In this document: piece after piece, positions 1 through 35,696 of the stretch
How positions within the stretch are numbered: position 1 is the stretch's first letter
How the letters are laid out: every line of letters begins with the position of its first letter
Assembly (NCBI GenBank): GCA_021158045.1
Contig: JAGGVK010000053.1
Location: forward strand, 1-35,696
Length of the DNA: 35,696 nt
Direction: 5' to 3'
DNA from: a bacterium
Lineage (GTDB): Bacteria; Patescibacteriota; Minisyncoccia; Minisyncoccales; CG1-02-41-26
Made by a program: the position numbers and the translations under genes
Notes under the pieces: generated by a model
What the model was told of the DNA's origin: nothing
The model's input: the letters and a program-made list of their open reading frames with translations, nothing else
The model's database searches: none

Positions 1-140
1 AGAACACCCTGATGTAGGAGAGGGGCTGGGAAGCGTGGATTCCGCTGGAAGCGGGATGACCGTAGAACCGTAGGGTCTCCCGTGTAGGAAAATATTAAAA
101 ACCGAGGGTTGTTAAAGAGTCCCGCTGAAAGCGGGACGAT
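1..140 (-). mobile_element. Partial fourth copy of the GTCGC-scaffold insertion element (cut by window edge)
   Basis: Reverse complement of 77-92 (TTTTCCTACACGGGAG) equals 9210-9225; reverse complement of 99-110 (AACCCTCGGTTT) equals 9172-9183; has CCGCTG(G/A)AAGCGG hairpins as at 11548-11564; AGGGGCTGGGA (21-31) corresponds to AGGGGTCGGGG (11460-11470). Confidence 0.65.
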
Positions 141-158
141 TACCTCCCTGTTATGTAT

Positions 159-371
159 ATGTCCTTAGAAGTTTACAAACAAGGTCAAGAAAATTCTCAT
201 AGTTTGTTGCGTCGTTTTTCTCAAAGGCTGAGGCGAAGTAGAATTTTGCTCGAATTTCGGCGTCGACAATTCAAAAAGAGGAATAGAAGCAAAACGTTAA
301 AAAAGAGGTCTGCTTTGAGAAGAAAAGCAGTTAGGGAACAAATAGAGCAGGCTGGGGAGTTTAAACTTTAG
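159..371 (+). CDS. rpsU: 30S ribosomal protein bS21 (start 159 or 153)
   Basis: Small, very basic protein with EN..SLLRRF...RRS.ILLE.R.RQF pattern typical of bS21; lies upstream of ybeY. Confidence 0.75.
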   Translation: MSLEVYKQGQENSHSLLRRFSQRLRRSRILLEFRRRQFKKRNRSKTLKKRSALRRKAVREQIEQAGEFKL

Positions 372-416
372 GAAAGAAAATTTCTGAGATTTTTAGTTGA
401 AGCGAATCTTGCTTTT

Positions 417-872
417 ATGATTGAAGTGTCTGTTAGTAATTTTTCTAAAATTGCAGTTAGAAAAAGTTTTTTAGAAAAAGTAGCCAGGCTCTTTTTTAAA
501 AAAGAGAAAGTGGCAAAGCCTATTAGTTTGTCTGTTGTTTTAGTTTCTGAAAAAGAAATTAAAAGGCTAAATGCAAAATATCGCCATAAAAAGGAGGTGA
601 CAGATGTATTAAGCTTCAACCTAAGAGAGGGCTTTAAGTTTCCTTTAAACTCTTGGAAGAATGATTTAATAGGGGAAATTGTGATTTGCCCCAGAAGGGT
701 TAAACTGCAGGCTAAGGATTTTGGAAATTCTTTTTACGGTGAATTGGCTAAAGTGCTTGTGCATGGCATTTTGCATCTTTTGGGTTTTAACCATGAGAAG
801 GGTGGAAAAGAAGCAAAAGTGATGATAGGGAAAGAGAAGGAATATTTGAATTTTATTTTGTCTCAGTTATAA
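417..872 (+). CDS. ybeY: rRNA maturation metallo-endoribonuclease YbeY
   Basis: LN..YR.K..VTDVLSF, GEIVIC and the HGILHLLGFNH three-His motif. Confidence 0.95.
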   Translation: MIEVSVSNFSKIAVRKSFLEKVARLFFKKEKVAKPISLSVVLVSEKEIKRLNAKYRHKKEVTDVLSFNLREGFKFPLNSWKNDLIGEIVICPRRVKLQAKDFGNSFYGELAKVLVHGILHLLGFNHEKGGKEAKVMIGKEKEYLNFILSQL

Positions 873-882
873 TTTAAGAAGG

Positions 883-2106
883 ATGTTTATGGGATATCAT
901 ATTATTACAGCCTTAGATATTGGCTCTTCCTTTATAAAGGCATTGATTGCGAGAGAGGACAAGAAAGATAGTAAAATTGAAGTGCTTGGTAAAGGAATTG
1001 TGGCTTGCGGTGGCTTAAGAAAAGGAGAAATTTTACATTTAGAAGAAGTTACTTCTGCAATTGCTAAATCTGTTAATTTAGCGCAAGAAGAAGCCGGCCA
1101 GAAAGTAAAGAGCTGTGTTTGTAATATTAATGGGTCTCATCTTTTTTCTACGCTTTCTCAGGGATTAGTTTCTGTTTCTAGAGCCGACCAAAGAATTTCT
1201 CCAGACGATGTTGCTAGAGCCCTACATCAGGCAGAAAACATCACTTTGCCTTCAAATAAAGAAGTTTTAGAATCTTTTCCAATTGATTTTATTGTCGATG
1301 GAGAGAAGGGCATTAAACAGCCTCAAGGATTAAAGGGAAACCGGTTAGAGGTGCGGACTTTGCTTTTATGTATTTTTTCGCCGGTGCTGGAGAATTTAAC
1401 AAAAGCAGTGCTAAATGCTGGTTTGAAAATTGATGACATTATTCCTTCTGCAATAGCAGCGGCTAGGAGCTGTTTAACGAATAAGGAAGAGGAGTTGGGT
1501 GTTTTATTGGTTGATATTGGAAGCGCAACAACAGGGATGGTAGTTTTTGAAGAAGGAAATTTAATAGATTATGAAGTATTTCCTATTGGCTCTGCTAACA
1601 TTACTAATGATATTGCTCTTGGTTTGCGGACTGATATTGTTACTGCTGAAAGAATAAAGAAAGAGTATGCGCGTATTTTCTCAAAAGGGAAAAAGCCAAA
1701 GAAGAAAAGCGCTTCTGATAAAATACAAATTCCAGACAAGTCTTTGGTCTTTTCTAAAAGAGAATTGCGCGATATTGTAGAATCAAGAGTTTCGGATATT
1801 TTTACAGAAATCCAAAAAGTGTTAAAGAAAAAACTATCTCAAAAACTTCTGCCTGGTGGTATAGTTTTAACGGGTGGAGGAGCGAAACTGCCAGGGTTGG
1901 AGGACTATGCCCGGCAAAACCTTAAACTTCCTTCGAGAATCGGGGTTCCTAAGGGTATTGAAGGATTAGAAGAAGACCCTTCATTGTCTGTGGTAGCCGG
2001 ACTCCTAAGAGGTAAAAGTGGCTTTATGGGTTGGGAGGCTCCTGAAGAGGCAGATACTGGTTTTTTTAGGAAGATAGGAAACATTTTTAGAATATTTTTA
2101 CCGTAA
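883..2106 (+). CDS. ftsA: Cell division protein FtsA
   Basis: ALDIGSS, LVDIGSATT, AERIK and GGIVLTGGGAKLPG actin-fold motifs; C-terminal amphipathic helix FFRKIGNIFRIFLP; upstream of ftsZ. Confidence 0.95.
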   Translation: MFMGYHIITALDIGSSFIKALIAREDKKDSKIEVLGKGIVACGGLRKGEILHLEEVTSAIAKSVNLAQEEAGQKVKSCVCNINGSHLFSTLSQGLVSVSRADQRISPDDVARALHQAENITLPSNKEVLESFPIDFIVDGEKGIKQPQGLKGNRLEVRTLLLCIFSPVLENLTKAVLNAGLKIDDIIPSAIAAARSCLTNKEEELGVLLVDIGSATTGMVVFEEGNLIDYEVFPIGSANITNDIALGLRTDIVTAERIKKEYARIFSKGKKPKKKSASDKIQIPDKSLVFSKRELRDIVESRVSDIFTEIQKVLKKKLSQKLLPGGIVLTGGGAKLPGLEDYARQNLKLPSRIGVPKGIEGLEEDPSLSVVAGLLRGKSGFMGWEAPEEADTGFFRKIGNIFRIFLP

Positions 2107-2153
2107 GTTTTATAATAAATTTTTGAAGAGGGTAACTGTGCCAATATTATTAT

Positions 2154-3092
2154 ATGAATTTTTCTCCTAAAATTAAGGCTATTGGTCTTGGAGGCTGTGG
2201 CGTGAACACGGTTTCTGAACTTTCAAAATGCGCAAGGTTGAAATCTTTAGGAATTGAACTTATTGCAGCTAATACTGATTTTCAATCTCTCAAGGTTTCG
2301 CCAGTTCCTCGTAAAATTTTATTAGGCCCTCAAACAACCTTTGGTTTTGGCACAGGTATGAACTTAAAGCTTGGTGAGAAGGCTGCCAAAGAATCGTTGC
2401 CAGAGATAGAAGAGTCTATTAAAGAGGCAGATTTGCTTTTCATCACTTGCGGTTTAGGAGGAGGCACAGGAACAGCAGCAAGCTTTGTAATTGCAGACTT
2501 GGCTAAAAGGCTTGGTATTTTAACTGTGGCAGTTGTGACATCTCCATTTTCATTTGAAGGCGCCCAGCGTTTGAAAATTGCGAATTTAGGTTTAAGAAGG
2601 CTGGTAGATAAAGTTGACAGTATTGTGCCTATTTCTAATGATAAGCTCTCTGGGTTTATAGATAAGAACATTTCTTTAAAGGAGGCTTTTAAAAAATGCG
2701 ATGAAGTGTTACTAGAGGCGATTACTAGCATTTCTGACTTAATTTGTGTTCCGGGTATTATTAATGTCAATTTTGGAGACGTAAAGAAAACTTTAGAAAA
2801 GTCTGGCAGGGCTCTTCTTGGGCAGGGAGTAGCCCGAGGAGAAAATAGAGTGTTGAAGGCAGCAGAAAAAGCGGTACTTTCGCCTTTTATTAAATTTCCT
2901 TTGAAAGATGCCAAAGGAATGCTTTTAAATGTTACAGGGGGAGATGATTTAACATTGTTTGAAGTAAGAAACGCTGCTGAGTTCTTGCGCAAGTTAGCTT
3001 CTCAGGAAGCAAAGATAATTTTTGGCGCTTCAGAAGACAAAACATTAAAGAAGGGAGAAATTAAGGTTACAGTGATTGCTACAGGATTTTGA
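2154..3092 (+). CDS. ftsZ: Cell division protein FtsZ (globular core only, no C-terminal tail)
   Basis: GLGGCGVN, ANTD, GLGGGTGT, PFSFEG and INVNFGDV motifs; ends at VTVIATGF. Confidence 0.93.
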   Translation: MNFSPKIKAIGLGGCGVNTVSELSKCARLKSLGIELIAANTDFQSLKVSPVPRKILLGPQTTFGFGTGMNLKLGEKAAKESLPEIEESIKEADLLFITCGLGGGTGTAASFVIADLAKRLGILTVAVVTSPFSFEGAQRLKIANLGLRRLVDKVDSIVPISNDKLSGFIDKNISLKEAFKKCDEVLLEAITSISDLICVPGIINVNFGDVKKTLEKSGRALLGQGVARGENRVLKAAEKAVLSPFIKFPLKDAKGMLLNVTGGDDLTLFEVRNAAEFLRKLASQEAKIIFGASEDKTLKKGEIKVTVIATGF

Positions 3093-3117
3093 CAATTTTA
3101 TTTTTTTGTTGTATTAT
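3089..3117 (+). promoter_or_regulatory. Sigma70-type promoter upstream of rnpB, overlapping the ftsZ stop codon
   Basis: TTGACA (3089-3094), 17 nt spacer, TATTAT (3112-3117); a second TTGACA at 3158-3163. Confidence 0.55.
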
Positions 3118-3186
3118 AAAAACAGTAAGTTTTACTTGCCTGTTAATATTACCAATCTTGACAGACAAGTCTTTCAGGTTAAAAAT

Positions 3187-3556
3187 GAGAGCAAGTAGGC
3201 AAAGCAATCGCCGAGCATATAACGATTATGTGCCCGGAGGAAAGTCCGAACACCTTTCTGCTTCTATAAGGAAGTGGAAAAAGTGGTAGCGGGTAACACC
3301 CGTCCGCCGTGAGGCGAGAGGTGCGAACAGAGACGCCCGACTTCGAAAGGAGGAGGGTGCCCTATAAAACGAGAGATTGTCTTATAGGGTAAGTTCCCAC
3401 AGAAATGTGGGAAGTGAAACGGCTAAATCCTTACCTGGTGCAAGACCAAATTTTGGTTGGTCGCTTGATCCCGAGAGTAATCGAGGGACCAGATAAATGA
3501 TTGCTGTTCCCATCTTTATGGGAATACAGAATTCGGCTTATTGCCTGCTTGCTCTC
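3187..3556 (+). ncRNA. rnpB: RNase P RNA
   Basis: P1 pairing GAGAGCAAGTAGGCAA / TTGCCTGCTTGCTCTC; conserved GAGGAAAGTCC, AACAGA.A, GTGAAACGG, GCAAG, AGATAAATGATTG and ACAGAATTCGGCTTA. Confidence 0.96.
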
Positions 3557-3586
3557 ATTTTTGTTTTGAAATAAGAGAAAGAAAAG

Positions 3587-5455
3587 ATGAAGAATTTTAC
3601 TGTTAGAAATTTTGTGATTATTTCCCATATTGACCATGGAAAATCAACCTTGGCTGACCGTTTTTTGCAATTGACAGGACAGATTCCAGAAAATAAGATG
3701 CATCCCCAATATTTAGATTCAATGTCCCTTGAGAGAGAAAAAGGAATTACAATTAAAATGCATCCTTGCAGGATGGTGTGGAAAATGCCAAATGATTTGG
3801 CTAAAAAAGAAAGGGCTGATTATTGTGTTTTTAATTTGATTGATACACCAGGGCATATTGATTTTAGTTACGAGATTTCCCGGGCTATGGCAGCAGTTGA
3901 AGGGGCTATTCTTTTGGTTGATGCTTCCCAGGGCGTTCAGGCGCAGACATTGTTTAATTTAGAGACAGCTCGTTCACAAGGTTTAGAAATTATTGGTTTA
4001 ATTAACAAAATTGATATCCCCGGAGCGAAAGTAGAGGAGACAAAAAAAGAGGTCGCCTCTCTTTTAGAAGTTCCCGAGAAGGAAATTTTAGAAGTGTCTG
4101 CAAAATTAGGATGGAATGTAGGGAAAGTTTTTCGGCTTTTGGTAGAAAAAATTTCTCCTCCAAAAAAAATACTTGAATCTGGATTACAGGACCGATTTTC
4201 TGGGTTTTGTGCCTTGATATTTGATTGCAAATACGACCCGTTTTTTGGAGTTATTAGTTTTGTAAGGGTTTTTAATGGGGAGATTCGGAGAGGAGATAAA
4301 ATTTATTTTTTGAGGACCCAAGAAGAAGGGGAAGCGAAAGAAATAGGATATTTTTCTCCACAGTTTTCTGAAACGGGCAAGTTAGCAGCAGGTGAAATTG
4401 GTTATATTAAAACTGGCATTAGGGAGCCTGATAAGGTAAGAATAGGCGACACGATAATTAGAAACACGAAAAATCGGTATAAGGCTTTAAATTCCAAATC
4501 TATTATGCCCAAGCCTCTCCCAGGGTACAAAGAGCCAAAGCCAGTTTTGTTTCTTAGTTTATACCCTACCAATCCTGATAATTTCTTGAGTCTAAAAAGA
4601 AGTCTTCTAAAATTAAGGTTAAATGATGCTGCTCTTAGTTTTCGAGAGGAGTCAAAGACAATTTTGGGCAGGGGTTTCCGCTGCGGTTTTTTAGGCTCTT
4701 TGCATGCGGAAATATCAATTAGAAGACTGAAAAACGAATTTGGGCAGGACTTAATTAGCACTTTTCCACAAGTAATTTTTAGAGTTTTAAAAAAAGACGG
4801 AAAAGAATTTCTTTTAACTTCTCCTGCTTTTTGGCCAGACAGGCATAGCATAAAAGAGATTCAAGAGCCTTGGGTGCAATTGAAAATAGTCACCCCTCAA
4901 AGGTATCTTAGCCGTGTGTTTGAGATTCTAATTTCTGTTAAATCCGAGCTTGGAAAAACAGAATTTTTTAGCTCCGAAAAATATATTGTTAAAGCAGAGG
5001 CTCCCTTGAGAGAAATAATAAACAGCAATTTTTATGATAGGCTTAAAAAAGAAACATCAGGATATGCTTCCTTCAGTTTTCAAGAAGTTGGATTTAGAAA
5101 AGCAGATTTGGTAAAGCTTGACATATTGATTGCTGGCGAAAGAGAGAATGCTTTTTCTCGGATTGTGGCTCGAGAGAAAGCCTTTGTTTCGGCAAAGAAA
5201 ATACTTAAAAAGTTAAAAGAATCTTTGCCTCATTACCAGTTTGACCTTGTTTTGCAAGGGGCGGTTGGGGGAAAAATAATTGCTAGGGAAACAATTAAAG
5301 CGAGAAGGAAAGATGTTACTGCTCCTTTATACGGAGGGGATGTTACCAGAAAAAATAAACTTTTAAAGAAACAAAAGAAAGGCAAAAAAAAGCTTAAAGA
5401 AAGAAGACAATTTACTTTGCCTTCCGATGTTTTTTTGAAGATGCTAAAACCTTAA
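3587..5455 (+). CDS. lepA: Elongation factor 4 (LepA), divergent
   Basis: HIDHGKSTLADR, EREKGITIK, DTPGH, NKID, LNDAAL, GFRCGFLG and YGGDVTRK. Confidence 0.95.
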   Translation: MKNFTVRNFVIISHIDHGKSTLADRFLQLTGQIPENKMHPQYLDSMSLEREKGITIKMHPCRMVWKMPNDLAKKERADYCVFNLIDTPGHIDFSYEISRAMAAVEGAILLVDASQGVQAQTLFNLETARSQGLEIIGLINKIDIPGAKVEETKKEVASLLEVPEKEILEVSAKLGWNVGKVFRLLVEKISPPKKILESGLQDRFSGFCALIFDCKYDPFFGVISFVRVFNGEIRRGDKIYFLRTQEEGEAKEIGYFSPQFSETGKLAAGEIGYIKTGIREPDKVRIGDTIIRNTKNRYKALNSKSIMPKPLPGYKEPKPVLFLSLYPTNPDNFLSLKRSLLKLRLNDAALSFREESKTILGRGFRCGFLGSLHAEISIRRLKNEFGQDLISTFPQVIFRVLKKDGKEFLLTSPAFWPDRHSIKEIQEPWVQLKIVTPQRYLSRVFEILISVKSELGKTEFFSSEKYIVKAEAPLREIINSNFYDRLKKETSGYASFSFQEVGFRKADLVKLDILIAGERENAFSRIVAREKAFVSAKKILKKLKESLPHYQFDLVLQGAVGGKIIARETIKARRKDVTAPLYGGDVTRKNKLLKKQKKGKKKLKERRQFTLPSDVFLKMLKP

Positions 5456-5573
5456 TTTATAGGAAGGGAAGGATTAGAAATGCAATTGTGCTGAAGGCTA
5501 CCAGCGAAACCAAGGCTATCCATAAGATTTTTACAATAATTTTTTTCTTTGCCATATAATATATAATATATGT

Positions 5574-6011
5574 ATGATAACAAAATTACAAAAATTTAAA
5601 AGAGGGAAGAAAAAACCAGTCTTTAGTATCATTTTAATAGTTTTAGCCTTATTTTTTCTATCGGCGGTTTTTGCTTGGGGTAATCTAAGAATTCTGAAAA
5701 AGCGCTTAAGCTTAAAGACGCAGATTGAATCCTTGAAGAATAAACTAAGCGTTCTTAAAGAAAAGGAAGGGGCGTTAGAAAGGAAACTTCATCAATATAA
5801 AACAGATTACTATATGGAGAAGATAGCCAGAGAGAAACTTGATCTCAAGAAAAAAGGCGAAAAGGTTGTTGCTTTCCCTGTAGAGAGCGAGAGTTTTTCT
5901 CAAACATCAACTGTTGGGAATGAAAATAAAGAGAGAGGAAATTTTTGGGAAAATTTTCTAAAATCTTTTTTTGGCAGATTGCCTTTGAACAAACTTTTTG
6001 GAAAGAAATAA
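5574..6011 (+). CDS. Septum formation initiator family protein (FtsB/DivIC-like)
   Basis: N-terminal TM helix, coiled coil, then YMEKIAREKLDLKKKGEKV motif. Confidence 0.8.
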   Translation: MITKLQKFKRGKKKPVFSIILIVLALFFLSAVFAWGNLRILKKRLSLKTQIESLKNKLSVLKEKEGALERKLHQYKTDYYMEKIAREKLDLKKKGEKVVAFPVESESFSQTSTVGNENKERGNFWENFLKSFFGRLPLNKLFGKK

Positions 6012-6016
6012 GGTTT

Positions 6017-6087
6017 GCGAGTGTAGTATAGTGGTAGTATGCAACCTTCCCAAGGTTGAGACGAGGGTTCGATTCCCTTCACTCGCT
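6017..6087 (+). tRNA. tRNA-Gly(CCC), CCA not encoded
   Basis: Acceptor GCGAGTG/CACTCGC; anticodon arm CAACC-TTCCCAA-GGTTG; T-loop TTCGATT. Confidence 0.96.
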
Positions 6088-6162
6088 TGTTTTCTTGGTT
6101 TTTTTCTTTTATGTCTTTGTTGTGGTTAAAAGAATAGTAGTTTTTTTGTAAGTACCATTTAT

Positions 6163-6233
6163 GCCGATGTAGCTTAATGGTAAAGCAATGGTTTCGTAAA
6201 CCATCGATGGCAGTTCGATTCTGCCCATCGGCT
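6163..6233 (+). tRNA. tRNA-Thr(CGT), CCA not encoded
   Basis: Acceptor GCCGATG/CATCGGC; anticodon arm ATGGT-TTCGTAA-ACCAT; T-loop TTCGATT. Confidence 0.96.
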
Positions 6234-6272
6234 TGGTGTGTTAGAATTTTATTGTTCCTTGCAACGAAAGGC

Positions 6273-6300
6273 TTGACATAGAACATAGTTCCGCTATACT
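6273..6300 (+). promoter_or_regulatory. Near-consensus sigma70 promoter for the downstream ncRNA
   Basis: TTGACA (6273-6278), 16 nt spacer, TATACT (6295-6300), 6 nt before a long hairpin. Confidence 0.75.
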
Positions 6301-6306
6301 AAAAAT

Positions 6307-6446
6307 AGCCTCACCTTTCTTAGTTAGATTCAGGGACAAGCTTTTTTCTAAGGGAGCTCAATATTTGTTGAATCCTTGGATTTAACGTGAGAGCACCCAT
6401 TTTGGATTTTTTCCTGAAAGATTCTTTCTAAGAAAAAGGTGGGGCT
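6307..6446 (+). ncRNA. Rod-shaped ncRNA with central bubble, candidate 6S RNA
   Basis: AGCCTCACCTTTCTTAG pairs with CTAAGAAAAAGGTGGGGCT; TCAGGGA/TTCCTGA; unpaired bubble; GGGAGCTC/GAGCACCC; apical GTTGAATCC/GGATTTAAC; own promoter, no ORF. Confidence 0.55.
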
Positions 6447-6573
6447 TTGTGTTTATTTTTATTATTACTATAAAAAGAAACAGCAGCAGCAACCTCGAGC
6501 ACTTTTATTAGTTAAATTATCAAAGCTAAATTTAGAATACTTCCCAATAATTGAAAACTAATGTTTGGCGCAA

Positions 6574-6801
6574 TTATTTAGCTTGGATTTTAGAAAGAGT
6601 TTTAATGCATCTTGTGCATGCCAAAACTCTCTTCCCAGCAAATTTTCGGAATGGTTGTTTCTTGATATCTTTAGGTATTTTTACCCATTGAAGGTTTGGA
6701 TACCTTACTCGTTTTGGCGTAGGGTTATATTTGCCTCGAAGTTTATTAAGCTTTCTGCCAACTTGAGGCTTTTTTCCGCATATTTGGCAAATTCGACTCA
6801 T
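6574..6801 (-). CDS. rpmB: 50S ribosomal protein bL28
   Basis: MSRICQICGK...KR..YPNLQ...CTRCIK. Confidence 0.93.
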   Translation of the reverse strand: MSRICQICGKKPQVGRKLNKLRGKYNPTPKRVRYPNLQWVKIPKDIKKQPFRKFAGKRVLACTRCIKTLSKIQAK

Positions 6802-6961
6802 AGGTATATAATATTTATGTGTGGTTATCCTAATTTTCTATAAGAGGACAAATCTTAGAAAAAATAGGAACCGTACATAATTATTTTAAGCTGCACTGGC
6901 AATGTATTATTAATTATAAAGATAGCATAAATTGCTTTAATTTTCAAATCATCCAGTTATT

Positions 6962-7627
6962 ATGGGGATAATATTATTTATTCTTGTTATAATTATATTT
7001 TTGTATTCGATTATCCTGCACGAGATTTCCCATGGAGCGATGGCAAATCATCTTGGCGACCCGACAGCAAAATTAGCGGGAAGATTAACTTTGAATCCTC
7101 TAAAACACTTGGACCCTATTGGTTCTGTGCTTTTGCCTTTTCTTTTGCTTGTTATGGGTTCTAAAATAGTTTTTGGCTGGGCAAAGCCAGTTCCTATTAA
7201 TCCTTTAAACCTAAGAGACAAAAAATATGGCTCAGCTAAAGTAGCTGCTGCGGGTCCTTTAGCAAACATTATAATGGCAGTAACATTTGGTTTAATTGCT
7301 CGGTTCTTTTTAGTTTTGCCATATACATCATTTTTGTTTAGGTTGGGAATCATTTTTGGTTATATATGTGGAATAAATCTTCTATTAGCAATTTTTAATT
7401 TAGTGCCAATTCCTCCTTTGGACGGTTCTCATATCCTTTTTTCTTTCTTAGGGGAGAGGGCTAATGGCTTGAAGATATTCCTTTCAAGGTATGGGTTTTT
7501 TATTTTACTCATTTTTATATTCTTTTTTACTGGATTGCTTTTTCCAGTTGTTAATTTTTTCTTCAGGTTAATTGTTGGCAAATCTTTTGCTTGGCTAGTG
7601 GAAATTCTGGAAGGATGGTTGACATAG
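6962..7627 (+). CDS. Site-2 protease (peptidase M50) family membrane metalloprotease
   Basis: HEISH (HExxH), GDPTA..AGRLTLNP, AAAGP, FNLVPIPPLDGSH; multiple TM segments. Confidence 0.93.
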   Translation: MGIILFILVIIIFLYSIILHEISHGAMANHLGDPTAKLAGRLTLNPLKHLDPIGSVLLPFLLLVMGSKIVFGWAKPVPINPLNLRDKKYGSAKVAAAGPLANIIMAVTFGLIARFFLVLPYTSFLFRLGIIFGYICGINLLLAIFNLVPIPPLDGSHILFSFLGERANGLKIFLSRYGFFILLIFIFFFTGLLFPVVNFFFRLIVGKSFAWLVEILEGWLT

Positions 7628-7647
7628 TAGATTTTCTTTGCTAAATT
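7619..7647 (+). promoter_or_regulatory. Putative str operon promoter
   Basis: TTGACA (7619-7624), 17 nt spacer, TGc-TAAATT (extended -10). Confidence 0.55.
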
Positions 7648-7741
7648 TATCAGAAGCATAAAAATGCTTTCTTATTTTATTTTTATCTTTTTATTTTTTA
7701 TTACCGCGCCAATAATTACAACTGTTATAAAATACAACAAT

Positions 7742-8161
7742 ATGCCAACTTTACATCAACTATTAAAAAAATCGAGAAAGAAGACTAAGAAAAAAACTCG
7801 GGACAGGGCTCTAACTTTTTCTATGAACACCCTAAAGAACAAGAAAGTGTATTATCCTTCTCCATTTAAAAGGGGAATGTGTTTGAAGGTTTGGACTGTT
7901 GCCCCTAAAAAACCTAATTCAGCCCTGAGAAAGGTGGCTAGGGTAAGACTTTCAAATGGTTTGGAGGTTACAGCCTATATTCCCGGGGAAGGACATAATT
8001 TACAAGAGCATTCTATTGTTTTAGTTAGAGGCGGAAGGGTTAAAGATTTGCCGGGTGTGAGATATCATATTGTGAGAGGGGTGCTGGATACCTCTGGAGT
8101 AGAAAAGCGGAAGCAAGGGAGGTCGAAATTTGGGACCAAAAAGGAAAAAGCCAAGAAATAA
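7742..8161 (+). CDS. rpsL: 30S ribosomal protein uS12 (true start MPTLHQL)
   Basis: [29 protein letters not shown] and [12 protein letters not shown]. Confidence 0.98.
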
Positions 8162-8180
8162 TTCTTATGACCAATGAACA

Positions 8181-8460
8181 AAATCTCAAATCTCAAATCT
8201 CAAATCTCAAAATGACATCTCAAAATGCAAAATTAGAAAATTCAAAATGCAAAATTAGAAAAGCAAAATTTCAAATCTCAAATCTCAAAATGCAAAATTA
8301 GAATGCTTGGCTAAGCCAAGCAGCAAGAGAAAAAAGAGATTGCTTCGTCAGTCGCTTCGCTCCTTCCTCGCAATGACAGGGGGAGGAATCGCTTCGCTCA
8401 GGATGGCAATGTGGCGGATGGCGGAGCAATGAGCAAAGAGCAAAGAACATAAAAATTAGA
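8181..8460. repeat. Composite repeat A: (AAATCTC)n and CAAAATG heptamers plus a 41 bp GATTGCTTCG...CTCGCAATGACA unit
   Basis: AAATCTC x4 at 8181-8208; 8338-8378 is identical to 35459-35499 and is the reverse complement (1 mismatch) of 27574-27614 and 27936-27976. Confidence 0.9.
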
Positions 8461-8470
8461 AATTTAGAAT

Positions 8471-8935
8471 ATGGCAAAGAAATTCAAAAAAAGAGAAATC
8501 AAACCGGATATCTTATACAACAGCGTTTTGGTGGCAAAGTTTATTAACCATATAATGAAAAAGGGCAAGAAATCTTTGGCTCAGAGAATTTTGTATAGAG
8601 CTTTTGAGATTATAAAGAAGAAAACAGGGAAAGAACCGTTGGAAGTTTTTAGGAATGCTATAGAGAATGTTGGTCCAGTTATCGAAGTTAAGCCAAGAAG
8701 AGTTGGCGGAGCTACTTATCAAGTACCAGTGGAAGTTAAAAAGGAAAGAAGTGTCAGTTTAGCTATGAGGTGGATTTTGACAGCAGCAAGGTCTAGCAAG
8801 GGAAAACCAATGGAGGAAAAACTAGCTAAAGAAATAATTTCTGCTGCCAATAACGAAGGAAATGCTGTAAAAAAGAAGATTAATATTCATAGGATGGCTG
8901 AAGCCAACAGGGCTTTTGCTCATTTTGCAAGATAG
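8471..8935 (+). CDS. rpsG: 30S ribosomal protein uS7
   Basis: [23 protein letters not shown] and [13 protein letters not shown]. Confidence 0.98.
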
Positions 8936-9033
8936 GCGCAAAGCGAAAAGCGCAAAATGTAAAATAACAGCGCAAGGCCAAAAAAATTTTGAATTTTAAG
9001 TTGTTATTTTATACTTTCGCTTTTTGTTTTATG
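8936..9033. repeat. Bipartite A-rich/T-rich degenerate heptamer repeat (imperfect inverted arms)
   Basis: GCGCAAA GCGAAAA GCGCAAA ATGTAAA ATAACAG... followed by ...TTGTTAT TTTATAC TTTCGC TTTTTG. Confidence 0.6.
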
Positions 9034-9146
9034 TTTCTCTAATTGATTTCTTATCTTATATATGCCAAGATTATATCCAAATATATGCCAAGATTATATC
9101 CAATAGAAAAAACAAGAGACATTGGTATTATCGCTCATATTGATGC
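9034..9146 (+). pseudogene. Orphaned duplicate of the fusA leader and first about 21 codons
   Basis: Identical to 9270-9381 except one extra C at 9050; encodes [21 protein letters not shown] then runs into the insertion. Confidence 0.9.
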
Positions 9147-9381
9147 GTCGCAGTTAACACTGTTCCCCAGAAACCCTCGGTTTCTGGCGGTCGGCCTTCG
9201 GCCTCCCTGTTTTCCTACACGGGAGGATACCCAATCCTCCCGACCCCTCCTTGTGCATCAATATTCGCTTTTCTCTAATTGATTTTTATCTTATATATGC
9301 CAAGATTATATCCAAATATATGCCAAGATTATATCCAATAGAAAAAACAAGAGACATTGGTATTATCGCTCATATTGATGC
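9147..9381 (+). mobile_element. GTCGC-scaffold insertion 1 (fusA 5' end), including replacement gene start 9270-9381
   Basis: Starts GTCGC at the junction; 9185-9220 is identical (36 nt) to 19970-20005; 9255-9264 GCATCAATAT is the reverse complement of junction 9137-9146. Confidence 0.8.
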
Positions 9382-11425
9382 TGGTAAAACTACAGTTACT
9401 GAACGTGTTTTGTTTTACACCGGAATATCCCATAAAATTGGAGAAGTCCATAATGGAGAAGCTATTATGGATTGGATGGCTCAAGAGAAGGAAAGGGGCA
9501 TTACTATTACGTCGGCTTCAACAACTTGTCATTGGATTCCTGAAGGCTTGGAGAAGAAAAAAGAAAACGAATATCAAATAAATATTATTGATACGCCCGG
9601 TCACATTGATTTTACAGTAGAAGTTCAAAGAAGTTTACGAGTTTTAGATGGAGCTATTGTTGTTTTTGACGGTGTAGCGGGAGTTGAGCCCCAGTCGGAA
9701 ACTGTTTGGAGGCAGGCTGATAAATTTAATGTTCCTAGAATTTGTTTTGTTAACAAAATGGATAGAATGGGCGCGGATTTTGACAGAAGTTTTCAGTCAA
9801 TCATAGAAAAATTGTCGCCAAATGCTGTAGCAGTCCAAATTCCTATCGGTAAAGAGGATAAATTTGAGGGAGTGATTGACCTTATTAAAATGAAAGCATT
9901 GTATTTTGAAGGTGACTTTGGACAGGATGTTGTTGAAAAGGAAATACCAGAAAATCTAAGAGAGCAAGCAGCCCAGGCAAGAAAGGAAATGTTAGAAAAG
10001 GTAGCAGCAGAAGATGCAACTTTATTAGAAAAGTTCCTTTCAAACAAGGAAATTACCATAGATGAAATCAGGAAAGTTTTAAGAAAGAGCACTTTAAATT
10101 ATAAGCTAATACCTGTTTTTTGCGGGTCTGCCCTTAAAGATAAAGGCATACAACCTTTGTTAGACGCTGTTTGCTATTACTTGCCAAGTCCTAATGACCT
10201 CCCTCCAGTGAAAGGCACGAATCCTTTAACCGGAGATTTTGAGGAAAGGAAACACTTGGATTCTGAACCTCTGGCTGCTTTGGTGTTTAAAATTGCAACT
10301 GACCCTTATGTAGGAGCGCTTAGTTATTTTAGGATTTATTCCGGCTATCTTAGAAAGGGTTCTTATGTTTTAAATACAACGACAGGCGTTAAAGAAAGAA
10401 TAGGTAGAATATTAAGAATGCATGCCAACCAGAGAGTTGAATTAGACGAGGCTTTTGCCGGAGACATTGTGGCTACTGTTGGTCTTAAGAAAACAAGCAC
10501 TGGACACACCCTTTGCGACCCGGCTCATCCCATTGTTTTAGAGAATATTGCTTTTCCTGAGCCTGTAATCTCGGTGAGGGTAGAGCCGAAAACTCGAGCT
10601 GACCAAGAGAAATTGGTAGTGGCTTTAAAGAGGCTATCAGAAGAAGACCCCACATTTCGTATTAAAGAGGATTTAGAAACCGGAGAGACTATAATTTCGG
10701 GCATGGGGGAATTGCACCTTGAAGTTTTAACTGATAGGATGAAAAGAGAGTTTGGTGTTGTAGCCAATGTTGGCAGGCCTCAAGTGGCTTATAAGGAAAC
10801 TGTTTGCAGCGAGAGCGAGGCTGAGGGAAAGTATATTCACCAATCAGGAGGTAGGGGGCAATATGGCCATGTGTGGCTAAGAATAAAGCCAAAGGAGAGG
10901 GGAGAAGGATTTGAGTTTAAAAATGCTATTAAAGGAGGAATTATTCCTCAAGAGTTTATCCCAGCAGTTAAGAAAGGAGTAGTAGAAGCCATGGGAAAGG
11001 GAGTTCTGGCAGGTTATCCAATAGTGGATGTGGAAGTTACATTGTACGACGGTTCTTTCCACGAAGTTGACTCTTCAGAAGTTGCTTTTAAAATTGCAGC
11101 CGCAGAAGCTTTGAAGTCTGCTTCCCAAAAGGCAAAGCCCGTATTATTGGAGCCGATAATGAAAATTGAAGTTATTGTTCCTTCAGAATTCTTTGGAGAT
11201 GTTATTAGTGATTTAAACAGGAGGAGAGGCATTATTGAGGAGACAAAGGATAGGCTTAGCTTAAAAATAATTGACGCGAAAGTTCCCTTAGCGGAGATGT
11301 TTGGCTACGCTACTGGTTTGAGGTCCTTGACTCAAGGGAGAGGAACGTTTACAATGGAATTTGACAGATATGAGAAAGTACCGGAGAATATAAGTCAGGA
11401 GATAATTGAAGGTAAGAGGAAATAG
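9320..11425 (+). CDS. fusA: Elongation factor G (true start 9320)
   Basis: [41 protein letters not shown] and HEVDSSE. Confidence 0.98.
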
Positions 11426-11658
11426 TAAATTGAGAAAAGTTAAATTCCATTGTTCAGATAGGGGTCGGGGAAGAAGAATTCTTCCCCGTGGCGGAAATCT
11501 CTCTCCAAATCGCCAAAGGCGATTTGGAGGCCACATGAGGTCTCCAATTCCGCTGAAAGCGGAATTGGAGTAATAGCAGGGGTTTTAAGGAGCGAAGCGA
11601 AGCGAGGCTGAGATTGTCGAAGCCGAGCGCCTGCCAAAGGCAGGAGGAGCAGAGCGAC
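11351..11658 (-). mobile_element. GTCGC-scaffold insertion 2 (fusA 3' end, antisense), including replacement gene end 11351-11425
   Basis: GCGAC at 11654-11658 (GTCGC on - strand); scaffold collinear with 19826-20040; 11439-11453 is the reverse complement (14/15) of junction 11659-11673. Confidence 0.82.
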
Positions 11659-11733
11659 ACAATGGAATTTGACAGATATGAGAAAGTACCGGAGAATATT
11701 GCCCAGGAAATCATAGAAGGCAAAAGAAAGTAA
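11659..11733 (+). pseudogene. Orphaned second copy of the last 24 codons and stop of fusA
   Basis: First 41 nt identical to 11351-11391; last 34 nt differ at 12 positions yet encode [11 protein letters not shown] versus [11 protein letters not shown]. Confidence 0.92.
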
Positions 11734-11826
11734 AAAACTTTAATTGTTTTTATTTCATCGTGGTTTTCCTCAAGCAATTTGTTTAATGATTGGTTGAGGT
11801 AAAAAAAGCACGATTGGTTAACAATT

Positions 11827-12120
11827 ATGGAACTAGAAGACATTAGGCAGTTTGTTAATTCTAACAATGAAAAAATTATCTTAGTTGAACATGGAGAGCC
11901 AACAGTTGTTCTGATGTCTTATGAAACCTATAAGGAGTCTTTTGGCGGTAATTTTCAGGAGGGGGAGGGGAAAAGAAATGAAACAAATACAGAGGTGAAC
12001 TTAGCAGAGAAGAAGCCTTTTTTCGAATCTAACGAGCCTGAAGATTTAGTCCCTGGTGATTCTGAATTAGAAGAAGGTGAAAATTATGGAAGTATTTCTA
12101 TTGATGATTTGCCGTTTTAG
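11827..12120 (+). CDS. Small acidic protein with Phd/YefM-like N-terminus and SSB-like C-terminal DDLPF
   Basis: EKIILVEHGEPTVVLMSYETYKE resembles the Phd/YefM beta-hairpin-helix pattern; acidic low-complexity tail ending IDDLPF. Confidence 0.6.
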   Translation: MELEDIRQFVNSNNEKIILVEHGEPTVVLMSYETYKESFGGNFQEGEGKRNETNTEVNLAEKKPFFESNEPEDLVPGDSELEEGENYGSISIDDLPF

Positions 12121-12152
12121 AATATGATATCTAATGTTTATTTGTGTTTTGC

Positions 12153-12181
12153 TTGACTTTGTGATTTCTTTTTTATAGAAT
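12153..12181 (+). promoter_or_regulatory. Putative tuf promoter
   Basis: TTGACT (12153-12158), 17 nt spacer, TAGAAT (12176-12181). Confidence 0.6.
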
Positions 12182-12311
12182 AGTAAAATAGTTGAATTTT
12201 TAATTTTTGTATATTATATTAATATAATACAATAACGAAACTTAATTTGAATTTGACAACTTTTTTATAAGTTATCATTTTCAAATTTTAAGTTTTTAGT
12301 TTAAAAGTTTT

Positions 12312-13508
12312 ATGGCACAAGAAAAATTTGAGAGAAGCAAGCCGCATTTGAATATAGGCACTATTGGTCATGTTGACCATGGCAAGACTACCTTAACTGC
12401 TGCTATTCTTAAAATTGCCAAAATGAAAGGGTTTAAGTCAGAAGAAAAAGGAGTTCAGGAAATTGATTCAGCTCCAGAAGAAAAGGCCCGCGGACTTACT
12501 ATTAATATTTCTCATAATGAATTCGAAACAGCCAAACGCCATTATGCTTTAATTGATTGCCCGGGTCACGCTGATTATATTAAAAATATGGTAACTGGAG
12601 TAGCGCAGATGGATGGTGCAATTTTGGTTGTCTCAGCTGTTGATGGTCCTATGCCTCAAACAAGGGAGCATGTTCTCTTGGCGCGGCAAGTTGGTTTGCC
12701 TTCTATTGTTGTTTTTCTAAATAAAACTGACCAAGTTAATGACCCAGAAATGGTAGAATTGGTGGAATCTGAGGTTAGGGAATTGTTAAATAAGTATAAT
12801 TTTTCTGGAAAAGATACGCCAATTATCAAAGGCTCTGCCCTTCAAGCTTTGAATGTCAAATCTTTAGATGAGGAGGCGGCAAAACCGATTCTTGAATTGC
12901 TTGATACGATAGATAGTTATTTCCCAGAACCGGTAAGGGCATTGGATAAGCCGTTTTTAATGGCAATTGAGGGTGTTGTTTCAAAATCCGGCAGAGGAAC
13001 AGTTGCTACAGGGCGAGTTGAGAGAGGCATTATACACGCCGGCGACAAGGTTGAAATAGTTGGTTTGCGCCCTACGAGAGAGACGGTAGCAGTGAGCATT
13101 GAAATGTTTAGAAAGTCTTTAGATGAAGGTAGAGCAGGGGATGATATTGGAGTTTTGTTAAGAGGCCTAAAAAAAGAAGAAGTAGAGAGAGGCCAGGTTT
13201 TAGTTGCTCCGGGAACAGTAACGCCTCATTCTGAATTTGAATCAGAAGTGTATATTTTAACAAAAGAAGAAGGAGGACGCCATACGCCTTTCTTCTCTGG
13301 TTATAAGCCGCAGTTCTACATTAGAACTTGTGATGTAACTGGGGAAGCAACTCTTCCAGAGGGAACAGAGATGGTTATGCCTGGCGATACAGTCAAGTTG
13401 AAAATTAAACTGATAGTGCCAGTAGCTTTGGAAGAAAAACAAAGGTTTGCCATTAGAGAAGGCGGGAGAACTGTTGGAGCAGGCGTTGTGACCAAAATAA
13501 TCAAGTAA
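12312..13508 (+). CDS. tuf: Elongation factor Tu
   Basis: [34 protein letters not shown] and [13 protein letters not shown]. Confidence 0.99.
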
Positions 13509-13540
13509 AGAAGAAAAGTTATAAATTTGTCTAAAGGGCT

Positions 13541-13885
13541 ATGATTGCTGAAACGAAAGCTGCAAAAAAAGAAGAAGTTAAATCACGGTTGAGGGTAAAA
13601 CTGAAATCTTACGATTATAAAGTGGTAGATATGAGTTGTCACCAGATTGTAGATATGGCTTTTAGGGTTGGGGTTAAAGTAATTGGACCTATTCCTTTGC
13701 CTACGGAGACAAGAAAATACACGGTAAATAGGGCAACCTTTGTACACAAAGATTCAAGGGACCAGTTTGAAATGAGAGTCCATAAGAGATTGATAGAGAT
13801 ATTGAATCCTAACCAGAAATTTATTGAGACATTAAGAGACATTAATCTTCCAGCAGGTGTGGAGATATCAATAAAAGCAACATAG
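13541..13885 (+). CDS. rpsJ: 30S ribosomal protein uS10
   Basis: RVKLKSYD, GPIPLPT, HKDSRDQFEMRVHKRLI and LPAGV. Confidence 0.97.
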   Translation: MIAETKAAKKEEVKSRLRVKLKSYDYKVVDMSCHQIVDMAFRVGVKVIGPIPLPTETRKYTVNRATFVHKDSRDQFEMRVHKRLIEILNPNQKFIETLRDINLPAGVEISIKAT

Positions 13886-14011
13886 CCTTAGAACTTGTAA
13901 AACTGCAGGAGTTGGCAACTTTTTTGTTTTTACCATGTTATTTGAGAAAAACGAAAACTGTGTTTTAGAATTCTGAATATTTTAGCAAGAAGACTAACTT
14001 TTAAGGATAGA

Positions 14012-14046
14012 AATAGAATACCGGGAGTTAGCCCCGGTATTTTATT
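14012..14046 (+). terminator. 14 bp stem-loop between rpsJ and rplC (terminator, attenuator or leader)
   Basis: AATAGAATACCGGG-AGTTAGC-CCCGGTATTTTATT with one G-U pair and a U-rich 3' arm. Confidence 0.5.
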
Positions 14047-14081
14047 AGGGAAAGCCTAATTCTGGCAGGATTTCCAAAAGT

Positions 14082-14714
14082 ATGAAATTTATTTTAGGAA
14101 AAAAAATAGGGATGTCGCAAATTTTTAAGGAGGGGAAAATTATACCTGTTACTTTGATTGAAGCGGGTCCTTGTTTTGTGACACAGATAAAGGAAGAGAA
14201 AGGCATACAGGAATCCTCTAATAAAGGAAAGGGGAAGGGCAATGACGGATATAATGCTGTACAAGTAGGATTTGAGAGATTGGAAGGCAAAAAAGTCAAG
14301 AGAACACAGAAAGGAAAACCATTTAAACATCTAAGGGAATTTAGAACAAAAGAAATAGAGAATTATAAAGTGGGCCAGAAAATTGACCTCTCTGTTTTTA
14401 AAGAAGGAGAAAAGGTAAAAGTGTCTGGGATTTCAAAAGGAAAAGGTTTTCAAGGAGCAGTTAAAAGGTGGGGTTTTAGCGGCAGAAATGCTACTCACGG
14501 AGTAAAGCACGAACACCGAACTTTGGGTTCGGTTGGCAGTTCTTTTCCAGAAAGGGTATTAAAAGGCAAGAAGATGCCAGGGAGGATGGGATATAGGAGG
14601 GTAACTGTGAAAAATTTAGAAATAGTTAAAATTGACCAAGAGAGTAATATAATAGCGCTTAAAGGGGCTGTTCCCGGGAGAAGGGGAATGCTCCTTGAGA
14701 TTTCTAATTTCTGA
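14082..14714 (+). CDS. rplC: 50S ribosomal protein uL3
   Basis: GKKIGMSQIF, DGYNAVQVGF, SKGKGFQG and GKKMPGRMG. Confidence 0.98.
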   Translation: MKFILGKKIGMSQIFKEGKIIPVTLIEAGPCFVTQIKEEKGIQESSNKGKGKGNDGYNAVQVGFERLEGKKVKRTQKGKPFKHLREFRTKEIENYKVGQKIDLSVFKEGEKVKVSGISKGKGFQGAVKRWGFSGRNATHGVKHEHRTLGSVGSSFPERVLKGKKMPGRMGYRRVTVKNLEIVKIDQESNIIALKGAVPGRRGMLLEISNF

Positions 14715-14715
14715 T

Positions 14716-15363
14716 ATGAAAATACCTGTTTACAACCAAGAAGGGAAAGAAATAGAAAATATGGTGTTGCCTAAAGAAGTTTTTGGCATTAAGATGAATC
14801 TTGATTTAGTGCACCAAGTAGTTGTTTCCCAAATGGCAAATAGGAGGAAACCGATAGCGCATACGAAGGATAGAGGGGAAGTAAGGGGTGGCGGTAGAAA
14901 GCCTTGGCGCCAGAAGGGCACAGGAAGGGCAAGGGCCGGTTCAAATAGGTCTCCTATATGGATTGGCGGTGGAGTTACTTTTGGCCCCCGTAAGGAGAAG
15001 AAATTCAAAAAGAGAATTCCCAAGAAGATGAAGCGGAAAGCTCTTTTTATGGTACTTTCTGAGAAAGCAAGAAGAAATCAAATAGTTTTATTGGATAAGT
15101 TTGATATTAAGAACATAAAGACAAAAATTGTTTTTAATGTTTTAAGCAAGATTCCTTTAGAATCTCGAAATGCCTTGATTATCCTGCCTAAATATGATAA
15201 AAATATTATTCTCTCTTCCCGAAATATCCCTAAGATAGACACTTGCCAGGCGAAAGATATTAACGCTTTGGATATTCTGTCTTTCAAGTATTTAGTGATG
15301 CCAAAAGAATCAATAAAAGTGATAAAAGAGACGTTTGTAAAAAAGCCAAAAAGCGGAGATTAA
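14716..15363 (+). CDS. rplD: 50S ribosomal protein uL4 (true start 14716)
   Basis: TKDRGEVRGGGRKPWRQKGTGRARAGS and GGGVTFGP. Confidence 0.98.
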   Translation: MKIPVYNQEGKEIENMVLPKEVFGIKMNLDLVHQVVVSQMANRRKPIAHTKDRGEVRGGGRKPWRQKGTGRARAGSNRSPIWIGGGVTFGPRKEKKFKKRIPKKMKRKALFMVLSEKARRNQIVLLDKFDIKNIKTKIVFNVLSKIPLESRNALIILPKYDKNIILSSRNIPKIDTCQAKDINALDILSFKYLVMPKESIKVIKETFVKKPKSGD

Positions 15364-15479
15364 GCATAGGGGAAGCAAGAGTTGTTTGTTGCCTTTTTGC
15401 ATTATTATTTCTAGCGCAGGATAGAAGTAATTAATTTCTACTTCTTAATATTTTTTCATTATATGTTTGAATTTTTACT

Positions 15480-16031
15480 ATGCCTTTATTAAACATTTTT
15501 AAAAAAAAGAAAGAGAGGAAGGAAAAGAAAAAGGAGAAAGAAGGGGAAGAAAAGGGCAGGTTGGCAAAACCGGCAAAAGAGAACACGGAGAAGATAAACA
15601 TCAAAGAAGCTGTAAAAAGCAAAGGAAAAAGAATTGTTGAGAAAGAGAAAAAGGAAACAAAAGGAAAAGCAAGAAAAAAAGAACCGAATGTCAAGAAAAA
15701 AGAAAAGTTGATTGAAGAAACACCCCTGGCAAAGAAGAGAAAACCTTATCCTTTTGCTTACAGGATTTTGAAGAGCCCTCATATAACTGAGAAGGCTACT
15801 TTATTAGCAGGGAGAAATAAATATGTTTTTAGAACTTATCCGAAAGCGAATAAAACAGAGATTAAAAAGGCGGTAGAGAGCATTTATAATGTAGAAGTGG
15901 TTTCAGTAAGGACAATTCATATTCCTTCAAAGAAAAAGCGATTGATGGCCCAAGAGGGACGAAAGAGTGGTTACAAAAAAGCAATAGTGACCTTAAAAAG
16001 GGGCCAGGAAATAGAAATATTACCAAGGTAA
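15480..16031 (+). CDS. rplW: 50S ribosomal protein uL23 with about 90 aa Lys/Glu-rich N-terminal extension
   Basis: P.ITEKA, NKYVF, ANKTEIKKAVE and YKKAIVTL in the C-terminal half; no internal Met before the core. Confidence 0.95.
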   Translation: MPLLNIFKKKKERKEKKKEKEGEEKGRLAKPAKENTEKINIKEAVKSKGKRIVEKEKKETKGKARKKEPNVKKKEKLIEETPLAKKRKPYPFAYRILKSPHITEKATLLAGRNKYVFRTYPKANKTEIKKAVESIYNVEVVSVRTIHIPSKKKRLMAQEGRKSGYKKAIVTLKRGQEIEILPR

Positions 16032-16097
16032 AAGAGTTGATTGCCAGAAATCTGTAGAGAGGTTTAGAGGTTATTTGTTAAATAAAGATTTTCAAAT

Positions 16098-16877
16098 ATG
16101 GAAAAAATTTTAACTAAAAAGAAGCCTGAGAAAAGTTTATTAAAACCGCTTAAAAAGACAGGCGGAAGAAATATATCTGGCAAGATTACTGTTCGCCATA
16201 GAGGAGGAGGAGTAAAACGTCTTTATAGGATAGTTGATTTTAAAATGACAAAGATGGGTGAGAAAGCAAAAGTTATTGCTTTGGAATACGACCCTAATAG
16301 AACTAGTTTTATTGCCTTGATAGAATATCCAACAGGAGCGCGTAGTTATATTATAGCTCCACAAGGGTTGAAGGTGGGCAGAGAGGTAGAGTTTGGTGAA
16401 AAAGTTTCCCTCTCAATTGGCAATCGAATGAAACTTAAAAATATTCCTGTTGGAACTTTTGTTTATAATATTGAGATGAGCCCAAATGGAGGAGGAAAGA
16501 TTGCCAGAGCAGCTGGAAATTCTTGCCAAGTTATATCACAAGAGGAAAAATATACTGTTTTAAAAATGCCCTCAGGGGAACAGAGAAGAATTTTAGGCAA
16601 TTGCTTTGCCTCAATAGGGGTAGTTTCCAATGCAGGGCATCGTTTTCAGAAGATCGGCAAAGCAGGAATAATGCGTTTAAAGGGAAGAAGGCCAGTGGTA
16701 CGAGGGTCAGCTATGAATCCTTGTGACCATCCTCATGGAGGAGGAGAGGGAAGAAGTCCTATTGGGCTTTCCCATCCCAAAACTCCTTGGGGAAAACCGG
16801 CTTTGGGAGTAAAAACAAGAAAGAAGAAAAAGTGGACAAATAAGCTTATTATTAAAAGAAGAAGAAAAAAAAGATAA
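16098..16877 (+). CDS. rplB: 50S ribosomal protein uL2 (short N-terminus)
   Basis: GKITVRHRGGG, EYDPNR and VRGSAMNPCDHPHGGGEG. Confidence 0.98.
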   Translation: MEKILTKKKPEKSLLKPLKKTGGRNISGKITVRHRGGGVKRLYRIVDFKMTKMGEKAKVIALEYDPNRTSFIALIEYPTGARSYIIAPQGLKVGREVEFGEKVSLSIGNRMKLKNIPVGTFVYNIEMSPNGGGKIARAAGNSCQVISQEEKYTVLKMPSGEQRRILGNCFASIGVVSNAGHRFQKIGKAGIMRLKGRRPVVRGSAMNPCDHPHGGGEGRSPIGLSHPKTPWGKPALGVKTRKKKKWTNKLIIKRRRKKR

Positions 16878-16886
16878 TCAAAATAT

Positions 16887-17198
16887 ATGGCACGCTCACT
16901 TAAAAAGGGTCCTTATGTTGACCCAAAGCTGTTAAAAAAATTGGCTAAATTGAAGCAGGGAGATAGTACGGTAATCAAAACTTGGTCCAGAGCCTCAACG
17001 ATAACACCGGAGATGGTAGGTTTTAATTTTGGTGTTTATAATGGCAAAGAGCATATTAAAGTTTATATTACTGAGGACATGGTGGGGCATAAGCTTGGTG
17101 AGTTTGCTCCTACTACTGTTTTTCATAGGCATGGTGGAAAAATGCAGAGGGAGATAGAAACAAAAGCAAAGGCAAAGGAAAACCAGAAAGCAAAATAG
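16887..17198 (+). CDS. rpsS: 30S ribosomal protein uS19
   Basis: [17 protein letters not shown] and [12 protein letters not shown]. Confidence 0.98.
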
Positions 17199-17238
17199 GA
17201 CTTTGCGTGAGGAATGAAAACTAATTATTTGTTATACT

Positions 17239-17856
17239 ATGGAGATAAAGGCAAAATTAAAATATTTGCATATAAGCCCAAGAAAGGTTAGGATGGTAGC
17301 GGATTTAATTCGAGGGAGAGATGTAAATCAAGCGAAAGCTCTCTTGGAATTTACTATTAAAAGAGGAGGGGTGCCATTGAAAAAATTGTTAGGTTCGGCT
17401 GTAGCCTCCGCGCGCCATAATTTTCAGTTAGAGGAAGACAATTTGTATATTTCAGAAATAAATGTTACCGAAGGCCCAAAGCTTAAAAGATACAGGGCTC
17501 GTTCTCATGGACAAGCATATTTGATTCAAAAGAAGACATCCCATATTACTTTAGTTCTTCGAGAGAAAGAGGAAAAAGCAAAGAAAACGCCATCAAAAGG
17601 GAAAGAGCCAACTCAAGCAGCAGCGAGAGCGGAAGAAAAAATTGAAAAACAATTGGATAAGAAAGAGGAAGGAAAAATAGAAAATGCAGCAAAAATAGAG
17701 CAGAAATCTTCCTCCCAAAGTTTGAAAGTTCCACGAGTATCTGAAAAGCCTACAAAAACTAAGAAATTGGAAAGAAAAAACAAAGAGAGAAAATCTTGGA
17801 AGAAAAAGAGAGAAAAGAAAAATTGGAGAAAAGTTTTTAGGAGAAAAGCATTTTAA
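17239..17856 (+). CDS. rplV: 50S ribosomal protein uL22 with about 95 aa C-terminal extension
   Basis: ISPRKVRMVADLIRG, GPKLKRYRAR and KKTSHITLVL, then a K/E-rich tail ending FRRKAF. Confidence 0.97.
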   Translation: MEIKAKLKYLHISPRKVRMVADLIRGRDVNQAKALLEFTIKRGGVPLKKLLGSAVASARHNFQLEEDNLYISEINVTEGPKLKRYRARSHGQAYLIQKKTSHITLVLREKEEKAKKTPSKGKEPTQAAARAEEKIEKQLDKKEEGKIENAAKIEQKSSSQSLKVPRVSEKPTKTKKLERKNKERKSWKKKREKKNWRKVFRRKAF

Positions 17857-17951
17857 GGCTTATGGAAAAACTCGTAAATTTCAATTTTAGATTGCCTTTT
17901 TCCTATACTGCTTGCTTTCATTTAATAGAGTTATTAAGGATTTTGTAATAT

Positions 17952-18608
17952 ATGAGCCATAAAACTAATCCAAAAGTATTAAGAGTGAGAGGCTTAAAAG
18001 ACTGGCTAAGTAGAGGCTATTATGGTAAGAATTTAGCCCCGGTCCTTGAAGAGGATTTAAAAATCCGTAATTTTTTGCAGAAGAAATTGTCATCAGCAGC
18101 TGTTGAAAATATAGAAATTGAAAGGTCAGGCTCTTTATTAAAAGTTATTATTAACACTGCAAGACCGGCTTTAGTTATTGGTAGAGGGGGGAGGGATGTT
18201 GAAAGGTTACAGAAATCCTTGAAAAAGATTGTTGAAGAGCCTTCTGCGAAAAAGAGTTCAAGGGTTCAGCAAGTTAAGATTGAAATTAAGGAGGTAAAGA
18301 ATTTTTGGGAATCTCCAAATTTATGTGCTCAATGGATTAGCCAGCAATTAGAAAAAAGAGTGCCATACAGGAAAGTATTAAAAATGGCTTTATCTAAAAT
18401 AATGGCTCAAAAGGCAGTGAAAGGGGCTAAGGTTGAAGTTTCCGGGCGGTTAAATGGAGTGGAGATTGCTAGAACTGAGTGGTTGGGAGAAGGGCAATTG
18501 CCCAGAACCACTCTTAGGGCTGTAGTAGATTATGGTTTTCAACAAGCCTATTGCAAGTATGGAGTTATAGGTGTGAAAGTTTGGATTTACAAAGGTGAAA
18601 GAAAATAG
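17952..18608 (+). CDS. rpsC: 30S ribosomal protein uS3
   Basis: IEIER, TARPALVIG, SGRLNGVEIARTE and YGVIGVKVWIY. Confidence 0.98.
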   Translation: MSHKTNPKVLRVRGLKDWLSRGYYGKNLAPVLEEDLKIRNFLQKKLSSAAVENIEIERSGSLLKVIINTARPALVIGRGGRDVERLQKSLKKIVEEPSAKKSSRVQQVKIEIKEVKNFWESPNLCAQWISQQLEKRVPYRKVLKMALSKIMAQKAVKGAKVEVSGRLNGVEIARTEWLGEGQLPRTTLRAVVDYGFQQAYCKYGVIGVKVWIYKGERK

Positions 18609-18689
18609 AGGTTTTATGTATGCCATATTGTTTGTAATAAACTGAAATTTTTATTATAGTTTAGTTTTAAGAATTCGGGAATAATTAGT

Positions 18690-19106
18690 ATGTGGGAGCC
18701 AAGGAAGACAAAATTTAAAAAGCAGCAGAAAGGAAGAAGTAGAAAGCGCCTCAAAGAATTAAAGGGAGTAGAACTGTCGTTTGGCAGTTTTGGGATGCAA
18801 GCTCAAGATGCCTGCTGGTTGACAACTCATCAGCTTGAGGCAGTTAGGCGTGTTTTGCTTAGGTACTTAAAGAAGAGAGGAAAATTTTGGTTTAGGATAT
18901 TTCCCCAAAAACCCATTACATCTAAAGGGAATGAAGTGCCGATGGGGGGCGGTAAAGGGGCAGTTGTTGATTATGTGGTGCCAGTGCGTCCTGGAAGGAT
19001 TATTGTTGAAATAGACGGGGTAGAGGAAGGTTTGGCAAAAGAAATTATAAAACAGGCGTCAGCTAAACTGCCTATTAAAGTAAAGTTTATAAAGCGCCTT
19101 TTATGA
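18690..19106 (+). CDS. rplP: 50S ribosomal protein uL16
   Basis: PRKTKFKKQQKG, RIFPQKPIT, MGGGKG and KLPIK. Confidence 0.97.
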   Translation: MWEPRKTKFKKQQKGRSRKRLKELKGVELSFGSFGMQAQDACWLTTHQLEAVRRVLLRYLKKRGKFWFRIFPQKPITSKGNEVPMGGGKGAVVDYVVPVRPGRIIVEIDGVEEGLAKEIIKQASAKLPIKVKFIKRLL

Positions 19107-19315
19107 AAAAGAAAGAAAAAATTAGGGAGTTCTCACGTTTAGGGAAAGATGAACTTCAACAACTATTGATAAAACAGAGTTGGAAGTTGCACCAGCTTAG
19201 ATTTGACCTTGCTTCAGGCAAGGTTAGGGATATAAGGATTATAAAGGAGACAAAGAAGGACGTTGCCAGAATTAAAACACTTCTTAAGACGAAAGAAAAA
19301 GGTTTGAAACATTAA
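19103..19315 (+). CDS. rpmC: 50S ribosomal protein uL29
   Basis: LRFDLASG and KKDVARIKTLL; ATGA overlap with rplP. Confidence 0.93.
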   Translation: MKKKEKIREFSRLGKDELQQLLIKQSWKLHQLRFDLASGKVRDIRIIKETKKDVARIKTLLKTKEKGLKH

Positions 19316-19359
19316 GGAATTTATTTTTGAGAGAAAAAAGGCATAAATTGGTTTCAAAT

Positions 19360-19388
19360 TTGACATTATTTACAAATTCTGTTTTAAT
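19360..19388 (+). promoter_or_regulatory. Putative internal promoter upstream of rpsQ
   Basis: TTGACA (19360-19365), 17 nt spacer, TGt-TTTAAT. Confidence 0.45.
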
Positions 19389-19420
19389 CTATCTAGTGAG
19401 TTGAGTAAAAAAGAAAGCAT

Positions 19421-19696
19421 ATGCCAAAAAAGCGTTTAATCGGAACTATTATATCTAATAAAATGCAGAAGACAGTTGTTGTAAAAGTGGAAAGGTTAAA
19501 GCAGCACCCGAAGTATAAAAGAAGATATAAAGTTCATAAAAAATATAAAGCCCATATTGAAAAGGACTTAGGGTTTAAAGTTGGGGATAAAGTTGTGATT
19601 GAGGAATGCAGGCCAATTAGTAAAGACAAAAGATGGAGAGTGGTAAGCAAATTGAAAAGCGAAAAACCGCAGAGCAAGATTGAAAAAGAGAATTAA
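19421..19696 (+). CDS. rpsQ: 30S ribosomal protein uS17
   Basis: [14 protein letters not shown] and [18 protein letters not shown]. Confidence 0.97.
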
Positions 19697-19757
19697 TTTA
19701 ATTTTAGATTTTAGATTGTCATTTTTCATTTTTCATTTTTCATTTTTAATTTTCATT
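19649..19757 (+). repeat. Repeat overlapping the rpsQ 3' end, followed by (TTTTCAT)n
   Basis: 19672-19705 is identical (34 nt) to 23800-23833 at the rpsE 3' end; both are preceded by AAATTGAAAAG.GAAA and followed by TTAGATTGTCATTTTTCATTTTTCA. Confidence 0.88.
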
Positions 19758-19786
19758 TGGCTGAGCCCGCTTTAGCGGGACGAAGG

Positions 19787-19825
19787 AATATGATTCAACC
19801 AGGAACAAAATTGAAAGTAGCTGAT
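19787..19825 (+). pseudogene. Orphaned duplicate of the first 12 codons of rplN
   Basis: 39 nt identical to 20105-20143 (MIQPGTKLKVAD); preceded by AAGGA. Confidence 0.9.
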
Positions 19826-20143
19826 GTCGCTTGCCCTCCTGCCTTCGGTAGGCGCTCACTTCATTCGCTTCGCTCCCCAGAAACCCAGCTTTTACTCCAA
19901 TTCCGCTTCAGCGGAATTGGAGGCCACTTGTGGTCTCCAAATTCGCTTTTTGCGAATTTGGAGTATGTTTGGCGGTCGGCCTTCGGCCTCCCTGTTTTCC
20001 TACACAGGGGAGAATTCTTCTCCCCTGACACCCCTTTGCATCAGCTACTTTTGCCTTATTGACTTTAACTGAATTTAAATTTATTTTAGAAACATTATAG
20101 ACTAAATATGATTCAACCAGGAACAAAATTGAAAGTAGCTGAT
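19826..20143 (+). mobile_element. GTCGC-scaffold insertion 3 (rplN 5' end), including replacement start 20105-20143
   Basis: Starts GTCGC at the junction; shares modules with both fusA elements; 20040-20051 ATCAGCTACTTT is the reverse complement of junction 19814-19825. Confidence 0.82.
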
Positions 20144-20476
20144 AATAGCGGAGCTAAAATTGTGCAGTGTTTTAATTTGCCCGGTGGCACGAGGAAACGT
20201 TATGCTCAACTTGGCGATGTAATTGTAGCTGCAGTTAAGAAAGCTGAGCCAAGAAAAGAAGTTAAACTTCACAGTATTGTAAGGGCAGTTATTGTTAGGC
20301 AAAAAAGAGAATATAAAAGAGAAGATGGCTCATATATTAGATTTGGCGATAATGCTTGTGTAATTTTAGCTGATAAAAAAAATCCAAAAGGAAATAGGAT
20401 TTTAGGGCCTATCCCGAGAGAATTAAAGAGGAAAGGATTTGAAAAAATAGTTACAATGGCAAAGGAAGTAGTTTAG
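20108..20476 (+). CDS. rplN: 50S ribosomal protein uL14
   Basis: VADNSGAK, AVIVR, DGSYIRFGDNA and RILGPIPREL. Confidence 0.98.
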   Translation: MIQPGTKLKVADNSGAKIVQCFNLPGGTRKRYAQLGDVIVAAVKKAEPRKEVKLHSIVRAVIVRQKREYKREDGSYIRFGDNACVILADKKNPKGNRILGPIPRELKRKGFEKIVTMAKEVV

Positions 20477-20614
20477 GGTTGGTCGAAAAATTTGCGCCCA
20501 AGGGCAACGAAATCGAGCATCAAGCATATAGAGTGTTATGTGCTCAGGCGCTTGGTGCAAGAATTCATAAATTCATTTGCGCATAAATGCGCTTATTCAT
20601 TAACGATTTCTAAC

Positions 20615-20935
20615 ATGAAATTAAGAAAAGGTGACCAAGTTTTAGTGATTAATGGTAAAGACAGGGGAAAGAAGGGAAAAATTCTTCGTGCTTTTCCTAA
20701 AGATAATAAAATTTTAGTTGATGGAGTTGCTATTCATAAGAAACATGTTCGGCCTAAGAAAGAAGGAGAAAAAGGGCAGATTGTGGAAGTTATTTCGCCA
20801 ATTTCAGCATCAAAAGTGAAATTAATTTGCCCCCACTGCAAAAAGCCTACAAGGGTAGGCTATAAAGTAATTTTGCAGGGGGATAATCGGAAGTTAAAGG
20901 TAAGAATTTGCAAAAGATGCGGGGAAGAAATATAA
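20615..20935 (+). CDS. rplX: 50S ribosomal protein uL24 (true start 20615), with CxxC...CxxC
   Basis: KLRKGDQVLVINGKDRGKKG KOW motif; CPHC and CKRC. Confidence 0.97.
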   Translation: MKLRKGDQVLVINGKDRGKKGKILRAFPKDNKILVDGVAIHKKHVRPKKEGEKGQIVEVISPISASKVKLICPHCKKPTRVGYKVILQGDNRKLKVRICKRCGEEI

Positions 20936-20992
20936 TATTGCTTTAAAACTTTGGTTTCAAAATTTTAATTTGTGTCTTCAAGCTGTATTAAT

Positions 20993-21565
20993 ATGATCCA
21001 TCTAAGCGAAAAATATAAAAAGGAAGTGATTCCGGCTATGATGAAAAAGTTTGGTTATAAGAATCGCTTAGCTGTTCCTAAAATTAAGCAAGTAGTTATA
21101 AATTGCGGATTTGGAAAATTGGTTACCAGCGAAAGCAAAAGCGAGCAAAAAAAGATTCAAGAGCATATTTTAAAAGATATGGCTCTAATCACCGGACAGA
21201 AACCTGCCTTAAGAAAAGCAAGGAAATCAATTGCGGGATTTAAACTAAGAGAGGGGAATTTTATTGGAGCGAAGGTTACTTTAAGAAAGAGGAGAATGTA
21301 TGATTTTTTGGAAAGATTAATTTATATAGCTTTTCCTCGTAGCCGAGATTTTCGGGGCCTTGACCCAAATTCTGTTGATAAAGCCGGTAATTTAACAATT
21401 GGAGTTAAGGAGCACACAATATTCCCTGAGATTTCTGTGGAGAAAGAAAAGGCTATATTTGGAATGAGTATTACTGTAGTAACTAGCGCAAATTCTCGAG
21501 AAGAAGGATTGGAGTTGTTAAGGCTAATGGGTTTTCCTTTAAGGGTAGAGAATAAAAAAATATAG
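20993..21565 (+). CDS. rplE: 50S ribosomal protein uL5 (true start 20993)
   Basis: [24 protein letters not shown] and IFPEI. Confidence 0.98.
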
Positions 21566-21627
21566 AGAAAAGTTTTGAGAAAATAATTTATTTTGCATTT
21601 TTCATTTTTATTCTTATAGTTAATTTT

Positions 21628-21813
21628 ATGGCTAAGAAATCGCAAATAGTAAGAGCTAAGAAAAAACCCAAATTTAAAACTCGAGTTGTGAGGCGCTGTT
21701 TTAGATGTGGAAGGCGGCGTGGCTATATGCGAGAATTTGGCTTGTGTAGAATATGCTTTCGTGAATTAGCAAGTAAAGGAGAGATTCCGGGAGTCAAGAA
21801 AAGCAGTTGGTAA
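21628..21813 (+). CDS. rpsN: 30S ribosomal protein uS14, Zn-binding short type
   Basis: 61 aa; CFRC...CRIC and [11 protein letters not shown]. Confidence 0.97.
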
Positions 21814-21850
21814 TGTAAAATAGTTTTATAAGTTTACTAATATTTTGTCT

Positions 21851-22243
21851 ATGCTTGATCCAATTGTAGATTTATTAAATAGAATACGTAACGCTCAGGC
21901 TGTTCGCCATCAGATGGTAGAAATACCTTTTTCTAAAATGAAGCTGAAAATTGTGGAAATTCTAGCCGAAAAGGGATTTATCGGTTCTGTTAGAGTTAAA
22001 AAAAAGAGAGGGAAAAAGATAATTAGCATTATATTAAAATATAACGAGATGGGCCTGCCGCAGATTTCTGGTTTGAAGCGTATTTCTAAATCAGGACAGA
22101 GAGTTTATAAAAAATCAGAAGAGCTTCAGAAAGTTAGAGGTGGATATGGGCTCCTAATTGTTTCTACGCCAAAAGGGTTGATGACAGGGCAGGAAGCGAG
22201 AAAAAAGAGATTAGGAGGAGAGATAATCTGTGAGGTATGGTGA
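21851..22243 (+). CDS. rpsH: 30S ribosomal protein uS8
   Basis: DPIVDLLNRIRNA, RISKSGQRVY, STPKG and GGEIICEVW. Confidence 0.98.
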   Translation: MLDPIVDLLNRIRNAQAVRHQMVEIPFSKMKLKIVEILAEKGFIGSVRVKKKRGKKIISIILKYNEMGLPQISGLKRISKSGQRVYKKSEELQKVRGGYGLLIVSTPKGLMTGQEARKKRLGGEIICEVW

Positions 22244-22286
22244 GCATCTAAGATAGAAATAATTTTTATTTTACATTTTAAATTAT

Positions 22287-22835
22287 ATGAGTCGTATTGG
22301 TAAAAAACCTATAATAATACCTCAAGGAATAGAAGTTAAAATTAAGGGCCAGGATGTTATTGTTAAAGGTCCGAAGGGCGAGATTTCTCAAAAGATTCCC
22401 CAGGAGGTTTTAATAAAGAAAGAAGAAAACAGGATAGTGCTCTCCCTTAAAAGACAAACAAAAGAGGCTTCATCTTTTTGGGGGCTAACAAGGGCGCTTT
22501 TGGCAAATAATATAAAAGGGGTATCAGAAGGATTTGAAAAAAGGCTTGAATTACGAGGAATTGGCTATCGGGCAGTAATGGATGGAGAAAATAAAATTCG
22601 CTTAGAAGTTGGTTTTTCCCATCCAATAATTATTTCGGTTCCTGAGGGAATTCAAGCTTCTGTGGAAAAAAATATTATTATTATTTCTGGTATTAACAAA
22701 CAAAAAGTTGGAGAATTTGCGGCAAAACTGAGGAGAATTCGCCCTCCTGAGCCATATAAAGGCAAAGGAATTCGTTATTTAGGAGAAAAGGTAAGAAGAA
22801 AAGAAGGAAAGAAAGCAGCGACGACCGCCGCCTAA
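22287..22835 (+). CDS. rplF: 50S ribosomal protein uL6
   Basis: MSRIGKKPI, GIGYRA and RPPEPYKGKGIRY. Confidence 0.98.
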   Translation: MSRIGKKPIIIPQGIEVKIKGQDVIVKGPKGEISQKIPQEVLIKKEENRIVLSLKRQTKEASSFWGLTRALLANNIKGVSEGFEKRLELRGIGYRAVMDGENKIRLEVGFSHPIIISVPEGIQASVEKNIIIISGINKQKVGEFAAKLRRIRPPEPYKGKGIRYLGEKVRRKEGKKAATTAA

Positions 22836-22899
22836 TTAATGAATCTATGAATCTTTTGCGAACACACGAATATTCGTAAATTTGTTGATAAAGAGCCTT

Positions 22900-23307
22900 A
22901 TGAAAAAAGCAACAAAAAAAGAAGCAAGGGATAGACGCCACAAAAGGGTAAGGGCTAAGATACATGGAACGGCTCAGGTGCCACGGCTTTGTGTTTTTCG
23001 TTCGCGGAAATACATTTATGCGCAATTAATTGACGATGAAAAAGGAAGGACTATTGTTGCTGCTAATGATTTAAAGCTGAAGCCATTGCCTTTGCAAAGA
23101 ATTAAACATCAAAACAAAGGCGAGAAAGAGCAGGAAGAATTATTAAGCAGGAAAGTTGCTTTGGCTTTTGAGGTAGGAAAGCTAATTGCCCAGAGGGCTG
23201 TTGCTAAAAAGATTAAAAGAGTTGTCTTTGATAAGGGGGGGTATAAGTATCATGGAAGGGTTAGGGCAGTTGCAGAGGGAGCTAGAAAGGGAGGCTTAAA
23301 ATTTTAA
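22900..23307 (+). CDS. rplR: 50S ribosomal protein uL18 (true start 22900)
   Basis: [16 protein letters not shown] and [14 protein letters not shown]. Confidence 0.97.
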
Positions 23308-23328
23308 CTCTGAAGTTCTTGTAAATTT

Positions 23329-23811
23329 ATGTTTCACAATAAAAGAGAACCAAAAATTAAAAGCGAATACGAATCTGAGCTTTTAGACTTAGCAAGGGTA
23401 ACCCGAGTTACTGCTGGAGGAAAGCAGCTTAGGTTTCGAGCAGTTGTTGTTGTTGGCAATAAGAAAGGGAAAGTTGGGGTGGGGGTATCTAAAGGGACTG
23501 ATGTTGGAAAGGCCATAGAAAAGGCTACAAGATTAGCAAAGAAAAATATAGTAGAAATTCCTATTGTTGAAAATGGCATACCTTATGTGACAGAGGCTAA
23601 ATATAGTTCCTCGAGAGTTTTGATTCGCCCTCAAAGTCAAGGCAGGGGGCTTGTGGCCGGAGGACCAGTGAGAGTAGTATGTAGGTTGTTGGGGCTGAAA
23701 GATATATCTGCTAAAATATTGTCGAAATCAAGAAACAAGTTGACCATTGCTAGAGCAACAATAAAAGCATTGGAGAAATTGAAAAGTGAAACTCGAGCGG
23801 AGCAAGATTGA
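23329..23811 (+). CDS. rpsE: 30S ribosomal protein uS5
   Basis: RVTRVTAGGK.LRFRAVVVVGN and GLVAGGPVR. Confidence 0.97.
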   Translation: MFHNKREPKIKSEYESELLDLARVTRVTAGGKQLRFRAVVVVGNKKGKVGVGVSKGTDVGKAIEKATRLAKKNIVEIPIVENGIPYVTEAKYSSSRVLIRPQSQGRGLVAGGPVRVVCRLLGLKDISAKILSKSRNKLTIARATIKALEKLKSETRAEQD

Positions 23812-23942
23812 AAAAGAGAATTAATTTAATTTTGGATTTTAATTATCATTTTTAGATTGTCATTTTTCATTTTTCACTTTTCATTTTTCATTTTTAATTT
23901 AATTTGATTTTAGATTGTCATTTTTCATTTTTCATTTTTAAT
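23776..23942 (+). repeat. Repeat overlapping the rpsE 3' end plus (TTTTCAT)n, in the slot usually held by rpmD
   Basis: Same element as 19649-19757; TTTTAGATTGTCATTTTTCATTTTTCA occurs twice. Confidence 0.88.
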
Positions 23943-23950
23943 TTATTAAC

Positions 23951-24430
23951 ATGCAGTTACATCAACTAAAACCAACTCACAAGAGGAAAAAGAAGAAAAG
24001 GATAGGGCGTGGAGGAAAACGCGGTAGATATTCGGGTAGGGGAATAAAAGGGCAAAAGTCAAGAGCAGGAAGAAAAATGCAGCCGTTCATACGAGAATTA
24101 ATCAAAAAATACCACAAGCTTAGAGGTTATAATATGTCCTCTCGTGAGAGGGTTGTTGGCGTTAATGTAGATGTTTTAGACAGGTATTTTAAAGATGGTG
24201 AGTTAGTTAATCCCAAAATTTTGACTGCAAGGAGAATAATTCGTAAAATAAAGGGAAGAATGCCTAAAATTAAAATTTTAGGGAGAGGAGAACTAAAAAA
24301 GAAACTAGTAGTTAGAGGATGTGAAGTATCAAAAGGAGCTGAAGCAAAAATTAAGAAAGTTGGGGGCACAGTGAAAGTGGCAAATAGCCAAGACCAAATG
24401 TCCAATAAAGCTCAAAGCTCTAATGGTTAA
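23951..24430 (+). CDS. rplO: 50S ribosomal protein uL15
   Basis: RIGRGGKRG.YSGRG.KGQKSRAG and KILGRGEL. Confidence 0.97.
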   Translation: MQLHQLKPTHKRKKKKRIGRGGKRGRYSGRGIKGQKSRAGRKMQPFIRELIKKYHKLRGYNMSSRERVVGVNVDVLDRYFKDGELVNPKILTARRIIRKIKGRMPKIKILGRGELKKKLVVRGCEVSKGAEAKIKKVGGTVKVANSQDQMSNKAQSSNG

Positions 24431-24514
24431 AGATAATTATATTTTTGGTTTTAAGAGTAAAGATTTAATTGGTTATTAGGATTTGAGATTTGAATTTTGA
24501 CCATTGGGCATTGG
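24381..24514. repeat. Degenerate bipartite heptamer repeat overlapping the rplO 3' end
   Basis: CAAATAG CCAAGAC CAAATGT CCAA...CTCAAAG, then ...GATTTGA GATTTGA ATTTTGA CCATTGG GCATTGG. Confidence 0.55.
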
Positions 24515-24588
24515 ATTATTTCCTGTCCATGTGAGAGACAAAGTAATTATGTCCCTATGTAGTTCAGGGTTGAGTTTAAATATTTTTT

Positions 24589-25872
24589 ATGAACTGGTTT
24601 CAAAAACTCATTTTAATATTTAAAGATAAACAACTTCGTGGCAAGATATTGTTTGTTCTGGGTGTTTTTGGTGTATTTAGATTGATGGCAAATATTCCTA
24701 TTCCAGGCATTAATGTTGAAAATCTAAGAAAGATATTTGCCAGGAGCCCAATGCTGGGGCTTTTTGATTTGTTTGCGGGGGGAGCGTTGAGTAAACTCTC
24801 TATTGTGATGTTAGGGTTGGGCCCTTATATTACAGCTGTTATTATTCTACAGCTTTTGACAATGATTTTTCCAAGTTTAGAGAAAATGTACAAGGAAGAA
24901 GGGGAGCGCGGCAGGCAGAAATTTAATCAATATGGCAGAATATTAACCGTGCCTTTAGCAGCCCTGCAGGGTTATGGAATGTTAACTTTATTCCAAAAGC
25001 AAGGATTCATTCCTCCCCTTTCTTTGCCATTGCTTCTGGCTTCAGTTGCAACTATTGTTGGAGGGGCTATGCTTTTGATGTGGTTGGGGGAGTTAATTTC
25101 AGAAAAAGGAATTGGCAATGGAGTTTCGCTCTTAATATTTGCTGGTATTGTTGCAAGAACTCCTTCCGAGGTAGGAAAGCTTGCTGTGGGTTGGAATGTT
25201 GCCAATATTCCTTCATATATTTTATTTTTTGTAGGCGCTTTGTTTATCATCACAGGAGTGGTCTTGATAAATGAGGCAAGGAGAAATATTCCCATATCTT
25301 ATGCAAAAAGAGTGAGGGGGCAGAAAGTATACGGAGGGGTTTCAACTTATTTGCCGATGATGGTTAATCCTGCTGGTGTGATACCTATTATTTTTGCCTT
25401 GAGCCTTTTGCTTTTTCCAGGCATGCTTGCAAATTTGTTGTCTGCTACTGGTAATCCAACATGGGCTAATTTTGCTATAGGAATTAATAATATATTAAAA
25501 AATCTTTGGGTTTATGGAATATTGTATTTTGTTTTAGTTTTTCTTTTTACTTACTTTTATACGGCTATTACTTTTGACCCAAAAGCTATTGCCGAAAATC
25601 TCCAAAAAATGGGCGGGTTTGTTCCCGGAATTAGGCCCGGCGCTTCTACAGCAGAATTTTTGCATAAAATTCTATATAGAATTCTTATTATTGGAGCTAG
25701 TTTTTTAGGCTCTGTAGCCGTTTTACCAACTGTTATTCAGTCTTTAACCGGTGTTCATGCTTTTAGCTTCTTAGTTGGTGGTACCGGGCTTTTGATTATT
25801 GTCAGTGTTGTTTTAGACACATGGCGGCAAATTAAAGCCCAATTGGAGATGAAAGAATATGAAAGATTCTAA
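24589..25872 (+). CDS. secY: Preprotein translocase subunit SecY
   Basis: LGLGPYITA.II.QLL, WLGELISEKGIGNG, AGVIPIIFA and GFVPGIRPG. Confidence 0.98.
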   Translation: MNWFQKLILIFKDKQLRGKILFVLGVFGVFRLMANIPIPGINVENLRKIFARSPMLGLFDLFAGGALSKLSIVMLGLGPYITAVIILQLLTMIFPSLEKMYKEEGERGRQKFNQYGRILTVPLAALQGYGMLTLFQKQGFIPPLSLPLLLASVATIVGGAMLLMWLGELISEKGIGNGVSLLIFAGIVARTPSEVGKLAVGWNVANIPSYILFFVGALFIITGVVLINEARRNIPISYAKRVRGQKVYGGVSTYLPMMVNPAGVIPIIFALSLLLFPGMLANLLSATGNPTWANFAIGINNILKNLWVYGILYFVLVFLFTYFYTAITFDPKAIAENLQKMGGFVPGIRPGASTAEFLHKILYRILIIGASFLGSVAVLPTVIQSLTGVHAFSFLVGGTGLLIIVSVVLDTWRQIKAQLEMKEYERF

Positions 25873-26001
25873 AAGGTTTTTGCTTTTGAAAGCGAACCGA
25901 GGTGTGGCCTGGACATCTATAAAGCCTTTATTCCTTTCTATAGCAGTACCGAGCGCATAAAGCTTTATGTGTTTAATACCTGCCAATAAACAATCTCTAA
26001 T

Positions 26002-26697
26002 ATGAGAAACAAATTGGTTATAATCTTATTAGGAGCCCCAGGCGCAGGCAAAGGAACGCAGGCTGAACTTTTGTCGGAGAAATTGAATTTGTATTATTTT
26101 GAAACAAGCAAAATCTTGGAAAATGCAATCAAAAAAGCCAAAGAAGGGGATTTTATAAAAGTTGCTGGCAAAAAATATTTTTTCGACTATGAAAGAAAAC
26201 TTTGGGAAACAGGAAAACTTTGCGACCCGCCTTTTGTTGTTTTTTTAGTTAAAGAAAAGATTAAAAACCTTTATAAATCAGATGAAAATTTAGTTATTGC
26301 CGGGTCTCCGCGGACATTATACGAAGCAAAGAGTATAATGCCCCTCTTGGAGAAATTATATGGCGTAGAAAATATTAAGGTTGTCTTAATTGAGGTTTCT
26401 GCCCAAGAATCGATATTTAGAAATTCTCATCGAAGAATTTGCCGGTTGATGAGGCATCCTATTTTATACAATAAAGAAACCAAGAATCTTAAAATGTGTC
26501 CTTTAGACGGTTCAAGATTAATTAGAAGAAAGGGCCTTGACGACCCCGAAACTATTAAAGTAAGGTTAAAGCAATATCATACCAGAACCCTTCCTTTGGT
26601 GGACTACTTTAAGAAAAGAAATTTGGCGGTGAAGAGAATCAATGGTAAGGGGTCGGTGGCTAATGTTTTTAAAAGAGTTTTGGAAGCATTAGAATAA
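26002..26697 (+). CDS. adk: Adenylate kinase family nucleoside monophosphate kinase (divergent)
   Basis: GAPGAGKGTQA P-loop, GSPRT and DD.ETIKVRL..Y; between secY and map. Confidence 0.88.
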   Translation: MRNKLVIILLGAPGAGKGTQAELLSEKLNLYYFETSKILENAIKKAKEGDFIKVAGKKYFFDYERKLWETGKLCDPPFVVFLVKEKIKNLYKSDENLVIAGSPRTLYEAKSIMPLLEKLYGVENIKVVLIEVSAQESIFRNSHRRICRLMRHPILYNKETKNLKMCPLDGSRLIRRKGLDDPETIKVRLKQYHTRTLPLVDYFKKRNLAVKRINGKGSVANVFKRVLEALE

Positions 26698-26721
26698 AGT
26701 TTGAACATATATAAATCTAAA

Positions 26722-27483
26722 ATGATTTCTGTCAAATCTAAAAAGGAGATTGAAATAATGAGCGAGGGAGGAAGGTTGTTGGCTGAAATTTTAGACGAGG
26801 TGTCAAAAGAAATTAAGCCAGGAATTACTACTCAAGAATTAGATAAACTAGCGGAGGAACTTATTTTGAAAGCAGGTGCGAAACCTGCTTTTAAAGGATA
26901 CAATGGCTTTCCGAATACCCTTTGTACGTCAGTTAACGAGGTGGTTGTTCACCAAATTCCTTCCCGTTACAAGCTGAAAGAAGGGGATATTATTACCTTA
27001 GATATAGGCCTTGTGTTCAAAGGCTTTTTTAGCGATATGGCAAAAACATATCCGGTGGGCAGAGTTAGCCCGGAAGTTTTAAGGTTGATTCGCGTAACTA
27101 AAAAAGCGCTGAAGTTTGCTATTAAAAAGTCAAGAGAGGGGAATACTTTTGGCGACATTGGAAACACAATACAAAGATATGTTGAGTCTCAGGGGTTTGG
27201 TGTAGTCAGAGAGCTTTGCGGGCATGGTATTGGCAGAAATTTGCATGAAGAGCCCGAGGTTCTAAATTATGGAAAGCGCCATAAAGGGCCCAAAATTAAA
27301 GAGGGAATGACCTTTTGTATTGAACCTATGGTTACTATGGGCGATTGGCATCTCGTGCAGTTTAAAGATGGTTCTGGCTGGAAAACTCGAGATGGTTCTC
27401 TATCTTGCCATTTTGAGCATGAAATAGCTGTAACAAAAAATGGCCCCATTGTTCTAACAGAACTTAAAAAGGCTCTGAAGTGA
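26722..27483 (+). CDS. map: Methionine aminopeptidase type I (true start 26722)
   Basis: CTSVNEVVVH, GDIITLDIG, GHGIG..LHEEP, IEPM and HFEH. Confidence 0.97.
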   Translation: MISVKSKKEIEIMSEGGRLLAEILDEVSKEIKPGITTQELDKLAEELILKAGAKPAFKGYNGFPNTLCTSVNEVVVHQIPSRYKLKEGDIITLDIGLVFKGFFSDMAKTYPVGRVSPEVLRLIRVTKKALKFAIKKSREGNTFGDIGNTIQRYVESQGFGVVRELCGHGIGRNLHEEPEVLNYGKRHKGPKIKEGMTFCIEPMVTMGDWHLVQFKDGSGWKTRDGSLSCHFEHEIAVTKNGPIVLTELKKALK

Positions 27484-27522
27484 GTTCTTAAATCAACAAG
27501 TTTTCTGGCATTTTTTCTCTCT

Positions 27523-28012
27523 GTCGTTACAATGAGCCTTCCTCTCTTGTCATTGCGAGGAGTCTTCCTCTCTTGTCATTGCGAGGAAGGAGCGCAGCGA
27601 CTGACGAAGCAATCTCTTACGCCTGTCATCACAAGAGCTGTAGCATCCCTTAGCCACGAGCGAAGCGTGATGGGACAGGCAGTAAAAATGAAAGATGAAA
27701 AGTGAAAAATGAAAAACTAAAATCTAAAATTAAAAGAAACTTTGCATTTTGAATTGTCATTTTGAGATTTGAGATTTGAGATTTGAGATTTAACTGGGGT
27801 TCTTCGCTTAACGGCTCAGAATGACAATTGGTAGTTGTTCCATAACGAAGCAATGAGATTGCCGCGTCGTCCCGCCTTCGGCGGAACTCCTCGCAATGAC
27901 AAAAAGGAGCATCATTGTGAGGAACCTCCCTCTCTTGTCATTGCGAGGAAGGAGCGCAGCGACTGACGAAGCAATCTCTTTCCCTCTGTCATCTGAGCGA
28001 AGCGAAGTATCT
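27523..28012. repeat. Composite repeat B: several GTCATTGCGAGG palindromic units, (ATGAAA)-type and (GAGATTT)n arrays
   Basis: 41 bp units at 27574-27614 and 27936-27976; 27791-27909 is the reverse complement of 35560-35678 with 6 mismatches in 119 nt. Confidence 0.92.
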
Positions 28013-28079
28013 CCAGTATTTTATTTTTTAGTAGTTGGTGTATAATAGAATGTGAAAAAGCCTATTTTATAAAGAGAAT

Positions 28080-29189
28080 ATGAAAAATCGCTTTCATCAA
28101 AAAAATTCTAAAAAAACTCATCATCTTAACTCGCGTAAGAAACGAACTCTACAAGAGAATAGCATATCCAAAAGAGCGAATTTTCCATCTGAGCTTCGGT
28201 TTGACCCTATGGGTAGAGACTGGGTGGTAATTGCTACAGGTCGGGCAAAGCGTCCAGAAACTCTCAAATGGGCTGAGCAAACAGAAGAAAAAGTGTCTGA
28301 ATCGGATTGTCCTTTTTGCCATATGGAAACTCAGAAATTTCCTACTTTAATCTTTTCCCATGGCAAGAGAGTTTTGAGGTCTAAAAATGTTCCAAAAAAT
28401 TGGACAACAGTTTCTATTCCTAATAAATTTCCTGCCTTCCAATCCTCAGATTCTTTAGGCGAGAGAAGAGAAGGGCCTTATAAGATAATGAGAGCAGTTG
28501 GTTTCCATGAGGTAGTTATAACTCGCGACCATAAAAGGCATATCGCAAAGTTATCTATATCTGAAATAAAAGAATTAATTGATGTTTATCATTTGAGATA
28601 TTCGTTTTTGATGCGCCAAAAGCGTGTTAATTATGTTTCTATATTCTGTAATCATGGGGTAAGGGCTGGTGCTTCTATTGCCCATCCTCATTCTCAAATT
28701 ATAGCTGTTCCTCTTATTGACTCTGATTTGAGAAAAGCCCTTAATAATGCCAGAGAATATTATAAAATTCATAAGAAATGCGTTTACTGTGTGAGTAATG
28801 ATTGGGAGAGAAAACAAAAGAAAAGGATTGTTTTTGAAAATGAGAAGTTTTTAGCTATTTGCCCTTTTGCTTCTAAATCAGCTTTTGAAGTTATTATTTC
28901 TCCTAAGAAACATTCTTCCCGATTTGACGAGATAACAGAAGAGGAAAAATTTTCTTTGGCTGAAGCTTTTAAAGTTGTTTTATCAAAACTTGACAAGGGA
29001 TTAAATAATCCACCTTATAATTTTTATTTACATAGCGCTCCATGCGATGGTAAAAATTATAACTTTTACCATTGGCACTGGACAATTTTGCCAAAGACAA
29101 CTACCCCTGCCGGCTTCGAATTAGGTGTGAGAATAGAAATTTCTACCATTGAACCAGAAAAAGCGGCAGCGTATCTTAGGAAGCAATAA
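28080..29189 (+). CDS. galT: Galactose-1-phosphate uridylyltransferase (GalT/HIT superfamily)
   Basis: ELRFDP...WVVIA..RAKRP, CPFC, PNKFPA and GASIAHPHSQ catalytic motif. Confidence 0.9.
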   Translation: MKNRFHQKNSKKTHHLNSRKKRTLQENSISKRANFPSELRFDPMGRDWVVIATGRAKRPETLKWAEQTEEKVSESDCPFCHMETQKFPTLIFSHGKRVLRSKNVPKNWTTVSIPNKFPAFQSSDSLGERREGPYKIMRAVGFHEVVITRDHKRHIAKLSISEIKELIDVYHLRYSFLMRQKRVNYVSIFCNHGVRAGASIAHPHSQIIAVPLIDSDLRKALNNAREYYKIHKKCVYCVSNDWERKQKKRIVFENEKFLAICPFASKSAFEVIISPKKHSSRFDEITEEEKFSLAEAFKVVLSKLDKGLNNPPYNFYLHSAPCDGKNYNFYHWHWTILPKTTTPAGFELGVRIEISTIEPEKAAAYLRKQ

Positions 29190-29284
29190 AACAATAAAGG
29201 TAATAAGATAATAAGAAGTTTAATGGTTCAATGGTAGAAATTTCGGTTTCCCCCGTAGTGGACGCCACCCACCCGCCACCCTAA

Positions 29285-29329
29285 CAGCGAGGCGAAGCCC
29301 GCTTTCGTTAAAACTTCAGCGAGGCGAAG
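29285..29329 (+). repeat. 13 bp direct repeat in a GC-rich spacer
   Basis: CAGCGAGGCGAAG at 29285-29297 and 29317-29329; similar to CCCGCTTTAGCGGGACGAAG near 19766-19785. Confidence 0.6.
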
Positions 29330-29354
29330 AGGTTATCATGCATTTAACAATAAT

Positions 29355-30137
29355 ATGATGCCATTAATTATTGCGAATTTAAAGTGTAATCCTTCTACTC
29401 TAAGAGAGGCCAGGCGCCTTTTTATTTCTTTAAAAAAAGGATTGGGAAATATTAGGAAAGCACAAGTTGTTGTTTGTCCTCCTTTTTTATATATTCCAGA
29501 ACTTATTAAAATATTCGGCAGGGCTGGTAAGATAAAATTTGGCGCCCAGGATTGTTTTTGGGAAAAAGAAGGCGCCTTTACAGGAGAAGTTTCTCCTCTT
29601 TCTCTCAAAAGCATTGGAGTAAGCTTTGTTATTTTAGGTCATTCCGAGAGAAGAATAAATTTTGCAGAGAGCGATGAAATGATAAATAAAAAATTAAAAG
29701 CAGCATTATCTGTGGGTCTTTTGCCTATTTTGTGCGTTGGGGAGACGAAAAAGGAAAGGAGAGAGGGAAGAACTTTTCAAGTTTTGAAGAAGGAACTCCG
29801 AGTTGGCTTAAAAGGCGTTTCTGCCAAAAACGCTTCAAAAATAATCTTGGCTTACGAACCAATTTGGGCTATTGGGTCGGGAAAGCCCTGTGAGCTAAAT
29901 GAGATTATAGTAGAGGTGCTTTCCATAAGAAAAATTATTGCTGCTTTGTATAGAAAGAAAGTTGCCAGAGAAGTAAAAGTAGTTTATGGGGGCAGTATTG
30001 ATGCAGAGAATATATCTAAATATAGCACTGACTCTAATTTACAAGGTTTTTTGATAGGGGGGGCTTCTTTGAACTCTCGGGAGTTTATGAAAATTGTTGG
30101 AACAATAGTTAAAAAAAATTCGGATTTTAACTTTTGA
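29355..30137 (+). CDS. tpiA: Triosephosphate isomerase
   Basis: ANLK, GAFTGEVS, GHSERR, AYEPIWAIG, YGGS and GGASL. Confidence 0.97.
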   Translation: MMPLIIANLKCNPSTLREARRLFISLKKGLGNIRKAQVVVCPPFLYIPELIKIFGRAGKIKFGAQDCFWEKEGAFTGEVSPLSLKSIGVSFVILGHSERRINFAESDEMINKKLKAALSVGLLPILCVGETKKERREGRTFQVLKKELRVGLKGVSAKNASKIILAYEPIWAIGSGKPCELNEIIVEVLSIRKIIAALYRKKVAREVKVVYGGSIDAENISKYSTDSNLQGFLIGGASLNSREFMKIVGTIVKKNSDFNF

Positions 30138-30150
30138 ATTTACTAGAGAT

Positions 30151-30669
30151 ATGCCAAATATTGAAAAAGGCAGTTTTTACAATCCTACTCTTGGTAAAAT
30201 AAGTTTTGCTCGTGTCTGTCAGGAAATTCTCAATTATATGTTAGAGAAGCCTGATAGATTTTATGAAGTCGTAGTTGGATGCGATTCTTCTTCAGAAGAA
30301 ACACCTTCTTTTCCAGTGGCTATTGTTGTTTTGAGAGTTGGAGAAGGGGGAAGGTTTTTTCTGCGCAAAATTATAAGGTTTAACAAAGGAAAGAAGGTTT
30401 TTCATAATTTTCATCAGAGAATATTGCAAGAAATTTTATTGTCTTGTGAAATAGGATTATCTTTACGAGAGAAGTTGACTGAGAAAATTAACTCTTCGCA
30501 CAAGGAGTTGAATTACCAGTTTCGTTATATCCACGCTGATATTGGTGAAAATGGCCCTACTCGAGATATGATAAAAGAGGTTATTGGATTAATTCAAAGC
30601 AATGGTTTTGAAGCAAAAATAAAACCAGAATCCTTTGCAGCTTCAATAGTGGCTGACCGTTTTACCTGA
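30151..30669 (+). CDS. RNase H-like YkuK/DUF458 family protein
   Basis: VVVGCDS, RILQE...S, IHADIG.NGPT and IKPESFAAS.VADR. Confidence 0.8.
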   Translation: MPNIEKGSFYNPTLGKISFARVCQEILNYMLEKPDRFYEVVVGCDSSSEETPSFPVAIVVLRVGEGGRFFLRKIIRFNKGKKVFHNFHQRILQEILLSCEIGLSLREKLTEKINSSHKELNYQFRYIHADIGENGPTRDMIKEVIGLIQSNGFEAKIKPESFAASIVADRFT

Positions 30670-30769
30670 TTTTTAGGATTGCAAAGTTTTAGTAGAAGAT
30701 AAATGTTTGAAGAAGCTCTCAGCTTCTTTATTTTTTACGAAAATAAATTATACTGAATATGAAGCAAAA

Positions 30770-32659
30770 ATGACATCCAAAGAATTACGAAAAAGATTCC
30801 TAAATTTCTTTAAACAAAGAGGGCATAAGATTATTCCTTCAAGCTCTTTAATTCCTTTGTCTTCGACAGTTCTTTTCACATCTGCGGGTATGCAGCAGCT
30901 TTTGCCTTATTTATCAGGAGAAAAAGATGTGGTAAAAGATTTTGGCACACGGCATTTAGCTTCTTATCAAAAATGTCTTCGCACGGGTGATATTGAACTT
31001 ATAGGTGATGATACACACAATACTTTTTTCGAGATGCTGGGAAATTGGTCGATTGGGCAGGATGAAAAAGGAGAATATTTTAAAGAGAAAGCTATTAATT
31101 ATGCTTTGAATTTTTTCTGTGATGTTTTAGGGTTAAAAAGAGAGCGCTTATGGGTAACTGTTTTTAGCGGAGCAAAAAATATTCCCCCAGACAAGGAGTC
31201 TTTTGAAATATGGAAGAAATATGGGATACTCCCTTCTCATATTAGAAGTTTTGGTATGACGGATAATTTTTGGGGACCGGTTACAAAAGAAGGCCCTTGC
31301 GGCCCATGCACGGAGATTCATTATGATAGGGGGGAAGAATATGGTTGCGGTTATCCTGACTGTGGGCCTAATTGTCCTCGATGCCAGAGATTTGTAGAGC
31401 TGTGGAATTTGGTTTTTATGGAATATAATAAAAAGTTGAAAACCAAGAATTCTTACAATAGAACCATAGCGTTAAAACAGGCCTCTGAAAGTTTCCAATA
31501 CGAAAAACTGCCTCAAAAAAATGTTGATACTGGCATAGGCTTTGAAAGGCTGGCAGCCGTTTTAGAAGGGAAGCCTTCGGTTTATGAAACAGACATTTTT
31601 TGGCCGATTATTCAAGAGATAGAAAAGAAGTCTCCTGTAAATTATTTACAGCAAAAGAGAGTGTTTAGAATTTTAGCCGACCATTTGAGAGCTATAGTTT
31701 TTTTGGTTTCAGAAGGTGTTGTGCCAAGCAATTTAGATAGAGGGTATGTTTTAAGAAGAATTTTGCGCCGTATGATTAGATATTCTACTTTGCTCTTGCT
31801 TAAGGGAGTTTGGTATGCGGATTGTTTGAAGAGAATAGGAGAATATTACGAGGGAATCTATCCTAGCCTTCTCCAAAATGAAGAGAGGGTTATTACGGTT
31901 ATTGAAAATGAGAGAGAACAATTTGAAAGAACATTGCAAAAGGGGATGAAGCAGTTTAAGAAATTGATAGAATTTAAGCTCAAAAATGGAAAGCCAAAAA
32001 TTATTAGGGGAGAAGAAGCCTTCGAACTTTATGAGACTTATGGTTTTCCTCTTGAGCTGACTGTGCAATTAGCCCAAGAGAAAAATTTTTCGGTGGAGAG
32101 AGAAAACTTTTGGAAAACTTTTAAGGAACACCAGGAAATCTCTCGCCGGGGGGCGGAGAAGAAATTTGGAGGGCATGGAATAGAGAAAATACAAAGCAAA
32201 GAGGAAAAGATAAAAATTACAAAACTTCACACAGCCACCCATCTATTGCAAGCTGCTTTGAGAAAAGTTTTGGGTTCTCAAGTTAAACAGCAAGGTTCTG
32301 ATATTAATGAAGAGAGATTGCGGTTTGATTTCTCTTTTAATAGAAAGCTGACCGGCAAAGAACTTAAAGAGGTTGAGAATTTAGTAAATGAAAAAATAAA
32401 AGAGAACTTAGCGGTTAAATTTGATAAATTGCCGTTAGAAGAAGCTTTGAGATCTGGAGCTTTGGCTTTTTTTCGAGAAAAATACCCTTCAGTTGTTAAG
32501 GTTTATACTATTTTTAACCCAGAAACAAAAGAAGTTTTTTCTAAGGAGATATGCGCTGGTCCCCATGTGCGCACAACATCTCAATTAGGGCATTTTAAGA
32601 TTTTAAAAGAACAATCTTCAGAAAGGGGAGTAAGGAGAATTCGGGCTACTTTAGAGTAG
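30770..32659 (+). CDS. alaS: Alanine--tRNA ligase, short form (true start 30770)
   Basis: LFTSAGMQ, HNTFFEMLGNWS, GPCGPCTEI, VDTGIGFERL and editing motifs HTATH and CAGPH; ends at GVRRIRA. Confidence 0.97.
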   Translation: MTSKELRKRFLNFFKQRGHKIIPSSSLIPLSSTVLFTSAGMQQLLPYLSGEKDVVKDFGTRHLASYQKCLRTGDIELIGDDTHNTFFEMLGNWSIGQDEKGEYFKEKAINYALNFFCDVLGLKRERLWVTVFSGAKNIPPDKESFEIWKKYGILPSHIRSFGMTDNFWGPVTKEGPCGPCTEIHYDRGEEYGCGYPDCGPNCPRCQRFVELWNLVFMEYNKKLKTKNSYNRTIALKQASESFQYEKLPQKNVDTGIGFERLAAVLEGKPSVYETDIFWPIIQEIEKKSPVNYLQQKRVFRILADHLRAIVFLVSEGVVPSNLDRGYVLRRILRRMIRYSTLLLLKGVWYADCLKRIGEYYEGIYPSLLQNEERVITVIENEREQFERTLQKGMKQFKKLIEFKLKNGKPKIIRGEEAFELYETYGFPLELTVQLAQEKNFSVERENFWKTFKEHQEISRRGAEKKFGGHGIEKIQSKEEKIKITKLHTATHLLQAALRKVLGSQVKQQGSDINEERLRFDFSFNRKLTGKELKEVENLVNEKIKENLAVKFDKLPLEEALRSGALAFFREKYPSVVKVYTIFNPETKEVFSKEICAGPHVRTTSQLGHFKILKEQSSERGVRRIRATLE

Positions 32660-32684
32660 TTATATTTTATGTTAAAATAAACAT

Positions 32685-33890
32685 ATGAGTTCTATTTTTT
32701 CTAAAATCTTTTCTAAAAAACAACCTTCTCAAAACATTTTCTCAAAGAAAAATAAGTTTCTTCTTATCAATATAGGCGCCAATCAAATAGAAGGTTTAAT
32801 TTTTAATTCATCTAAGAAGTTTCTTCAAATTATTGATTATAAAATAGAGCCTATAGAATGCTTTGGGGTGTTTGAGTCGCGTGATTTTAACTCAGATGTA
32901 ATTAGAAAAGCATTCTCTGCCCTTTTTGATAACCTAAAAATAAAAAAGGGTGAGTTCTCAAAGGTGCTTGTAGGGTTGCCCCCGGAAATTTTGAAAGCAA
33001 GAATAAGTTATGTAGATTTGCACAGAACAAGAGATAGTATTATAGATGTGAAAGAATCAGAAGATATTTTGCAGTTTGTTTACCAAGAATCAGATAAATT
33101 ATACCACCGCCAAATTTTGGAAAAATACAAAATACTGCCGGAAGATTTTCTTTTTCTGAGGAGGAAAATTTTGGGTATTAAAATTAACGGTTACAAAGTG
33201 CCCGCTATTTTGGGATATAAGGGAAAATTGCTTGAGTTTAGAGTGCTTAGCTTGTTTGGTTTTACTGAACAGGTTAAAAGATATCAGGGATTTCTCAAAG
33301 AATTTGGTTTTCAGGATATTGAGTTCTTTCATGAATCTGAAGGAATTGTTGCTGAACTGAAAAGGGGGCAAAAATTTTTTGGAGTTTTAATTGATATTAA
33401 TTCTTCCAGCACTCAGATTTTTTGGATTAAAAATAGTGCTTTATACTGGATAGGAGATTTTAAGATAGGAGATTCTCTTTTCCAAGAAGCGCTCTCTAAA
33501 CATTTCGGTATGGATAAATCCTTAATAAGTGAATTGGAAGGTAAGTTTCTGGAAGGAAAGGTTAGCAGAGGTTTACAGGAAGAACTCCGAGAACTTTTTG
33601 CTCCCTTGTTTTTCAAATGGGTTACTGGGCTAAAACAAGAACTTGCCTCATTGGAAAAATTGGGTTTTGTGCCTCCTCAAATATTTTTCTTCTGGGGAAA
33701 GAGTGTTGTGCCCATACTTTTCCAATACCTTAAAAAGGATATCGATTGGGGAGGATTGATGTTTTCTAAAAATATGAAGATTTCATTCATATTGCCGCGC
33801 AATTTGCAAGTTAAAGGTCCTACTGCTTGGTTAAAGAATCCAGGCTTTACAAGGACAATATTATTGGCTCGAGCTTCTATTTATGATTAA
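32685..33890 (+). CDS. Degenerate FtsA/actin-like fold protein
   Basis: LLINIGANQI and VLIDINSSSTQI resemble FtsA phosphate-1 and phosphate-2 motifs; KINGYKV...GYKG resembles the FtsA 1C region; FtsA-like length. Confidence 0.6.
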   Translation: MSSIFSKIFSKKQPSQNIFSKKNKFLLINIGANQIEGLIFNSSKKFLQIIDYKIEPIECFGVFESRDFNSDVIRKAFSALFDNLKIKKGEFSKVLVGLPPEILKARISYVDLHRTRDSIIDVKESEDILQFVYQESDKLYHRQILEKYKILPEDFLFLRRKILGIKINGYKVPAILGYKGKLLEFRVLSLFGFTEQVKRYQGFLKEFGFQDIEFFHESEGIVAELKRGQKFFGVLIDINSSSTQIFWIKNSALYWIGDFKIGDSLFQEALSKHFGMDKSLISELEGKFLEGKVSRGLQEELRELFAPLFFKWVTGLKQELASLEKLGFVPPQIFFFWGKSVVPILFQYLKKDIDWGGLMFSKNMKISFILPRNLQVKGPTAWLKNPGFTRTILLARASIYD

Positions 33891-35157
33891 AAAGTTTTTT
33901 GACATTATCCCTCCTGCAAAAATAAAAGAAAGGCCCGCTAAAACAGTTTCTGGAGCCTATCCTGCTTCAAAAAAGAAGCCTTCCTTGAGAAAAAAGAGGT
34001 CTCTTTCAAAGATATTAACATTGGCAATAGCATTGTTGCTGTTTTTTACTGGCCTTGTTTTGTTCTTGAGCTTTAACTCTAAAGCTACTATAGTTTTGAT
34101 GCCATACGAAAATCCTATTGAAGCTGAAAAGATGGTTTCTGCTTCTTCTGAAACTGGTTCATTTAGCCTTGAAAAAGGAATTGTGGAGGCAAAAATTCTA
34201 AAAGTGGAGGAAACTGACATAGACAGATTTTCTTCAACTGGGGAGAAAACAAAAAAAGGAAAGGCGCATGGCGTTTTGCGCATTTATAATAAAGTAACAC
34301 CCTCAAGGAGTATTGTTTTTAGAGCAAACACTCGTTTTTTATCTTCAGAAAATTCAAGAATGTTCATTTGTCCACAAAAAATATATATTCCCGGAAGCTA
34401 TATAAAAGACAAGAAGGTTATGCCAGGAACTGTAGATGTTGAAGTAGAAGCTGTTGAGCCAGGAGAAAGTTACAATATAGCTCCTTCAAAATTTTCTATT
34501 CCTGGGCTTGCGGGCACTTCACTTTATTATAGCGTGTATGCGGAATCAAAATCGCCTTTTTCTGGAGGGTTTACGAAGAAAGTCAAAGTTGTAAGTGAAA
34601 AAGATATTTCTGGAGCCAAAGATATTTTGCAAAAAAGGCTCTTCACAAAAGCTAAGGAGGATTTGGAAAAAAAGGCACCTGATAATTTTAGTTTATCAGA
34701 AGAGTCTATTTTAGAGAGTTCGCCTCAGATATCTTGCCAACAGAAAATTGGAGATGTAAGTGATAGTTTTTTTTGCCAGGGAAGCACAACGATTCAAGCT
34801 ATGGCTTTTAATTCATTCCAGTTAAATGAACTTGCGAAGAATTTTATCCTTTCTAAAGCTTCTCCTGATAAAAAAATTAATGAAAAAAGTATCTCTTTCC
34901 ATTACGATGTGCATCATATGGATATCCAACATAAAAAAGCAGAGCTTCTTCTGAAAGTTTCCGCAAAAACCTACAAAGAGATTGATAGAGAATCATTTTT
35001 TTCAAAGATTAAAGGCAAATCAATTGGAGATGTTAAGAAAATTATCTTTGAAAACTATCCTTGGATTAAAAGTTCAAAAATAAAAGTGTTTCCGTTTTGG
35101 TCACATATTATCCCTAAGGACAAAAATAGAATTTATGTCCAAATTGTTTTAGAATAG
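33883..35157 (+). CDS. Single-pass membrane protein with large extracytoplasmic domain (baseplate J-like similarity possible)
   Basis: FDIIPP N-terminus, basic stretch, one TM helix, then VEA..PG..YNI and FSGG motifs; overlaps the upstream gene by 8 nt. Confidence 0.6.
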   Translation: MIKKFFDIIPPAKIKERPAKTVSGAYPASKKKPSLRKKRSLSKILTLAIALLLFFTGLVLFLSFNSKATIVLMPYENPIEAEKMVSASSETGSFSLEKGIVEAKILKVEETDIDRFSSTGEKTKKGKAHGVLRIYNKVTPSRSIVFRANTRFLSSENSRMFICPQKIYIPGSYIKDKKVMPGTVDVEVEAVEPGESYNIAPSKFSIPGLAGTSLYYSVYAESKSPFSGGFTKKVKVVSEKDISGAKDILQKRLFTKAKEDLEKKAPDNFSLSEESILESSPQISCQQKIGDVSDSFFCQGSTTIQAMAFNSFQLNELAKNFILSKASPDKKINEKSISFHYDVHHMDIQHKKAELLLKVSAKTYKEIDRESFFSKIKGKSIGDVKKIIFENYPWIKSSKIKVFPFWSHIIPKDKNRIYVQIVLE

Positions 35158-35199
35158 CGAGAAGTATATAGAAATTAGCTGCTATTTTGAATATCCCTA

Positions 35200-35696
35200 A
35201 TTGTTATTCTGAGCCGTTAGGCGAAGAACCCCAGTTAAATCTCAAATCTCAAATCTCAAATCTCAAAATCACCCTGAAGCAGAACAAGTTCGCTACAGGG
35301 CAGGCAATTCGAAATTCAAAATTACATAGAAAGTTCTAAATCCGAAATCCCAAACAAAACTAAATGAGAAATCAAAAATCAAAAATCTAAAGGGCGTTGC
35401 TTAGCTAAGCTAAGCAACGCCCAAAGTAGCGCTCCACTCAGGATGACAGAGGAAAAGGGATTGCTTCGTCAGTCGCTTCGCTCCTTCCTCGCAATGACAA
35501 GAGGGAGAATCGCTTCGCTCCTTCCTCGCAATGACAGGGAGGGAGAGAACTGCAATAACCTCCTTTTTGTCATTGCGAGGAGCTCCGCCGAAGGCGGGAC
35601 GACGCGGCAATCTCATAGCTTCGTCATGGAACGACCACCAATTGTCATTCTGAGCCGTTAGGCGAAGAACCCCAGTTAAATCTCAAATCTCAAATC
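35200..35696. repeat. Composite repeat C (runs off the window)
   Basis: TTCTGAGCCGTTAGGCGAAGAACCCCAGTTAAATCTCAAATCTC occurs twice (about 35207 and 35648); contains 41 bp units; inverted homolog of repeat B and same orientation as repeat A. Confidence 0.92.

Follow-up and report, generated by a model that had tools for sequence, protein, structure and literature searches.

A family of tiny, probably mobile non-coding elements lying between duplicated gene ends in Patescibacteria

Genomic islands that carry an integrase, prophages, and non-autonomous elements derived from either, enter tRNA or protein genes and restore the interrupted gene with the copy carried at attP. In group II introns, the EBS of the intron pairs with the IBS of the exon, and the attC sites of integrons and the attP hairpin of the CTX phage are recombination sites made of folded single strands. 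The window considered here (the whole stretch of DNA that was analysed, 35,696 nucleotides long) contains three short insertions, c1, c2 and c3, each composed of a folded scaffold, a short link and a variable segment (X) that is antisense to the flank touching the scaffold, and each bordered by two copies of a host gene end, one displaced (A) and one working (A').

The elements resemble integrase islands in lying between direct repeats of a gene end, with the gene intact and one copy apparently foreign, in their frequent use of tRNA T-loops and in the occurrence of tandem arrays and circle-type permutations, but they are only 60–300 nt long and geneless, a single scaffold family serves dozens of unrelated targets, an antisense segment pairs with the junction, and no integrase follows them, only a universal Xer-like enzyme. 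Likenesses to IS110/IS1111 elements and their bridge (seek) RNAs are found in a folded non-coding part with a variable stretch fitting the target, a circular intermediate (putative in the present case) and the lack of a classical target duplication rule, whereas the elements described here have a matching segment of their own in each copy and long gene-end repeats; an IS110 recombinase was detected in only three of 39 related genomes, two of them element-free, and the elements had no match in an Rfam search. As in group II introns, 8–15 nt inside the element pair just upstream of the insertion point and the 5' end is GT, but the elements are far too small, have no domain V/VI-like parts and are accompanied by no reverse transcriptase in the five genomes searched for one, and their gene is restored by a second DNA copy rather than by splicing. 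Hairpins that vary in sequence while conserving structure, a stem mimicking a duplex target and strict Watson-Crick pairing, consistent with DNA, recall attC and the CTX attP, but the targets are many rather than attI or dif, and the conserved unpaired strands are unlike attC. Small repeats of bacteria such as MITEs and REPINs are likewise non-coding, multi-copy, structured, patchily distributed and apt to break assemblies, whereas these elements have neither terminal inverted repeats nor a short fixed target duplication, carry host gene ends and are tracked neither by a parent transposase nor by a HUH gene of the RAYT type. Homing introns and free-standing endonucleases with co-conversion also occupy the same conserved site across lineages and bring in a foreign flank, but no endonuclease gene is linked to the elements and the insertion is not spliced out.

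Table 1. Features of the four scaffold copies in the window (positions on the window; A, displaced copy; A', working copy).
Feature	Position	Strand	Details
c1 A, fusA upstream region and first 21 codons (dead)	9034–9146	+	ends in ATATTGATGC
c1 scaffold	9147–9248	+	94.7 bits, E 2e-21; GTCGC 9147–9151; GACCCCT ends 9248
c1 scaffold, order of parts			GTC, P2 hairpin, P3 (CCAGAAACC/GGTTTCTGG), P4 hairpin, junction strand TGTTTTCCTACAC, P5 hairpin, GACCCCT
c1 link and X	9249–9264	+	link CCTTGT 9249–9254; X GCATCAATAT 9255–9264, reverse complement of 9137–9146, 10/10
c1 A', fusA upstream region and start	9265–9381	+	ATG 9320
c2 A', working fusA 3' end (11351–11429), and short spacer to X	11351–11438	-	stop codon 11423–11425
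c2 X and link	11459–11439	-	X ACAATGGAATTTAAC 11453–11439, pairs 14/15 with 11673–11659; link ATCTGA 11459–11454
c2 scaffold	11460–11658	-	54.1 bits; GTCGC 11658–11654; GACCCCT ends 11460
c2 A, old fusA 3' end	11659–11737	-	frame still open, ends TAA
c3 A, rplN start (ATG and 11 codons)	19787–19825	+	repeat
c3 scaffold	19826–20035	+	55.7 bits; GTCGC 19826–19830; GACACCCCT ends 20035
c3 link and X	20036–20051	+	link TTGC; X ATCAGCTACTTT 20040–20051, 12/12 (13/13 counting the preceding C)
c3 spacer and A', working rplN start (20105–20143)	20052–20143	+	ATG 20108
Fourth, diverged scaffold at contig start	21–117	-	39 bits, E 1.8e-7

The preliminary description of this DNA had reported three insertions with duplicated flanks and antisense matches, all of which were recovered at the same places and with the same match counts (Table 1). 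The direct repeat of c1 (9048–9146 and 9283–9381) is 99 nt long with one difference (99% identity), and A' continues directly into the rest of fusA, which encodes a 701-aa EF-G and ends at 11425. The c2 repeats (11351–11429 and 11659–11737) are 84% identical, with 11 nucleotide differences and one amino-acid change, and those of c3 (19787–19825 and 20105–20143) are 100% identical. The c2 scaffold has a long P2 and a P3 holding two extra hairpins; c3 combines these same two hairpins with the P4 of c1. The spacer of c3 is unlike the resident upstream DNA and contains a promoter-like TTGACT-17-TATTTT at 20059–20087, a consensus match only. When folded with flank and X, the three copies had z-scores of -7.0 (c1), -8.9 (c2) and -8.9 (c3), none of 200 shuffles being as good, and in each of them the flank:X pairing is the closure of the entire predicted fold. 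The core of the fourth scaffold recurs identically at positions 21–117 of C52, another contig from this genome.

The layout shared by the three copies extends well beyond this window, as searches of other genomes, proposed earlier, revealed. The scaffold is present in 17 of 39 genomes from the same family as the source, with 1–18 copies each, in 11 of 151 genomes sampled across the phylum, and on at least 119 further contig stretches from Patescibacteria-type assemblies; a scan of the 39 related genomes with the core pattern gave 46 sites in 15 genomes, and the reversed pattern gave none. The core consists of helices P3 and P5, with P2 and P4 optional, and of the conserved unpaired strands, the junction strand and GACCCCT. 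P3 and P5 covary strongly, 94.6% of cells being paired against 78.8% in shuffles in an alignment that had been fitted to the model and is thus biased toward structure; double-sided changes occur at 16 of 17 P3/P5 pairs, and sliding the partners by 1–3 columns lowers pairing to 33–74%. Dozens of assemblies, produced by different projects, show this layout, and 31 of 165 non-redundant copies have it in strict form (an exact X of at least 8 nt whose partner is present once more downstream, together with direct repeats of at least 16 nt); a quick sorter left 87 copies without a class. In most strict-layout copies the direct repeat stops at the junction, and duplications range from 16 to about 130 nt. 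X was expected to covary with the flank, and many independent copies from other genomes bear this out: comparing the 30 nt after GACCCCT with 200 nt upstream in 148 usable non-redundant copies gave exact complements of at least 9 nt in 36, against 4.7 expected with swapped partners, and of at least 11 nt in 19, against 0.3. The targets are the ends of fusA, gyrB and ribosomal-protein genes, and tRNA T-loops. The family apparently has not been described so far: the first reading recognized no named family, Rfam offered none, and no account of such elements was found in the literature searched.

The working gene end is, as had been proposed, the copy adjoining the variable segment, so that the carried copy restores the gene. 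The associated polarity, sense at gene starts and antisense at gene ends, also held: of the 24 cases examined (c3 among them being read by eye), four at 5' ends were sense and 16 at 3' ends antisense, while four were ambiguous and none was clearly opposite. A finding that goes beyond the preliminary description is that the differences between the displaced and the working gene end are for the most part synonymous: in 11 copy pairs with at least three differences each (81 nucleotide differences in all), 17 codons change an amino acid, against 59.4 expected under random substitution (2000 simulations, minimum 48). Such divergence implies that one copy derives from another lineage, and one gene end of each pair is therefore probably foreign, judging from these sequence comparisons. 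The gyrB pair of locus L013 has nine coding differences and no amino-acid change; the congener G028 provides the empty site that had been suggested as a comparison, and the working copy of L013 matches it at eight sites, the dead copy at two or three.

Permuted copies adjoin tRNA genes in genome G000 (contigs C14, C43 and C9/C30). They begin with the full tRNA, the 3' strand of P5, GACCCCC, P3 and P4, and continue with the junction strand, the 5' strand of P5 and a 3' fragment of the tRNA; C43 has two such units in tandem. This is the order predicted for an integrating circle with a tRNA fragment in the P5 loop, and it lends support to an alternative raised in the preliminary description, namely that an excised circle contains a folded recombination substrate which the pairing closes. 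The following model may be proposed. Next to the scaffold, the element would carry a conserved fragment of a host gene (a gene start, a gene end or the 3' part of a tRNA), which would occupy a hairpin loop whose stem, in the type seen in the window, would be formed by X and the inner end of the fragment. Integration would occur by recombination within the gene fragment, most simply from a putative small circle or from a tandem intermediate equivalent to it, and probably through host functions with no dedicated enzyme. It would split the hairpin, leaving the gene-joined working end beside X and a useless second copy beside the GTC end, and movement between lineages would make one of the two gene-end copies foreign. 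X would thus mark, as a closing stem, the edge of the exchanged segment, rather than act as a freely programmable guide. This explanation as a whole, a widespread family of tiny (about 60–300 nt), non-coding, non-autonomous mobile elements of Patescibacteria that integrate by homology as folded circles, is tentatively preferred to a guided enzyme acting in trans, with a probability of about 0.45. Homologous recombination alone leaves the origin of X and its match to each new target unexplained, and a double-stranded circle of 150–400 bp would be unusually small.

Guided insertion seems unlikely, although several observations favour it. On this reading X, as an RNA or single-stranded DNA guide, would pair with the target and direct a remotely encoded enzyme to join the GTC end beside it, and the gene end that is carried along would be cargo making the insertion survivable. 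In its favour are the matches between X and its own flank described above. Near-identical scaffolds carry unrelated X segments (c1, L004 and L019, for example, agree wholly or almost wholly in P5). In tRNA-targeting copies, X crosses the junction and extends about 7 nt into the T-loop past the repeat, as recognition of an intact target would explain better than a simple stem. The fusA 3' junctions of four genomes, which are independent, lie 3–10 nt apart and all within about 12 nt, hinting at a choice of site beyond homology, and the gyrB junctions of three genomes agree to about 1 nt. However, about three quarters of the copies have no flank-matching segment, and their fold is closed by sequence of the element itself. 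X may serve as a stem that closes the structure and not as a free guide. The intact target rebuilt beside X would also be attacked again and again by a guide-directed nuclease or recombinase. The helices contain 22 G:U and 15 A:C cells, and this lack of a wobble signal does not support the RNA nature that had been suggested; a fold at the DNA level is at least as likely. Nor does any of the tested enzymes postulated to act in trans follow element presence. The search covered six families and was confined to five genomes for all but one of them: RVT_1 was found in none of the five, four of which are element-rich (the same search was positive in three of 14 control genomes), the TnpB domain in none, Y1 HUH in one and serine recombinase in two, one of these element-free; the IS110 recombinase has been dealt with above, and the Xer-like tyrosine recombinase, the only universal one, is also carried by element-free genomes. 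Within 2.5 kb of the 165 copies there is no cluster of enzyme-like genes; an enzyme, if one acts, may be novel, unlinked or phage-borne. A helix-turn-helix ORF occurs near five copies (four loci), with nothing linking it to the elements.

The remaining explanations are less probable than either homology-directed or guided integration. An assembly artefact, in which collapsed strain mixtures create false tandem duplications, is extremely improbable: the source genome was assembled from a metagenome, in 54 contigs of which several end inside elements, but the layout is repeated across projects, the two copies have often diverged, so that no collapse into one would be expected, and four runs contain most of a 3-kb stretch, 65–95% of the words of positions 8900–11900 being present there as contigs, with these runs, all from one study, as the sole assembly support; no RNA run contains the stretch. 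Copying of the element, as RNA or DNA, into nicked targets by reverse transcription or template switching would make the long duplications and the inverted X by-products of staggered nicks and snap-back synthesis, with X a footprint and not a cause. The variable duplication length, unlike the fixed stagger of a transposase, and the inversion of X, as expected of a templated by-product, are in its favour, and two 5'-truncated copies between repeats (L012 and L050) would fit such a copy-in mechanism better; it is nevertheless quite improbable, given the RVT_1 result, the mostly synonymous differences, which would not be expected of a duplication made in place, and the permuted copies, which it does not predict. 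It is improbable, too, that the elements are useful host signals (terminators, promoters, processing sites or stabilisers, in RNA or DNA) that are moved passively, the duplications arising through ordinary recombination and the pairing being a regulatory stem over the gene end. The copies do adjoin highly expressed genes (fusA in 15 copies, and also gyrB, nusG, ribosomal-protein genes and tRNAs), P4 followed by TGTTTT is terminator-like (a consensus match only, as is the promoter-like site in the c3 spacer), and one subfamily adjoins the start codons of rplT, nusA, rpsR and groL. Against this stand the foreign origin of one gene-end copy, the interruption and rebuilding of essential genes, needless for a pure regulator, and a distribution that is patchy even within the source family, with copies also scattered over many unrelated sites, arrayed in tandem or placed at the ends of contigs.

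The safest statement to be made about the three insertions in the window (c1, c2 and c3) is that they belong to a new and widespread family of mobile elements, tiny and non-coding, that occupy the ends of conserved genes and tRNAs and bring a replacement gene end along when they move between lineages. The shared layout attributed to the insertions in the preliminary description was borne out on reading all three sites. On the element strand, a host flank (A, the displaced, dead copy of the gene end) is followed by GTCGC, successive hairpins, the TTTCC..CAC stretch, a hairpin with a GGG...CCC stem and GAC(A)CCCT, and then by a link of 4–6 nt, a variable antisense segment (X), a second, working copy of the flank (A') and the remainder of the gene. 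X is indeed the reverse complement of the last 10, 12–13 and 15 nt of A (matches of 10/10, 12/12 and 14/15), and direct repeats were recovered by an independent repeat search (D7, 99 nt, 99%; D10, 79 nt, 84%; D18, 39 nt, 100%). One window copy breaks fusA after codon 21, a second hit in this gene is antisense and lies 25 codons ahead of the stop, and rplN is broken after codon 12 by one copy. When flank and X are included, the predicted folds of c1–c3 are far more stable than those of shuffled sequences, each being closed as a whole by the flank:X pairing. The start-codon region of fusA also contains a 23-nt tandem duplication, made up of two ATGCCAAGATTATATCCAA units, the first of which runs into a stop. 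Both the dead and the working copies have this duplication, which is therefore older than their separation.

The scaffold is composed of hairpins or helices P2–P5, with P3 and P5 as the core, between the GTC end and GACCCCT. The core pattern was found at 46 sites, spread over 15 of the 39 genomes taken from the same taxonomic family, and the reversed pattern at none in these 39 genomes. A covariance model spanning P3, the junction strand, P5 and GACCCCT was built from 22 compact copies, with a structure supplied by hand, as the RNAalifold consensus gave only part of the helices. A search of this kind, suggested in the preliminary description, extended the family to other genomes, with matches in 17 of the 39 genomes of the taxonomic family (14 matches fall in the window's own genome, many of them at the ends of contigs) and in 11 of 151 genomes of a phylum-wide sample. 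A stricter pattern was matched by at least 119 contig stretches, the titles of these records referring to Patescibacteria/Parcubacteria-type assemblies or “bacterium” bins. Once duplicates were removed, 165 copies remained. An extra match on contig C31 of the window's genome in the first motif scan lies within the end of rpsM and is due to chance, and the single match among viral contigs (L077, 28 bits, in a high-GC phage intergenic region) was also taken as chance. A diverged scaffold subfamily has an added hairpin within P5 and a leader with GGGAGGTAATC beside an antisense start codon; several contigs of the window's genome start or end inside its members, indicating that the elements break the assembly.

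In the two helices, 94.6% of cells were paired across 86 aligned matches, versus 78.8% in shuffles, in an alignment fitted to the model, which favours the structure. Changes on both sides were seen in 16 of the 17 pairs of this alignment, and the covariation signal was lost when the partners were slid. Wobble pairs are scarce and without strand bias (22 G:U cells versus 15 A:C cells), so the wobble test settles neither the strand nor the RNA form, and the strict Watson-Crick pairing is at least as compatible with a DNA fold as with an RNA one. The run search returned no RNA sequencing runs containing window positions 8900–11900. The scaffold core measures 62–90 nt, with two to four simple hairpins. 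At two places in the window, the P4 hairpin is followed by TCCCTGTTTT, which resembles an intrinsic terminator by consensus match only.

An exact complement of at least 9 nt, linking the 30 nt that follow GACCCCT to the 200 nt upstream, was present in 36 of the 148 copies with enough flank, against 4.7 expected with partners swapped; at 11 nt or more, the figures were 19 and 0.3. The claimed covariation of X with the flank thus exceeds expectation, but does not extend to the whole family, as about three quarters of the copies have no flank-matching X. The full layout, strictly defined, is found in 31 of the 165 copies. In most of these, (G/A)TCGC lies directly after the upstream partner of X or 2–3 nt further on, and the end of the flanking repeat (16 to about 130 nt long) coincides with the junction. 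The targets include the 5' end of fusA, the 3' end of fusA in four genomes, with junctions 3–10 nt apart and therefore separate origins, and the 3' end of gyrB, hit in three genomes at positions that agree to about 1 nt. Other targets are pgk, rplR, rpsD, rpmB, rpsG, rpsI, rplN, a histidine kinase gene and many tRNA genes, which are cut in the T-loop. The polarity previously claimed, sense at gene starts and antisense at a gene end, also stood: of 23 computed cases and c3, which was read by eye, 4 lie at gene starts in sense and 16 at gene ends in antisense orientation, 4 are ambiguous, and no case clearly contradicts the rule. In all clear cases, the working gene copy lies on the side of X, and the useless one on that of the GTC end. 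In tRNA copies of the ordinary form, X extends about 7 nt beyond the repeat end into the T-loop, and so matches the intact target across the junction. A comparison of the match of X to the working and dead copies was dropped as biased by the definition of X.

The differences between the two copies of the gene end are mostly silent in the reading frame, with 11 coding nucleotide differences but a single amino-acid change in c2 (fusA), 9 and none at the gyrB locus L013, and 8 and one at a second gyrB locus, L048. Over 11 pairs, 81 nucleotide differences alter the amino acid in only 17 codons, whereas random substitution (2000 trials) gave a mean of 59.4 changed codons, with a minimum of 48. A duplicate that arose in place and then decayed would lack this silent pattern. 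Both copies must instead have diverged inside working genes, so that one of the two gene ends was imported from a different lineage. In c2, identity is complete over the 41 nt by the junction and falls to 71% over the next 38 nt, a step that looks like a recombination end point. Comparison with relatives, which had been proposed as a check, yielded an empty site at L013 in a genome of the same genus (G028). The working copy at L013 has 8 sites in common with this empty site and the dead copy 2–3, so that either copy may be the import.

Several other forms of the element exist. In 32 copies, the link is directly followed by a terminal hairpin of the element's own, one of which, with a 17-bp stem, is common to about a dozen copies in a single genome (G001). 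In a start-codon subfamily, a conserved leader of 18–20 nt abuts the opposite-strand starts of rplT, nusA, rpsR and groL; the pattern used for this subfamily was too strict, and a rough class sorter placed 87 of the 165 copies in the class “other”. Permuted copies adjoin tRNA genes on contigs C14, C43 and C9/C30 of the window's genome, with two units in tandem on C43. A complete tRNA is followed by the P5 3' strand, GACCCCC, P3, P4, the junction strand, the P5 5' strand and a tRNA 3' fragment. This is the order expected from a circle with a tRNA fragment in the P5 loop recombining with a tRNA gene. The window type may result from the same operation, with a gene fragment held in a hairpin, the stem of which would consist of X and the inner end of the fragment. 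Some tRNA-type copies have an insert of 10–22 nt (C...TCGCTTCGCTC...TA) in the flank half of the closing stem, where it falls between GGATTC and GAACCT. There is no intact tRNA gene near the insert-bearing copies, which thus seem to carry both T-arm-derived stem halves. The motif TCGCTTCGCTCC of a separate, GC-rich intergenic repeat family also fills P2/P4 loops and short inserts at the tRNA junctions of elements.

We favour, with a probability of roughly 0.45, integration by recombination inside the carried gene fragment. The source would be a small circular or tandem intermediate, X would be the closing stem marking the edge of the exchanged segment, and host recombination functions would carry out the exchange. 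The main rival, possible but doubtful, is that X is a true guide read by an as yet unknown enzyme; in its favour, the X of tRNA-type copies reaches across the junction, the insertion points are tightly clustered, and recombination in the carried fragment does not explain the joint origin of a new X and a new fragment. The guided enzyme acting in trans that had been proposed earlier found no counterpart in a survey of six families in five genomes (four element-rich and one element-free, with IS110 searched for in 39), none of which tracks the elements. The TnpB domain was absent from the five genomes, Y1 HUH transposase (Y1_Tnp) was found in one and serine recombinase in two, one of them element-free. 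Tyrosine recombinases (PF00589, the generic Phage_integrase family), judged to be putatively Xer-like, gave one or two matches in each of the five, including the element-free G031. The IS110 recombinase domain (PF01548) occurs in three of the 39 genomes, the window's own and the element-free G003 and G032, and is lacking in 16 of the 17 element-bearing genomes. The IS110-family gene in the window's genome was rejected as a partner, because contigs C28 and C26 have the same repeat context but no such gene, and there is no family-wide association. Clustering of all ORFs up to 2.5 kb from the 165 copies yielded housekeeping genes only (fusA beside 15 copies), plus one helix-turn-helix ORF, and no ORF-bearing relative of the element. 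The helix-turn-helix ORF, near 5 copies at 4 loci, was also rejected, its Pfam HTH matches being below cut-offs.

A copy-in mechanism is unlikely, given the silent-site pattern between the gene-end copies and the lack of any match to reverse transcriptase (RVT_1) in the five genomes or within 2.5 kb of the copies. A purely regulatory role does not fit a distribution that is patchy, multi-copy and gene-interrupting. A more far-reaching proposal, improbable as it stands, is a minimal form of nucleic-acid-guided integration, in which a scaffold of about 60–100 nt would hold a fragment in a loop, an antisense clamp of 8–18 nt would site the exchange, and host functions or an unknown small enzyme would perform it; such a system would be retargetable by swapping clamp and fragment, and would be spreading in the smallest bacterial genomes by way of their most conserved genes.

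No described Rfam family matches the elements. At gathering scores, Rfam 15 gave only RNase P and two tRNAs over the whole window, and with E values up to 10, only weak matches were obtained over the elements between 9000 and 20400 (Clostridiales-2, 21.9 bits, cut-off 58.6; KDPG-aldolase, 20.3 bits, cut-off 54.6; mir-932, 21 bits). The titles and abstract openings returned by a full-text literature search contained no description of such elements. Target matching is common to the elements and IS110/IS1111, but the elements have no DEDD recombinase. IS200/IS605 elements, defined by Y1 HUH and/or TnpB, neither of which the elements have, insert 3' of a 4–5 nt site without duplication, whereas the elements carry repeats of 16–130 nt. 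Group II introns also match their target sequence, but no reverse transcriptase/maturase was found in the five genomes, the small scaffold core is unlike their six-domain ribozyme, and there was no Rfam intron match. The closing inverted repeat followed by G recalls the a1/a2 repeats that close the msr-msd of retrons beside the branching G, but no reverse transcriptase was found in the five genomes or in the 2.5 kb around copies. The permuted copies and the conserved junction strands may hint at a self-cleaving ribozyme, a class with no match in Rfam. Unlike MITEs, which have a related autonomous IS and a target duplication that is short and of fixed length, the copies inspected share no terminal inverted repeats, and their repeats vary from 16 to about 130 nt. 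The elements resemble integrative elements with attL/attR in having direct repeats at gene ends and an intact gene. Integrase-borne islands that rebuild their target gene are closest in working, but the elements serve many targets, and are only 60–300 nt long, and no helper integrase was identified for them in the five genomes.

The elements represent a new mode of existence for selfish DNA inside essential genes, occupying fusA, gyrB, ribosomal-protein genes and tRNAs by bringing a replacement end, in host genomes of 0.5–1 Mb with almost no spare room. If X directs integration, they would be among the smallest target-matching integration devices known, and of interest for genome engineering. 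If they spread by recombination alone, they would be a marker of frequent DNA exchange among Patescibacteria lineages, and conserved gene ends could act as portable homology arms. They also create pseudo-fragments of marker genes and break assemblies, several contigs of the window's genome ending within them, and the foreign gene ends can distort marker-gene phylogenies.

Coordinates of the elements and other features (contigs are those of the window's genome; L-numbers are loci holding element copies)
Feature	Location	Positions	Details
c1	window	9147-9381 (+)	
c2	window	11658-11351 (-)	
c3	window	19826-20143 (+)	
Tandem duplication at fusA start	window	about 9061-9106; about 9296-9341	
P4 hairpin, then TCCCTGTTTT	window	9189-9212; 19974-19997	
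Diverged scaffold subfamily	window	21-117 (-)	
Diverged scaffold subfamily	C52	21-117	
Diverged scaffold subfamily	C28	12132-12228	
Diverged scaffold subfamily	C26	10733-10814	
Diverged scaffold subfamily	C4	contig end	
Insert in closing stem	C6	24150-24400	
Insert in closing stem	C25	15200-15371	
Insert in closing stem	L005, L019, L074		
GC-rich repeat with TCGCTTCGCTCC	window	8332-8399; 27550-27618; 27912-27980; 35453-35557	intergenic
AT-rich repeat	window	19669-19758; 23797-23886	intergenic, 78% identical
Stops in AT-rich repeat	window	19694-19696; 23809-23811	TAA; TGA
IS110-family recombinase gene	C4	6690-7910	407 aa; PF01548, E 3.5e-34
Helix-turn-helix ORF	L095	5475-6161	228 aa; N-terminal helix-turn-helix
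RNase P RNA	window	3192-3555	134 bits, ordinary
tRNA-Gly(CCC)	window	6017-6087	ordinary
tRNA-Thr(CGT)	window	6163-6233	ordinary

About 30 nt beyond the IS110-family gene, AT-rich repeats and an element copy are present at the contig end. The helix-turn-helix ORF at L095 is flanked by two inverted element copies within a tRNA cluster, and its relatives are found near copies at three other loci. The AT-rich intergenic repeat of the window overlaps the last codons of two different genes and provides the stops of both, in different frames.

Follow-up and report, generated by a model that had tools for sequence, protein, structure and literature searches.

The 35,696-nucleotide stretch of DNA that we analysed (the window) contains on its plus strand a fusA (EF-G) gene whose coding sequence in use, 701 codons followed by a TAG stop, occupies positions 9320 to 11425 in the list of open reading frames and whose C-terminus aligns with the EF-G proteins of relatives. 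The last 25 codons of this gene are duplicated. The in-use tail (11351–11425) and a second tail downstream (11659–11733, plus strand) are both 75 nt in length, and the direct repeat to which they belong (11351–11429 and 11659–11737) is 84% identical across 79 nt. The two tails begin with 41 identical nt, core copy 1 (11351–11391, within the in-use tail) and core copy 2 (11659–11699), and 12 of the 34 nt beyond them differ; if the 12 differences were placed at random, the probability that all would fall in the last 34 of the 75 positions is 2.1e-5 (hypergeometric). Ten of the 25 codons differ, nine of them synonymously (the exchange of TAG for TAA counted), and both tails read in frame as 14 residues followed by Ser or Ala, then QEIIEGKRK and the stop. 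The distal part of the in-use tail (11392–11425, plus strand) comprises 11 residues and the stop TAG and lies between the two cores, and the orphan tail ends in a distal part of 11 residues with the stop TAA and is continuous with the downstream flank. The lengths of the two tails, the 41 identical nt, the 12 differences in the 34 nt beyond them, the single Ser/Ala change and the swapped stop codon had been reported in the preliminary description and are confirmed here.

Between the two tails lie 233 nt of non-coding, GC-rich sequence that is rich in hairpins, with a GC content of 51% compared with 36.5% for the genome. The list of open reading frames shows only spurious overlapping frames in this insert, with no integrase, integrase remnant or endonuclease among them, and both of its strands fold far beyond shuffled sequences (z = -8.2 and -7.9). 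Directly after the in-use stop there is a 16-nt spacer (11426–11441, plus strand) that is unlike the native flank past the orphan stop. It is followed by a 12-nt inverted target copy (11442–11453, minus strand), an exact reverse complement whose minus strand reads as the first 12 nt of each core, and which in the folds pairs with 11659–11670 to form a stem closing the element. The non-coding body (11454–11658, minus strand) runs antisense to fusA; it starts with GTCGC at 11658 and carries several GC-rich hairpins, with a conserved 3' module at 11453–11501. Since the element is antisense at the fusA tail, where it is inserted 75 nt ahead of the stop, the in-use tail lies on its inverted-arm side and the downstream tail, on its GTCGC side, is the severed orphan.

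The window holds three related inserts, located at the fusA tail, at the 5' end of fusA and at the 5' end of rplN. The sister copy at the fusA 5' end (9039–9381, plus strand) has its orphan up to 9146, GTCGC at 9147 and an inverted target copy at 9255–9264; its duplication (9048–9146 and 9283–9381) is 99% identical, and the second copy leads into the intact gene. In the sister copy at rplN (19787–20143, plus strand), the orphan spans 19787–19825, the element starts at 19826 and the inverted target copy lies at 20040–20051, and the duplication (19787–19825 and 20105–20143) is 100% identical, with 20105–20143 running into rplN. The spacer of the rplN copy, 53 nt long, contains a promoter-like site at 20059–20087 (a consensus match only). 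Terminator-like hairpins occur in the bodies of the 5' copies, which are sense-oriented; these too are consensus matches only. The fusA-tail element and the rplN copy are 85% identical over 101 nt. A search of the whole window against Rfam at gathering scores returned RNase P and two tRNAs only, with none of the three element copies matched, and an E-value search of the rplN copy alone (19700–20200) gave nothing credible, the best score being 21.9 bits against a cut-off of 58.6.

All three copies in the window share one layout, which in the direction of the element runs from the target through GTCGC and the structured body to a hairpin, the inverted arm, a spacer and a direct copy of the target. 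The hairpin is a conserved 9-bp stem followed by GACCCC, and 6–8 nt further on comes the inverted arm, which in these copies is a 10–12 nt exact reverse complement of the bases directly before GTCGC. After a spacer of about 5–53 nt comes the second direct copy of the gene end, which passes without a break into the intact gene. Every GTCGC junction is precise; the arm differs in length from copy to copy, as do the spacer and the stretch of identity.

A covariance model (R1) was built on the 49-nt 3' module. It matched the fusA-tail element with 70 bits and found 75 matches in 17 of the 39 genomes of the taxonomic family, with 18 copies in G006, 13 in G046, 8 in G047 and 4 in G000, the genome of the window. 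Among 52 distinct copies the 3' hairpin is 96.8% paired and eight of its nine pairs change on both sides, which none of 500 shuffles reached. The full gene-end layout was present in at least 18 of the 56 module matches inspected, with the intact gene on the inverted-arm side in every case read. The targets include the 3' ends of gyrB (in two genomes), rplR, pgk, trxB and a DeoC-family gene, and also tRNA ends. Across the family the inverted target copy measures 10–18 nt and the element about 130–280 nt, and the repeat length ranges from 0 (in G142, where no stretch is identical) to about 108 nt. The likeness of the 41 nt at the fusA tail to the 39 nt at rplN, to which the preliminary description had drawn attention, is therefore a coincidence. 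The pgk duplication (L050) stops exactly at the stop codon. That of trxB (L055) is mosaic, with a diverged stretch between two identical ones, and its in-use copy has lost the stop and reads into the element; a same-genus comparison revealed one empty trxB site, in G053. At trxB and at a further locus (L016) several amino-acid differences separate the two ends. In G006 there are 13 compact "solo" copies without gene-end duplication, whose inverted arm forms a local hairpin with a 17-nt partner beside it; no longer, ORF-bearing or autonomous form of the element was found in that genome. A gene-end mini-element is characterized by a folded core rich in GC, by an inverted as well as a direct copy of the gene end, and by a gene that remains intact, and all of these features were found. 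These copies probably represent a Patescibacteria-wide family of small, protein-less, hairpin-rich mobile elements. A literature search, with supplements and most subscription journals beyond its reach, found no description of such a family.

The arrangement at the fusA tail is well supported by the assembly data. A tblastn search showed this to be the only full-length fusA in the genome, which has 685 kb, 54 contigs and 36.5% GC. Logan contigs of four sequencing runs, all from a single study and possibly including the source sample, cover both junctions with 0 mismatches. In run X1 the 41-nt core forms a unitig of its own at about twice the depth of its flanks (27 versus 13.1, 13.7, 7.7 and 7.6), and one 507-nt contig of run X4 spans the gene body, the core, the in-use tail and the element. 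Contigs made with k = 31 look alike for an integrated element and for a circle together with an empty site, save for the bridging X4 contig. No joints skipping the element, and no element-free or excised form, were found in the contigs of the four runs, in which rare forms would be invisible. An assembly artefact at the fusA tail is unlikely, and the argument made earlier against such an artefact is borne out by the single gene and by the junctions reproduced in the contigs of four runs. Short-read MAG assemblies of two other genomes, G217 and G273, break at the fusA-tail site.

In order to see how far this arrangement recurs, 301 genomes of the order were searched with the fusA tail peptide. 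Thirteen had two matches, and 11 of these 13 loci were read. The element lies between two fusA tails in G000, G014, G142, G156 and G178, and also in G010, which came from the family scan; G082 has a diverged orphan fusA tail from which the element is absent. At least three insertion points, 4 and 10 nt apart, occur at fusA, and in each case the inverted arm matches the sequence around it, so insertion at the fusA tail has taken place repeatedly. The stretch over which the two tails are identical varies from case to case. In G156 the whole tail is identical, to exactly the stop, with no differences; the identical stretch is 61 nt in G178 (5 differing codons, all 5 silent), 56 nt in G010 (3 differing codons, all 3 silent) and 41 nt in G000 (10 differing codons, 9 silent), and in G142 there is none, with 22 of 26 codons differing, 19 of them silently. 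Because its length is so variable, the identical stretch appears to mark a recombination or copying boundary and not a fixed target-site duplication, and the earlier suggestion that the sharp 41-nt boundary may mark a crossover or homology tract is supported.

Most of the differences between in-use and orphan ends are silent, at fusA and elsewhere. The orphan of G082 has 15 differing codons, 13 of them silent; the two gyrB cases have 7 (6 silent) and 8 (all 8 silent), rplR has 8 (6 silent) and the DeoC-family gene has 6 (2 silent), so that for fusA, gyrB, rplR and the DeoC-family gene taken together 71 of 84 differing codons are silent. To place the tails of G000 on this scale, we compared them with the fusA tails of 24 related genomes, only tails of exactly 75 nt being kept. 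Within the 41-nt core the relatives differ at 4–14 positions (mean 9.2), so the identity of the two cores is not simple conservation. The distal tails differ from each other at 12 of 34 positions and from the relatives' tails at means of 7.7 and 10.0 of 34. On this comparison the two distal tails are diverged about as far as fusA is between different genera, and nearly all of the divergence is silent. With nine of ten codon changes silent, and given that an unused copy would decay, the two tails come from different lineages; each must, up to recent times, have served as a functional fusA terminus that selection kept intact in its own lineage. The view in the preliminary description that the downstream tail is no drifting dead copy is strengthened by these comparisons, and the same largely silent divergence recurs at fusA in G010, G178, G142 and G082 and in gyrB and rplR.

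A plain target-site duplication followed by neutral drift of a dead copy, or an artefact in which a second fusA was collapsed, would also give an insertion flanked by direct repeats, and an artefact would fit with the breaks in the MAG assemblies of G217 and G273. Such an origin is extremely improbable in the face of nine silent changes among ten, of 12 differences that all lie past a sharp boundary, and of an identical stretch that varies between genomes, and it is as difficult to reconcile with a single fusA, with a core at about twofold depth between junctions seen in four runs, and with the same layout in independent genomes. The earlier argument against a plain target-site duplication is accordingly retained. 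In our view the two fusA C-termini are probably the paired arms of a duplicated gene end with a small mobile element between them.

Which of the two distal tails is the foreign one was judged mainly from sister cases. The nearest genomes in GTDB are 78% identical to ours and none is of the same genus; the same-genus pairs available for the sister cases (G049; G052–G054) are 72–79% identical. An exact scan of metagenome contigs with 29 nt of the core gave 0 matches, and a degenerate scan gave three contigs whose fusA bodies were only 66–71% identical, with no close relative among them. Codon usage does not separate the two tails (-10.2 versus -9.5), and sliding identity along the fusA body against 11 relatives gave no mosaic signal. 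The orphan tail is nearer to the relatives' tails in 17 of 24 comparisons and the in-use tail in 3, with 4 ties, which is weak evidence; the orphan also carries the family-typical Ala, and the Ser of the in-use tail is absent from all relatives examined.

The sister cases in G142 and G178 agree on a direction. The two tails of G142 differ within the target itself, and the inverted arm there matches the in-use copy at 13 of 14 positions and the orphan at 11 of 14, siding with the in-use copy at both of the two positions that are informative. The arm of G178 has a variant that is absent from both of the genome's own copies and present in the orphan of G142; the arm, having a variant found in neither resident copy, is therefore foreign, and it adjoins the diverged part of the in-use tail. 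The orphans of G142 and G178 have downstream flanks that share homology and look native, and the two elements have their first 50 nt in common and similar spacers. The solo form in G006 shows the inverted arm and its downstream partner travelling as part of the element. Taken with this solo form and with the position of the in-use distal tail between the two cores, the G142 and G178 cases lead us to read the in-use distal tail as imported. Thus 11392–11425 is likely to have come in with the element, and 11700–11733 would be the resident's original ending.

The opposite direction, in which the resident genome has always had the fusA body with its in-use tail and the orphan distal tail was imported from another lineage bearing the element, together with the downstream DNA, by a crossover in the second core, would leave the same 41 identical positions followed by divergence, a pattern that is symmetric with respect to direction, and codon usage is neutral between the two. 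We regard it as unlikely, because the G142 arm follows the in-use copy at the two informative sites, the mutually homologous orphan flanks of G142 and G178 behave as native DNA would, and it is the orphan that has the residue typical of the family. A further expectation of the preliminary description, that the in-use tail would match those of other carriers of the element, failed. The in-use tail of G000 differs from those of the other carriers at 11–14 of 34 bases, so there is no single travelling tail, and the carriers have at least three different insertion points.

It has also to be considered that the two tails diverged in place. In such a case a single duplication would be followed by gene conversion that keeps the stretch near the element identical and lets the far ends diverge, and both tails would remain coding-like through repeated arrival and loss of the element, each of them being used at times. 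Differences gathered towards the far limit of the homology, as in G000, G010 and G178, are what this would produce, as are the duplications of G156 and pgk (L050), which end at the stop as expected of homology-limited conversion, and the identical-diverged-identical mosaic of trxB. However, in G142 there is no identical stretch and still 19 of 22 differing codons are silent, and a divergence of 31–35%, as between genera, could build up only over a long residence, and an unused copy should decay in that time. We know of no way in which an excised circle of 300 nt could persist, and without persistence the in-use tail would vanish with every excision; nor do the contigs of the four runs contain an excised form. 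Divergence in place is therefore a highly doubtful explanation.

If the in-use distal tail was carried with the element from a donor lineage, as we consider probable, the insertion may have occurred in two steps, as is suggested by the combination of a precise GTCGC junction with a variable arm, spacer and identical stretch. In the first step the GTCGC end would be joined precisely beside the resident target. In the second, the spare tail carried by the element would recombine with the resident tail through their homology and so complete the other side, with a crossover at a variable point, leaving a boundary at 41 nt in G000 and at 0 nt in G142. The severed native gene end would then remain as the orphan on the GTCGC side.

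Several known systems resemble this element in part. In integron attC sites, the attP of CTX phage and IS200/IS605 elements, the order of core site, cassette, inverse core site and core site appears comparable to the order of the parts described here, and the hairpin adjoins the joining point, as it seems to in our element. However, the paired arms of those systems are constant recognition sites, whereas the arms of the element change with each target. The closest known case is e14, which is located at the icd gene of E. coli, where phage 21 is likewise integrated. In e14 the element supplies a replacement 3' end of an essential gene and the orphan icdC is left behind, as would be the case here (PMC13626634). 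The icd and icdC ends differ mainly at silent sites, and excision swaps the ends (PMC13626634). Nevertheless, e14 is a prophage of 15 kb that encodes an integrase and uses a single fixed attachment site, and the element described here is gene-less, measures about 130–280 nt, and has many targets at the 5' and 3' ends of genes and at tRNAs, with an inverted arm specific to each.

Integrative mobilizable elements and their decayed derivatives (IMEs and CIMEs), found at the ends of tRNA and housekeeping genes, are described as integrating at the 3' and more rarely the 5' ends of genes for ribosomal proteins and of other housekeeping genes, with one flanking repeat that contains the gene end, so that the gene is undisrupted, and with tandem accretion (PMC5704250). 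Their integration requires a sequence-specific recombinase and an invariant att core, unlike the variable repeats and insertion points and the inverted copy beside a hairpin seen here. A decayed integrase-type element of this kind, comparable to e14 at icd, with the 41 nt as its att core and a tyrosine or serine recombinase acting in trans, would account for direct repeats that take in the end of the gene and for an element-borne replacement end, features which the IME/CIME (PMC5704250) and e14 (PMC13626634) accounts share with our locus. We give little credence to it. There is no integrase or integrase remnant in the 233 nt, the repeats range from 0 to about 108 nt, the fusA insertion points are shifted by 4 and 10 nt, and many unrelated genes are targeted, each with its own matching inverted arm; variable repeats, variable insertion points and target-matched arms together are a misfit with a site-specific recombinase acting on a fixed core. 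In fungal mitochondria, mobile endonuclease ORFs are accompanied by partial C-terminal duplications of cob and atp6, and a second C-terminus of the conserved gene lies downstream of the first with mobile DNA separating them, much as in our case (PMC6279837). The fungal inserts encode LAGLIDADG or GIY-YIG endonucleases, whereas the element has no ORF.

Other classes of mobile DNA were considered and set aside. For a DDE-type MITE or insertion sequence, the inverted arms are unsuitable, being made of the target and differing at each site, and the duplications of about 8 to 108 nt do not fit. An IS200/IS605-type hairpin element (PATE) was rejected because duplications are present and because the Y1 transposase domain (Y1_Tnp, PF01797) gave no match in G000, G046 and G047, despite the 4, 13 and 8 copies of the element in these genomes. 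For a retroelement, whether a group II intron, a retron or a SINE-like sequence, the reverse transcriptase domain RVT_1 (PF00078) gave no match in G000, G006, G046 and G047, and no Rfam family scored above its cut-off; neither reverse transcriptase nor Y1 transposase tracks the element. A mobile ORF for a homing endonuclease was dismissed as there is no ORF between the gene-end copies. As for an integrase element or CIME, flanking direct repeats containing the gene end were found, but a recombinase gene and a constant core or crossover were not.

A possible mode of movement, which we put forward tentatively, is that of a protein-less, programmable homing unit, in which the target-complementary arm beside the hairpin might act as a guide, in the form of folded single-stranded DNA or RNA. 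If so, this guide could conceivably steer a host or trans-encoded enzyme, with the GTCGC end being joined at the matching site in an essential gene. On the same speculative footing, the spare gene end might both shield the gene and supply the homology for insertion, and the unit might jump between genera of Patescibacteria where gene ends are conserved.

The element differs from e14, the IMEs and CIMEs and the fungal mitochondrial cases in that it is gene-less, has many targets and variable-length repeats, and carries an inverted arm matched to each target. If this interpretation is correct, the element could insert harmlessly at the ends of essential genes such as fusA, gyrB and those for ribosomal proteins and tRNAs because a replacement gene end comes along with it. 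A target-matched arm beside a conserved hairpin suggests a guide-like choice of site and possibly a testable mechanism of insertion. There would also be practical consequences, both for the assembly of MAGs, in which contigs would break at gene-end duplications, and for annotation, which would be affected by false starts and read-through ends at element sites. The silent recoding of the gene ends would be direct evidence that the elements, together with short pieces of core genes, move between lineages, which matters wherever such genes serve as phylogenetic markers. Bacteria with tiny genomes would then harbour a widespread, gene-less mobile element of only a few hundred bases.

The 3' end of fusA appears in one genome to have received an insert other than the short GC-rich hairpin element. 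At locus L025 (genome G019, contig C54, 1184-3480), an intact fusA is followed by a 2.2-kb insert containing an open reading frame (ORF) of 306 aa with a KilA-N domain, and then by a fusA fragment (16 residues) that has been recoded silently and has the same hot spot as its end. It seems to be a distinct type of insert, one that carries a gene, located at the same fusA tail site. At locus L092 (genome G082, contig C5, about 1563-1740), the in-use stop codon is followed approximately 57 nt later by a diverged orphan fusA tail, with no element in between. In this orphan tail 15 of 19 codons differ from those of the in-use tail, 13 of them silently. This orphan tail is probably a scar from loss of the element. 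Two further genomes, G217 (L094 and L095) and G273 (L091 and L098), have contigs whose overlapping ends fall within or next to the fusA tail hot spot, as would be expected if assembly had been broken by an unresolved duplication.

In the window, fusA is followed by a small ORF of 97 aa (11827-12120), which shows a weak, below cut-off match (21.5 bits) to the Phd/YefM antitoxin family. In G010 and G156 the orphan tail is also followed by ORFs, and their starts resemble that of the 97-aa ORF. At the gene's opposite end, each fusA 5' copy contains a tandem duplication of approximately 23 nt (9060-9103 and 9295-9338), in which the start codon and the first six codons occur a second time. In both copies the first ATG leads into a stop and the second is the real start (9320 in the in-use copy). 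This tandem duplication may be the footprint of an earlier event.

At the trxB locus L055 (genome G016, contig C9, 470-800), the in-use copy has lost its last codons and stop, joins the inverted arm of the element through a 6-nt overlap and reads through into the element for 15 codons. The orphan trxB copy retains the native end, and an empty trxB site is present in G053.

The window also carries other repeats. A second family (8181-8399, 27534-27993 and 35199-35696) has a GC-rich unit (GTCATTGCGAGGA...) adjoining AAATCTC microsatellite-like runs, and includes a 137-nt inverted repeat (27773-27909 versus 35560-35696, 96%) that encloses approximately 7.6 kb. AT-rich runs of a 7-nt, TTTTCAT-like unit (families D1-D3; 19698-19753 and 23845-23945) are intergenic, one region preceding rplN and another preceding a later gene.

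Genome G006 harbours 13 compact solo copies of the element (loci L013-L015, L017, L019, L034, L036, L041, L044, L049 and L056), each with its own 5' and 3' hairpins and without gene-end duplication, and several directly adjoin the start codons of divergent genes. These solo copies suggest recent spread of the element inside one genome.
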